Shown in pieces: positions 1-51,395 of a stretch of DNA of 51,395 nt; position 1 is the stretch's first letter, and each line of letters opens with the position of its first letter. The notes beneath the pieces are model-generated. The model searched no databases. It was not told the origin of the DNA and saw nothing but the letters and a program-made list of their open reading frames with translations. This DNA comes from Minisyncoccota bacterium (GTDB lineage Bacteria; Patescibacteriota; Minisyncoccia; Phycocordibacterales; UBA12079): positions 1-51,395 of the forward strand of contig JAGMBS010000005.1 of the NCBI GenBank assembly GCA_023129575.1, in the 5' to 3' direction. Position numbers and translations under genes: made by a program.

Positions 1-2
1 CC

Positions 3-908
3 TTCCATCAACACGGAACCGGGGGTCGCGATTCTTTTTGTAACCTCACCTTGTTCGGCCATTTCGCTCGTCATATCTTCTGCGTCAAATATTCCCCCAT
101 CGGAATCAACATAGTTCCCATCGGCATCCGGTTCAAGATTTAATTCATCGGATATATCATCCTCGTCTAATATCACCCCGTCAGCGTCAACATAATTGTC
201 GGTTTCCCAAGACAGAAAACCGCTGCCCCAATCCAATTTAGTTTTTTCTCTCGTCTTTTTATCCTGTATATCTCCAACCATGGCGGCGTGAGCTTTTATG
301 AATGAACCGTAAGCGTTATTATTTTCGCTGCTTGTCATAGAAATCCAAGTTCCCCATTTCCAATCGTGTTCCAGGTCGTCAATCGCGTTTTCAATATTGC
401 CGACCACATCCGACAAGGTGCATTTAGGCGTATATGGTTTGCTGAAAGCGAAGAGCAAGGCGATTTTGACATCCAAACTGAAAGGGCCGCATAAAAACTG
501 CAGTTTTGAACCGTAAATATATTCGCCGATTGTCGCGTCCGCTATTTCCCGCAAAAATCCCTCAAAATCGGTGATAAAGGCCGGACTGCCGTCAAAACCG
601 CCCTGTATCCAATTAACGATGGATTTTGACATCATTTGCAAAGCGATTTTGGCCGCCATATAAGCAATCGGGTCTAAAATATATTCTTTGACCCACATGG
701 AATTTTCTACAATAGCCGTTTCTGTGTCGCTGACCGCTGAAATTGCGGCGGAGGTGTTTCCTACCGCGTTCATTGCGGTATTGGCAGGGTCGGTGACCGT
801 CATTGCACTAACTTTATTTGGCGCGCTTAAAAAAAATGAAGGCGCTAAAAAAGACAATATCAATATAAAGCCGATTATTTTTTTAAGTTTTATCTGATTA
901 AAATTCAT
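3..908 (-). CDS. Secreted/membrane hypothetical protein (Parcubacteria-type), 3' end runs off the window
   Basis: Manually translated open frame from ATG 908: MNFNQIKLKKIIGFILILSFLAPSFF... with a signal-peptide-like N-terminus, then WVKEYILDPIAYMAAK...SIVNWIQGGFDGSPAFI. Not in the ORF track because it is truncated. Confidence 0.8.
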   Translation of the reverse strand, partial: MNFNQIKLKKIIGFILILSFLAPSFFLSAPNKVSAMTVTDPANTAMNAVGNTSAAISAVSDTETAIVENSMWVKEYILDPIAYMAAKIALQMMSKSIVNWIQGGFDGSPAFITDFEGFLREIADATIGEYIYGSKLQFLCGPFSLDVKIALLFAFSKPYTPKCTLSDVVGNIENAIDDLEHDWKWGTWISMTSSENNNAYGSFIKAHAAMVGDIQDKKTREKTKLDWGSGFLSWETDNYVDADGVILDEDDISDELNLEPDADGNYVDSDGGIFDAEDMTSEMAEQGEVTKRIATPGSVLME

Positions 909-913
909 TTTTT

Positions 914-1855
914 TTAAAAAACTATATTTTCTGTTTTAAAATATTCCCCGATTTCCGTCAAAGCGTTATTAAATTTTTCTTCATCTTTGATGTATTTTTG
1001 AACGCCGAGCAGTCCCGCGATCGGGTCGCTGAACATTTTTTGCATATTTTTTGTGTCAGCCGTCATCTCATTCAGCGCGTTTATCACATTCAAATGAAAT
1101 TCCGCCACAGCGGACGGCACGGGTATTTCCAAGAACCAGCCAATCATTTGTTTATAAGTTAAGATATTAAAATCCAATTCTTTTAACATTCCCGGATTAT
1201 TTATTTCCATTGCTTGTTTCAGGACAAGCGGTTCGTATTTCAGCTCAGGAATTTTTTCCGTCAGTTTTTTTATTTCATTCGCGTAGGTCTGGATATTTGA
1301 ATGGTTATTGGAAATTATTTTCAAATCAGTCAGTGAATAAATCTCTTTTATTTCCCTTCCCAAGTTTTTTTCAACCAGGGCTTCTATAAATCTGTCTTGG
1401 TTCGCGCCGTTTAATTGGCCTTCTTGTTTAAGCGCCGCGTATCCGACGAATAATTCTCTCGCCAATCTGTCCGTTTGGGTCAGAGTTTGGCCGGCTTGCG
1501 CGTCATCCGGCGCGGATTGGACAATTTCGTTTTTTAGCAAGTCGTTTGGCCCCGCGATTAGCGGATTTCTTCCGGCGAGAATTTCAGCATTGTCGTTTGT
1601 TCCGTCCCCGTCCGTGTCTGGATTATTAGGGTCGGTTTTCCAGAGAGTTTCCTCCCAATCCTTTAAGCCGTCGCCGTCTGAATCGCTTTGAGTTATCTTT
1701 TTCATTTCAACCGCGATTTCATTTTCTATATTTTGCGCGGGGCGATAAGCGATTTTTCTGTCTTGGTATTTTGAAATGAGTAAAAAACCAAACAAGAGCA
1801 ACAAAAACACGCCCAAAAAAACCGTCAGTTTTTTGCTCGGCAAAAACTTGTTCAT
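914..1855 (-). CDS. Membrane-anchored protein with Ca-binding DxDxDG (thrombospondin type 3-like) repeats
   Basis: N-terminal TM helix; DSDGDGLKDWEE...DPNNPDTDGDGTNDNAE. Confidence 0.8.
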   Translation of the reverse strand: MNKFLPSKKLTVFLGVFLLLLFGFLLISKYQDRKIAYRPAQNIENEIAVEMKKITQSDSDGDGLKDWEETLWKTDPNNPDTDGDGTNDNAEILAGRNPLIAGPNDLLKNEIVQSAPDDAQAGQTLTQTDRLARELFVGYAALKQEGQLNGANQDRFIEALVEKNLGREIKEIYSLTDLKIISNNHSNIQTYANEIKKLTEKIPELKYEPLVLKQAMEINNPGMLKELDFNILTYKQMIGWFLEIPVPSAVAEFHLNVINALNEMTADTKNMQKMFSDPIAGLLGVQKYIKDEEKFNNALTEIGEYFKTENIVF

Positions 1856-2008
1856 AATTGCGTAAATTATACCAAAATTGATATGGAAATGTTGCTTTGT
1901 TTGTGAATAACTTTAAACTATGATTTAGGATTTATGATTTAAGATTTAGGGCAAAAAACAAAAAATTCAGAAACTAATTTTCTTGGAGGGAGATGAACAC
2001 TTATACCC

Positions 2009-2908
2009 TCACGAAAATTGTTTCTGATTTTTTTGTTTTTTAAAGATATTTTCCAGTTCCAAATAAAGCCCTTTCCAATCCTGCAGAGACAAATCCTCCG
2101 CTCTTATTTTCAGCGGTATTTCCAATTTTTCAAAAATATCCGCCAACCCCTCTTTTGAAAAACTTAGGTATCCGATGCCTAAGTTGCGGGTTGATGTTTT
2201 TGAAGACAGATTATTTATCAACATCTTTCTTTTGTTTGAAAAACCGGCCCGAATCAGCCGGAAAAAATTCTCCTCGTTTATGTTTTTAAAAAATCTTTTG
2301 GAGATATTGTCTATCAAGAGAAGGGCGGAATCCACTTTTGGCCGGGGCGTAAAATTTTCGGCCTTAACCGTGGCGATGTATTTTGGCTCGCCATAAACTT
2401 TGACACTGAGGGATAAAATACTTTCTTTCCCCCCTTTTTTTAAACTTAGGCATCGGGTGCCTAAGTTTGAAGTGATTCTCTGGGCGACTTCCTTTTGAAG
2501 CATTACAACCATTTTTGAAGGCGGAAAATCGCAAGATAAAAATTTTCGCAAAAATTGTCCCGTGATATAATACGGTAAATTGGCAATAATCTGATATTGC
2601 GGTTTGAGGTTGTTTGTTGAGAAATCTAAAATATCGTTGTGGATGAGTTCTAATTTTCCTGTTTTTATTTCGCGCGCGAATTTTTTTTGGAGATATCCGA
2701 TTAGGCGGTCGTCTTTTTCAACGGCGCTAACTTTTTTGGCTTTTTCTAACAGTTTTTCCGTCAGGAGGCCCTTGCCCGGTCCGACCTCTAAAACAATATC
2801 GCCGCTTTTCAAATCGGCGGTGTCAATAATTTTTTCCACGATTTTGCCGGACTTTAAAAAATTTTGCCCCAATGATTTTTTCGCTTTAAACATATACTTT
2901 ATTAACAT
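2009..2908 (-). CDS. rsmA: 16S rRNA adenine dimethyltransferase RsmA/KsgA (start may be ATG 2893)
   Basis: KKSLGQNFL, VLEVGPGKG, ANLPYYIT, F.PRPKVDS motifs. Confidence 0.97.
   Translation of the reverse strand: MLIKYMFKAKKSLGQNFLKSGKIVEKIIDTADLKSGDIVLEVGPGKGLLTEKLLEKAKKVSAVEKDDRLIGYLQKKFAREIKTGKLELIHNDILDFSTNNLKPQYQIIANLPYYITGQFLRKFLSCDFPPSKMVVMLQKEVAQRITSNLGTRCLSLKKGGKESILSLSVKVYGEPKYIATVKAENFTPRPKVDSALLLIDNISKRFFKNINEENFFRLIRAGFSNKRKMLINNLSSKTSTRNLGIGYLSFSKEGLADIFEKLEIPLKIRAEDLSLQDWKGLYLELENIFKKQKNQKQFS
2161..2185. repeat. Palindromic element inside rsmA, copy 1
   Basis: aacttaggtatccgatgcctaagtt; encodes NLGIGYLS. Confidence 0.75.
2442..2468. repeat. Palindromic element inside rsmA, copy 2
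   Basis: aaacttaggcatcgggtgcctaagttt; encodes NLGTRCLSL. Confidence 0.75.
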
Positions 2909-2966
2909 TATTTACACTTGGGGCTCCAAGCCCCAAGTAAATTGTGGATAACTTTTATTTATTTTA

Positions 2967-4922
2967 TTACCATTCCAGATATTCAATTTTTTCAGAATTC
3001 AAAGGGGTGTCCGGTTGAAAATTTTGATTTTCTTCCTCCAATAAATTGTCGTTAATGTCGGTAATGAATTCGGAAATGATGTTTGTTCGTCGTGAACCGA
3101 AAATTGTTCGCAGAGAAGAGTAAGACAGAAAAAGTTTTTGGCGCGCGCGGGTGAGAGCGACATAAAATAATCGTCTCTCCTCCTCTTGTCGGTCTTGGGT
3201 CGGTTTGGCGTCTAATTTGCTCGGAAAAAGTCCGTCTTCAAGCCCGCTGATGAAAACATAATCAAATTCTAAACCTTTAGAAGCGTGGATTGTCATTAAA
3301 CGGACCATATTTGTTTTTTTATCCATCTGGTCTTGATCCGATGCCAGAGCGGTTTCTTCCAACATTTTTTCCACCCCTTCAGGTTTTGACAATTTGTCAT
3401 ATTTTAGAGCGAGTGAAACGAGTTCTTGCAAGTTTGCCAGCCGTTCCAAATCGTCCTCGTTTCCATTTTTTAATTTATCTTCAAAACCGCTTTTAGCGAT
3501 AACAAATTTAATCAATGTTGACGGTTTTTTATTCAATGCCACTTTTTTAATCTCGTTTAAGATATTCCAAAAATTTTTTACTTTTATTTGTGTTGCCGGG
3601 CTGAGTTCATTTTCTTTATTGGCGAAGATTTTGGCGACGCTCACCTTCCCTATCCCGCGGGGAGGCGTATTTATTATTCTTTTTAAATTATTTAAACTGT
3701 CAGGGTTTAAAGCGGATTTTATAAAAGCCAAAATATCTTTGATTTCTTTTCTCTCAAAAAATTTGGTTCCCAAGACCTGGTAAGGGACCCCGCTCGTTAA
3801 AAAGGCCTCTTCCAAAATTCTGGATTGAAAATTAGTCCGGTATAAAACGGCGATTTCTTTTGGAGAAGCTCCGTCGCTTATCAATTCACCGGCTTTTTGG
3901 GCGATAAAACCGGCCTCGTCCGCCTCATCGGAGGCGGAATATAATCCGACTTTTTCGCCCGCCTCATTTTTGGTCCAAAGATTTTTATCTTTTCTTAAAT
4001 CGTTTTTTATAATGATTTCATTCGCGGCCGCCAAGATATTTTGGGTGGAACGATAATTTTCTTCCAGCAAAATAGTTTGGGAATTGGGAAAATCCTTTTC
4101 AAAATTAAGAATGTTTTTGATATTCGCGCCCCGCCATGAATAAATATTTTGGTCGGCATCCCCGACAACACAAATATTTTTATGTTTTTGAGAAAGAAAT
4201 TTGGCGATTTTATATTGAACCCGATTGGTATCCTGATATTCGTCTATGTGAAGATAGCGCCATTTATTTTGATAATGGTTTAAAATCTGCTTGTTTTCAT
4301 TTAAAAGCAAAGCGGTCCTTAAAATTAAGTCGTCAAAATCAAGCGCTTTTTCTTTAGCCAAAATTTGTTCGTATTTTTGCCAAACCGTCGCGACAATTCC
4401 GGGAAAATATTCAGTCCCGATTGTCTCCGCGTAATCGGAGACGGTCGTAAAATCGCCTTTCTGGCGGGAAATAATCCCCAGAATTTTTTTGGGCTCAAAT
4501 TGTTTCGGGTCCAGATTGAGAGAAGGCAAAATACTTTTAATAATTTTTTGAGAATCGTTTTTGTCAAAAATAGAAAAATATTTTGGAATACCAGCGATAT
4601 CAAAATTTTCTCTCAAGATGTGAACGCCCAAGGAATGAAAAGTTCGGATAAAAGGGGGGCTTTCAAACGAAACGGGCAAATTTAATTCTTTGTCTTTACG
4701 GAGAAGGCGACCGACTCGCTCTTGCATCTCTTTGGCGGCTTTATTGGTGAAGGTAACTGCCAAAATATTTTCGGGGGCAAGCCCTTCTTTTATCAAACGC
4801 AAAATTCTATACGCGATGACGCGGGTCTTGCCGGCGCCCGCGCCCGCTAAGATGAGCAGAGGCCCGTTTTTATGCAGAACGGCTTGTTTTTGGGCGGGAT
4901 TAAGTTTGTCCAGATAAGACAT
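2967..4922 (-). CDS. pcrA: ATP-dependent DNA helicase PcrA/UvrD
   Basis: LAGAGAGKT, VTFTNKAA, DEYQDTN, VGDADQNIYSWRGA, LEENYRST, MTIHASKGLEF, EEERRLFYVALTRA. Confidence 0.97.
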   Translation of the reverse strand: MSYLDKLNPAQKQAVLHKNGPLLILAGAGAGKTRVIAYRILRLIKEGLAPENILAVTFTNKAAKEMQERVGRLLRKDKELNLPVSFESPPFIRTFHSLGVHILRENFDIAGIPKYFSIFDKNDSQKIIKSILPSLNLDPKQFEPKKILGIISRQKGDFTTVSDYAETIGTEYFPGIVATVWQKYEQILAKEKALDFDDLILRTALLLNENKQILNHYQNKWRYLHIDEYQDTNRVQYKIAKFLSQKHKNICVVGDADQNIYSWRGANIKNILNFEKDFPNSQTILLEENYRSTQNILAAANEIIIKNDLRKDKNLWTKNEAGEKVGLYSASDEADEAGFIAQKAGELISDGASPKEIAVLYRTNFQSRILEEAFLTSGVPYQVLGTKFFERKEIKDILAFIKSALNPDSLNNLKRIINTPPRGIGKVSVAKIFANKENELSPATQIKVKNFWNILNEIKKVALNKKPSTLIKFVIAKSGFEDKLKNGNEDDLERLANLQELVSLALKYDKLSKPEGVEKMLEETALASDQDQMDKKTNMVRLMTIHASKGLEFDYVFISGLEDGLFPSKLDAKPTQDRQEEERRLFYVALTRARQKLFLSYSSLRTIFGSRRTNIISEFITDINDNLLEEENQNFQPDTPLNSEKIEYLEW

Positions 4923-5222
4923 ATTAGTTAATTATAACATAAAAACTTCCGAAAATTTTTTTGAGACCCAAAATTTTATCCCCAAATTTGTTGGCGAGCG
5001 GTTGACGAAGGATACGAGTTTGATAAAATTAAGGGGTTGTTGAATTAAGATAATTCAAAGAATTAAGGGTAAATAAAAATCCTTGACTTTTTGTCGGATT
5101 TAGATACAATTCAGCGGTGTTTCAGATTTCAGACAATGTCAGAAACGGCTTAAAAACTAACATTTTGGCTTATTATATCTAATATACAAGATCCTGAACC
5201 GCCCAAAACAGGGCTAAAACAG

Positions 5223-6290
5223 GTGATAAAATCTAAATCTCGCGACTTTGTGGCGCAAAAGCTTGTTTTTGCGGTTTTGTTGGGTTTTTTACTTACGCCT
5301 TCCGTGGCAAACGCGGGAGTTTTTTCTTTTGTTAGCGGCTTTTTTGATGACGCGGAGAAGATTATGACAGAGAATTGCGAAGGAATTAATTCCCAAAATA
5401 TGGCTTTATTGAAGGCCGCCGTTAGTTATAATTCCACTTCTTCAATCGGTGGCGGTACAATTAATATTGTGAAGGGTTCCTTTCTTTCTTATGAAACCGG
5501 TCCGGTCGGGACAATGGTGAATGTTGAAAAAAAACCGAATTCTTATAGAATTGCCACCTATATTGTTAGAGAGGGCGATACTTTGGGCCAGATTGCCAAA
5601 ATGTTTGATGTTTCTACCGGAACAATTATTTGGGCGAATGATATAAAACGGGGCGATTTGATAAGAGAAGGACAAATTTTAAGTATTTTGCCGATAAATG
5701 GGATTAGGCATATGGTGGTTAAAGGCGAGACATTGCAAGGGTTGGTCAAAAAATACGGAGGCGATGTGAACGAGATTTTACAATATAATAATCTGCCAAA
5801 TGGTTATGTTTTGGCGATTGGCGCTGTAATTATTATCCCGGACGGCGAAGCGCCCCTGCCGAGTTACAGTTCAAAAACGATCGCGGCCAAAAGCAAGGTG
5901 AGAGGAACCGGCGGTCCGGAATATGCGGGTTATTATATTAGGCCGGTCGTGGGCGGAAGAATTTCACAGGGTTTGCATGGCTATAACGCGATTGATTTCG
6001 CGGTTCCCTTGGGGACGCCGATTTTAGCGGCCGCCTCCGGAGATGTGATTATCAGTAAAGATAACGGATATTGGAATGGCGGTTATGGCAATTATATTGT
6101 TATAAAACATAATAATGGAACACAAACGCTTTATTCTCACAACAGTAAAAATATTGTTTGGCCGGGCTATCATGTGGTGCAAGGACAAGTAATCGGCTAT
6201 ATCGGTTCTACCGGCCGTTCCACCGGACCCCATGTCCATTTTGAAGTCCGTGGCGCGCAAAATCCCTGGGGAGTGACCGGAGCGAGATAA
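5223..6290 (+). CDS. LysM x2 + M23 metallopeptidase
   Basis: YIVREGDTLGQIA and HMVVKGETL LysM motifs; HGYNAIDF, GGYGNYIVIKH, STGPHVHFEV. Confidence 0.95.
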   Translation: MIKSKSRDFVAQKLVFAVLLGFLLTPSVANAGVFSFVSGFFDDAEKIMTENCEGINSQNMALLKAAVSYNSTSSIGGGTINIVKGSFLSYETGPVGTMVNVEKKPNSYRIATYIVREGDTLGQIAKMFDVSTGTIIWANDIKRGDLIREGQILSILPINGIRHMVVKGETLQGLVKKYGGDVNEILQYNNLPNGYVLAIGAVIIIPDGEAPLPSYSSKTIAAKSKVRGTGGPEYAGYYIRPVVGGRISQGLHGYNAIDFAVPLGTPILAAASGDVIISKDNGYWNGGYGNYIVIKHNNGTQTLYSHNSKNIVWPGYHVVQGQVIGYIGSTGRSTGPHVHFEVRGAQNPWGVTGAR

Positions 6291-6391
6291 CTCTTGACTT
6301 TTTATTAAAATAGTGATATTCTTTGTCCCAGATTGTTGGGATATTTTTTATTCTATTGAAAATAATATAAATTTTAAAAAAGGAGGTAAAA

Positions 6392-6874
6392 ATGGCTGAT
6401 AAAAAAGTCGTCAAAAAGACCGTTGTACTTAATCTTGAGGATGAAAATTTTCGGGTTGATTCCGTTGGTTGGAAAAAGCACACCAATAAACAAGGCATTA
6501 CATTTCTTGAAAATTCTGAAAAGGATATTTGGGAATATGTAAGAGGGGTTTCTGTTGAATTGGTTGGTCAACAATTGCTCACATTTCCTGCGGCGATGCG
6601 GGAAACGAAAAAAGCGGGGAAAAGGATGCCGACTGACGAGGAATGGAATTCTTTGGAAAAGGATATTCTTAAAAAGAATAGTTTGTTTCCCGGCAATTAC
6701 AATACTAATGGAGCATTCTACTACCCTACCTCTTACGCGCACTTCTGGTCGTCGTCGGTGTCGGGCGGTAATGCTTGGATACGTCGCCTGCACTCCAGTA
6801 ACGCTACTGTTGACCGCGGTCCGGGCGATCAGACATACGGCTTTTCTGTTCGTTGCTTGAAAACTGATGATTGA
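6392..6874 (+). CDS. Small C-type-lectin-fold (FISUMP/Fib_succ_major-like) protein, probable DGR target
   Basis: RMPTDEEW, FWSSS..AW.R.L...V.R....YGFSVRCLK C-terminus; strong SD AGGAGGT at 6381-6387. Confidence 0.8.
   Translation: MADKKVVKKTVVLNLEDENFRVDSVGWKKHTNKQGITFLENSEKDIWEYVRGVSVELVGQQLLTFPAAMRETKKAGKRMPTDEEWNSLEKDILKKNSLFPGNYNTNGAFYYPTSYAHFWSSSVSGGNAWIRRLHSSNATVDRGPGDQTYGFSVRCLKTDD
6689..6862 (+). other. Putative DGR variable repeat (VR)
   Basis: Adenine-free codons at scaffold positions (TTC TGG TCG TCG TCG GTG TCG GGC; GGC TTT TCT GTT CGT TGC TTG) alternate with NNY codons. Confidence 0.65.
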
Positions 6875-6895
6875 TTTTCGGGTTCAAAAGAGGCC

Positions 6896-6935
6896 AAAGG
6901 CCAGATTTGTGTAAAAACGAATCTGGCCTTTTTAT
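6896..6935 (+). terminator. Hairpin/terminator after the CLec gene
   Basis: aaaggccagatt ... aatctggccttt followed by a T-rich tail. Confidence 0.7.
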
Positions 6936-6941
6936 TTTATA

Positions 6942-6968
6942 TTTGACGGACGTCCGACGTCCGTCAAA
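6942..6968. repeat. Perfect palindrome with GTC-C-GAC core
   Basis: tttgacggacgtc c gacgtccgtcaaa. Confidence 0.8.
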
Positions 6969-6991
6969 ATGTCTGTTAAAACAAGTTTGAA

Positions 6992-7020
6992 GATGGATTT
7001 TGGCGAAGCCAAAATCCATC
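6992..7020. repeat. REP-like hairpin GGATTTTGGC-NNN-GCCAAAATCC, copy 1
   Basis: Other copies at 9235-9269, 13883-13909 and 28358-28386; variant at 31444-31483. Confidence 0.85.
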
Positions 7021-7154
7021 CTTCAAATCATAATTCTTAATTCTTAAATCCAAATCAAACAGAACGGTGGGCGACGAAGTCGCCCGCTTTTTTGAAATTT
7101 AATTTTTGGATTTCATTTGGAATAATTTGAACTTTAAACTTTGAATTTTTTGAT

Positions 7155-8714
7155 CTATATCCCCATAAAATTTTTAGGCCGGTATTGCAGGGCTTCCAAA
7201 ATATGTTCGGGGCGAATTTTTTCCGCCCGGTCCAAATCGGCGACGGTGCGCGCTAATTTTATGACTTTATGATAAGCGCGAGCGGACAAACCAAGTTTCC
7301 CGGCCGACTGATTGAGAATTTTTTGAGTTTCGGTTTCTAAAAGCGCCAATTTTTCAATATCTTTAACGCTCATTCCTCCGTTGGTTTTTCGGACGGATTT
7401 TTGAAATCTTTTAGTTTGAATTCCGCGGGCGTTTGCGACCCTTTTGCCAATGGCGGAGGTTTTTTCCAGACCGTCATCTTTTTGGGATAATTTTTGGTGA
7501 TCCACATTGGCGACTTCCACCCACATATCAATTCGGTCAATAATCGGTCCCGATATTTTGCGTTGATAGCGAATTAAATTCGCCGGCGCGCAGACGCATT
7601 CTTTTTCCGTCCCGAAATTTCCGCAGGGGCAGGGGTTCATAGTGGCGATTAAAATAAAATCAGCCGGAAATTTGGCCGTGCCTTTGGCCCGAGAAACATT
7701 TATTATTCCGTCTTCCAGCGGTTGGCGCAGGGCTTCTATCGCTCTTCTTTCAAATTCCGGAAACTCATCCAAAAAAAGAACGCCCTTGTGCGCCAAAGTA
7801 ACTTCGCCCGGTTTGGGGAAAGTTCCTCCTCCCACGACCGACACATAAGAAGCGGTGTGGTGGGGAGAGCGAAAAGGGGGTTGGACAACCAAATTATTTT
7901 CCAACAAACCGGCAATGGAGTGAATGGCGGTAACTTCCAAAATATCTTCAAAGGAAAGCGGCGGCAAAATATGGCAAAAGGCCTTGGCCAACATTGTTTT
8001 ACCGGCGCCGGGCGGTCCGAACATCGCGATATTATGTCCGCCCGAGGAGGCGATTTCCAAGCCCCGTTTGGCGCTTTCTTGCCCTTTAATATCTGAAAAA
8101 TCAATGACGGGAGCGGAATTAGAAAGTTTAATTTTGGTGGGCGCTTGCGGAGTCAAACGGTTGCTTACAGACAATTCCGTATCAGCGGGGCTGCCATATT
8201 TCAAATGTTTAATAAGTTCTTGCAGTGTTTGAACCCCGAATATTTTGATGCCGTCTATCAAAGCGCCTTCCTCGGCGTTTTCGGCCGGCAAATAGACCTC
8301 TTCAAATTTTCGTTTTTTCGCTTCTTTCACTAAAGCCAGCGTTCCATTTATTTTTCGCAAGCGTCCGTCCAAAGTGAGTTCTCCTAAAAATATTTTTTTC
8401 CGCGGGTTAAATAAAATATCGTCTGAGGCCAAAAGATAAGCGATGGCGATACCCAAATCAAAATTAGGGCCTTCTTTTTTGAGGTTGGCGGGAGCCAGAG
8501 AGACAATCACTTTTTGATTTTTTTCCTTGGGCGATTTGTAGTCGTTATTTTTAATGGCGGCCGAAACCCGGTCGCGGGATTCCTCCACCGCTTTATCCGG
8601 CAGGCCGACAATAGAAAAAGCGTGTAAAGTATTTTTTGAGATATCCACCTCAATATCCACAATATACGCCCGCAACAGATTGGCTTGGGCGGAATGTACT
8701 TTTGAAAAATTCAT
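7155..8714 (-). CDS. comM: YifB/ComM family Mg-chelatase-like AAA+ ATPase
   Basis: IVGLPDKAVEESRDRV, GPPGAGKTMLA, FRSPHHTAS, LAHKGVLFLDEFPEF, MNPCPCG, ISGPIIDRID. Confidence 0.95.
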   Translation of the reverse strand: MNFSKVHSAQANLLRAYIVDIEVDISKNTLHAFSIVGLPDKAVEESRDRVSAAIKNNDYKSPKEKNQKVIVSLAPANLKKEGPNFDLGIAIAYLLASDDILFNPRKKIFLGELTLDGRLRKINGTLALVKEAKKRKFEEVYLPAENAEEGALIDGIKIFGVQTLQELIKHLKYGSPADTELSVSNRLTPQAPTKIKLSNSAPVIDFSDIKGQESAKRGLEIASSGGHNIAMFGPPGAGKTMLAKAFCHILPPLSFEDILEVTAIHSIAGLLENNLVVQPPFRSPHHTASYVSVVGGGTFPKPGEVTLAHKGVLFLDEFPEFERRAIEALRQPLEDGIINVSRAKGTAKFPADFILIATMNPCPCGNFGTEKECVCAPANLIRYQRKISGPIIDRIDMWVEVANVDHQKLSQKDDGLEKTSAIGKRVANARGIQTKRFQKSVRKTNGGMSVKDIEKLALLETETQKILNQSAGKLGLSARAYHKVIKLARTVADLDRAEKIRPEHILEALQYRPKNFMGI

Positions 8715-8832
8715 ATAAAAAAACTAAAAACTAAAAATGAAAAAGTAATAACAACAACTCAAAACTAAAAACCAAAAAACTTTTTGGCAATAATACTTTT
8801 TACTTTTACTTTTACTTTTTCGCTTTTCACTT

Positions 8833-9195
8833 TTAGTTTGTTCTGTGTTCTATGCAATTTCGAGCGGCGGGGTTGGCTCTCAGCCGTTCTTTTTCAATTT
8901 CTTTCCCGCAGGTGGCGCAGAAACCGTATTTGCCGGCGTCAATTCTTGTTAGCGCGTCTTTGACATTATTAAACCTTATTTCCAAATCCTTAAGAATAGC
9001 GCTTCTTGTTTCGTATTCCGTTATGTTGTCGCTGATTTCGTCTCGGTCGGGATTATGCCCTTTATTCATTTGATTATCGGCGATGGCTTCCCAATCCGCC
9101 GGATTGTCCGGGTTTTTTCTTCCGACTGTTTTTAGCTCTTTTTCAAGAAGTTTTAATTCTTCCTCTAATTTTTCTTTGTAAAATTTTATTTCCAT
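8833..9195 (-). CDS. DksA/TraR C4 zinc-finger protein
   Basis: ALTRIDAGKYGFCATCGKEIEKERLRANPAARNCIEH. Confidence 0.9.
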   Translation of the reverse strand: MEIKFYKEKLEEELKLLEKELKTVGRKNPDNPADWEAIADNQMNKGHNPDRDEISDNITEYETRSAILKDLEIRFNNVKDALTRIDAGKYGFCATCGKEIEKERLRANPAARNCIEHRTN

Positions 9196-9234
9196 GTCCC
9201 GTATTATAGCATAAAATGAAATTAATTTTCAATT

Positions 9235-9269
9235 AAAGACGGATTTTGGCGGAGCCAAAATCCGTCTTT
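9235..9269. repeat. REP-like hairpin GGATTTTGGC family, copy 2
   Basis: aaagacggattttggcggagccaaaatccgtcttt. Confidence 0.85.
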
Positions 9270-9409
9270 GCAAGTGTGAAACAAAGTAATCCAGCCAAAA
9301 AAAGAGTCAAGTTTGCGGACAAACTTGACCCTTACTTCCTTTTTCTCATTTAATGAACTCGAAAAATTATTTGGTTTGACTTTCGGGGGGTGTTTGATAG
9401 AATGAGGTT

Positions 9410-9643
9410 ATGACTAAAACAATAACGGTATCCTACACGGAATATCACTTACTCAAACAAATTAAACAACGATATGAACTTGTTCGTGATTTTTTTGAAT
9501 TGGAATCATTTCAAAAACCTGCTACAAAAAGTTCAAAAACAATCATAAGCGCCTTTCGTAAAACTAATTTATATAACGACAAATTTTTGAAAAGTTTAGA
9601 GAAAGGATTACAAGAATCATCTTATTTCTCTAAAGCAAATTAG
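9410..9643 (+). CDS. Putative antitoxin
   Basis: 77 aa, directly upstream of a RelE-like gene; promoter TTGACT 9376 / TAGAAT 9398. Confidence 0.7.
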   Translation: MTKTITVSYTEYHLLKQIKQRYELVRDFFELESFQKPATKSSKTIISAFRKTNLYNDKFLKSLEKGLQESSYFSKAN

Positions 9644-9648
9644 TTTCT

Positions 9649-9897
9649 ATGAAAATTACCCCTCTTTCAAAACGGCTGACCGCTTATTTGGAAAAGCACA
9701 ACATTCAAAAAAGTTTTGAAAAACAACAATTTCTTTTCGAACAAAATCCGTGTCATGCAAGTTTGCGAACTGAAATTCTCAAACCTAAACATCTCAAAAT
9801 TTACAGTTTTCGCATTACCCAAAAATACAGGGCGATTTTTGTTTATTGCGGAAAATCCACAATAGAAATTATTGATATTAATAATCATTATCAATGA
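9649..9897 (+). CDS. RelE/YoeB-superfamily toxin
   Basis: NPCHASLRTEIL...IYSFRITQKYRAIF...IIDINNHY. Confidence 0.8.
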   Translation: MKITPLSKRLTAYLEKHNIQKSFEKQQFLFEQNPCHASLRTEILKPKHLKIYSFRITQKYRAIFVYCGKSTIEIIDINNHYQ

Positions 9898-10146
9898 TTA
9901 AATCATCTTTTCTATTTTTTAAAGAACATTTATTTCGTCCTTTTTGTAATTTTGCCTATTCCGGCTGGTGCCAGTCGGCTTTTGGGAATTTCGGTCATTG
10001 AGATCTGCCTGCCGGCGGGTTTGTTTGTAATTTATAATCTAAAATTTATAATTTCAAGCGAGGATTTATAGAAATAAATATTTTAATTTTATTTCTATAT
10101 AATCCGAGCGATGGAATTATATGCTTGCTTCATATAATTTCTTTCC

Positions 10147-11100
10147 CTATCTTTTTCTATAACTAACGGTTAAGCGGTTAAAAATTTCCTGCAGAGTTGT
10201 CTTGTTCGTGGTGATGGCGATTGTGTTTTTATCGGCAAAAGCGTAAATGAACAAAATTTTGCCTCCCCCGTCCAAGATCGCGCGGGCGTCTTTGTTTTTA
10301 ATGACGATGTCTTTAAATTGATATTTTCCTTCGCGTAATCTGCTAACGGACAGAACCGGGTTATCTTCAATAAAAACAGTCCGCAAATCTTCAACAATAT
10401 TCTCTTCCCATTTTAACATTTCCGGGAAAGTATTCTCAAAAGAGCGGGTTTTTAATATCAAAAAGGGTTTATTGCCGGCCGAGGAATGAAAACCGAACAT
10501 AAAATTCGGTTCAATAAATCTTAAAAGCGCGCCGGGAATACGGGTGTCAATAAGCGTCATAAATTGTTCTATGTCCGCAAGTGTTTTCCCCGCTTCCGTT
10601 GTGTTGCCGGTAATTTCTTTTCTTTGCGTGAAATATAAATGGATTAAAGAACCGAGAGGTATGTTTATGTCAGCGGCTTCGTTTTGGATTAATTTTGATA
10701 TTTTAAGTTTGCTCGGTTTTTCTAAAAATAATTCTTTTTGATATTCCGAATAGATAATCGGTTTCAAAACCACATCGCTTATTTTAATAAGAGGACTTGG
10801 TTTGAAGAAATACAACAAAAACACGGAAGAAAGGCCTACGGCGATGAACAAAATACTGGTTATAGATAAAGCGATGTTCTTTTTCGTGGCTGTGGCAACT
10901 TTAAAAAAAGATTTATTCCGCTTTTTTTCTTCAGCCATAACCATTCCCGCCATTGAACTGTCTTTGCTTTTCAAAATATCGGCCAAGTCGCTCCGATATG
11001 TTCTGACGGAGGTCTTGCTTCCATCCTTGGGCTGAGGCGCCTGTTTGTCTGACGCGCCGGCCTCTTTATTTTGAGGGATTTGCTTTGGTTTCTTCTCCAT
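10147..11100 (-). CDS. Single-TM hypothetical protein
   Basis: 317-aa ORF with one TM segment; VRTYRSD motif; overlaps the pnp 3' end. Confidence 0.8.
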   Translation of the reverse strand: MEKKPKQIPQNKEAGASDKQAPQPKDGSKTSVRTYRSDLADILKSKDSSMAGMVMAEEKKRNKSFFKVATATKKNIALSITSILFIAVGLSSVFLLYFFKPSPLIKISDVVLKPIIYSEYQKELFLEKPSKLKISKLIQNEAADINIPLGSLIHLYFTQRKEITGNTTEAGKTLADIEQFMTLIDTRIPGALLRFIEPNFMFGFHSSAGNKPFLILKTRSFENTFPEMLKWEENIVEDLRTVFIEDNPVLSVSRLREGKYQFKDIVIKNKDARAILDGGGKILFIYAFADKNTIAITTNKTTLQEIFNRLTVSYRKR

Positions 11101-13201
11101 AACTTTGTTTTATGAATTTTGGGTCGGCGGCTTTAATGGACAATTTAATTTTACCGCGGTCGCCCAATTCTTTTATTATAACGGGAACTTTCATCCCTTC
11201 TTCAAGGACCCGGTTGATGTCCTCAATGCGAAAGGGGGCAATTTCCGAAATATGAACCATTCCTTCCGCGTTCGCTCCAATTTTGACGATAGCGCCAAAA
11301 TCAAACAATTTAATTATAACACCTTCAAATTTTTCTCCCACTTTATATTCTTTGGTTATTTCCGTGACGGTTTTTTGAGCCGCGGCGACCGCGTCTGCTA
11401 AACCGGTTAAGAAAACTCGCCCGTCATCCTCAATGTCAATTTCCGCGCCGGTTTGTTTTTTTATTTCTTTAATCATTTTCCCGCCCGGACCGATTACCTC
11501 GCCGATTTGGTCGGGTTTAATTCGCATTTGAATAATCCGAGGGGCGTTGGACGCCAGGTCGGCGCGCGGCCGGGCGATTTCCGCTTCAATCACATCCAAA
11601 ATTTGCAAGCGCGCTTTTTCCGCCTGAACCAAAGCTTCCGAAAGAATTTTAATCGGCACGCCATTTACTTTGACATCCATTTGAATGGCGGTTACTCCGG
11701 CGCGAGTGCCGGCGACTTTGAAATCCATATCGCCGTAATGGTCTTCGGGACCTTGAATGTCCGTTAAAATTTTGTAATTATTTTCATCTTTCATCATTAA
11801 GCCCATCGCGATTCCGGCAACCGGCGCTTTGATGGGAACTCCGGCATCCATTAAGGCGATTGTGCTGGCGCAAGAGGACGCCATTGAAGTGGAACCGTTG
11901 GAAGCCATTGATTCTGAAACAATTCTGATGGTATAAGGAAATTCCTCTTCGGACGGAAGCACAGGCAATAAAGCTTTTTCAGCCAACATTCCATGTCCAA
12001 TCATACGACGGTTAAAACCTCCCACTCGGCCGGTCTCACCCGTGGAAAAGGGAGGAAAATTATAATGATGAAAATATCTTTTTGTCTCGCCATCATCGTT
12101 TTCAATCCCGTTTAATAAAAGGGTGTCTTTCGGTCCTCCCAAGGTCAGAGCGGAAAAGACATGAGTGCCCCCGCGGTAAAAAATTCCGGTCCCGTGAGCG
12201 CTTGGAGAAAGCTTGCCCGCTTTTGCGACAAGAGCGCGGATCTCGTCCATTTTTCTGCCATCTACACGCGTATTTTCTTCCAAAGCTTTTTTATGAATTA
12301 AGTCGTCGGTTGTTTTTTCGTAATGAGCCAAGGCCAGCGAAGGGTTTTCTGTCTCAAAAGAGTTTTTAAATATCTCTAACCAATCATTTTTAAGTTTTTC
12401 TATTATTATTTTTCCGTTATCGCCAAAAATTCCGTTTTCCATTTGAGGTTCAATTTTTTCTGTAAATAAAGCGACGGCTTCCGGAGACAATTTTTCTTTT
12501 TCAATTATGATTTTTTCTTTTCCGCGGTCGGCGATAATTTCTTTTTGCCAAACTTGAATTTTTTCGATTTCCTCGGACGCTTTTTGAAATGCCCGGGCAA
12601 TTAATTCGTTTGAACTTTGGCCGGCTTTGATTTCCAACATATTTAAGTTGTTGTCTTTCCCGCAGGCGATTAAATCTAATTTTTGAGTTGCTCCGTTTCT
12701 CAAATTGAAATTAATTGCCAATTCATCTGAATCGTTAGCGGTAATTCTAATAGCGCTAACCGGTCCGTTCCAGGGGATGTTGGAAGTTCCCAACGCCAAA
12801 GAAGCGGCGTTGATTGCCAAAATATCAGGACTGCATTTTCCAAGAGATAATATTGTTACAATAACTTGAATATCGTTTCGGATGGAATTGTCAAAAAGCG
12901 GACGAATAGTTCGGTCAATCATTCTCCCGTTTAAGACGGCATTGGTGGAGGGCATCCCCTCTTTTCTCATAAAACGACTGCCCAGAATTTTTCCGACCGA
13001 GTAAAATTTTTCTTCAAATTCTACCGAAAGAGGAAACCAATCCTGCCCCTCTCTTTTATTGGCTGACATAACAGCGGTCGCCAGAACTACTGTGTCCCCG
13101 CAACTTAAAAGGACGGAGCCGTTGGTTTGGTTCGCCAAATCGTCAAATTGCGCGGTGATTGTCTCGCCGCCAATCCTTAGTGAATATTCTTTTGTTTCCA
13201 T
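11066..13201 (-). CDS. pnp: Polyribonucleotide nucleotidyltransferase (ORF extends to 13219)
   Basis: RMIDRTIRPLF, HYNFPPFSTGE, SNGSTSMAS, EDHYGDMDFKVAGT; KH (IGPGGKMIK) and S1 domains. Confidence 0.98.
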   Translation of the reverse strand: METKEYSLRIGGETITAQFDDLANQTNGSVLLSCGDTVVLATAVMSANKREGQDWFPLSVEFEEKFYSVGKILGSRFMRKEGMPSTNAVLNGRMIDRTIRPLFDNSIRNDIQVIVTILSLGKCSPDILAINAASLALGTSNIPWNGPVSAIRITANDSDELAINFNLRNGATQKLDLIACGKDNNLNMLEIKAGQSSNELIARAFQKASEEIEKIQVWQKEIIADRGKEKIIIEKEKLSPEAVALFTEKIEPQMENGIFGDNGKIIIEKLKNDWLEIFKNSFETENPSLALAHYEKTTDDLIHKKALEENTRVDGRKMDEIRALVAKAGKLSPSAHGTGIFYRGGTHVFSALTLGGPKDTLLLNGIENDDGETKRYFHHYNFPPFSTGETGRVGGFNRRMIGHGMLAEKALLPVLPSEEEFPYTIRIVSESMASNGSTSMASSCASTIALMDAGVPIKAPVAGIAMGLMMKDENNYKILTDIQGPEDHYGDMDFKVAGTRAGVTAIQMDVKVNGVPIKILSEALVQAEKARLQILDVIEAEIARPRADLASNAPRIIQMRIKPDQIGEVIGPGGKMIKEIKKQTGAEIDIEDDGRVFLTGLADAVAAAQKTVTEITKEYKVGEKFEGVIIKLFDFGAIVKIGANAEGMVHISEIAPFRIEDINRVLEEGMKVPVIIKELGDRGKIKLSIKAADPKFIKQSYGEETKANPSK

Positions 13202-13307
13202 ATTAAATGATATAGGCATTCTCCAAATTTTAGACCTGAAATTTTGTTTTCAAATCTACCTATTTGGAGAATGAAATAAATTGATAATAAATTAAATATA
13301 CCTTAAA

Positions 13308-13850
13308 TTATTTCCGCGAAAAAAATCTTCCCTTTCTGTCTTTGCGACCAAGAAGATATTTTTTGGGGTCTTGGCAAAGGTCCGTAAAATCATCAGCCGC
13401 CTCAATCAATTTAGCCGACGATGATTTGCCAAACGCGATTACTTCCACTTGGCAACCTTCGTTTGTTTGCAGATACTCTACCAAAGGCACAAAATCGCCA
13501 TCACCTGAAATTAGGACTATTGTGTCCAATTTGGGCGCCAATTTAATGGCGTCAACTGCGATACCGACATCCCAGTCAGCTTTTTTGGCTCCGCCGAAAA
13601 AAATTTGCAGGTCTTTTGACTTTGTTTCAATTCCCAATTTTTCCAAGGCCTCAAAAAAGTTTTTTTCATCTTCCGATTCGGTGGTAATGAGATAGGCGAT
13701 GGCTCTGATTAAAGCCCTTCCCGCAACGGCGTCGTCCAAAACTTGTTTGAAATTAACTTTGGCCTGATAAAGATTTTTCGCGCTATGATAAAGATTTTGA
13801 GTGTCTATAAAAACTCCTATCCTTTGTTCTTTGTGTTTTATGACGGTCAT
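13308..13850 (-). CDS. NYN domain (LabA/DUF88) protein
   Basis: VFIDTQNLY, KADWDVGIAVD, SGDGDFVPL, LIEAADDF. Confidence 0.93.
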   Translation of the reverse strand: MTVIKHKEQRIGVFIDTQNLYHSAKNLYQAKVNFKQVLDDAVAGRALIRAIAYLITTESEDEKNFFEALEKLGIETKSKDLQIFFGGAKKADWDVGIAVDAIKLAPKLDTIVLISGDGDFVPLVEYLQTNEGCQVEVIAFGKSSSAKLIEAADDFTDLCQDPKKYLLGRKDRKGRFFSRK

Positions 13851-13883
13851 AAATATGTATTATGTATTAAGTATTATGTATTA
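13848..13883 (-). repeat. (TAATACW)4 heptamer block abutting the NYN start codon
   Basis: 35/36 identical to 32094-32129, upstream of clpP. Confidence 0.8.
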
Positions 13884-13962
13884 CGGATTTTGGCTTCGCC
13901 AAAATCCGTTCATAAAAATGAAAAAGTAAAAAGTAAAGAAAAAATCGCCTTGCGATTTTTTC

Positions 13963-14235
13963 TTATTTTTTCTTTTTTAAACCGAGGGTTTTCACGAGGG
14001 CGTTGTATCTTTTAGCGTTTTTCTTGTGGAGATATTTGAGATGTTTTCTCCTGTCCGCCACCATTTGCAGCAGTCCCTTTCTGGAGTGGCGGTCTTTTTT
14101 ATGAGTTTTTAGATGGGTTGCCAATTCCGCTATTTTTTTAGTTAAAACGGAAACTTGCGCCTCCGGGGAACCGGTATCCGTCTTGTGAACTTGGGTTTTT
14201 TTAATGGCGCGCGCTTTTTTCGTTTTTGTTAACAT
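13963..14235 (-). CDS. rpsO: 30S ribosomal protein S15
   Basis: [38 protein letters not shown]. Confidence 0.98.
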
Positions 14236-14331
14236 CGGTCAAATACTAACATAACCGGCGGTTTTTTGCAATATAATAACGGAATTTGGAATGTCGCGCA
14301 ATATCTAACGGTTTTATAGTATAATGTGATT

Positions 14332-15231
14332 ATGAATTTACGGCAATTAAAACGGGAATATCTGGAATATTTGGAAATTGAGCGGGGGCGGAGTTTGAAA
14401 ACGATTGAGAATTATAACCGCTATATGGATTGTTTTTTGGATTTTTTAAAAAAAGACACGCCATTAGCGATTACGGATGAAATTGTCAGAAAATTTCGCC
14501 TGTGGCTAAATCGGCAATCAGTCGGGGCAAAACAGGGGACCCTCAAAAAGACAACCCAAAATTATTATTTAATCGCTTTGAGGGGTTTTTTGAAGTATTT
14601 GGCGAAAAGGGGCGTGGCATCTTTGGCGCCGGAACGGATTGAATTGGCGAAAGTGGGCGAAAGATCTTTGGATTTGATTTCAATTGGGGAATTAAGGCGA
14701 TTATTGAACGCGCCGAATGAAAATGTTTTGAAAGGATTGCGGGATAAGGCGATTTTGGAACTTTTATTTTCCACCGGTTTGCGGGTTTCGGAATTGTGCG
14801 CGCTCAATAACGATATTGATTTGAATAAAGATGAAATGTCGGCGCGAGGGAAAGGGGATAAAGTGAGAGTGGTCTTTTTTTCCGAATTCGCCAAAAAAGC
14901 GGTTAAAAAATATCTAACTGAGCGGAAAGATATGAGCGAAGCGTTATTTGTTTCTTTGCCCAATCAAAGGTCGGGTGAAAATAGCCGTTTAACGGCTCGG
15001 TCGGTGGAAAGAATTGTCCGGTATTACGCTGTCAAAGCGGGCATTACAAACAAGGTTACGCCCCATATAATTCGGCATTCTTTTGCAACTGATTTGCTTC
15101 AAAACGGGGCGGATTTACGTTCGGTGCAAATAATGCTGGGGCATTCCAATATCTCCACCACCCAGATTTATACCCATCTGACGGACAAGCATTTGAAAGA
15201 AATACATAAAAAATTTCATAATAGGAAATAG
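14332..15231 (+). CDS. XerC/XerD-type tyrosine recombinase (ORF from 14326)
   Basis: SAM-like N-domain; STGLRVSEL, GKGDK, HIIRHSFAT, LGHSNISTTQIYTH. Confidence 0.93.
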   Translation: MNLRQLKREYLEYLEIERGRSLKTIENYNRYMDCFLDFLKKDTPLAITDEIVRKFRLWLNRQSVGAKQGTLKKTTQNYYLIALRGFLKYLAKRGVASLAPERIELAKVGERSLDLISIGELRRLLNAPNENVLKGLRDKAILELLFSTGLRVSELCALNNDIDLNKDEMSARGKGDKVRVVFFSEFAKKAVKKYLTERKDMSEALFVSLPNQRSGENSRLTARSVERIVRYYAVKAGITNKVTPHIIRHSFATDLLQNGADLRSVQIMLGHSNISTTQIYTHLTDKHLKEIHKKFHNRK

Positions 15232-15377
15232 TTTTGTTTTTATATTAAAAACAAATAATTTCGAATTTTGAATTTCAAATTTTGATTGAATGATTAATTT
15301 TTAATGATTGAATGTTTAAACATTCAATATTCGGTCATTCAAAATTGAATCGAAATTCAAAATTCATAATTTAACAT

Positions 15378-15496
15378 TAAAAATGTCTTTTATAAAAGAC
15401 ATTTTTAGTTATCCCCAGTATGTCCTTTACAATGTCCTTTATACAAATTATTATAAAGGACAGTTAGTTCTTTGAAAAATAATTTTGTCCTTTATA
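15378..15496. promoter_or_regulatory. Cluster of six TGTCYTTTA motifs plus a DnaA-like box
   Basis: 30-bp perfect palindrome 15378-15407; motif at 15421, 15433, 15452-15462 (inverted) and 15486; TTATCCCCA at 15409-15417. Confidence 0.7.
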
Positions 15497-15617
15497 AATT
15501 TTAAGGCGAACCTCTGTTTGTCTTATTGCAGATATAGGCCCCGATTTTTTTAATCGGGGTTTTTTAATGGTTTAAATTAAAAACCTTACAAAATAGCTTC
15601 TTTTCAAAACTCTGACC

Positions 15618-15675
15618 CAAGCCCTGTTAGAGATAAGAAGTTAAAAACTTCCGCAATCTCTAACAGGGCAAGCCC
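15618..15675. repeat. 51-bp CCYGTTAGAGAT...TCTAACRGG element, copy 1
   Basis: Terminal inverted repeats and a flanking direct repeat caagccc at 15618 and 15669. Confidence 0.8.
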
Positions 15676-15677
15676 CC

Positions 15678-15829
15678 GAGGTCCGACCTCTGAGTTTTTG
15701 CTAAGGTGTAAACTCTATTCACTATTCGGTGAAGTCCGACTTCTGAACCGTCGCTATTGTTTATACTCTACTCACCATTCATAATTTTATCACTTCCGAA
15801 GTCGGACTTCTTTTTCAAGGTCGGACCTC
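15678..15829. repeat. Four REP-like GARGTC(C/G)GACYTC palindromes
   Basis: 15678-15690, 15731-15743, 15798-15810, 15817-15829; same family at 47021 and 47087. Confidence 0.75.
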
Positions 15830-15874
15830 TTATTGTTTGTTTCGAGTTTGTCTTAGCGTTGTGCTTTCGTTTTT

Positions 15875-17374
15875 TTATTTCACCCAATGTCTTGCGCGGA
15901 TGGCTTTAATTTCTTTTTCCTCCTCTCTTTCCTTTTTCTCTTTTCCTTTTTCTCCCAACGCTTTTAATTCGTTTTCAGGCAGTTTTATCAATTCTTGCGC
16001 CCTTTTTTCCAGATATTTAGTTGTGTTTAAGGCGGGATCATCCAAAACATCCTCCAATAAAGCGTTCAAAACAAAACCTATTTTAGGTCCGGGTGTTTCA
16101 CCTGAAACATCCATCAGCCGTTTCCCGTCTATTTTAAGCATTTTAACGGAAACGGGCGCTTTCATCGCTTCCTCTATCATAGCCATATATTTTCTTAATC
16201 TATAAGGTTTTTCTTTAGGCCGTCCCATCCCGATTCGGTCGCAAGTTCGCAATTTCATCAAATCCCAAACATTTTCCGGTCCAACATTGCAAATAATCCG
16301 TCTCACGGCCGAAAGGGTGATTTTATCTATATCTGAGAAAAACAAATGATTTCTGACTAATTTTGTTACGATTTCAATCGTTTGTTTTGGAAACCTTAAG
16401 CGCTCCAAGATTTCACGTGAAACACGCTTGCCCACAACATCATGACCGTAAAAAGTCCATTCCTTCTTTTCTTTATGCCATCTTTTGGTGTGCGGTTTGG
16501 CAATATCGTGTAATAAGGATGCTAATCGTATGTGCAAAGGGAAATTTTTATCAGCGGAATGTTGCAAAGTTCGTAAATTATGTTCCCAAATAGTGTAAAT
16601 ATGGGCTCCTTTCTGTTTTTCTCCCATTCCTTTTTCTAATTCGGGGATAATGTATTTTAAAAGCCCTAATTTTTGGGTTAAAATAAGGCCATCCATTGGC
16701 GCATCCGTCATTAAAATTTTGATAAACTCGTCTCTGATTCGCTCTTGCGAGATATTTTTCAGGTTTTTGGCTTGTTTTACAATCGCTTTTTCCGTCTCGT
16801 TGTCAATTGTGAAACTCAATTCAGTTGCCAAACGGACGGCTCGAAGCAGCCGCAAGGCGTCCTCGCTAAAACGATCTTCCGGGTTTCCAACAGCGCGAAT
16901 AATTTTGTCTTTTAGATCTTTTTGCCCGTTATATAAATCAACCAAAGTTTCACCTGAAACGCTATAAGCCATCGCGTTGATGGTAAAATCTCGTCTTTTC
17001 AAATCGTCTTCTAATTTATCGCTAAAAACAACGGCATCCGGGTGGCGGCTGTCAGAATACTTGCTTTCAAGACGATAAGGTGTTATTTCAATCGTTTTAA
17101 GCGTTTCGTCTAATGTTTCACCTGAAACACCTTTCGTTGTTTCAGGTGAAACAACCCCGACTGTTCCGTACTCATTTTCGTAAAATGTATGCTCAAAAAG
17201 TTCTAAAATATTCTCCGGCTTGGCGTTGGTAGTAATATCCCAATCTTTCGGTTTTCTGTCCGACAATAAATCACGAACGCACCCGCCCACCAAATACGCC
17301 TCAAACCCGGCTTTTTCCAAAGTTTGTGTTACACGCGAAACCTCTTTTGGTATTTTTAATTTAATGTTTTTCAT
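15875..17374 (-). CDS. cca: CCA-adding tRNA nucleotidyltransferase with HD domain
   Basis: YLVGGCVRD, DWDITT, DLKRRDFTINAMA, RFSEDALRLLRAVR, LLHDIAKP, FYGHD. None of the four tRNA genes in the window encodes CCA. Confidence 0.93.
   Translation of the reverse strand: MKNIKLKIPKEVSRVTQTLEKAGFEAYLVGGCVRDLLSDRKPKDWDITTNAKPENILELFEHTFYENEYGTVGVVSPETTKGVSGETLDETLKTIEITPYRLESKYSDSRHPDAVVFSDKLEDDLKRRDFTINAMAYSVSGETLVDLYNGQKDLKDKIIRAVGNPEDRFSEDALRLLRAVRLATELSFTIDNETEKAIVKQAKNLKNISQERIRDEFIKILMTDAPMDGLILTQKLGLLKYIIPELEKGMGEKQKGAHIYTIWEHNLRTLQHSADKNFPLHIRLASLLHDIAKPHTKRWHKEKKEWTFYGHDVVGKRVSREILERLRFPKQTIEIVTKLVRNHLFFSDIDKITLSAVRRIICNVGPENVWDLMKLRTCDRIGMGRPKEKPYRLRKYMAMIEEAMKAPVSVKMLKIDGKRLMDVSGETPGPKIGFVLNALLEDVLDDPALNTTKYLEKRAQELIKLPENELKALGEKGKEKKEREEEKEIKAIRARHWVK
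16094..17342. promoter_or_regulatory. Six parS-like 16-mers embedded in cca
   Basis: 16094 tgtttcacctgaaaca; 16409 gatttcacgtgaaaca; 16946 agtttcacctgaaacg; 17114 tgtttcacctgaaaca; 17138 tgtttcaggtgaaaca; 17327 tgttacacgcgaaacc. Consensus parS is TGTTTCACGTGAAACA. Confidence 0.8.
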
Positions 17375-17541
17375 ACTCCCAAGTATAGCAGATTTTTAAG
17401 ATTTTTTAATTTATTTTCCCCTTTTCTAAATTGGTTGCGTTTTGTTCGGTGTTTGATATACTCGCTGTTAGTGTTTTTTGTTCTTTGTCGATAAATCATT
17501 TTTGCGTCAAAATAATAATCAACAATAAGGAGGTGATAGAA

Positions 17542-17724
17542 TTGGCAAAAAAGAAAAAGCCAAAATTCAGAAAAAAACAACTTAACCTGTTGGCAATTCA
17601 GATAAATGCTGAGAATGTTGTGCGTGAACAAATGCCGTGGTTATTAGAGCCGAAAATACCGCACGATGAGGAAGAAGATCCTTTTAGAGGCCATGCAAAA
17701 GGAAGTAGAAAATGTTCTAAATAA
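17542..17724 (+). CDS. Small basic hypothetical protein (60 aa)
   Basis: AAGGAGGTG SD 6 nt before TTG 17542; MAKKKKPKFRKK... Confidence 0.5.
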   Translation: MAKKKKPKFRKKQLNLLAIQINAENVVREQMPWLLEPKIPHDEEEDPFRGHAKGSRKCSK

Positions 17725-17775
17725 GGTGGACAGTTAAAAGATATTACCGAACTCGACGAAAGGGGGTGGATTGTT

Positions 17776-17952
17776 ATGAAAATCGCTCAAAAAAGAAAAC
17801 ATAGAGACAGCAAGGAGGATCGAGAAACGCAAAAACACATAATATCGCGCGCAAATTATTCATTAGCAATTCTTGGTATGGCATTCGTGAGACACGGTTC
17901 AGGACGCTTCCTATGGCTTGGTCTGCCACCACCAACAAGAAGAGTAAAATGA
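17776..17952 (+). CDS. Small basic hypothetical protein (58 aa)
   Basis: SD-like aagggggtgg before ATG; MKIAQKRKHRD...PPPTRRVK; followed by a terminator. Confidence 0.45.
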   Translation: MKIAQKRKHRDSKEDRETQKHIISRANYSLAILGMAFVRHGSGRFLWLGLPPPTRRVK

Positions 17953-17963
17953 TTTATTGTTCA

Positions 17964-17995
17964 CTCTGCTATCGTTTCGGTAGCAGAGTTTTTTT
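17964..17995 (+). terminator. Rho-independent terminator
   Basis: ctctgctatcg-ttt-cggtagcagag followed by a T-run. Confidence 0.75.
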
Positions 17996-18079
17996 ATTGT
18001 TCCCAATAATTTTTGAATTTTTCCCGATTTTTTGCTATCATATTATTCGTAATTCCCGACGTTGTCGGTCGGGGCAATT

Positions 18080-18151
18080 GCCCTTGTAGTGAAATGGATA
18101 TCACAACGGTCTTCGGAACCGTTATTGCGGGTTCGAATCCTGCCGGGGGCA
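18080..18151 (+). tRNA. tRNA-Arg(UCG)
   Basis: Acceptor GCCCTTG/CGGGGGC; anticodon arm ACGGT-CTTCGGA-ACCGT; GTTCGAATC T-loop. Confidence 0.95.
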
Positions 18152-18153
18152 CA

Positions 18154-18316
18154 GACGAGCAAAGCGAGGATGTGGCCACGGCAGGATTCGAACGGAACTT
18201 TTCCGCCGTAAGGATTAAGGAAAAGCCCGTGGTTTCGGAGGAGCCGCGCGAGTATATCGTGAATTCGTGGAACGATACGAGCGTGGCGGGGGAGAAGGAA
18301 TCCTACCGGGGGCACA
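18154..18316 (+). mobile_element. tRNA-anchored mini-element ending in a duplicated tRNA 3' end
   Basis: 18298-18316 repeats 18135-18153 (18/19); 18179-18193 is a perfect inverted copy of 18131-18145. Confidence 0.6.
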
Positions 18317-18347
18317 AGTAAAATCGGCCACGCAATAGCCAACCATT

Positions 18348-18989
18348 ATGATAAAAACAAAAACACATATTCTTAAAGCGAGTGGAAAACTGCAACCTTT
18401 TATAGGTATTATCCGCCAGTCGGTTGATGAAGTTCTTGATGAAATCAGCGGAAAATTAACGCTTCCTCAAATTGATATTGTGGTGGCGGATAACCCAAAA
18501 GATACGATTTCTGAAATCGGGATCTGCGGAAATGTTTATACTCCGCATTTTGTGTTAATTAATATTGACCCTGAATTTTCGCAGATTAACAATATTCTTT
18601 CCAAAGAAATAAAAAGTACGCTGGCTCATGAATTGCATCACTGCGTCAGAATACAAGGCGTCGGATACGGGAAAACGCTCTTTGAAGCGATGGTTTCCGA
18701 GGGTTTGGCCGATCATTTTGACAGCGAAATAACGGGAGCTAAACCACGTCCTTGGAGCATTGCTCTTGACAATAAGCAGGCAAATAGATTGATGAAACTT
18801 GCTGAAAAAGAATTTTTTGCTTCAGATTATAATTATAATGACTGGTTTTTTGGCTCTGAAAAAAGACAAATACCAAAATGGACGGCGTACACGCTTGGTT
18901 TTAATATAGTCAGGGATTATATTGGGAAAACGGGAGAAACGGCCTCGGCGCTTGTTAATACAAAAGCGGAAAGATTTTATATTACTTAG
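18348..18989 (+). CDS. DUF2268-type predicted Zn-dependent protease
   Basis: LAHELHH, SEGLADHF, WFFG..IPKWTAYTLGF. Confidence 0.85.
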   Translation: MIKTKTHILKASGKLQPFIGIIRQSVDEVLDEISGKLTLPQIDIVVADNPKDTISEIGICGNVYTPHFVLINIDPEFSQINNILSKEIKSTLAHELHHCVRIQGVGYGKTLFEAMVSEGLADHFDSEITGAKPRPWSIALDNKQANRLMKLAEKEFFASDYNYNDWFFGSEKRQIPKWTAYTLGFNIVRDYIGKTGETASALVNTKAERFYIT

Positions 18990-19051
18990 TAGTCGGACTA
19001 CTAAGTAATTGGGAAAAGTTGTGATTTTTGGTAAAATTGGATTTACCAAAC

Positions 19052-19122
19052 GCGGGCATAGTTTAGTGGTAGAATGACTGCCTTCCAAGCAGTAGACGGG
19101 ATTTCGATTATCCCTGCCCGCA
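19052..19122 (+). tRNA. tRNA-Gly(UCC)
   Basis: Acceptor GCGGGCA/TGCCCGC; anticodon arm ACTGC-CTTCCAA-GCAGT. Confidence 0.93.
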
Positions 19123-19210
19123 CAGATTTAGAGAGTAGAAAGTGGAATGTAGAAAGTAGGAGACAAAAAATATAAATTTAATGCAAATTAACAAACAAAA
19201 CATTTAAAAC

Positions 19211-19240
19211 TGTGGATAAATCTGTGCATAACGGGCATAA
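19211..19240 (-). promoter_or_regulatory. Tandem DnaA boxes (candidate oriC)
   Basis: TGTGGATAA 19211 (perfect), TGTGCATAA 19223, CGGGCATAA 19232, in an AT-rich intergenic region. Confidence 0.55.
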
Positions 19241-19374
19241 CTTGACCTTTAGAAAACGCGCTTTTGTCTTTTTGAAATTCATAAATTATTCAAGAAACGG
19301 CTATAAATAAGGTTTTTGTTTAAAAATAAACAAAAAGACATAAATATTTTTGCGTAATTTATTTGCTAAATAAA

Positions 19375-19815
19375 ATGGCAAAATCAGAAAAAAGAAAAAT
19401 TGGCGATATTGGAGAAAATATTGCCTGCCGTTTTCTTGAAAAGAGGGGATTCAAAATAATAGATAGGAATTATTTGAAGAAATGGGGCGAGATTGATATT
19501 GTCGCGCGGAAAAAACAGGGTCTGAAAGATAAAATTTTGAAACGGCCGACGGATAACAAAATTTATTTTGTAGAAGTTAAAACCGTTTCATGCGAAAATA
19601 TTCGAGGCGGAATTACGGCTAAAATGAGAAATTATCAGGTGGATAATAATGTGCATCCTTGGAAATTGCAAAGATTAGCGAGGGTTTTTCAAACATATTT
19701 ATTAGATAAGCGAATTTCAGACGAAACGGAGTGGCGATTTGATATTATAATTGCCTTTTTGGATATAAAGGACAAAATTTCAAGAATAAAATATCTAAAG
19801 GACATAATAATATAA
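19375..19815 (+). CDS. yraN: YraN (UPF0102) family endonuclease-like protein
   Basis: GDIGENIACRFLEKRGFKIIDRNY..KWGEIDIVA..FVEVK; contains degenerate parS-like sites at 19584 and 19713. Confidence 0.9.
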   Translation: MAKSEKRKIGDIGENIACRFLEKRGFKIIDRNYLKKWGEIDIVARKKQGLKDKILKRPTDNKIYFVEVKTVSCENIRGGITAKMRNYQVDNNVHPWKLQRLARVFQTYLLDKRISDETEWRFDIIIAFLDIKDKISRIKYLKDIII

Positions 19816-19821
19816 AAGACA
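19764..19821. promoter_or_regulatory. Second cluster of TATAAARGACA motifs at the yraN 3' end
   Basis: 19764 tataaaggaca, 19795 ctaaaggaca, 19811 tataaaagaca. Confidence 0.6.
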
Positions 19822-20066
19822 AAATATTGGTTTTGTTTTAAATTTAAGTTTTGTTTAAGAATGGATTTTTAAAAAACTGTTTATTTTCTTTTTAATTAAT
19901 TTATAAAGAGTTTGGTTGTTACTTATTTTATGATTTAGGGTAAGACCAAAGTATTTTGTTAGAAAATTTAGCAAAGATATTTGTTTTTGAATTTAAAAAA
20001 ATTACTGGAAAAAGTGTTTATTTCTCACGGTTTATTGATTGGGCAAATTGCAATTAAGGTTATTTT

Positions 20067-20891
20067 TTAAAATCTAGTAATATCTACTGATAACCACAAA
20101 TGATCGGATTCAAAACTTCCGCTTTTTGTATTTGTTATTTTTGTATTTTTAGACACAAAAATGTGATCTAGTATTTTCATTTTAGGAAAACCCAAAATCT
20201 GACAAGTTGGGCAGGTTTTTGTTTTGTTGTTTACTGATTTTAATCCTAATATTTTAAACCTTTTTATAGAATTAATGTTTTCTTCTGTTGCATTAAAATC
20301 TCCTGCAACAATAACCTCGTTTCCTGCTTTTCTTTCTTTTTTAATTATTTCTGCGATTTCTAATATTTGTTGTTTCCAAAGATTTGGATAACAACTGCTT
20401 AGATGTAGCCCTATAATAATTATAGGTGAATTGTTTATTTTTAAACCGGCGGTTCCTCCTCCCGAACCGGCTCTATTTATTTGCGTTAAAGGTTTTATTT
20501 TAGTATCAGTAGCTTTGAGTTTAGAGGCTGCTAAAGTGCAAACAGTTGCATCATTATGATGGGCGGATTTTCCCCAAGCAAAGGAGTTAAAACCTTCTAA
20601 TTTTAGTTTTTTCTCGATTTCTTCTTTGTGAGTTTGAAAAATTAATTCATTCAAAATAATGATATTAGGATGTTGTTTTTTTATTACATTTAAAATAGTT
20701 TTTAAATTACTGTTTTTAGAAATAAATTTTAGTCGTTTGGGGTTGTCCCTAAGTTTTATATATTTTCCTATAATGGGAAGAAAAGGGAATATCCAGCCGT
20801 GAATACCAAAATGCCCGTACAAATTCCACCAAATAGAGTTCATTTTAGGTAATCCAAAAGATGTATTGGCAGTGAGTATTCTAACTCTCAT
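20067..20891 (-). CDS. Endonuclease/exonuclease/phosphatase family protein
   Basis: ILTAN, IIILNE, HLS, VAGDFN, LDHIF, SDHL. Confidence 0.9.
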   Translation of the reverse strand: MRVRILTANTSFGLPKMNSIWWNLYGHFGIHGWIFPFLPIIGKYIKLRDNPKRLKFISKNSNLKTILNVIKKQHPNIIILNELIFQTHKEEIEKKLKLEGFNSFAWGKSAHHNDATVCTLAASKLKATDTKIKPLTQINRAGSGGGTAGLKINNSPIIIIGLHLSSCYPNLWKQQILEIAEIIKKERKAGNEVIVAGDFNATEENINSIKRFKILGLKSVNNKTKTCPTCQILGFPKMKILDHIFVSKNTKITNTKSGSFESDHLWLSVDITRF

Positions 20892-20940
20892 TATGTTAAT
20901 AATATAATATTATTTAAAATAAAAAAGGATGTTTTTAATG

Positions 20941-21013
20941 TCGGGGTGCCGGGATTCGAACCCGGAGTCGCTCGCTCCCAAAGCGAGAATGTTAGCCGTT
21001 ACACCACACCCCG
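20941..21013 (-). tRNA. tRNA-Pro(UGG)
   Basis: Reverse complement CGGGGTG...CTCGC-TTTGGGA-GCGAG...GGTTCGAATCC...CACCCCGA. Confidence 0.95.
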
Positions 21014-21195
21014 TTTTTTTTGTCTCAAACAATATACCATATTTGACCCAGTTTTGGAATTGGACTTTATAATTAAATATCCTCCTATGCTAAAGCTGCG
21101 GAGGATTATTTTTTGATTTGACAATTAAGTTGCCAAATCAAAAAATAAAAAAACCGGGCTGTGTCTCAAGACAGCCCGGGTTTTGAGATTATTCA

Positions 21196-21441
21196 TTACT
21201 CAACATGAATAATTTCGTATTTTTTCGGAAGGGGTGACAGAGGCAAATTGTCTCCGTTTGCCTTTGTTACTCTAACGATAGTGTTTTGCGACATCGATTT
21301 ATAGACAATCGGTATCGTGGCCCATTTATGGGCCAACAGAATAAAAAACAATAAAAAAGTAACAAGAAAAACAAAAATTATTATAAATCCCATGGCCTTG
21401 TTTTCTTTATGGACAGTTTGCCCACAATATATTTTTTCCAT
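21196..21441 (-). CDS. Small single-TM hypothetical protein
   Basis: SD AAGGAGGG before ATG 21441; own TTGACA promoter at about 21553 and terminator at 21150-21184. Confidence 0.7.
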   Translation of the reverse strand: MEKIYCGQTVHKENKAMGFIIIFVFLVTFLLFFILLAHKWATIPIVYKSMSQNTIVRVTKANGDNLPLSPLPKKYEIIHVE

Positions 21442-21678
21442 TTTTCCCTCCTTCAAAATTTTTTAAGTTTTGAATAACTCAACGGGTTGAGTTATTCAGT
21501 TTTTGGTAAGAACATCTGCCCATAATGATAACATTAAAATATAATTTGTCAACCCTGTTAAAAAATTAGTATTTAACAGGGTCAAGATACTAAAAATAGT
21601 GGCGCTTGTGATAGAAGGAAAGACAGTGTAAAATGAAAAAATCAAAAGTTTATTAAATAAAATTAACCAAAAATTATT

Positions 21679-22734
21679 ATGTTCAATCAATTATCGCAAG
21701 CGGACTGGAATGTCACTTTTTTAGGCAACAGCGTTTTGGATTATTTAATCGCGCTGGGGTTGTTTGCGGCCTTTTGCGTCGTTTTTCGCATTTTTCAAAA
21801 AATCATCTTGAAGCGTTTGGAAAAATTGGCGGGCAAGACCGAAACCGAGATTGACGATATTTTGATTGAAGCGGTTCGCAGTTTAACTCCGCCGTTTTAT
21901 TATTTTGTTTCTCTTTATCTTGTTTTGCCGTTTTTGGTAATTTCAGCGGGAGTTTTGGGTTTTATAAAAGGAGTGCTGGTTATTTTAATTATGTACCAAA
22001 TAATTAAATCCCTGCAAATAGTGATTGACTATATTTTTGAAAAATTGGCCGGCAAAAAAGAGGACGCGGGAACAAAATTGGCTTTTGCGTATTTGGGCAA
22101 ATTTGTAAAAATCGCGGTTTGGGTGCTGGGTATTTTATTGGTTTTGTCCAATTTGGGCGTGAATGTCAATTCACTTTTGGCGGGCTTGGGGATTGGCGGG
22201 GTCGCCTTCGCCTTTGCCTTCAAAAATATTTTAGGGGATTTATTTAGTTCCTTCGTGATATTTTTTGACAAGCCGTTTCTGCCCGGGGACTTTATTATGA
22301 TGGGGGACATAAAAGGAACAGTGCAAAAAATTGGAATTAAGACAACTCGTTTGCGCGCGCGCACGGGCGAGGAAATTATCGTGGCGAATCAGGCCCTGAC
22401 CTCGGCAAAATTATTTAATTATAAAAATATAGAAGAAAGAAAAGCCACTTTTTCGTTTGGGGTGACTTATGAAACCGCGACGGAGAAATTAAAAGAAATT
22501 CCTCAAATGGTGGCCGAGATTATTTCCGGGATGGAAAAAACGCGGTTTGAAAGGGCGCATTTTAACCGTTTTGACGATTCGGCTTTAAATTTTGATGTTC
22601 TTTATTTTATGACCGTGCGAGATTACGCGAAATATCTGGACACACAACAGGCGATAAATCTGAAAATTTTAGAAAAATTTGAGAAAGAGGGGATTGAGAT
22701 GGCTTATCCAACCAGAACTGTTTATTCTAAATAG
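21679..22734 (+). CDS. mscS: MscS family mechanosensitive channel
   Basis: LLAGLGIGGVAFAFAFKNILGDLFSS, DKPF.PGDFI, GTVQKIGIKTTRLR, GIEMAYPT. Confidence 0.95.
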   Translation: MFNQLSQADWNVTFLGNSVLDYLIALGLFAAFCVVFRIFQKIILKRLEKLAGKTETEIDDILIEAVRSLTPPFYYFVSLYLVLPFLVISAGVLGFIKGVLVILIMYQIIKSLQIVIDYIFEKLAGKKEDAGTKLAFAYLGKFVKIAVWVLGILLVLSNLGVNVNSLLAGLGIGGVAFAFAFKNILGDLFSSFVIFFDKPFLPGDFIMMGDIKGTVQKIGIKTTRLRARTGEEIIVANQALTSAKLFNYKNIEERKATFSFGVTYETATEKLKEIPQMVAEIISGMEKTRFERAHFNRFDDSALNFDVLYFMTVRDYAKYLDTQQAINLKILEKFEKEGIEMAYPTRTVYSK

Positions 22735-22807
22735 TAGATACTTGGAGACCCATTCTCCAAGTTCCCAAATGAATTAAGCGTAAGGATGATAAAATCAGGG
22801 AAAATTT

Positions 22808-23785
22808 GTGATAAAAAATAACAAACAAAATTTAATAATTTACCAAACAAAAAGCGGAGAAATAAAATTCCGCGGGGATTTTGATCGTGATACGGTTTGG
22901 GGAAGTTTAAATCAAATTGCTGAGCTTTTTGATATTGATAAATCAGGTGTTTCAAGACATATAAAAAATATTTTCAAATCCGGGGAATTGAATGAAAATT
23001 CAACTGTTGCAAAAATTGCAACAGTTCAAAAAGAAGGAGATAAAAAAGTTAAGCGAGATATTGAATACTTTAATTTAGATGTTATCTTGTCGGTCGGTTA
23101 TCGTGTAGATTCAAAACAAGCAACCCAATTTCGCATTTGGGCGACCAAAACTCTCAAAAAGCATCTCGTAGACGGCTACACCATCAACAAAAAACGAATT
23201 GGCGCCAATTATCAAAAATTTCTGAAAGCTGTGGCGGATGTTAAGGCGCTTTTGCCTGCCGGGAACCGATTAGATACAAAAGATGTTTTAGAATTGATAA
23301 ACTCTTTCGCCGAAACTTGGTTTTCATTGGATGCTTACGATATGGAAAAATTTCCCAAAGATAAAATCACAAAAAAGCAAATTTCTTTTACGGCGGAGGA
23401 ACTTTCTCAAGCGCTCTTGAAATTTAAACAAGAACTTACAGTCAAAAAACAGGCGACAGAGATTTTTGGTCAAGAAAGAAATAAAAATTCAGTAGAGGGA
23501 ATTGTGGGGAATGTGTTTCAATCCTTCGCCAAAAAAGATTTATATCCAAATACGGAAGACAAGGCCTCGCACCTGCTGTATTTTATGGTCAAAAATCACC
23601 CCTTTGTGGATGGCAATAAAAGAAGCGGCGCTTTCGCTTTTGTGTGGTTTTTGCGCAAATCCGGTGTTTTGCGCGCCAGTTTAACACCGGAAGCTCTTAC
23701 AGCTTTGACTTTATTAGTCGCTGAAAGTAACCCAAAAGACAAAGACAAAATCACAAAATTGATTATTTTGTTGTTGAAAAAATAA
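22808..23785 (+). CDS. RhuM-like N-terminus + Fic/Doc domain protein
   Basis: FNLDVILSVGYRVDSKQATQFRIWAT; HPFVDGNKRSG. Confidence 0.92.
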   Translation: MIKNNKQNLIIYQTKSGEIKFRGDFDRDTVWGSLNQIAELFDIDKSGVSRHIKNIFKSGELNENSTVAKIATVQKEGDKKVKRDIEYFNLDVILSVGYRVDSKQATQFRIWATKTLKKHLVDGYTINKKRIGANYQKFLKAVADVKALLPAGNRLDTKDVLELINSFAETWFSLDAYDMEKFPKDKITKKQISFTAEELSQALLKFKQELTVKKQATEIFGQERNKNSVEGIVGNVFQSFAKKDLYPNTEDKASHLLYFMVKNHPFVDGNKRSGAFAFVWFLRKSGVLRASLTPEALTALTLLVAESNPKDKDKITKLIILLLKK

Positions 23786-23836
23786 TTGGTTTGGCGTTTG
23801 AAAACAAGACGGTTTTTTGTTAAACTATTTTGAAAC

Positions 23837-23907
23837 GCGGGTATAGTTTAGTGGTATGACGCATCCTTGCCAAGGATGAGACGGGGTTTCGATTACCCCT
23901 ACCCGCA
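23837..23907 (+). tRNA. tRNA-Gly(GCC)
   Basis: Acceptor GCGGGTA/TACCCGC; anticodon arm CATCC-TTGCCAA-GGATG. Confidence 0.93.
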
Positions 23908-23936
23908 CAATTTTACTATATTTAAAATAAATAATT

Positions 23937-25547
23937 ATGGCTTCCAAATACTTATCGTCTCTTTCTAAAAAAGAATATCAGGATTTAACTGAAAAATTAT
24001 TAAGAATTCAAAATAATAAGTGTTTTATCTGTTGTAAAATCATTGATTCAGAAATTCAAGATACAAACATAGATCACATTGTTCCATTGGCAAATAGAGG
24101 TAAGGACTCAGAAGAAAATTTTGCAGTTACCCACGAAAGTTGTAATAAATCAAAACAGGATGCTAATTTAAAAATTGCAAGAATTTTACATAAACTTAAA
24201 GAAATTCAACAACAGGTTCGTGAAACGGAAAATAAATCTGCTTCTTTGAAACATGTACTCCAAAAATATGGTGGCTCAAAATATAATTTTAAATTTAAAG
24301 AAAACGGCAATTTAATTGAATACAGTTTTTCCGAAATAAATGATAATAATATTTACAAAACTGTAATTTTTACCGATCATCTCTCAAAAGAAAAATCTTG
24401 TTTTCTTGAAGTGCCATTGGAATATATTTATCATGATGAAATTATCAACCCAAGAGGTATCAACAGCAGTATAAGTAAACTCATTAAGGAATTTGATAAA
24501 GGAAATCCGCAACTTCATTTGGGTCTTGCAAGAATAGATAAAGGTCAACTAAAAATATTTGACGGGCAACACAAAACTGTTGCGCAAATTTTGTTAGGAA
24601 ATAAAAAATTAGTCATCAGAATGTTTATTCAGCCAGATATTGACAGATTAACTGAAACAAACACAAACGCAGGGAGCATTTTACGACAGATTGCATTTGA
24701 TAAATCTATAATGCGTCAATTAAATAATACACTTTATTCTGAACGAGTTAAAAAATATCAAGAAGATTTTAATTTAGATTCAGACAATTTTTCATTTTCC
24801 GAACAACAACTTATAGAACACTTTAGAGGAGAAAGTGCAAATATAAAAAAATACATCATTGACAGTATCAAACATGCAATTACAAATGAAAAAGAGAATA
24901 AATTAAAAGATTACATTGATTTTGAAGGTAGAGCAAAAGAATTACCTATTTCTTATAGTGCTTATGATAAAACAGTGCTTGCTAATTTTATTAATTCTAA
25001 ACTTATTTTAAAAACCCCAATTAATCATAAATCAGACGAGGGGTTAAATCCAAGAGAATTAGAAATAAAACAGATAGTTGAATTATTAAATATAATTGCA
25101 GAAGAAATATATATAAATAAATTCCAACCAGAAATTGGTGTATCTCGTATTGAAAACAAAATCATTAATCATAAAGATGCCGATATCACAGATAACCATC
25201 TTGTTGCTTATAGAATAAGCAGGGAAGAAATATTATTTAATTGGCTTATTTACTTAAAAGAGGTAATTAAAGTGTATTTTACGAATACTGGAAAAATATT
25301 TGATGAAAAAAAGGTCTTTCAATATCAGTTTGATGAACAACTTTGGAAAAATATTCGCAACTTTATTAAAAACTTAAAAGAATTACCTCTCTGGAAAGAT
25401 AAAAGTATGGCAAGTACGGTTTTTGCTGGGAAAAATAATTATGAATATTGGAAAACCGTTTTTGCAACAGGTAAAAGTCCTGATGGAGTAGATATATTGA
25501 CCAAACCCTTAAATTTTATTGAAATGATTAACGATCATAATGAATAA
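23937..25547 (+). CDS. HNH endonuclease fused to a DGQH(R/K) ParB/Srx-like domain; putative defence protein
   Basis: CFIC...IDHIVPLANRG...ENF...HESCNKSK; IFDGQHK; visibly AT-richer than the backbone. Confidence 0.8.
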   Translation: MASKYLSSLSKKEYQDLTEKLLRIQNNKCFICCKIIDSEIQDTNIDHIVPLANRGKDSEENFAVTHESCNKSKQDANLKIARILHKLKEIQQQVRETENKSASLKHVLQKYGGSKYNFKFKENGNLIEYSFSEINDNNIYKTVIFTDHLSKEKSCFLEVPLEYIYHDEIINPRGINSSISKLIKEFDKGNPQLHLGLARIDKGQLKIFDGQHKTVAQILLGNKKLVIRMFIQPDIDRLTETNTNAGSILRQIAFDKSIMRQLNNTLYSERVKKYQEDFNLDSDNFSFSEQQLIEHFRGESANIKKYIIDSIKHAITNEKENKLKDYIDFEGRAKELPISYSAYDKTVLANFINSKLILKTPINHKSDEGLNPRELEIKQIVELLNIIAEEIYINKFQPEIGVSRIENKIINHKDADITDNHLVAYRISREEILFNWLIYLKEVIKVYFTNTGKIFDEKKVFQYQFDEQLWKNIRNFIKNLKELPLWKDKSMASTVFAGKNNYEYWKTVFATGKSPDGVDILTKPLNFIEMINDHNE

Positions 25548-25599
25548 TCAAAAAAAAACGATTTTTGCATCCCCGTCTTGCTCGTGTTAATATGAAGGT

Positions 25600-25872
25600 A
25601 TGAAAAAGGAATTATTAAATTATAGAATTATTGTCAGCCCTGATATTCAAACGGGGACTGGGAAAAAAGGTTTCACGGCGCTGTGCCCTACTTTGGGGGT
25701 GGCTGATGATGGAGACACTATCGAAGAAGCATTAACAAATGTTAAAGGAGCTATCAATGCTTATGTTAAAAGTTTGGCTGAGGATAAAGAAATAATTCCA
25801 ACAGATAATCCTGTAAAAGATTTTATAACTACAACCCAAGTTGAAATTTCTAATTCTTTGCAAATTGCTTAA
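25600..25872 (+). CDS. hicB: HicB family antitoxin
   Basis: FTALCPTLGVADDGDTIEEALTNVKGAI. Confidence 0.9.
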   Translation: MKKELLNYRIIVSPDIQTGTGKKGFTALCPTLGVADDGDTIEEALTNVKGAINAYVKSLAEDKEIIPTDNPVKDFITTTQVEISNSLQIA

Positions 25873-25878
25873 AATATA

Positions 25879-26100
25879 ATGAGTGGATTTCCAGAAATAA
25901 AACCAAAAAAGATTATAAAAATACTTTTATCTTTTGGTTTTGTGGAAAGAGAGGGTAAGGGTAGTCATATTGTTTTCAATCATTCCGATGGGAGGAGAAC
26001 AGTTGTACCAAACCACAAACGCCCTTTACAAATAGGAACCATATCAGCAATTTTGCGACAAGCCGAGATTTCTAAGAAAGAATTTTTGGATCTATTGTAA
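25879..26100 (+). CDS. hicA: HicA family toxin
   Basis: GF..REGKGSH....HSDGRRTVVPNH..LQIGTISAILRQA. Confidence 0.92.
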   Translation: MSGFPEIKPKKIIKILLSFGFVEREGKGSHIVFNHSDGRRTVVPNHKRPLQIGTISAILRQAEISKKEFLDLL

Positions 26101-26124
26101 AATCAAAGGATATTAACTAACAAA

Positions 26125-26163
26125 AACCGCCGAGTTTTCCGTAGGAAAACTCGGCGGTTTTTT
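26125..26163. terminator. Bidirectional terminator between hicA and hup
   Basis: aaccgccgagttttcc-gta-ggaaaactcggcggtt with A/T tails. Confidence 0.8.
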
Positions 26164-26197
26164 AGTTTTTACCCAACTGTTTTAGAATGTTAAGCGA

Positions 26198-26476
26198 TTA
26201 ACCTTGTTTAACAGTGTCTTTAAGGGTTTTGGAAGCCCTGAATTTTGGCACTCTCATTGCCGGCACATCAATTGATTCGCCGGTGCGAGGGTTGCGAGCT
26301 TTTCTCGCCGCCCTCATTTTAGCGGAGAAAATACCAAAACCCGCCACGGAAACATCTTCGCCTTTTTTAAGAGTATCAATGATAGAGTCAAAAATGACAT
26401 CGACTACTTTTTCGGCTTCAACTTTTGTGCTGCCCAAAACGGTATGCACTTGTTCCACAATTGCTTGTTTGTTCAT
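26198..26476 (-). CDS. hup: DNA-binding protein HU
   Basis: MNKQ..V, GFGIF, RAARKARNPRTGE, PKFRASK. Confidence 0.97.
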   Translation of the reverse strand: MNKQAIVEQVHTVLGSTKVEAEKVVDVIFDSIIDTLKKGEDVSVAGFGIFSAKMRAARKARNPRTGESIDVPAMRVPKFRASKTLKDTVKQG

Positions 26477-26570
26477 AAAAATAATTATTGATTAAATTTT
26501 ATAAATTTATAAAACGACCTTTATAAATGCTAATAAATACAAATACATTATATATCACACTATTTTTAAC

Positions 26571-26630
26571 GCAAGCCCCGTTAGAGATAAGAAACCAAAG
26601 GTTTCTGTCATCTCTAACGGGGCAAGCCCC
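26571..26630. repeat. 51-bp element, copy 2
   Basis: gcaagcccc direct repeats at 26571 and 26622 flank cccgttagagat...atctctaacggg. Confidence 0.8.
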
Positions 26631-26634
26631 ATCG

Positions 26635-28164
26635 TTATCGTGCGTATTCAATCGCGCGGGATTCTCGGATAACATTTACTTTGATTTCCCCCGGGTATTT
26701 GAGATCTTTTTCTATTTTGAGCGCGATGTCGCGCGCCAATTTTTTGGCTTCCAAATCAGAAATACGCTCCGGTTGGACCAAAATTCTTATCTCCCGGCCG
26801 GCTTGGACGGCGTAGGTCTTATCAACTCCCTCAAAAGCGTTGGCGATTTCTTCCAGTTCTTTTAGCCGTTTGAGGTAATTTTCAACGGTATCTCGGCGGG
26901 CGCCCGGGCGGCTGCCGGAAATCGCGTCCGCCACTTGAACAATGACCGACTCCACCGTTTCGTAAGGATATTCTTCATGGTGCGCTTGCATCGCCTTGAT
27001 GATTTTTTCATCGGCGCCGAATTTTTGCAAAATTCGGCGGCCAATTTCAACATGGGTGCCTTGGATTTCGTGATCCACAGCTTTGCCGATGTCATGCAAA
27101 AGCGCGCCGGCTTTTGCCACCGCCACATCGGCGCCCAGTTCTTCCGCCATCATTCCGGCGATATGGGACATCTCAATGGAATGCTGCAAGACATTTTGCC
27201 CGTAACTGGTTCGAAAATACAGCCGTCCCAGAATGGAGACGATGCGAGGGTCAAGATTTAATATCCCACACTCATAAACGGCTTGCTCACCTTTTTTCTT
27301 GATGGTTTTATTAATTTCCGTTTTGGCTTTTTCCACAAATTCCTCAATGCGGGTCGGTTGAATGCGCCCGTCAATAATCAAATTTTCCAAAGCGACTCGG
27401 GCGATTTGCCGGCGGATAGGGTCAAAAGAGGAAATGGTAATAGCTCCCGGAGTATCATCCACAATCACTTCCGTTCCGGAAGTTCTTTCAAAAGCGCGAA
27501 TGTTTTTGCCTTCTTTCCCGATGATTTTCCCTTTAATATCGTCCGAGGGGATATTAACCACAGTTGAGAGAACATCGCTCGCTACGGAATTGCCCATTCG
27601 GTGAATAGCGGTGATTAAAATATCTTGCGCTTTTTTCTCCAATTTTTCCTCGCCGCTTTGTTCCAGTTTTTGCATTCTGACAGCCAAATCTTCCGTATGA
27701 TTTTTTTCCATGGTTTGGAGAAGTTTTTCCAAGGCCTCTTCCTCGTTAAGTTTGGCTGTTTTTTCCAAAGTTTTTTGTTCTTGTTCTTTCAATTTTTCCA
27801 CTTCATTTCGGACTTGTTCAACTTTACCGATTTTATCCTCAAGTTTTTTCGTTTCGCCGCCTATTTCCAATTGCCGTTTGTCCAAAAAATCCTCTTTTTT
27901 AATCAATCGTTCTTCCTTTTGACCGGCCTGTTTTTCTTTTTCTTTTTTCTCTTTTTCCGCTTCTTGGATAATCGTGGACGCTTTATTTCCGGCTTTTGAA
28001 ATAATGGTTTCGGCGTTCTTTTGCGCGTCCAAAATCATTTTTTTCACTTTTAATTCAATGGAACCCTTTTTCCCGAAGGTAAGGGCCCATCTTAAAAAAT
28101 ATCCAAAAGCTATTCCTCCCAAGCAAAATACGCCCAAGAGAAACGCGACAGTTTGCAGAGACAT
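26635..28164 (-). CDS. rny: Ribonuclease Y
   Basis: N-terminal TM, coiled coil, KH (KGKIIGKEGKNIR), RTSYGQN, LLHDIGK. Confidence 0.97.
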   Translation of the reverse strand: MSLQTVAFLLGVFCLGGIAFGYFLRWALTFGKKGSIELKVKKMILDAQKNAETIISKAGNKASTIIQEAEKEKKEKEKQAGQKEERLIKKEDFLDKRQLEIGGETKKLEDKIGKVEQVRNEVEKLKEQEQKTLEKTAKLNEEEALEKLLQTMEKNHTEDLAVRMQKLEQSGEEKLEKKAQDILITAIHRMGNSVASDVLSTVVNIPSDDIKGKIIGKEGKNIRAFERTSGTEVIVDDTPGAITISSFDPIRRQIARVALENLIIDGRIQPTRIEEFVEKAKTEINKTIKKKGEQAVYECGILNLDPRIVSILGRLYFRTSYGQNVLQHSIEMSHIAGMMAEELGADVAVAKAGALLHDIGKAVDHEIQGTHVEIGRRILQKFGADEKIIKAMQAHHEEYPYETVESVIVQVADAISGSRPGARRDTVENYLKRLKELEEIANAFEGVDKTYAVQAGREIRILVQPERISDLEAKKLARDIALKIEKDLKYPGEIKVNVIRESRAIEYAR

Positions 28165-28409
28165 ATTATTAAAATCCTATCTTTATATAGATTTGAAAGA
28201 AAATATATGCGATTTTAGCCCCAGATTAAGTTTAATATCCATAAATTTCATCTACTTCAGACGGATTTGGTGTTAATTCTAAATTTCCGTTTCATTCTAA
28301 CTTATTTTGCGATGAAAGTCCAATAAAACGGAATTAAGAATTATGATTTAAGAAAAAGACGGATTTTGGCTCCGCCAAAATCCGCCCAAAATATGTTTTT
28401 TGGGGTTAT

Positions 28410-28453
28410 TCACACAAATTGGCGGTAGATTTTATGTGAATAGTGGTATAATT
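28410..28453 (+). repeat. Promoter-containing 44-bp direct repeat, upstream of murI
   Basis: 40/44 identical to 29292-29335. Confidence 0.8.
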
Positions 28454-28461
28454 ATCGAAAT

Positions 28462-29268
28462 ATGATAGGTGTTTTTGATTCAGGGTTGGGCGGGTTGACG
28501 ATTCTAAAACAATTTTTGGCGTTTTTGCCGGAGTATAATTATCTTTATTTAGGCGATAATTTGAGAGCCCCTTACGGCAACAAATCACAAAAAGCTATTT
28601 ATAATAACACAAGGCAGGCGGTTGAATTTTTATTTAAAAATAACTGCGAACTGATTATTGTTGCCTGTAATACCGCTTCCGCCCGGGCCTTAAGAAAAAT
28701 TCAGAGGGAATGGCTGCCGAAAAATAATTCTGCGGGAAAGGTTTTGGGAGTAATCACGCCGGTTGTGGAAAAAGCGGCGAAAATCAATCGGGGCAATCGG
28801 ATTGGAGTAATTGGCACCGAAGCCACGATTAGTTCGGGCGCTTACGAAAAAGAATTATCCAAGTTTGGGAGAAATTTAAAAGTTTATAATCAAAAATGTC
28901 CCCGACTTGTTTCTTTGGTTGAAGAGGGAAGAATTAACGGGGCGGAAACAAAAATTATTTTAAAAAAATATCTGCAACCTTTGAAAGACAAAAAAATTGA
29001 TACGCTGATTTTAGCTTGCACCCATTATCCTTTTTTGATTGCTGAAATAGAAAAAATTATGGGAAAAAATTGCCAAATTTTAAATCCGCCCGAGATAGTG
29101 GCCGGCAGATTAAAAGATTATTTAGGGAGACATTTTGAAATTGAAAATAAATTGGGAAAAGCCGGCAAAAGAATTTATCATAGCACCGGCGATTTTCAAA
29201 AATTTAAACAATTTGGCGAAAAGTTTTTAGGGGAAACGATTAAAATCGGGGGACAAATTGAATTATAA
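28462..29268 (+). CDS. murI: Glutamate racemase
   Basis: IGVFDSGLGGL, PYGNK, ACNTAS, LACTHYP. Confidence 0.97.
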   Translation: MIGVFDSGLGGLTILKQFLAFLPEYNYLYLGDNLRAPYGNKSQKAIYNNTRQAVEFLFKNNCELIIVACNTASARALRKIQREWLPKNNSAGKVLGVITPVVEKAAKINRGNRIGVIGTEATISSGAYEKELSKFGRNLKVYNQKCPRLVSLVEEGRINGAETKIILKKYLQPLKDKKIDTLILACTHYPFLIAEIEKIMGKNCQILNPPEIVAGRLKDYLGRHFEIENKLGKAGKRIYHSTGDFQKFKQFGEKFLGETIKIGGQIEL

Positions 29269-29291
29269 TAAAAGTGTTTTTTGTGTCTATA

Positions 29292-29335
29292 TCACGCAAA
29301 TTGAAGGTAGATTTTATGTGAATAGTGATATAATT
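29292..29335 (+). repeat. Promoter-containing 44-bp direct repeat, downstream of murI
   Basis: tcacgcaaattgaaggtagattttatgtgaatagtgatataatt. Confidence 0.8.
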
Positions 29336-29412
29336 GTAAAAAAAAGAAAAACCGATAATTGCAAATTTGGATAATTTACAATTATCGGTTTTAGTATTCG
29401 TAAAAAAGAACA

Positions 29413-30237
29413 TCAAGTTGACAAGCGTAGAACGCGTTTGGAAACAACTTCATAATTCGCTACTCCAATTACCGCTCCGAGTAATCCACCGCAAACGCAC
29501 AGCCCGATTTTTTCCCAGATAGTCACTGACGGAGAAATAAGCCAGATATATGCTACAGCTCCGCCAATAGCCCCATCAATCGCGCAAAGCAATCGTTTGT
29601 TGGAATGAATTAGAATGAAAAGATTTTTCAGGAAACGGCCGGAAAAACAGATTGCCCGGTATATTCCTATGGCTATCCATTTCCACATTGTCCAGAAAAA
29701 AAACAGAGTAATCCCGAAAATTCCTTTAGTCACCCAACGAAAGAAATCACGATAAGTTATGGGTTGCCATGTTTCTCCCGCTTCAACTTGATAACGCTCT
29801 AGAAGTAGATCAGTTTTATATCTTTGCTTTGTTCCAATCTCCACAAGAAGAGAAACGATAATCAAAAAAAACACAACATCCAACATCATAGTGACAGCAA
29901 AACAACTGGTCAGATCAGACTTTGGAAAAAGACGGTAGAAAAACAAGAAAATCAGAACAAAGCAAACTACTGCTGAATGCCAAACCGGATGCGACTTTGT
30001 AAAACATTCTTTGAACAAATGTTTTACAATTTCCCATACCGCGCCACTGCCTTCTTTTGCTAATTTCCAAGCTCTTGGAATTGCCTGTAATACTTCGCGG
30101 AACTCATAAGCGAGGTATCCACCGGCAGAACCGGCTATCAATCCGAGCCACCAAAACATTGGATTTACCGCCACGGCAACTGCCGCGCAAATAAATCCGC
30201 CAATAAAACACGCTGTCGCAATTTTTTTCGTTTCCAT
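29413..30237 (-). CDS. Polytopic membrane hypothetical protein
   Basis: Several hydrophobic Gly-rich helices; SD AAGGAGAGG, own promoter and terminator (29349-29391). Confidence 0.8.
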   Translation of the reverse strand: METKKIATACFIGGFICAAVAVAVNPMFWWLGLIAGSAGGYLAYEFREVLQAIPRAWKLAKEGSGAVWEIVKHLFKECFTKSHPVWHSAVVCFVLIFLFFYRLFPKSDLTSCFAVTMMLDVVFFLIIVSLLVEIGTKQRYKTDLLLERYQVEAGETWQPITYRDFFRWVTKGIFGITLFFFWTMWKWIAIGIYRAICFSGRFLKNLFILIHSNKRLLCAIDGAIGGAVAYIWLISPSVTIWEKIGLCVCGGLLGAVIGVANYEVVSKRVLRLST

Positions 30238-30483
30238 AACCCCTCTCCTTTTCAGTTTTATATAAAATTGTCAAAAGATTTTCTTCAAAATTAAAGAAAA
30301 CCCAAACTTTATCTAAATAGGATTATACATTAATTGTTTTGTTTGTCAAATTTTTGAGTGAGAGAAAAACAGGGTCAGCCATCAGTTATTGTTTTTTTAG
30401 ATTTTGGTTCATGAGTTGGCGGAGGATTTATTTATCCACTTTTTACTGTTTTTTAATATCATTTTTTGTTATAATCAAATCAA

Positions 30484-30951
30484 ATGACTAAGAAAACAAC
30501 TTATACTGCCGGCAATGTCGCGAAGTATTTTATTTATCTTGCTTCACAAGAATTTGTCGGAGACGATAAAGAGCGCGAGGGGATAACAAATCTTAAATTG
30601 CAAAAGATTTTGTATTTTGCGCAGGCGTATTATCTCGCGAAACTCGGCAGACCGCTGTTTTCCGACAACATTGAGGCGTGGGAATATGGTCCGGTGGTGC
30701 CTGTCGTGTATAGAAAATATAAAATAAACAAAAGCAATCCAATCATAGACGAAAAAGATAAATCTTCTCTTTCTGTTGAGGATAAAAAAATTGTCCGAAA
30801 AATATGGGATTCTTTTGGGGGATATTCCACCAGTCGGTTAGTTGATATTACACACGCTCACACTCCCTGGAGAGAGGCAAATAAATCGACTTCTCAAATT
30901 ATTCATCATAAAACAATAAGAGAATATTACGCTCCGTTGCTAAATAAATAG
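30484..30951 (+). CDS. Panacea (DUF4065/SocA/GepA) antitoxin
   Basis: ITNLKLQKILYFAQ, IEAWEYGPVV, L..ITH..TPW. Confidence 0.92.
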   Translation: MTKKTTYTAGNVAKYFIYLASQEFVGDDKEREGITNLKLQKILYFAQAYYLAKLGRPLFSDNIEAWEYGPVVPVVYRKYKINKSNPIIDEKDKSSLSVEDKKIVRKIWDSFGGYSTSRLVDITHAHTPWREANKSTSQIIHHKTIREYYAPLLNK

Positions 30952-30964
30952 GCAAGGAAACGAT

Positions 30965-31369
30965 TTGCTTATGAATGCATTTGAAACTCCGAGCAAATTT
31001 GATCTTAAACATACCGAATCCAAGGTATGTTTTTCTATATGTGATTGTTCTTTGGATAAAAAATATTCTTTTTACGGTTTAAGTCGCGAGCAAGCCACAA
31101 AATTTTTAAAAAGATTGCAACATATAGAAAAACTTACATGGGGACAATTTATGAGTTTGCTTCGTGGCAAGGGGGCAACTAAGGAAAAAAGAAATAGTGG
31201 TAATTTTGATTTAATTCATAATGAAAATACTTCTGAAAGAATGCTGATGGAACAATATTATTTTCATTTTCGCATAGAACAAATAGGGCTGTTTCGTATT
31301 TTTGGATACCAAAGAGACCAATTTTTTTGTATCACGCATATTGATCCGAGCGGAAAAATAAATCATTAA
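30965..31369 (+). CDS. Putative toxin paired with the Panacea antitoxin (RelE-like mRNase signature)
   Basis: FHFRI....RIFGY....F.ITHIDP..KI C-terminus; operonic with DUF4065. Confidence 0.65.
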   Translation: MLMNAFETPSKFDLKHTESKVCFSICDCSLDKKYSFYGLSREQATKFLKRLQHIEKLTWGQFMSLLRGKGATKEKRNSGNFDLIHNENTSERMLMEQYYFHFRIEQIGLFRIFGYQRDQFFCITHIDPSGKINH

Positions 31370-31514
31370 ATGTAGTACGAATAGCACGCGCAAATTTGTT
31401 TTTTTGCGTCTCACCTTTTGAGTTGAATTAATTTCGGATTACAAAAAAAAGACGGGTTTTGCTTTGCAAAACCCGTCTTTTTTTGAACGGCTCGACAGCT
31501 TGAGCCATTCGTTT

Positions 31515-32096
31515 TTATTTCTTAGGTTGCAAGATTTTGTCGATGATGCCGTATTTTTTGGCGTCGTCGGCGGTCATATAATAATCGCGGTCCACATCTT
31601 TTTGAATTTGGCTGATCGGTTTGCCGGTATTGTCAGCTAAAATTTTGTTCATTAATTCCCGTTGTTTGATAATGTGCCTGGCGGAGATTTCAATGTCAGT
31701 GGCTTGTCCCTGAACTCCGCCCAGCGGTTGGTGAATCATAACTTCAGCGTTTGGCAAAGCGAATCTTTTTCCTTTTTTGCCAACTGACAAAAGAATAGAC
31801 GCCATCGAGGCGGCCACCCCGACGCAAATGGTGGAAACATCCGGTTTGATATGTTTGATAGTGTCGTAAAGAGCCAAGCCGGCGCTGACATAGCCCCCGG
31901 GGGAATTGATATAAAGAGAAATATCTTTTTTGGGGTCTTCTGATTCAAGAAAAAGAAGCTGCGCGACAATGGTGTTGGCAACCTGGTCGTCAATCGGCCC
32001 GCCTAAAAAGATAATTCTTTCTTTTAAGAGGCGAGAGTAAATATCATACGCTCGTTCGCCGAATTGTGATTTTTCTATAACGGTTGGAATTAACAT
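31515..32096 (-). CDS. clpP: ATP-dependent Clp protease proteolytic subunit
   Basis: [35 protein letters not shown]. Confidence 0.98.
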
Positions 32097-32129
32097 AAAT
32101 ATGTATTAAGTATTAAGTATTATGTATTA
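32094..32129 (-). repeat. (TAATACW)4 heptamer block abutting the clpP start codon
   Basis: Matches 13848-13883 with 1 mismatch. Confidence 0.8.
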
Positions 32130-32303
32130 AAACATAAAATTGCGGGGAAAACAATGTTATGTTTTTTTGCAATGTCAAATTATTTCAAAATCCAAAGTAC
32201 TCCAAATAAAGTTCAAATGTCAAAATTCAAACGCTAAAATTTTGACATTTGATTTTTGAATTTGATTTGGAATAATTTGGAATACTTTGATATTTGAAAT
32301 TAT

Positions 32304-33356
32304 TTAAGCTTTTTCTAAAAGCTTAAATACTTCCTGATTTGACAAAACCATCTCCACATAGGGCCGGATATTTTCCTCTTTAATTTGTTCATTTTGATTG
32401 GGGACTTTTCGGTGTTGTTCCAAGATTGCCGCCACATTTTTTTTGATTTCTTCCTCGGTCGGCTTTATTTTTTCCTCTTTGATAATTTTGTCCAAAATCA
32501 TTTGGATTTTAGCGCGTTTTTCCGCTTCGGGAGCAAGTTCTTTTCGCAAATCCTCCTCGGTTTTTTTAAGATGTTCCAGATATTTATCAAATTTCAGCCC
32601 CATTCGGGAAATATCGTTTTTGACCTGAGCGAACATTCTTTCCGTTTCAGTGGCGATAATAATTTCCGGCAAGACAATTTTTGTTTCCGCCAAAAGGCCG
32701 TCTATAATTCGCGCTCTTTTGTTTTCGCGCGCGCGCTGTTCTTTTTTCTGTTTGATATTTTCCCTGATTTTATTTTTGAAGTCGGCGACATTTTTGAAAG
32801 CGCCCATTTTTTTAACAAATTCGTCCGTCAATTCCGGTAATTTCGGCGTATCTGTTTTTTCACCGCCTTTTTTAATCTGGGGAGCTTCAACCTTCCCAGA
32901 TTTTGTTCTTTGAATTTGTGCGATAGCGTCCGCGACTTCTTTGTCAAGAACTTCAATTTTTTCTTGTTTTTCGCCGTTAATTTTTTGGGCGATTTTTTTG
33001 TAATCAGGCAAAAGGCATTCCGGCAGAACGGCGGTTTTAATTTTGAATTCCACGGGATTGCCGGGCGCCATTTTGGTAATGGTAATTTGGGGCCGGCCGA
33101 TGGCGTCAATTTTATTTTTTAAAATCAGGACGGGATAAATGTCGGACAAGGCCATTTCCGCCGTCTCGTTCAAGAAAGGCATTTCTCCGATTTTAGCGAG
33201 CAAAATATTTTCCGGAATATGCCCTTTCCTAAATCCGTCTATAGCAATTTCAGCTCCCAATTTTTTCAGCGCTCTTTCTTTATATTTATTCAGTTCTTCC
33301 ACCGAAATTGAGGATTCAATCTCCACCATAGATTTTTCCAGTTTTGTTATTTTCAT
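32304..33356 (-). CDS. tig: Trigger factor lacking most of the FKBP domain
   Basis: IDGFRKGHIP ribosome-binding motif, LPELTDEF; 350 aa; upstream of clpP. Confidence 0.93.
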   Translation of the reverse strand: MKITKLEKSMVEIESSISVEELNKYKERALKKLGAEIAIDGFRKGHIPENILLAKIGEMPFLNETAEMALSDIYPVLILKNKIDAIGRPQITITKMAPGNPVEFKIKTAVLPECLLPDYKKIAQKINGEKQEKIEVLDKEVADAIAQIQRTKSGKVEAPQIKKGGEKTDTPKLPELTDEFVKKMGAFKNVADFKNKIRENIKQKKEQRARENKRARIIDGLLAETKIVLPEIIIATETERMFAQVKNDISRMGLKFDKYLEHLKKTEEDLRKELAPEAEKRAKIQMILDKIIKEEKIKPTEEEIKKNVAAILEQHRKVPNQNEQIKEENIRPYVEMVLSNQEVFKLLEKA

Positions 33357-33455
33357 AATTAGAGATTGAGAGTTTTAGACGATTAGAAACTAATGAAAAC
33401 CTCCTTATTGGATATAAGGAGGTTTTCAGTATACACTTTTTTGGAGCAATTGCCA

Positions 33456-33785
33456 TTAATCAACCTGATTGGCGTCAATGTCAATCGCGTCAATGTCGGT
33501 CATCTCCAAATCCGCTTCAATGTCGCCGAGTTCATCCGACTCCGAGACATCGCCCAGAGCTTCTGTGGCGGGGTCCGCAATTTCTGCGGCGTCTTCCGCC
33601 GCCGGAACGGCCTCATCCTCAATTTGAGGAGTTATTTTAGAACCCCAAAAATATAAACCGCCTATAATAAGAATCACGATAATAATTATAACACCGACCA
33701 GCGACCCGGTTTGTTTTTTGCCGCTTGTTTCTTCCGGCATATCCGGAGTAGTTTCTTCCACTTCTCCTTGATTTTGTTCATCCAT
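33456..33785 (-). CDS. Acidic single-TM hypothetical protein
   Basis: GSLVGVIIIIVILIIGGLYFWG followed by an acidic tail. Confidence 0.8.
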   Translation of the reverse strand: MDEQNQGEVEETTPDMPEETSGKKQTGSLVGVIIIIVILIIGGLYFWGSKITPQIEDEAVPAAEDAAEIADPATEALGDVSESDELGDIEADLEMTDIDAIDIDANQVD

Positions 33786-33869
33786 AATTTTTTAGGAGCT
33801 TGGCTCCTAATTATTTGTTATTAAATCTGCGGTGACCTGCCTCAGATTATATTTTTGATAATATGATAA

Positions 33870-34748
33870 TTAATCTGCTTGTTCTTCTGTTTCGGGGCTT
33901 TCCTCTTTGTTCTCCTCGTTTTTTAGAACGGCTTCCCGCATCGCTTTGACGCTTTGAACTAATTGAATATGGATATTTCTGATTTCCTTTTTGAGCAAAA
34001 ATGTTTGTTGCCTAAAATCCGCGAATAATTCGCGCGCGTTGGTTTCGGAAGATTCTAAAGCGTCTTTTGTCTCGCTCCGCATCGTTTCCACCTGTCCTTT
34101 GATTGTTTCCAAACTTTCCCCGGCTGATTCTATGGCCAGAGTGGCGGTTGTCATATCAAGGCCTTTTTCCGCCAGTTTGATTATTCTTGTCTCAATTCGG
34201 CCTTTGATTTGACTTTCTCTTTTGAGTAGAGCGTAAAATCTTTGGGAAACATTTTTAACATAATTTCCCATTCTGGCGACAAATGTATTCAAAACCTTTT
34301 TTTGAACTTGAACGCGCTCTTGTCCCAATCCTTTCTTTTCAGCGGCTTCTTTTTTCCTTAATAAATTGCCCTCTTCTTGCATTTGTGTTTTCTTGTTCTT
34401 TCTCTCTGTCTCTCTTTTCATTTCCATTTCTTTTTGCAGTTTGTCTTTGTAAGTCGCGTTTAATGCCGGCGCGGGCTTTTTATCTTGAATGTCTGTCTTA
34501 AAAAATATTCTTTGGTAGCCGCTTTTTATTTTTTCTTTCAGAGACGTGTTCGTTTTGGTTTGAATTGGAAGCGCGGCCGGCTTAGGCGCTTCTACGCTGC
34601 TTTTATAAATTTTGTTTGTTTGTTCAATTTCTTTTACAGGAACAGGTTTTTTAATTTCTTCCGCGGAAACATAATTCACGGCCACGGCGCAAAAACTCAA
34701 AAACAATATTGCGGACACTAAACAGAATCGGAATTTATTTTTGTTCAT
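33870..34748 (-). CDS. Secreted coiled-coil hypothetical protein
   Basis: Signal-peptide-like N-terminus; helical K/E-rich body. Confidence 0.8.
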   Translation of the reverse strand: MNKNKFRFCLVSAILFLSFCAVAVNYVSAEEIKKPVPVKEIEQTNKIYKSSVEAPKPAALPIQTKTNTSLKEKIKSGYQRIFFKTDIQDKKPAPALNATYKDKLQKEMEMKRETERKNKKTQMQEEGNLLRKKEAAEKKGLGQERVQVQKKVLNTFVARMGNYVKNVSQRFYALLKRESQIKGRIETRIIKLAEKGLDMTTATLAIESAGESLETIKGQVETMRSETKDALESSETNARELFADFRQQTFLLKKEIRNIHIQLVQSVKAMREAVLKNEENKEESPETEEQAD

Positions 34749-34848
34749 AATATTTTTTCTAAAATGCTAATTAAAAATACTTTATACTCTTGTTAGATTA
34801 TATAGAAAAACAAAGAAAAAATAAAACAAGGTTGTGGATAAGGCACGA

Positions 34849-35379
34849 TTATTCAGTTTTGTCAAATTTTTCTTTATACATCATAATGCTCTTCGCGAAA
34901 GCGTCTTGCGCCGCTCGCTTATTTTGAAAACCGCGGACAGTCACCTCTTTTTCTTGTATTTTTTTGTAGGTTGAAAAAAAGTGGTGGATTTCTTTGAGCG
35001 TGTGTTTGTTGATGTCTTCCAAATCTTGAACCTCGTCCCAGCGCGGGTCGTCAATCGGAACGGCGATAATTTTATCGTCATTATCGCCCGCATCAATCAT
35101 ATTCATTAAAGCGATCGGCCGGACACGGACAAGAATGCCCGGATTGATAGGGTAAGTGGTTAAAATAATTACATCCAGCGCGTCGCCGTCGTCATAATAA
35201 GTTTGGGGGACAAAACCGTAATCAAAAGGGCAATCCTGGGCGGTGTGATAAACGCGGTCTAAGGCGATTAGACCCGTCTCTTTGTCAATTTCGTATTTGT
35301 TTTTGGAGCCGCGGTTAATTTCAACGATAGTATTTATTATTTCTTTGTTGCCGGGCGCGACATCATGCCATAGGTTCAT
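34849..35379 (-). CDS. ppa: Inorganic pyrophosphatase (family I)
   Basis: KYEIDK, LDRV, DYGFVPQT, DGDALDV, DDKIIAV. Confidence 0.97.
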   Translation of the reverse strand: MNLWHDVAPGNKEIINTIVEINRGSKNKYEIDKETGLIALDRVYHTAQDCPFDYGFVPQTYYDDGDALDVIILTTYPINPGILVRVRPIALMNMIDAGDNDDKIIAVPIDDPRWDEVQDLEDINKHTLKEIHHFFSTYKKIQEKEVTVRGFQNKRAAQDAFAKSIMMYKEKFDKTE

Positions 35380-35588
35380 AATTATAATTTAGTTAAATAA
35401 TAATTTTAATTGTTTAAGGAATTTAATCTAAAAACTTAAACATTTTTCAAATAATTATTTCAAAATCCAAGTTATTCCAAATTATTCAAATCAAATCCAA
35501 ATGACAAAATCTAAAATTTTTTTGACATTTAGTTTTTGGATTTCATTTGGAACAATTTAAGCTTTGGGCTTTGAAATTTGCCTACAGT

Positions 35589-36806
35589 TTATTCTGCGTC
35601 ACTCCCGGCTTTATTATCTGCGGACTCACTATCATCACTGTTTGCCTCGTTTCTTCCCGTTCCGCGGATGTCAATTTTCCAGCCGGTTAAACGGGCGGCG
35701 AGCCGAACATTTTGCCCGCCTTTGCCAATCGCCAGCGACTGCTGGTCTTCCGAGACCTCCACCACGGCCTTTTTTTCCTCCTCGTTCAATTCAATGCCGA
35801 TTATTTGGGCGGGGGAAAGAGCCTCCGCGATAAATTTTTCGGGGTCCTCCGACCACTCTATAATATCAATTTTTTCTCCTCCCAATTCGCTCATAACAGT
35901 GGAGACCCGAACGCCCCTTTGCCCTACCAGCGAACCGATCGGGTCAATATTTTCATCATTGGAATGAACGGCTATTTTGGACCGGGAACCGGCCTCTCTG
36001 ACAATGGCCTTAATTTCCACGGTACCGCTGGCTATTTCCGGAACTTCCATTTCAAATAATTTGCGCAAAAATTGCGGGTGGGCGCGGGACAGCCGCAAAA
36101 AAACTCCGCGGGGCGTTTCTTCCACCGAATATAAATAAGCGCGCATTCTTTCTCCGGGTCTGTATCTTTCCGACTGAATTTGTTCCGAGTAAGGCAAGAC
36201 CCCGGTGGCTCTGTGCAAATCCACGAAAATATTTCCTCTTTCTACCCGTTGGATTATCCCGCTGACAATTTCGCCCTGTTTGCCGTCAAATTCTTTGGAA
36301 ATGGATATTTTTTCGGCCTCCCTTATTTTTTGAATGATAGTTTGTTTGGCGGTTTGCGCCGCGATCCGCCCAAAATCGCTTTTTGTTTCCAGAGGAAAAA
36401 TAATTTCCTCATCCAATTGGGCGTCTTTTTTAATTTTTTTGGCGTCTTCCATCAAAATATGGTGTTCCGGATTGAAGTGGGCTCTTTCATCTTGCTTGTC
36501 CTCCGCAGTTTTCTTGCCCTTCGTAGCTTCAGCGGAGAAGGGAGCGGAGGAGGATTCGTCGGGGAGAGACGCTTCTTCCTCCATTTTAACCACGCTTTCA
36601 TCAACGACTATTTTAATTTGGGAGAACTCGGCAGTGCCCGTCTGAATGTCAAATTTGGCTCGGATTATTTGGCCCCGCTTGCCGTATTCTTTTTTGTAAG
36701 CGCTCGCCAAAGCCATTTCAATGGCTTCTATTATTTTCGCGCGCGGGATATTTTTTTCCTGTTCCATTTGGTCCAGAACGGAATGAATTGTTTTTAAGTC
36801 AAACAT
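35589..36806 (-). CDS. nusA: Transcription termination/antitermination factor NusA
   Basis: FGRIAAQTAKQ, FEMEVPEI, REAGSRSKIAV, SLAIGKGGQNVRLAARLTGWKIDI. Confidence 0.98.
   Translation of the reverse strand: MFDLKTIHSVLDQMEQEKNIPRAKIIEAIEMALASAYKKEYGKRGQIIRAKFDIQTGTAEFSQIKIVVDESVVKMEEEASLPDESSSAPFSAEATKGKKTAEDKQDERAHFNPEHHILMEDAKKIKKDAQLDEEIIFPLETKSDFGRIAAQTAKQTIIQKIREAEKISISKEFDGKQGEIVSGIIQRVERGNIFVDLHRATGVLPYSEQIQSERYRPGERMRAYLYSVEETPRGVFLRLSRAHPQFLRKLFEMEVPEIASGTVEIKAIVREAGSRSKIAVHSNDENIDPIGSLVGQRGVRVSTVMSELGGEKIDIIEWSEDPEKFIAEALSPAQIIGIELNEEEKKAVVEVSEDQQSLAIGKGGQNVRLAARLTGWKIDIRGTGRNEANSDDSESADNKAGSDAE
36491..36553 (-). repeat. Nested CCTCCGCTAAAGCTACGGAGG-family elements in-frame in nusA
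   Basis: Outer copy cctcctccgct...aaaactgcggaggacaagcaag is interrupted by a 30-nt inner copy cccttctccgctgaagctacgaagggcaag. Confidence 0.75.
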
Positions 36807-37042
36807 ATAATTAGTTAATTAGGTTTTAGGGAAATAGAGGAAAATTCGCGAAGCGAATTTTCCTCCTTTGTTCTTAAGTTTTAAAATTTTAATAAAAACA
36901 GTCCGCTGGCAAGCGAACCGATTACTTTCATCTCAATCAATAAAATTTAGAATACCATTTTGGCGAACAAAACGCAAATTTTTGTTTATCCACAGTTTCT
37001 TATTTAGGAGTTTCAGAATTTGAGATGTATAATCAAGCGTGA

Positions 37043-38218
37043 ATGAAAAAGGTAAAGTTTGACGTTGGCAAAATAATTTGGACAAGCGTCGCGGTGGCGA
37101 TTGTGTTTTTTGTGCTTGTGATATCGGTGATTGACGACGGCCAATATACTTTGCGCCAAGCCGAGGCGGGGAGCGAACATAATGTTTCCGGCTACGCTTG
37201 GAGCGACAATATCGGCTGGATTAGTTTTAATTGTTTGGACGCGGGGACCTGCGGGACCGCTAATTACGGAGTGAATATCGCGATAAACGGAAATATGTCC
37301 GGTTACGCTTGGAGCGACAATATCGGCTGGATTTCATTTAATGAGAGTGATTTAAGCGGATGTCCTATTCCGAATGACGACGAATGCAAAGCCAAATTGA
37401 CCGGCAGTCATTTAAGCGGTTGGGCGAAGGCCTTGGCGGGCGAGGAGGCGGCTGACGGTTGGGACGGCTGGATAAGTTTGGGAAAACAAACCGGTGAAAC
37501 AATAGATTACGGTGTGGATTTGGTCGGAGACAATTTTGAGGGATACGCCTGGGGAGACGAGGTGGTTGGCTGGATTCAATTTAATCCGGCTTACGGAGGG
37601 GTGGTCTGCGAAGAGGGAACAGTGGTTATAGATTCGTTTTATGTGAATAACATCCAGACCGGTTTTAATCCGAGTGCGACTTGGACAACGACAGACGCTA
37701 ACAAATGCAAGGGCGATTGGACAACGGGGAATATTTGTTCTTCCGTCGCGGATTGCGCGAGCGTGGTTAATTTTGAAATTGATCAGCCGATGCCGGCCGG
37801 AGGAATGACTTATACTTTAACCTGCTATGGTCTGGGGGGGACAGCTTCCGAGAGCGTTAGTCCGGCGGCGTATTTTGAATTAACGGGAAATCCCGCGGAG
37901 ATGGACGCGGTGTTTACGGGCGGCGGCGCCACCACAACACCGATAAACATTAGTGTCGTGTCAATGAATGGTTTTAATAATAATGTGACTTTGTCCGCCG
38001 ATCTCGGTTCTTTGCCAAGCGGTTCCGCGGCGATTTTTTCCGACACCGTATTGGCTTTTTCTGAATACGGCGCCGGCTCAGAATTGAAAATATATATACC
38101 GGAGCCGATTTCCGGTTCTTATGATATAGAAATATCGGGCAACGGCCAGGATGTTATTATGATATTGGATATAGTTATAAACGCCACGGGCATTGCTCCG
38201 GTTTTTGAAGAAATATAA
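37043..38218 (+). CDS. Surface protein with GYAWSxNIGWISF repeats and an Ig-like C-terminus
   Basis: N-terminal TM/signal; GYAWSDNIGWISF x2, GWDGWIS, GYAWGDEVVGWIQF. Confidence 0.85.
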   Translation: MKKVKFDVGKIIWTSVAVAIVFFVLVISVIDDGQYTLRQAEAGSEHNVSGYAWSDNIGWISFNCLDAGTCGTANYGVNIAINGNMSGYAWSDNIGWISFNESDLSGCPIPNDDECKAKLTGSHLSGWAKALAGEEAADGWDGWISLGKQTGETIDYGVDLVGDNFEGYAWGDEVVGWIQFNPAYGGVVCEEGTVVIDSFYVNNIQTGFNPSATWTTTDANKCKGDWTTGNICSSVADCASVVNFEIDQPMPAGGMTYTLTCYGLGGTASESVSPAAYFELTGNPAEMDAVFTGGGATTTPINISVVSMNGFNNNVTLSADLGSLPSGSAAIFSDTVLAFSEYGAGSELKIYIPEPISGSYDIEISGNGQDVIMILDIVINATGIAPVFEEI

Positions 38219-38244
38219 TCCATTAATTTTAAATTTGCGATATT

Positions 38245-38709
38245 ATGTTAAATATAAAACAAAATTCAGGAAGATCCTTTTTGGTTATAGGAATAGGATT
38301 GGCGGTGTTTATTTGTTTTATTCTTTTCTGTTTTTTTCAAGTTCAAAATAAGAATAAAACAAACGGTATTTTGAACGAAGATGTTACGCCGGAACCGACG
38401 AATGTCCCCGCCTTGGAAGAGATAGCCAGAAAAAAAGGGGGAAAATATGTCGCGCCGGCGCCAACGGATGTCCCGACTTTGGAAGAAATAGCGGAAAAAG
38501 AAAGCCGGGAATATGTCGCGCCAAAACCGACTGACACGCTGCCTTTAAAGATATTGGGAGGGGAAGAAAATTCTGTCGCGCCCGCGCCAATTGATGAAGT
38601 GATTATTGATGAACCGACAACTCCGGAGGAGCCGGCAGAATCGACGGACGCTCCTCCTTTGGATGAATCAATGATCCCGGAACCGACCAATATTCCTCCT
38701 TTGGAATAA
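38245..38709 (+). CDS. Single-TM Pro/Glu-rich repeat protein
   Basis: TM helix, then PxPTxVPxLEEIAxKxxxxYVAP repeats. Confidence 0.75.
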   Translation: MLNIKQNSGRSFLVIGIGLAVFICFILFCFFQVQNKNKTNGILNEDVTPEPTNVPALEEIARKKGGKYVAPAPTDVPTLEEIAEKESREYVAPKPTDTLPLKILGGEENSVAPAPIDEVIIDEPTTPEEPAESTDAPPLDESMIPEPTNIPPLE

Positions 38710-38773
38710 TATTAGAATAAATAACGCGGAATATTTTATTATTTTAAGATTATTTAGTTAATTAGTAAAAATT

Positions 38774-39475
38774 ATGCAAAGCGCAAAACAAAACATTCTC
38801 CAAACACTTAAAATCATTGCTCTGGCTTTAATTCTCACCACGGGCTTAAGTATCGCCCTGGCCTGGAACGGTCCCACCGCCGCGCCGCCGGGCAATAATA
38901 CGGACGAACCCCTCAACACCAGCAACAATTGGCAGACAAAATACGGTTATCTCAGCTTGCCGAAACTCATCGACTCCAACGACGGACAAACAGGTTATTA
39001 TTTAGACCCCGGAGCCAATTCCTGGCTCTACCGCCTCTACTCCTATGACATCCGTTCCAGTATTTTTTATGATCAAGATAATACCGATTATTATGTTGAC
39101 CCGGCAAGTACTTCCAAATTCAACACAATTAATTTGGGCGGGGTAAGTCGGAGCAGTTGGCCTGTTGATACAGATACTGATACAAATACATGGAGACCAG
39201 CCCAGACATTGTCTGTTTCCGGGCAGACCTTATCCATAAGCAGTGGTAATTCAGTGGCTTTGCCGAGTGGGCTTTCAATTGTTGAATATTCTGGCACCGG
39301 ATGTGGGAACTGTCCATGCGGTTATTCTCGTATCGGGGGGAGCCGTAGCAATAAATATTGTTATGAAAGTTGTAATGGCCATGTGTGTACCCCCGAGGGA
39401 CATGGCAAGGCTATGTGTTGGCTGGGTGGCGGTAATAATTATGATACGTCATGGGCAATGCACTGCGTTGAATAA
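38774..39475 (+). CDS. Pilus-tip/fibre adhesin-like protein A (constant N-terminus, variable Cys-rich C-terminus)
   Basis: Signal + AWxGPTAAPPGNN..PLN; YYLDP/YYVDPASTS repeats; first ~130 aa shared with 40916..41488. Confidence 0.75.
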   Translation: MQSAKQNILQTLKIIALALILTTGLSIALAWNGPTAAPPGNNTDEPLNTSNNWQTKYGYLSLPKLIDSNDGQTGYYLDPGANSWLYRLYSYDIRSSIFYDQDNTDYYVDPASTSKFNTINLGGVSRSSWPVDTDTDTNTWRPAQTLSVSGQTLSISSGNSVALPSGLSIVEYSGTGCGNCPCGYSRIGGSRSNKYCYESCNGHVCTPEGHGKAMCWLGGGNNYDTSWAMHCVE

Positions 39476-39493
39476 GTAAAAAGAAGAAAAAAG

Positions 39494-39604
39494 AAAAGGG
39501 GTCAGCCACCTTTTATTTTATTTTCGCGCAAATCGTTAAAAACAAAAGCAGGGCGGGCGACGAAGTCGCCCGCCCTTTTGATTTATCCACTTTGTGTATT
39601 TGAC
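39494..39604 (+). repeat. Composite intergenic repeat, copy 1
   Basis: REP aaaaggggtcagccacctttt + cgcaaatcgttaaaaacaaaa + hairpin gggcgggcgacgaagtcgcccgccc + DnaA-like box + tgtatttgac. Confidence 0.85.
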
Positions 39605-39726
39605 AAAATTAGGGGTTTTAATATAATACTGGTATTAGTATCAATTTATGGAGTTGTGCTCCACATATTTATATAATTTGCGTCAGGTGTTTAACGCAGT
39701 TTAATAATAATTATTGCATATCAAAT

Positions 39727-40854
39727 ATGATAAACAGATTATATAATTTGGAAAAATTAATCAAAAAACAAAAAGTTTTGGTTATTTACGGACCGAGAAG
39801 GGTTGGTAAAACGACTTTATTAAATGATTTTTTGTCCAAAACAAAACTGAAATTCAAATTGGACTCGGGGGATAATATTAAAGTTCAGCATATTTTAAAG
39901 TCCCAGGATTTTGCGCGGATATTGGAATATGCCGGCGATTATAAATTAATTGCTCTTGATGAAGCCCAACAAATACCGAATATTGGTATGGGATTAAAGA
40001 TTTTGGTTGATCAAGTCCAAGGTTTATGTATTATCGCCACCGGTTCGGCTTCTTTTGCTTTATCGCAACAAATTGGAGAGCCGTTGACGGGCAGAAAAAA
40101 GACAATTATTTTATACCCGCTTTCGCAAAAAGAATTATTACCTGAATGCAATAATAATAAATTTGAATTAAGACAAAAATTGGAAGAATTTTTGGTGTTT
40201 GGGTCATATCCGGAAGTTATTACCGCTCGAACAAAAGCCAAAAAAATTGATGTTTTGAAAGAATTGGCGGACTCGTATTTATTAAAAGATGTATTCGCTT
40301 TAGAGAAAATAAAAAATTCTGTGGCTTTGTTGAATTTATTAAAATTGGTCGCTTTTCAGATAGGCAGTGAAGTTTCCTTAAATGAATTGGCTACTCAAGT
40401 AAAACTTGATGTAAAAACAGTGGAGAGATATTTGGATATTATGGAAAAAGCGTTTGTTTTAAAAAAAGTTGGCGCTTTTAGCCGTAATTTAAGAAAAGAA
40501 ATATATAGTAAAAATAAATATTATTTTTATGATAATGGAGCGCGGAATGCCGTTATTTCACAATTTAATGATTTAAAAGACAGAAATGATGTCGGAGCAC
40601 TTTGGGAAAATTTTATTGTTATGGAACGGTTGAAAAAACAAGAATATAATCGTATTTATTCTAATAATTATTTTTGGCGAACTTATGACCACAAAGAAAT
40701 TGACTGGGTGGAAGAAAGGGAAGGTAAATTATTCGGTTATGAAATCAAATGGGGAAATAAAAAACACAAGGAGCCGAAGTTGTGGAAAGACACTTATAGT
40801 AATGCGGAGTTTCAAGTGATAAACCAAGATAATTATTTTGATTTTATAATATGA
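39727..40854 (+). CDS. AAA_14 + DUF4143 ATPase
   Basis: GPRRVGKTT, LDEAQ, TGS, LTGR, FGSYP, YFYDNG, ENF, EIDW...EIKW. Confidence 0.93.
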   Translation: MINRLYNLEKLIKKQKVLVIYGPRRVGKTTLLNDFLSKTKLKFKLDSGDNIKVQHILKSQDFARILEYAGDYKLIALDEAQQIPNIGMGLKILVDQVQGLCIIATGSASFALSQQIGEPLTGRKKTIILYPLSQKELLPECNNNKFELRQKLEEFLVFGSYPEVITARTKAKKIDVLKELADSYLLKDVFALEKIKNSVALLNLLKLVAFQIGSEVSLNELATQVKLDVKTVERYLDIMEKAFVLKKVGAFSRNLRKEIYSKNKYYFYDNGARNAVISQFNDLKDRNDVGALWENFIVMERLKKQEYNRIYSNNYFWRTYDHKEIDWVEEREGKLFGYEIKWGNKKHKEPKLWKDTYSNAEFQVINQDNYFDFII

Positions 40855-40915
40855 ATAAAATTTATCCCCACTTATAAAAAGACGACACTCATTTTTTGGT
40901 ATATAATCTAAACAT

Positions 40916-41488
40916 ATGCAAAACACCAAGCAACAAGTTCTCCAAACACTCAAAATCATCGCTCTGGCTTTAATTCTCACCACGGGCTTAAGCATCGCCC
41001 TGGCCTGGAACGGTCCCACCGCCGCGCCGCCGGGCAATAATACGGACGAACCCCTCAACACCAGCAATAATTGGCAGACAAAATACGGTTATCTCAGCTT
41101 GCCGAAACTCATTGACTCCAACGATGGACAAACGGGCTATTACTTAGACCCCGGAGCCAACTCTTGGCTTTATCGTCTCTACTCCTATGACATCCATTCC
41201 AGTATTTTTTATGATCAGGACAATACCAGTTATTATGTTGACCCGGCGAGTACTTCTAAATTCAACACAATTAATTTGGGCGGGGTGAACAGGAGCAGTT
41301 GGCCGGGTGTCGGGACAATAAAAGTTAATTATGGAGATTGTGTATTTGTAAATCATTGTGGTAGTACGCGATATGTAACCTATTGTCCTAGCAATAAAGT
41401 TATGGTTGCCCATGCTCTTTATGGTTCTGTTGGAGACGATGGATGTGGAACTGAATGGATAAAATGCTGTAGTTTGAAAATAGAGTAG
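40916..41488 (+). CDS. Pilus-tip/fibre adhesin-like protein B
   Basis: Near-identical to 38774 up to nt 41304, then an unrelated Cys-rich C-terminus. Confidence 0.75.
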   Translation: MQNTKQQVLQTLKIIALALILTTGLSIALAWNGPTAAPPGNNTDEPLNTSNNWQTKYGYLSLPKLIDSNDGQTGYYLDPGANSWLYRLYSYDIHSSIFYDQDNTSYYVDPASTSKFNTINLGGVNRSSWPGVGTIKVNYGDCVFVNHCGSTRYVTYCPSNKVMVAHALYGSVGDDGCGTEWIKCCSLKIE

Positions 41489-41562
41489 TTGTATGATAAG
41501 AAAAATTGAGTGAAAAAGGGGTCAGCCACTTTTTAATTATTCTTTTGTGATACAATAGCAAA

Positions 41563-41634
41563 ATGCCGCGAGCAATAAGAACAGATATTGGCGATTATGT
41601 TTATCATATATTAAACAGAGGAAAAAGGTGTTAG
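41563..41634 (+). pseudogene. Internally deleted RAYT/IS200-like Y1 transposase remnant between two REPs
   Basis: MPRAIRTDIGDYVYHILNRG-KRC*; REPs at 41514-41533 and 41623-41642; -10 TACAAT at 41551. Confidence 0.7.
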
Positions 41635-41730
41635 CCACTTTTTATTTCCACGCAAATCGTTAAAAACAAAAACAGGGCGGGCGACGAAGTCGCCCGCCCT
41701 TTTGCATTTATTCACAATTTTGTATTTGAC
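41623..41730 (+). repeat. Composite intergenic repeat, copy 2
   Basis: Same architecture as 39494-39604. Confidence 0.85.
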
Positions 41731-41754
41731 TTGGCAAGAATTTTTTAATACCAT

Positions 41755-42255
41755 ATGAGGTATAAAGTTGAATTTATTTTTATGAAAAATAAAAAAATAA
41801 ATCCCGTTAGAGATAAGAAGCCAAAAATTTCCGTAATTTCTAACGGGATAAAAAAAGCCAATTTGCCTTTTGACAAAATGTCTGAAAAAGAAAAAGATTA
41901 TGTCGCTATCATCTTAGAGGAAGTTCGTTCCAATTTTGCCGTGTTTGGGGAAACACTCGGCGGTTTTGGAGATAAACTTGAACTTGTTCGTCAAAAAGGA
42001 GACGCAACTTTTGAAGAAGTCGGCAGAATTAAAGGAGAGATAATTGTAATCAAAGAGGATATAGTTGAAATTAAAGGAGAAATGAAAGAGATGAATAACC
42101 GTCTTGATAGAATTGAGTCGGAAGTTTTATCAATAAGAAGTGAGATTGAAATGTTAAAAATGATTTTAACAAAAAAAGTTGATATTGATTATGTTGAAAA
42201 ATTGGAAATAAGATTAAGAACAGTGGAAAATCATTTAAAATTATCAGTGGTGTGA
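41755..42255 (+). CDS. Coiled-coil hypothetical protein carrying an in-frame 51-bp element
   Basis: Heptad repeats IKGEI..IKEDI..IKGEM; insertion INPVRDKKPKISVISNG at 41797-41847. Confidence 0.8.
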   Translation: MRYKVEFIFMKNKKINPVRDKKPKISVISNGIKKANLPFDKMSEKEKDYVAIILEEVRSNFAVFGETLGGFGDKLELVRQKGDATFEEVGRIKGEIIVIKEDIVEIKGEMKEMNNRLDRIESEVLSIRSEIEMLKMILTKKVDIDYVEKLEIRLRTVENHLKLSVV

Positions 42256-42310
42256 TTTGATTGAAATAAATAAACGGGGTCAGCCACCTTTTATTTCATA
42301 AGATAAAAGT

Positions 42311-42390
42311 AAAAGGGATCAACCGCCTTTTATTTCCACGCAAATCGTTAAAAACAAAAACAGGGCGGGCGACGAAGTCGCCCGTCCTTT
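42311..42390 (+). repeat. Composite intergenic repeat, copy 3 (preceded by an extra REP at 42272-42292)
   Basis: aaaagggatcaaccgcctttt...cgcaaatcgttaaaaacaaaaacagggcgggcgacgaagtcgcccgtcc. Confidence 0.85.
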
Positions 42391-42454
42391 CTTTTTTTGT
42401 GTCGGCTGGTGATAAGTTGGAAAAATTATTTTAATTTTGTTGTATAATATAAGC

Positions 42455-44269
42455 GTGTTTATAGACAAAAATAAAGTCGCGGATTTGATTTTGGAAACGG
42501 GTTTGATAAATCGGGAGGATTTTGATTTGGCGCGCGCGGAAGCGGACAACAAAGGCGTGAGCGTTTGCGATATTTTGGTAAGACAAGGAAAAATGAGCGA
42601 GGACGAACGGCGGGATGTCCAGATGAAAGTTTATGGAGCTTCTTTTGTTAATTTGAGAAAAAGAAAAATCGCAAAAGATATTTTGTTTATTATTCCGGAA
42701 CCGTTAGCGCGCCGTTATGGCGTGATCGCTTTTGAACGAGACGAGAAAAATTTGAAAGTGGCGATTTTGAATTTGGATAATTTGGAAAAAATTGATTTTT
42801 TGAGGAAAAAAGCAGGTCTCAGAATTATTCCGCGCTTGACCGACCGGGCTTCTTTCAGCGGCGCTTTGCTGCGTTACCAAGAATTGTTAAGAGATGAATA
42901 CGGGGCGGCAATTCAAAAAGAATTTTTATCTTTTCAAACAATTTCAGGCGAGTCCTTGGCGGAATTGCCACGGGAGAAACTTTTGGAATTAGCGAGGGAC
43001 AAGCGAATTAATTTTGTGTTTGAATTGCTTTTGAGGCACGCTCTTACGCAGGGCGCTTCCAATATCCATATAGAACCGCGGCGGGATGATACTTTGATAA
43101 GATATCGGATAGGAGGTGTTTTGTATCCGGCGATGGCGTTGCCTAAAAACGCGGCGGTTATTTTAGCGCTGAAAATAAAAGCGCTGTCCGGTCTGGGAAG
43201 AGGCGCGGTTTTGTCCAAGCGAAAAATTGAAGAAGATCCTTTGGAAATCCGCCCAGACGGCCGTTTCCAATTGGGCTTTGACGGAAAAGGGGCCAATTTT
43301 CAGGCGCGCTCAGTTCCTTCTTTTTGGGGCGAGAGAATTGTTTTGAATATCTTGCGGGAAGGCGATTCAGGTTTTTCATTGGAAAATTTGGGATTTCACG
43401 GTCGGGGTTTGGATGTTCCGCGCGCGTTAATGGACAAGAAGGAAAAATTGGTTTTAATCGCCGGGAAAAAACAATCCGGCCGAACGACTACTTTTTACAC
43501 TTTTCTTGATTTGCTGAAAAGTCCCGGCTTAAGTATCGCGACACTGGAAGATTCTATCGGATTTCAGATGCTTGGGATTAGCCAGACGGCGACTAATCCG
43601 GAAATCGGTTTTAATATCTCAAACGGCGTCCGGCGCTTGGCGAAACAAGACATAGATGTTTTGGCGGTGGATGAGATTGACAATTTGAACGCCTTGTCCT
43701 GTTCAATTGACATTGCCAATGAGGATAAATTTGTATTTTCTGTTTTGGAAACGGAAGAGAATTCAACGGCCAAAATAATCGCTAAACTTGGAAGCGCGCA
43801 GTTGAGTTCGCCGTCTATCGCTTTTGGTTTGGGGGCGGTGATTTTGCAAAAATTGCTGCCAAAACTATCTGCCCGGAACAGGCGGGAGCATTATTTGAGC
43901 GTCTCTGAAATAAAAAGATTATCCAAACAAGCCGATTTGGAAAAAGTGATGGACGCGCTGGTGGAAGAGCGGGTTTTGGCGGAAAAAACGCCCTGGTCCA
44001 AAATGCTGTTTTATAAATCAGTAATTGAAAAAGATAATCCGCCCCAAGCAGACGCTTCCTCCTCCGCTAAAGCTACGGAGGACAGGCAAGGGAAAATAAT
44101 GGTGAGCGAGGTTTTGAAAATCAGTCCGATGATAAAAGAATTGATTTTGAAAAACGAAACGGCGGAGAAAATTGAGAGGCAGGCGCGCCAAGAAGGAATG
44201 TTGACTCTAACGGAAGATATGGTTTTCAAAGCGGTTCAGGGCTTAGTATCTTTGGACGAGATTCTTTAG
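42455..44269 (+). CDS. PilB/GspE-family protein with degenerate ATPase motifs (ORF from 42437)
   Basis: MshEN-like N-domain, ASNIHIEP, IRYRIGG, DGRF, GERIVL; Walker A is GKKQSGRTTT. Confidence 0.85.
   Translation: MFIDKNKVADLILETGLINREDFDLARAEADNKGVSVCDILVRQGKMSEDERRDVQMKVYGASFVNLRKRKIAKDILFIIPEPLARRYGVIAFERDEKNLKVAILNLDNLEKIDFLRKKAGLRIIPRLTDRASFSGALLRYQELLRDEYGAAIQKEFLSFQTISGESLAELPREKLLELARDKRINFVFELLLRHALTQGASNIHIEPRRDDTLIRYRIGGVLYPAMALPKNAAVILALKIKALSGLGRGAVLSKRKIEEDPLEIRPDGRFQLGFDGKGANFQARSVPSFWGERIVLNILREGDSGFSLENLGFHGRGLDVPRALMDKKEKLVLIAGKKQSGRTTTFYTFLDLLKSPGLSIATLEDSIGFQMLGISQTATNPEIGFNISNGVRRLAKQDIDVLAVDEIDNLNALSCSIDIANEDKFVFSVLETEENSTAKIIAKLGSAQLSSPSIAFGLGAVILQKLLPKLSARNRREHYLSVSEIKRLSKQADLEKVMDALVEERVLAEKTPWSKMLFYKSVIEKDNPPQADASSSAKATEDRQGKIMVSEVLKISPMIKELILKNETAEKIERQARQEGMLTLTEDMVFKAVQGLVSLDEIL
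44058..44090 (+). repeat. CCTCCGCTAAAGCTACGGAGG element in-frame in the pilB-like gene
   Basis: Encodes SSAKATEDRQ; intergenic copy at 21081-21105. Confidence 0.75.
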
Positions 44270-44385
44270 AAATTTTGAATTTCAAATTTTGAATTTTGAT
44301 TCAAAATTTCAAATTCAAAATTATAATCCATTTTTTGATATTGATTGTTGTTTAGAGTTTAGGTTTTTGGACTTAATATAGAAAT

Positions 44386-45150
44386 ATGCAAAAAAAAGTT
44401 ATTATTGCCAATTGGAAAATGAATCCAAACACTTTGCGCGAGGCGCGGGCGATTTTTTTGGGCATCAGAAAAAAGGTTGCCAAATTGAAAAAAACGCGGG
44501 TAATTATTTGCCCGCCGGCTGTGTATATTGGCGAATTGAAACGAATGCAGAAAGGGACTAAAATTTTAATCGGAACGCAGGACTGTTTTAATCAATGCAA
44601 AGGGGCCTGGACCGGCGCGCTTTCTCCAAAAATGTTAAAGAGTGTCGGCGCCGAGTTTGTTATCGTTGGGCATTCTGAAAAAAGGGCAAGGGGCGAGAGC
44701 GACGAGATTATAAACCAAAAAATGAAATTGGCGCTTAAAAGCGGTTTGAAAACGATTTTGTGCGTTGGTGAAAAAAAGAGAGACGAGGAGGGAGATTATT
44801 TCGGTTTTTTGGAAAAACAACTTTTATCCGCTTTGAACGGAATTGGAAAAAATTTTTCAAAAAAGATTTTAATCGCCTATGAACCGATTTGGGCGGTGGG
44901 CAAGAAAGCGAAGAGAGTTATCACGAACAAAGAACTGCGCCAAGTTTGTATTTTTATCAAAAAGGTCTTGGCGGACAAATACGGCTCCAAAAATTTTGGC
45001 GCCGTGGAAATTTTATACGGCGGCTCGGTGGATTATAAAAACGCGGAAGGTTTAATGCTTGAGAGCGGAATAGACGGATTTTTGGTAGGGCGGGAGAGTT
45101 TGAATATTGAAAAATTCGGGAACCTTTTGGAAGTGGTTGAGAAAAATTAG
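44386..45150 (+). CDS. tpiA: Triosephosphate isomerase
   Basis: ANWKMN, VGHSEKR, AYEPIWAVG, LYGGSV, DGFLVG. Confidence 0.97.
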   Translation: MQKKVIIANWKMNPNTLREARAIFLGIRKKVAKLKKTRVIICPPAVYIGELKRMQKGTKILIGTQDCFNQCKGAWTGALSPKMLKSVGAEFVIVGHSEKRARGESDEIINQKMKLALKSGLKTILCVGEKKRDEEGDYFGFLEKQLLSALNGIGKNFSKKILIAYEPIWAVGKKAKRVITNKELRQVCIFIKKVLADKYGSKNFGAVEILYGGSVDYKNAEGLMLESGIDGFLVGRESLNIEKFGNLLEVVEKN

Positions 45151-45418
45151 AGTTTGAAAAAACTCTCCACAAGTTTTCCCCAAACAGAACACAATATTTT
45201 TTTCTCCCTGCGGGTCTGAAAAAAATTTGTTCCTTCTCGCCCTCGCTCAATGATTTTGGAAAAGCCAAAATCTCTATCTTTGCTCGGGCTCCGAAAGTCT
45301 GTTTGGTGAAACTTGTTTCGGGTTTTTCCATCGTAAATTATTCGCCTGCGGAGTCTGCCAAATAGTGTTTTTTTGTTTTTTTACGAAAATAAAACTAAAA
45401 AGTGATATAATTTTTTCT

Positions 45419-46546
45419 ATGAAAATAATTACGGGTCAAAAAGGAAAATTAAAAGGTTTGAAAGTTTTGTTGAGATTGGATTTGAATGTGCCGCTTGAAG
45501 ACGGGAGGATGAGAGATAATTTTAAAATTGAAAAAATCATCACGACAATCGGTTTTTTGAAAAGAGAGGGAGCGAAAATAATAATTTTAAGCCATATCGG
45601 GCGGAGCGGTTTGGATAGTTTGGCGCCGGTTTGCGAGTATCTCAAAAAGTTTTTCGCGGTTGATTTCGCGGGCGATATTTTTAACGATAACGCGGAGGAG
45701 GTTGTCGCAAAAATGCGCGTCGGCGAGATTATTATGCTTGAAAATCTTCGCCAATACGAGAGCGAAAAAAATAACGAGTTGAGATTTGCCGAAAAATTAG
45801 CGTCTTTGGGCGATCTTTATGTCAATGACGCTTTTGCCGTTTCCCACCGGCCACATGCTTCTATTGTTGGTTTGCCAAAATTGCTGGACAGTTATTTCGG
45901 GCCTCTTTTTGAACGGGAGCTTGAAGAATTAAAAAGAATATCTTTATCCGCCCGCCCCCGCTTATTTGTTTTGGGCGGAGATAAATCTAAAACCAAAATG
46001 TCTTTCGCGCGCAAGTTTTTGGAGATGGCCGATTTTGTTTTTGTGGGCGGGGCCTTGGCGAATGATTTTTTTAGGTCGCGGGGTTTTGAGACGGGACAGT
46101 CGCTTGTCTCCGCTGAAGATTTTGATTTTGAGGATTTGTTGGAAAATGGGAGGATTATTTTGCCGGTTGATGTGGTTGTGGAAAATGGGAAAGGTGTTCA
46201 AACAAAAAAACCCAACGAGGTTTTGCCGGACGAAAGAATTGCGGACGCCGGACCGGAAACGGTTTTGCGATTAAAAAAAATGATTGGCAATTCAAAATTT
46301 GTTTTATGGAACGGACCTTTAGGAGATTATCCGCGGGGTTTTTCAGACGCCACTTTTGAATTTATTCGGGCCTTGGCCGAAGGCAGAGCCGAAGTTATCG
46401 CCGGAGGAGGAGACACGGAACATTGCATTTCTAAATTGGGCTTGGAAGAAAAATTTGATTTTATTTCCACCGGCGGCGGCGCGCTGCTGGAATTTGTCGC
46501 GACTGGAACGCTGGCGGGAATTAAAGCATTGCAAGGTAAAATGTAA
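45419..46546 (+). CDS. pgk: Phosphoglycerate kinase (ORF from 45365)
   Basis: RLDLNVP, LSHIGR, LENLR, VNDAFAVSHR, WNGPLG, GGGDT, STGGGALLEF. Confidence 0.97.
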   Translation: MKIITGQKGKLKGLKVLLRLDLNVPLEDGRMRDNFKIEKIITTIGFLKREGAKIIILSHIGRSGLDSLAPVCEYLKKFFAVDFAGDIFNDNAEEVVAKMRVGEIIMLENLRQYESEKNNELRFAEKLASLGDLYVNDAFAVSHRPHASIVGLPKLLDSYFGPLFERELEELKRISLSARPRLFVLGGDKSKTKMSFARKFLEMADFVFVGGALANDFFRSRGFETGQSLVSAEDFDFEDLLENGRIILPVDVVVENGKGVQTKKPNEVLPDERIADAGPETVLRLKKMIGNSKFVLWNGPLGDYPRGFSDATFEFIRALAEGRAEVIAGGGDTEHCISKLGLEEKFDFISTGGGALLEFVATGTLAGIKALQGKM

Positions 46547-46715
46547 AAATGAAAAAGTAAAAAGATTTTTTAAACTATAGATTTTCTAAATTTTTTCAGT
46601 TTCATCTTCTTTATATTCTTTTTGAGAAGCGATAAAAAATAAAAAACCCGCTTTGGTTTTGGAAAACCAAAGCGAGTTTTGCGGATACAAAAACCTTTAT
46701 TCTGTATCCGCTTTT

Positions 46716-46916
46716 TTAAAAACATCCCAGCGACATGGATATATTGTCGTATGCCTCCTGACGAAAATTACATTCTGTACAACCAAAAACGACTACCGAA
46801 GCGAAAGCTCCACCAGAGAGAAATTTTAATTTCCCAGGAACCTTCTTTTTTTCATGAACGCACTTTGGACATTTCATTCCTTCTCTCAGATTGCCATCGT
46901 GTTGAAATTCAGATAT
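46716..46916 (-). CDS. Small zinc-ribbon protein (CPKC...CTEC); start is ATA 46916 or ATG 46877
   Basis: Manual translation ...MKCPKCVHEKKKVPGKLKF...GCTECNFRQEAY...; SD AAGGAGGTG; downstream hairpins 46645-46711. Confidence 0.55.
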   Translation of the reverse strand: MSEFQHDGNLREGMKCPKCVHEKKKVPGKLKFLSGGAFASVVVFGCTECNFRQEAYDNISMSLGCF

Positions 46917-47020
46917 TATTTCACCTCCTTCTTAATCTTGTAAAAAATTATTATTTTTTATGAACTGCCTGCGTACAATAATACATTATGAAAAGAAAAT
47001 AGTCAAATTTTTTGCAAGAG

Positions 47021-47099
47021 GAGGTCCGACCTCTTAATTACCACAAACTTAGCCTTTAGCCACTATTGTTTTGTTTTACTGCGATTGAGGTCGGACCTC
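47021..47099. repeat. Inverted pair of GAGGTC(C/G)GACCTC REP-like sites
   Basis: 47021-47033 and 47087-47099. Confidence 0.75.
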
Positions 47100-47125
47100 T
47101 TTTTGCGTTATTACTGAAATCAAAA

Positions 47126-47533
47126 TTATTCCTCCTTAATTTTTTTAGCGATAATTTCCGCTTCGCCCTCCGTGTATTTTCCGCCAGGCCAATGCCTTAA
47201 GCCGTCGTTAGCAAAGCGGGGAATGATATGAATATGAGTGTGAAAAATAATTTGCCCCGCGGCGGGTTCGTTATTGATTATGATATTGATGCCGTCGGCG
47301 TTCAGCGCCGTTTTTATTTTCTCGGATAGTTTTTTAACAATCGGCATCATCTCTTTAAATGTTTCATCATCAATTTCCAAAATATTTCGCGAATGTTTTT
47401 TAGGAATAATTAAGGTATGTCCCTGATTGACCGGGTTGACATCCAAAAAAGCGAGAAAATTTTTATCTTCATAAACTTTATTTGCCGGAATTTCCCCCGC
47501 CACGATTTTGCAAAATAAACAATCGTTTTTCAT
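47126..47533 (-). CDS. HIT family hydrolase
   Basis: CLFCKI, GHTLIIPK, GQIIFHTHIHIIPR. Confidence 0.95.
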   Translation of the reverse strand: MKNDCLFCKIVAGEIPANKVYEDKNFLAFLDVNPVNQGHTLIIPKKHSRNILEIDDETFKEMMPIVKKLSEKIKTALNADGINIIINNEPAAGQIIFHTHIHIIPRFANDGLRHWPGGKYTEGEAEIIAKKIKEE

Positions 47534-47799
47534 TATTTATTATAGATATTATGATTATCGACAAAGTGAAAATAAAAAGTTTCTTTTTCCTTTTTCGATA
47601 TTTCAAAAATTATTCTGTATTTGTAATTGATTGAAAAAGAATAAAACTTTTTAAATTCACCGTGAAGTTTATGGGTTTTAAGTTGAGAATCAAAAGGGTT
47701 TCCCCTAAAAATTACTTCTTTTTCCTCAGCTAATTTTTGAATTCTAAGAGGAAGTTTTTTCCATTTTTTCAAAAAAGTTGGAGTGTAAAATATTCGCAT
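47533..47799 (-). CDS. RelE/YafQ-superfamily toxin
   Basis: NPFDSQLKTHKLHG...YSFSINYKYRIIF. Confidence 0.85.
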   Translation of the reverse strand: MRIFYTPTFLKKWKKLPLRIQKLAEEKEVIFRGNPFDSQLKTHKLHGEFKKFYSFSINYKYRIIFEISKKEKETFYFHFVDNHNIYNK

Positions 47800-47801
47800 A
47801 A

Positions 47802-48017
47802 TTATCTAAGATCTTTAAGTGATTTTAAAATAATACCTTTTCCTTCTTCCATCTCTTTTTGACTTTTGTCCAATTCTTGCAAAAGTAATTGTTCCTCCCA
47901 AAAACGAAACACCGAGCGAATAAATTCGCTTTTACTGGCAAAAGAACCTCGCTTGGTTTCTTGTTCTATTTTTTTAGCCATTGATTTTGGCATTGATATA
48001 TTTAAAACAGTTCGCAT
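47802..48017 (-). CDS. Ribbon-helix-helix antitoxin
   Basis: VLNISMP....IE......FASKSEFIR; upstream of the toxin. Confidence 0.85.
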   Translation of the reverse strand: MRTVLNISMPKSMAKKIEQETKRGSFASKSEFIRSVFRFWEEQLLLQELDKSQKEMEEGKGIILKSLKDLR

Positions 48018-48135
48018 AATATTTTTTTAATTAAGAGTTTTAAATTAATAAATAATACTTTGTATTACACCCATTATAACAAGATTGGTTTTGGTGTCAA
48101 GGACGATGAGGACAGATTTATGTTAAAATAATGAA

Positions 48136-49839
48136 ATGGAAAAGAAAATAATTTTTGGCGAAGAGCTGCCGAACGAAATTAAAAAAGAATTTCAGCCCTA
48201 TCCGGAATTATTGGGAGAGCTCCTTTTTTACAGGGAGATTAAGACGCGCGCCGAGGCGGACAGATTTTTAAACCCCGACTACGATAAAGAAACCCATAAC
48301 CCTTTTTTAATTAAGGGAATGGAGAAAGCGGTTAAAAGAATTTTAACGGCGATTGAAAAAAATCAAAAAATAATTATTTACAGCGATTATGACGCGGACG
48401 GCATTCCGGGAGCGGTAATTTTGAGCGATTTTTTTAAAAAAATCGGTTTTTTAAATTTTCAGAATTATATTCCCAATCGTTTGAAAGAAGGTTATGGACT
48501 AAATCTGCCGGCGATTGAAAAATTTGCGGGCGAACAGGCGGATATTTTAATTACGGTTGATTGCGGAATTGCGGATGTTGAGGAAACGAAATTGGCGGCT
48601 CAAAACGGAATTGATGTGATTATTACAGACCATCATTTGGTTAATGGCGAACTTCCGCCGGCTTTTGCAATTTTGAATTCCAAGCAAGAAGACGATAATT
48701 ATCCGGATGATATGTTGTGCGGGGCGGGAGTGGTTTATAAATTAATTCAGGCCTTAATTCAAAAAGGCGATTTTGATTTAGCGCAGGGTTGGGAAAAATG
48801 GCTATTGGATCTGGTGGGGCTGGCGACTGTGGCGGATATGGTTCCTTTGAAAAACGAAAACAGAATCTTTGCAAAATATGGTTTATTGGTAATGAGAAAA
48901 TCACCCCGTTTGGGCTTAATGAAAATGCTTCGCAAAATGGGAACGAACCAAAAAAAATTGGCGGAGGATGATATTGGTTTTATGATTGCTCCTCGTATTA
49001 ACGCGGCGTCGCGAGTGGGCGACCCGATGACCGCTTTTGATTTGCTTGCGGCGAGGGACGAAATGGAAGCGGACGGACTGGCTTGTCAATTGAACAAATT
49101 AAATAATCAAAGAAAAACTTTAGTGGCAACAGCCGTGAGAAGAGCGAAGAAAAAAATTAAAGAGAGAGAGACAAAGGAGGTAATAATTACCGGTGACTCG
49201 GATTGGAATATAGGCATTTCCGGTTTGATTGCGTCTTCTTTGCAGAATGAATATCAAAAACCTTGTTTTGTGTGGGGGACTGACGAGAACGATAATTATT
49301 GCGGTTCGTGTCGTTCCGATAACACAGATTTGATGGAGTTAATGGGCTTGGTTGAAGAGGGTTTTTTTTCGCATTGGGGGGGACATAAAAACGCGGGCGG
49401 TTTTGGAATTGTGTCCGAGCACATTCATTTTTTTGAAGAGAAAATTTTGGAGGCCTTTGAAAAAATTGAGGACAAAGAAACGGACGAGAAAATTTTTGTT
49501 GATAAAAAATTGCTTTTGGACGATGTGAATTGGGAGAATTATAAATTAATTGAGAAATTGGCGCCTTTTGGAATGGGGAACGCCAAACCCTTGTTTTTGT
49601 TTGAAAATGTGGAGCCAAAAGGCGCGCGAATTTTCGGCAAAACAAAAAATCATTTGGAATTGACATTTCAAAATTCTCGCGGGGGAAAAATAAAAGCGAT
49701 TGATTTTTTTAGCGATTATATTAAAGATGGTGAACCAAATTTGAAAGCGAGACAAAAAATAAATCTTCTGGCGAATTTTGACAAAAATTCGTTTAACGGA
49801 GCGAATGAATTGAGGTTAAGGGTTTTTGGGATTTTGTAA
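48136..49839 (+). CDS. recJ: Single-stranded DNA exonuclease RecJ
   Basis: DYDADG, TVDCG, TDHH, TVADMVPL, PRINAASR, GGHKNAGG, APFGMGN. Confidence 0.97.
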   Translation: MEKKIIFGEELPNEIKKEFQPYPELLGELLFYREIKTRAEADRFLNPDYDKETHNPFLIKGMEKAVKRILTAIEKNQKIIIYSDYDADGIPGAVILSDFFKKIGFLNFQNYIPNRLKEGYGLNLPAIEKFAGEQADILITVDCGIADVEETKLAAQNGIDVIITDHHLVNGELPPAFAILNSKQEDDNYPDDMLCGAGVVYKLIQALIQKGDFDLAQGWEKWLLDLVGLATVADMVPLKNENRIFAKYGLLVMRKSPRLGLMKMLRKMGTNQKKLAEDDIGFMIAPRINAASRVGDPMTAFDLLAARDEMEADGLACQLNKLNNQRKTLVATAVRRAKKKIKERETKEVIITGDSDWNIGISGLIASSLQNEYQKPCFVWGTDENDNYCGSCRSDNTDLMELMGLVEEGFFSHWGGHKNAGGFGIVSEHIHFFEEKILEAFEKIEDKETDEKIFVDKKLLLDDVNWENYKLIEKLAPFGMGNAKPLFLFENVEPKGARIFGKTKNHLELTFQNSRGGKIKAIDFFSDYIKDGEPNLKARQKINLLANFDKNSFNGANELRLRVFGIL

Positions 49840-49890
49840 AATTTTGATAAAAGTTTGACAAAAGATATAAAAAAGATATACTTTTGGTAT

Positions 49891-50175
49891 ATGGATACAC
49901 AAATTGCTTTTAAGATAAATAAAGATATGAAAGATTTGGCGATGCAAAAAGCAAATGCCGAGGGTATTACTTTGAGTGTTTTTTTGAAATTAGCGGTTAG
50001 ATCTTTCGTGGATGGACAACTTGGTTTGGGGGTTTTGAATAATTCGGAAGTTTTCAATAAAAAAACTCAAAAAGAATTGATGGAAATAGATAAAGATATT
50101 AAAGTGAGCAGAAATTTATCACCCTCTTTTAGCAATGTTAAAGATGCAGTCAATTATTTAAAAAATGCAAGTTAA
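49891..50175 (+). CDS. RelB/DinJ-like antitoxin
   Basis: MDTQIAFKINK.MK..A...A...GITLS; promoter TTGACA 49855 / TATACT 49877 with an aaaagatata tandem operator-like repeat. Confidence 0.8.
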   Translation: MDTQIAFKINKDMKDLAMQKANAEGITLSVFLKLAVRSFVDGQLGLGVLNNSEVFNKKTQKELMEIDKDIKVSRNLSPSFSNVKDAVNYLKNAS

Positions 50176-50422
50176 ATTTCACAAAAAGTTTGTTAAAAAA
50201 CTTAATAAATTATCACCTAAAATTCAGAACATTTTTTATATAAAATTAGAAATGTTTTTGAAAAATAAATTTGATAATAGTTTGAATAATCATAAATTAA
50301 AAGGAGCATATAAACACAGAAGAAGCATTGATATTCTGGGTGATTTGAGAGCAATTTTTGAAGAAAGAGATAATAAAATAATTTTTGTGTTAATGGGAAC
50401 TCATAGTGAGTTGTATAAATAG
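50165..50422 (+). CDS. YafQ/RelE family toxin
   Basis: LNNHKLKG...RSIDILGDLRAIF...MGTHSELY. Confidence 0.9.
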   Translation: MQVKFHKKFVKKLNKLSPKIQNIFYIKLEMFLKNKFDNSLNNHKLKGAYKHRRSIDILGDLRAIFEERDNKIIFVLMGTHSELYK

Positions 50423-50519
50423 AGATAAAAAAGAAGAAAAAGTTTTATACTGGATACACAAAAAATATGAAATTCATTTTTTATTCCAATATTTCTGTAT
50501 TTTTGATATAATTTAGCGT

Positions 50520-51395
50520 ATGAATTCAACAATTATTGTCCTGATAGCATATCTTGTTTTGACTTTTGGTATTGCATGGTTTTTTTCTCGCAAAGAATCT
50601 TTAGAAGGGTATTTTTTGAACAAGAAAAAAACCGGTTTATGGTTTTTAACTATTTCAAATATTGCGACTTTGATTGGAGCGGGCGCGACGGTCGCGATTG
50701 TTGCGGAAGTTTATAATTCGGGTATTTCGTTCGGAATCGCTCTCCTAACTTCTTTTGTGTTTGGAGTGATTCTTTTTTGGTTTTTGGCGGGGAAAATAAA
50801 AGAGGCAAACGCAAAATATGGTATTTACACAATGGTTGATTATTTCGGCGCAAGATATGATAAGAAAAATTATATTCTCGTTGGCATATCCCAAATTCTT
50901 TTTTTGATTTTTTTGATAGGTATTCAAGCGGTGGCGATGGCTTCTTTGGCGTCTGTTTTGCTTGGTATCAATTACAATATCGCGCTGGCGGTAGTTTCCG
51001 CGGTTGCGATTTTATACACAGTAATAGGCGGACTGAAGATAGATATTATTACCGACTTTATCCAATTTTGGATAATTTTTATTGTCTTTATTGTCGCGTC
51101 CATTTTCGGTTATTTTAGTGTCGGAGGATTTTCTAATCTTTTGACGCAATTACCCGTGGGACATCTAAATCCTTTTGCTTTTGGCGGAATATCTTGGACA
51201 ATCGGAGCGATTGTTTTAGGCGGTTTTCTATTTTTACCGGGGTCTCACGATTGGCAACGAATTATTTCCGCGCGAGACAAAATTACGGCTCGCAAATCAT
51301 TTATTTATTCAATCCCGTTTTTAATAATTTTCATGCCTTTAGTGATTTTCTTAGGATTGGTGGCTTCTGTAATACTTGTAGATATACCAAAAGAC
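50520..51395 (+). CDS. Sodium:solute symporter family protein, truncated by the window end
   Basis: Manual translation MNSTIIVLIAYL...EGYFL...ATLIGAG...YTVIGGLKIDIITDFIQF...WQRIISAR. Confidence 0.9.
   Translation, partial: MNSTIIVLIAYLVLTFGIAWFFSRKESLEGYFLNKKKTGLWFLTISNIATLIGAGATVAIVAEVYNSGISFGIALLTSFVFGVILFWFLAGKIKEANAKYGIYTMVDYFGARYDKKNYILVGISQILFLIFLIGIQAVAMASLASVLLGINYNIALAVVSAVAILYTVIGGLKIDIITDFIQFWIIFIVFIVASIFGYFSVGGFSNLLTQLPVGHLNPFAFGGISWTIGAIVLGGFLFLPGSHDWQRIISARDKITARKSFIYSIPFLIIFMPLVIFLGLVASVILVDIPKD

Follow-up and report, generated by a model that had tools for sequence, protein, structure and literature searches.

Two clusters of an 11-nt motif, TGTCYTTTATA (TATAAARGACA on the opposite strand), flank the tRNA nucleotidyltransferase gene cca in the 51,395-nt stretch of DNA analysed here (the window), and they raise the question of what these repeats mark and which protein reads them. 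An earlier note, made from the letters alone, had proposed either sites for an origin or chromosome-organising protein within a multi-motif origin, or arm-type sites for the adjacent tyrosine recombinase. With up to one mismatch allowed, the motif had 13 matches in the window compared with 2.94 ± 1.59 in 100 shuffles, of which the maximum was 7 and none reached 13. Nine of the 13 fell in the two clusters, 15378-15496 (array R) and 19764-19821 (array B): exact copies at 15384(+), 15391(-), 15433(+), 15452(-), 15486(+), 19764(-) and 19811(-), and one-mismatch copies at 15421(+) and 19794(-). The four remaining matches (846, 3720, 16906 and 40572) all carried a mismatch, so the exact motif occurs nowhere in the window beyond the two clusters. 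The features of the locus are as follows.

14326-15231: Xer-like tyrosine recombinase gene, neighbour of array R
15226-15305, unstranded: AT-rich stretch with 87.5% A+T, next to array R towards the Xer gene; no other 80-bp segment in 14-21.5 kb is as rich in A+T
15378-15407, unstranded: perfect 30-bp palindrome in which two motif copies overlap (15384-15394 on +, 15391-15401 on -)
15409-15417, + strand: DnaA-like box TTATCCCCA (TGGGGATAA on the - strand); 3 bp separate it from a motif pair
15421-15443, + strand: direct motif pair, 15421-15431 (one mismatch) and 15433-15443 (exact); the - strand reads TAAAGGACATTGTAAAGGACA
15452-15462, - strand: motif copy, inverted pair with 15433-15443 across an 8-nt spacer; kept in the family alignment
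15467-15479, - strand: block TTTTCAAAGAACT (as read on that strand) adjoining array R, conserved in the family alignment
15486-15496, + strand: sixth motif copy of array R
15875-17374, - strand: cca (tRNA nucleotidyltransferase), between the two putative origin modules
19211-19240, - strand: three tandem DnaA boxes with 11-12-bp phasing; tandem array kept in family and order relatives
19243-19251, + strand: site TGACCTTTA (TAAAGGTCA on the - strand) resembling the motif; 2 bp separate it from the tandem DnaA boxes
19265-19273, + strand: weak motif copy TGTCTTTTT, position conserved in family loci
19333-19340, - strand: weak match to the motif core (AAAAGACA on the + strand), a little upstream of yraN
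19764-19821, - strand: array B, copies at 19764-19774, 19794-19804 (one mismatch) and 19811-19821; overlaps the yraN 3' end
19834-19913, unstranded: AT-rich stretch, 86% A+T, immediately after array B

Most of what the earlier note had described was borne out. Its clusters of six and three copies were recovered far above shuffle expectation, and outside them only one-mismatch matches were seen, in agreement with its failure to notice the full motif elsewhere. The palindrome proved genuine by self-match, the inverted pair at 15433-15462 with its 8-nt spacer was verified, the DnaA-like box does lie beside the array, and array B does run over the final codons of the UPF0102/yraN ORF (19363-19815). 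The description of the arrays as bracketing a parS/DnaA-box domain is fair, with six parS-like sites (16094, 16409, 16946, 17114, 17138 and 17327) inside cca, between the arrays. The weaker copies placed at 19265 and 19332 stood in part: their positions are conserved in relatives, but they match the core only (TGTCTTTT at 19265 and AAAAGACA at 19333).

The window's own genome (G000) was scanned over an assembly of 653,873 bp. Exact 11-mers numbered 15, seven in the two window clusters, three on another contig (C2:33581-34177) and five as singles, and the 7-nt core occurred 375 times. Chained clusters of at least three cores were found in five places only, with sizes of 6 and 3 in the window, 5 and 8 on C2, and 3 on C19. 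Random core placement predicts 0.73 clusters of at least three and 0.002 of at least five, of which three were observed. At an expectation of 0.73, the triple at 19768-19815 is not significant by itself; it is backed by conservation in relatives, not by count. Substantial arrays were thus confined to three loci in 654 kb, the two window sites and the promoter and body of a gene for a 249-aa winged-helix protein on the other contig. Cores were concentrated in arrays, as opposed to the even scatter that would have spoken against the note's reading.

Conservation of the window arrays extends through the family and the order, and the arrays are physically fused to DnaA boxes. Paired cores were present in 19 of 19 family genomes, with 11 in G000 compared with 1 for the reversed control, and the consensus of 363 arrayed sites showed T (0.87) and A (0.90) at two positions beyond the search core. 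On the Xer side the module '< > > DnaA-box <' could be aligned over 14 family sequences. The box was exact TGTGGATAA in 11 of these; the window, L032 and L041 have TGGGGATAA. At the position of 15378-15407, 7 of the 14 show a palindrome with compensatory arms, and on the - strand of the window the palindrome comes directly after the DnaA-like box. The 20-mer of the direct pair at 15421-15443, or a one-base variant, occurred once in most family genomes.

At the level of the order, the composite AARGACA-N2-5-TGTGGATAA, downstream of cca, was found in 52 of 121 genomes, nearly always as a single copy (reversed control, 0/121), and in 0/201 of a phylum-wide sample. The yraN-side composite, TGTCYTTTATMCAC-N11-14-TTATCCACA, occurred once each in 29 of the 121 (control, 0/121). 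Strict composites were absent from 69/121 order genomes on the Xer side and 92/121 on the yraN side; G000 itself is without the strict Xer-side form, the box there being TGGGGATAA. The two DnaA-box modules lie 2.1-3 kb apart, one on each side of cca, which adjoins a composite of motif pair and DnaA box in 18 of 20 order loci. In order loci and family alignment alike, motif, motif and box were spaced 11-12 bp start to start, with the motifs on the box strand. The motif adjoins the parS-bearing cca in relatives as well, the co-location that the earlier note had looked to.

The yraN-side boxes read TTATCCACA (19211-19219), TTATGCACA (19223-19231) and TTATGCCCG (19232-19240) on the - strand and form the second-best DnaA-box cluster of the entire assembly. 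Beside them, the window and five family loci share a conserved TAAAGGTCAAGTTAT at the 19243-19251 site; among relatives at the level of the order, the canonical motif instead overlaps the outermost (first) of the tandem boxes. At least two cores were present at the yraN 3' end in G001, G009, G003, G004 and G007. The last of these, a closed genome of 752,630 bp, carries arrays at the yraN end, the cca-Xer spacer and the winged-helix gene, and one extra composite at 736 kb, away from the origin, which indicates that the module can occur elsewhere too.

The position of these arrays points to replication. In three of three long-contig relatives the syntenic array region lay within the cumulative GC-skew minimum, with dnaA 33-40 kb away; GC skew places an origin only to about 10-30 kb. 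G007 showed a skew-minimum plateau at 195-222 kb and an ORF-orientation switch at 194 kb, with arrays at 196.8 and 203.5 kb and dnaA at 238 kb. In G019 the composite was at 341,346, the minimum at 339 kb and dnaA at 375 kb, and in G110 the composite at 570,637 fell inside a flat 32-kb trough (552-584 kb), with dnaA at 529-530 kb. Taken alone, the window contig has a left arm of only 14 kb and for that reason gave a weak skew signal. Canonical DnaA boxes are sparse in the window (1 + 3), and the densest cluster in G007, four exact boxes in 300 bp at 632.5 kb, is far from both skew extremes. The motif arrays probably mark the chromosome replication origin of the whole order, whose members are ultra-small Patescibacteria: array conservation, DnaA-box fusion and the skew minimum all favour the note's first alternative, an origin-associated protein at a multi-motif origin. 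The AT-rich stretches at 15226-15305 and 19834-19913 could serve as unwinding elements; the former belongs to a repeated AT-rich palindromic element, and the palindrome surrounding it is copied on six other contigs.

There is now a specific candidate for the protein that the note had left unidentified. The gene (G000:C2:33691-34440) encodes 249 aa, with an N-terminal four-helix bundle, a disordered linker of ~55 residues and a C-terminal winged helix; the AF2 model was confident for the winged helix (residues 184-248) and the bundle (13-127), and fold matches were to ArsR/Fur/Z-alpha-type winged helices. Thirteen cores are present at this gene, five in the promoter region common with the divergent ftsK and eight in its own coding sequence, with no DnaA box inside the array. 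These are the largest arrays in the genome and are unidirectional, with orientation kept in 12 of 12 family loci. The gene is single-copy, homologues were recovered from 55 of 61 relatives, and at 30 of 30 loci it and ftsK are divergent. At most of 30 loci examined order-wide, AARGACA was the top non-A/T 7-mer. Cores within the gene numbered 178 compared with 74.2 under synonymous-codon shuffling and occupied all three frames (89/63/26), an excess indicating selection on the DNA itself.

Across the phylum sample, the protein had full-length matches in G000, two order members and G209 only, and this range agrees with that of the composite, which is equally narrow. In G023 (99% complete), where the composite is present, neither single sequence nor profile found a match; G015 (91% complete), where arrays are present, gave none either, and genes for shorter versions of the protein in the same-class relatives G163 and G238 carried no AARGACA arrays. 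From the arrays carried by its gene, we infer that this protein encoded beside ftsK probably reads TGTCYTTTATA.

The explanation we favour, with somewhat better than even confidence, is that TATAAARGACA is the accessory protein site of a bipartite oriC, bound by an autoregulated winged-helix protein. A sequence-specific DNA-binding protein would recognise the motif, and the arrays would form a conserved, built-in part of the order's origin region. Such an origin would flank cca, with a motif pair 3 bp from a DnaA box and more copies around it on the Xer side (15378-15496), and a tandem trio of DnaA boxes with abutting motif copies on the yraN side (19211-19275); the window's family has a third array in addition, at the yraN 3' end (19764-19821). 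Through the promoter array the protein may repress or tune its own gene and ftsK. At the origin it would sit on the same DNA face as DnaA, given the 11-12-bp phasing, and since in most of the order it would overlap the outermost DnaA box, it would modulate DnaA assembly. It might activate or inhibit initiation, DNA unwinding might start at the modules, and initiation could in this way be coupled to chromosome segregation and division. A literature search found no published report of a TGTCYTTTATA origin motif.

The motif might instead be an origin-associated site of a different factor, with the winged-helix gene and ftsK merely further targets. G023 and G015, with composite or arrays and no match to the protein, are consistent with this, as is the indirect nature of the link between protein and motif. 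We consider it unlikely, though deserving some weight: no other arrays in the genome are as large as those at the winged-helix gene, which keep their orientation in the family and reach into a coding sequence where selection acts on the DNA; order-wide, this gene is enriched in the core; the ranges of protein and composite agree; and a DNA-binding protein that regulates its own gene is the simpler explanation. DnaA itself could also be the reader. In E. coli oriC the I, tau and C sites extend the DnaA oligomer, and the same-strand 11-12-bp spacing of motif, motif and box is that of a DnaA site array. Low-affinity or alternative DnaA sites are nevertheless improbable, as the motif aligned to TGTGNATAA agrees at only about 3/8 specified positions, is invariant across the order where low-affinity sites are typically degenerate, and is present in thirteen copies at one gene with no DnaA box within the array.

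Transcription offers a quite improbable account, in which the -10-like TATAAA would belong to promoters or ncRNA elements and the palindromes to terminators between convergent genes. Convergent 3' ends do enclose both window arrays, a hairpin resembling a terminator comes next at about 15540-15567, and the 30-bp palindrome has A-run and T-run flanks and compensatory arms in 7 of 14 relatives. Promoter-like matches were not enriched, however (22 compared with 15.1 ± 4.2), copies occur in both orientations and in coding sequence in three frames, the 18 cca-composite spacers share no sequence similarity, no Rfam family matched, and half of the family sequences lack the palindrome; the fixed DnaA-box juxtaposition and single copy per genome would be left unexplained. 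We regard dif-like core or arm-type sites as very improbable, even though the Xer-like gene (14326-15231) neighbours the array in the window, in the family loci reaching it and in 12 of 20 order loci, and the inverted pair consists of 11-bp arms around an 8-nt spacer. The note's arm-site idea was rejected: the recombinase consists of SAM-like core-binding and catalytic domains only, with no arm-binding domain, the start-to-start distance of inverted cores varies among order relatives (18-22 bp; 50 bp in one locus), and the largest arrays, 13 cores, are unidirectional and at the unrelated ftsK/winged-helix locus. The arrays also lie at the skew minimum, not the terminus where dif is found. Least credible, and disfavoured to the point of being negligible, is a polar chromosome-organising word of the KOPS/FtsK-guiding type. 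The candidate gene adjoins ftsK and the motif is asymmetric and 8-11 bp long, but in closed G007 core strand bias per replichore was mild (158 vs 110; 123 vs 143) and the core was concentrated in arrays, with no genome-wide enrichment.

The winged-helix protein and bipartite origin that we propose can be set against known systems. The protein's N-terminal domain superposes on the bundles of 23S rRNA intervening-sequence and DGR Avd proteins (PF05635; PDB 2gsc, 2rld and 4dwl), with Z of 15.4, 15.3 and 14.6 over 105-111 residues, helical bundles having a high background Z. Foldseek TM against PF05635-type bundles was 0.82-0.84 (target-normalised), and the Atlas structure row points to PF05635; no PF05635 sequence match was found at E up to 0.1, and proteins of this family, unlike the candidate, have no winged helix. 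The locus resembles dif/Xer in its adjacent recombinase gene and its one inverted pair with 11-bp arms and an 8-nt spacer, and differs in its origin-side location, variable spacing in relatives and many extra copies.

Iteron/Rep plasmid origins and RctB of Vibrio chromosome 2 use regular tandem iterons of about 22 bp and two winged-helix domains. As there, short-repeat arrays adjoin origin DnaA boxes and recur at the promoter of a winged-helix protein gene, where autoregulation would follow. Here, however, spacing is irregular and orientation mixed, the candidate has one winged helix and a helical bundle, and its gene is far from the origin on the DnaA-encoding chromosome. Bipartite origins are known from H. 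pylori (oriC1-dnaA-oriC2) and from B. subtilis, where DnaA-box clusters lie on both sides of dnaA. The present locus likewise has two opposite-orientation DnaA-box modules a few kb apart flanking one gene, but that gene is the parS-bearing cca, dnaA is 33-40 kb off, and the modules have 1-3 canonical boxes each, fused to a second motif.

Origin-binding regulators include CtrA at the Caulobacter Cori, Spo0A with its boxes in B. subtilis oriC, HP1021 at H. pylori oriC, and MtrA and AdpA in actinobacteria, and most are response regulators with a receiver domain. The candidate has no receiver domain, having a four-helix bundle and winged helix instead; its regulon appears to be very small, comprising the origin and its own/ftsK locus, and its arrays reach into its own coding sequence. 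In both cases, a short asymmetric site lies beside or over origin DnaA boxes and is also present at cell-cycle genes and the regulator's own gene. By this likeness of arrangement, regulators of this type would be the closest functional analogy.

The motif TGTCYTTTATA (TATAAARGACA on the other strand) was repeated in the window as the earlier note had claimed. Exact copies were located at 15384(+), 15391(-), 15433(+), 15452(-), 15486(+), 19764(-) and 19811(-), and copies with one mismatch at 15421 and 19794. These copies form array R (six copies, 15378-15496, on the Xer side) and array B (three copies, 19764-19821, at the yraN 3' end). At up to one mismatch the window held 13 copies compared to 2.94 ± 1.59 in shuffled sequences, and none of 100 shuffles reached 13. 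The 30-bp palindrome (15378-15407), the inverted pair with an 8-nt spacer in array R and the DnaA-like box TTATCCCCA at 15409 were all confirmed. That the full motif is found nowhere else in the window held for exact copies: none was present outside the two arrays.

Gene order around the motif arrays in the window
Left end of the described gene order, - strand: PNPase, NYN and S15
14326-15231, + strand: Xer-like tyrosine recombinase
Between the recombinase gene and cca: array R
15875-17374, - strand: cca
After cca, in this order: small ORFs, tRNA-Arg, DUF2268 gene, tRNA-Gly
Between tRNA-Gly and yraN: DnaA boxes
19363-19815, + strand: yraN/UPF0102, its last codons overlapped by array B
After yraN, - strand: EEP-family nuclease gene

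Both arrays sit between convergent 3' ends in the window and are therefore not promoters of protein-coding genes, and AT-rich stretches (86-87.5% A+T) adjoin both. Six parS-like 16-mers with one to three mismatches cluster within the cca coding sequence (16094-17342), and many relatives also carry parS cores in or beside cca. The motif had been set apart from parS, correctly: it is unrelated to the 16-bp parS palindrome TGTTNCACGTGAAACA, and the parS-like sites stand apart from it, inside cca. A ParB gene of this genome is on contig C45 and dnaA on a separate contig, C7.

Other repeats were observed nearby. A long AT-rich imperfect palindrome 3' of the recombinase gene (15254-15375) is a dispersed repeat: six other contigs match it over 51-119 bp with 87-94% identity, and shorter pieces also occur. 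Nested GC-rich inverted repeats, GAGGTCCGACCTC / GAAGTCCGACTTC, occupy the spacer between array R and cca (15678-15832), recur on contig C2 at about 34530-34620 and are REP-like in appearance. The tRNA-Arg 3' end, CCTGCCGGGGGCACA, is repeated as CCTACCGGGGGCACA approximately 170 bp downstream (18130-18320), a duplication that may be an att-like remnant of an integration event.

The window is contig C44 of an assembly of 653,873 bp in 48 contigs (97.6% complete). Of the 15 exact 11-mers counted in the assembly, 7 belonged to the window arrays, 3 were at C2:33581-34177 and the other 5 stood singly. The 7-nt core TGTCYTT occurred 375 times, and chained core clusters were seen at five places only, namely in the window (6 and 3 cores), at C2:33585-33680 (5), at C2:34051-34312 (8) and on contig C19 (3). 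Because random placement predicts just 0.002 clusters of at least five cores, the big arrays are highly non-random; 0.73 clusters of at least three cores are expected, and the two triple clusters (array B and C19) depend on support beyond their count. The C19 triple (10873-10944) was judged compatible with chance and rejected as a real array. The distribution of the motif is a three-locus one. The consensus of 363 arrayed sites in 66 sequences was TATAAARGACA, agreeing with the 11-mer read from the window; two positions outside the search core were informative, a T (0.87) and an A (0.90).

All 19 genomes of the window's family carried paired cores, and in most of them the pair AAAGGACATTGTAAAGGACA, or a one-base variant, was present as one copy per genome. 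At the family loci that were fetched the pair lay between Xer and cca and adjoined a DnaA box; a second DnaA box and weak cores lay upstream of yraN, and cores overlapped the yraN 3' end. An alignment of 14 family sequences gave the module TGTCCTTTATA-N8-9-TATAAAGGACATTGTAAAGGACA-N3-4-TG(T/G)GGATAACT-N5-8-TGTCCTTTA, in which the DnaA box was an exact TGTGGATAA in 11 of the 14 and TGGGGATAA in the window and two others.

The composite of motif and DnaA box was also seen across the order. AARGACA-N2-5-TGTGGATAA was found in 52 of 121 order genomes sampled from more than 100 families, nearly always as a single copy, compared to 0/121 for the reversed control pattern. The same pattern was absent from all 201 genomes of a phylum-wide sample, which included 198 from outside the order. 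The earlier note had proposed looking for co-location with cca in relatives, and the composite adjoined cca in 18 of 20 fetched order loci. In 16 of the 20 it had the orientation of cca and lay downstream of that gene by approximately 230-810 bp, and Xer followed in 12. A second composite of motif pair and TGGGGATAA was observed away from the origin in the closed relative G007 (C1:736,327-736,375), in an intergenic position beside a prfB-like ORF.

On the other side of cca, the motif at order loci overlapped the first box of a tandem DnaA-box triplet (TGTCYTT-TATACACA-..-TTATCCACA), giving the order-type site TGTCYTTTATACACA. The strict pattern for this second module was present in 29 of 121 order genomes, once in each (control, 0/121). 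Motif and DnaA box are fused at 11-12-bp phasing or by overlap, and the two modules lie 2.1-3 kb apart, mutually inverted. In the window's family, extra genes are inserted between cca and yraN, and three tandem boxes stand at the corresponding position (19211-19240 in the window), with the variant TAAAGGTCA and a weak core ahead of them. Besides these three, the window has the one box-like site at 15409; the 19211-19240 cluster was the second-best in the assembly, yet weak in absolute terms. Canonical DnaA boxes were few, one to three per origin half, and no DnaA-trio repeat was recognisable by eye in the family alignments of the two modules. The densest DnaA-box cluster of G007, four exact boxes in 300 bp (C1:632,500-632,830), was off both GC-skew extremes and may represent a titration-type locus or the origin of a mobile element.

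The position of the module relative to the GC-skew switch, another point the earlier note had singled out, was examined in three long-contig relatives from three families. In G007 (closed, 752,630 bp) the minimum of the cumulative GC skew was a plateau spanning 195-222 kb (lowest point, 208 kb) and its maximum was at 561 kb, with a switch in long-ORF orientation at 194 kb. The landmarks of this genome are yraN (196.8 kb), cca (201.3-202.8 kb), Xer (206 kb) and dnaA (238.2 kb), with the arrays at 196.8 and 203.4-203.5 kb. The G019 composite (341,346) was close to a local skew minimum at 339 kb, with dnaA at 375 kb, and that of G110 (570,637) fell within a 552-584-kb skew trough, with dnaA at 529-530 kb. 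The module was therefore in the cumulative skew minimum, with dnaA 33-40 kb off, in 3/3 genomes, at a skew resolution of tens of kb (approximately 10-30 kb). The arrays are proximal to the probable origin. In the window itself skew climbed steadily rightward from about 18 kb, and a strand switch of the genes fell at about 14-21 kb, which is consistent with an origin but weak.

A co-occurring HTH gene had been suggested as something to search for, and a winged-helix gene carrying core arrays was found beside ftsK. It encodes a 249-aa protein (C2:33691-34440) and is divergent from ftsK (C2:31154-33355). Five cores lie upstream of the gene, in the region common to ftsK, and eight in its 3' half, all in one orientation. 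A homologue was present in 55 of 61 relatives, mostly as a single copy; a profile search of five genomes without one returned just a weak C-terminal match, in G043. The gene was divergent from ftsK at 30/30 loci, AARGACA was among the top-repeated non-A/T 7-mers at most of these loci (more than 20 families), and cores were found upstream of and inside the gene, in its orientation, at 12/12 family loci. Sense-strand cores within the gene numbered 178, compared to 74.2 under synonymous-codon shuffling, and used all three frames (89/63/26), although some ORF starts were perhaps called too far upstream and a few promoter sites possibly counted as intragenic. The motif is therefore selected as DNA within this gene. 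The linker, for the rest variable in the protein alignment, keeps only K-D and K-G-H/Q snippets, which are the motif read in two frames.

Proteins of about 330-400 aa from other classes of the phylum, which have only the C-terminal winged helix in common with it, and shorter versions from the same class as the window's genome were without AARGACA arrays: these were present at just one of 14 such comparison loci (G209), and no alternative motif linkable to an origin was found across the 14. Six loci of the other classes (L129-L132, L136, L138), encoding such proteins of about 330-380 aa, showed a different conserved upstream word, e.g. TTGCGGGAAATATGCGAGAATTA, which may be an operator or promoter of a sister family.

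An exact DnaA box, GTTATCCACA, was also observed 25-560 bp past the winged-helix gene stop, in constant orientation, in 26 of 30 loci (L002-L031); in the window's genome this region is at C2 about 34680-34800. The box was mostly just upstream of a TTGCAA-N17-TATAAT-like promoter, followed in close relatives by a conserved hairpin and a 'CTTTGAAAATT' leader, which we take to be boxA-like. In G007 the product of the next gene is 1180 aa long and its N-terminus resembles a signal peptide.

Relatives of the 249-aa protein are recorded publicly, from Patescibacteria, Paceibacteria and Parcubacteria, as 'hypothetical protein' or 'DeoR family transcriptional regulator'. A Pfam scan (E up to 0.1) returned sub-threshold HTH families only, at residues ~188-240 (best HTH_5, 18.1 bits against a cut-off of 22), and no REC receiver domain. 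The AF2 model (36-sequence alignment, mean pLDDT 75) predicted a four-helix bundle (13-127) and a winged helix (184-248, pLDDT ~90) joined by a disordered segment (127-181). The modelled C-terminal domain superposed on Z-alpha, ArsR, IclR and Fur winged helices with Z of 10-11.5 and rmsd of 1.1-2 Å over 60-65 residues, suggesting an ArsR/DeoR-like fold with HTH and beta-hairpin wing. The best superpositions of the bundle were with 2gsc (Z 15.4), 2rld (15.3) and the DGR protein Avd (14.6), slightly above a high helical-bundle background, and its likeness to PF05635 (23S rRNA IVS protein / Avd) is one of fold alone, without an HMM match. A 4-copy complex prediction for bundle residues 12-130 scored 0.01 (mark, 0.42), which speaks neither for nor against self-association of the bundle.

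Several other readings of the arrays were weighed. The proposal of arm-type sites for the adjacent tyrosine recombinase was wrong: the 301-aa recombinase matched only Phage_int_SAM_1 (11-96) and Phage_integrase (122-289) and has no arm-binding domain. Xer/dif or arm sites generally were rejected on domain content, variable spacing and location. A dif core site consists of two inverted 11-bp arms around a fixed central region of 6-8 bp and lies at the terminus. The window pair does have an 8-nt spacer, but the inverted-core distance varies in order relatives and the locus coincides with the minimum of the skew instead of its maximum; the motif was rightly distinguished from dif. KOPS-like polarity was rejected, with only mild strand bias per replichore in G007. 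A promoter, terminator or ncRNA cannot account for the orientation, the copies in coding sequence or the DnaA-box coupling. Sigma-70 promoters and terminators were not enriched at 15150-20150, and 18 spacers between cca and the composite shared no mutual similarity indicative of a conserved ncRNA. No Rfam family was matched by the window, by the origin loci of 19 relatives, by the origin region of G007 or by 16 winged-helix loci; two miRNA-family hits over the palindromic composite were far below gathering score. A palindrome with compensatory arms is present in 7 of 14 family sequences.

Two rivals concern the identity of the binder. DnaA itself is unlikely to bind the motif, which agrees poorly with the DnaA-box consensus; the motif is not a DnaA box, as had been stated. 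Binding by a different factor would fit genomes G023 and G015, where arrays are present and the protein had no match, and we consider it improbable. The arrays are very probably protein-binding sites integral to the origin region, and the ftsK-linked winged-helix protein is a reasonably likely binder of the motif. The original view of origin-associated protein sites in a multi-motif architecture was largely right, given the three-locus distribution, the DnaA-box fusion and the skew minimum.

Our full reading, which we somewhat favour over its being wrong, is that the arrays are origin accessory sites of this order bound by an autoregulating winged-helix protein. The winged helix would bind TATAAARGACA as a monomeric domain. 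An asymmetric site in either orientation and at irregular spacing is what would suit domains held together by a linker that is long and flexible. The protein would regulate itself and ftsK from the common promoter and may modulate DnaA loading at the origin, with the AT-rich stretches just outside both arrays as candidate unwinding regions. Because the motif overlaps the outermost box in most of the order, competition and hence negative control are suggested; in module R, where motif and box are 3 bp apart, cooperation is just as possible. A bolder version, which we regard as doubtful, makes the bundle/winged-helix protein a lineage-specific co-initiator or licensing factor in this order of ultra-small bacteria, forming an initiation complex with DnaA at a bipartite origin around parS-loaded cca and also setting ftsK and its own expression. 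If true, it would be a minimal cell-cycle master regulator from a new protein family.

To our knowledge, there is next to no characterisation of how Patescibacteria (CPR) organise their replication origins or control their cell cycle, and most members are uncultured. The sequence signature pinpoints a probable origin in fragmented metagenome assemblies, order-wide. With dnaA 33-40 kb away from it, origin calls and growth-rate estimates that rely on dnaA could be misplaced. The bipartite layout around cca, with parS within, is conserved, and the protein, which represents a new family, is a specific candidate for a regulator tying the origin to ftsK. Signature, layout and regulator can be tested with purified protein and synthetic DNA, for which cultivation is not required. 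Full-text literature searches and passages of PMC7111523 gave no description of the motif, origin layout or protein.

We rate origin accessory sites with a regulator as a known kind of system, and the motif, the protein family and the origin location as new. Closest in function are the origin-binding regulators CtrA, Spo0A and HP1021, and bipartite origins as in H. pylori. CtrA, Spo0A, HP1021 and MtrA are response regulators with a REC domain, whereas the protein here is without one. An iteron-Rep origin was rejected: iterons are regularly spaced direct repeats, whereas spacing here is irregular and orientations are mixed. Compared to a two-winged-helix Rep encoded beside its repeats, the protein here is predicted to have one winged helix, and its gene in G007 is approximately 135 kb from the origin arrays. 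Unlike the bipartite origin of H. pylori, the origin here flanks cca, not dnaA.
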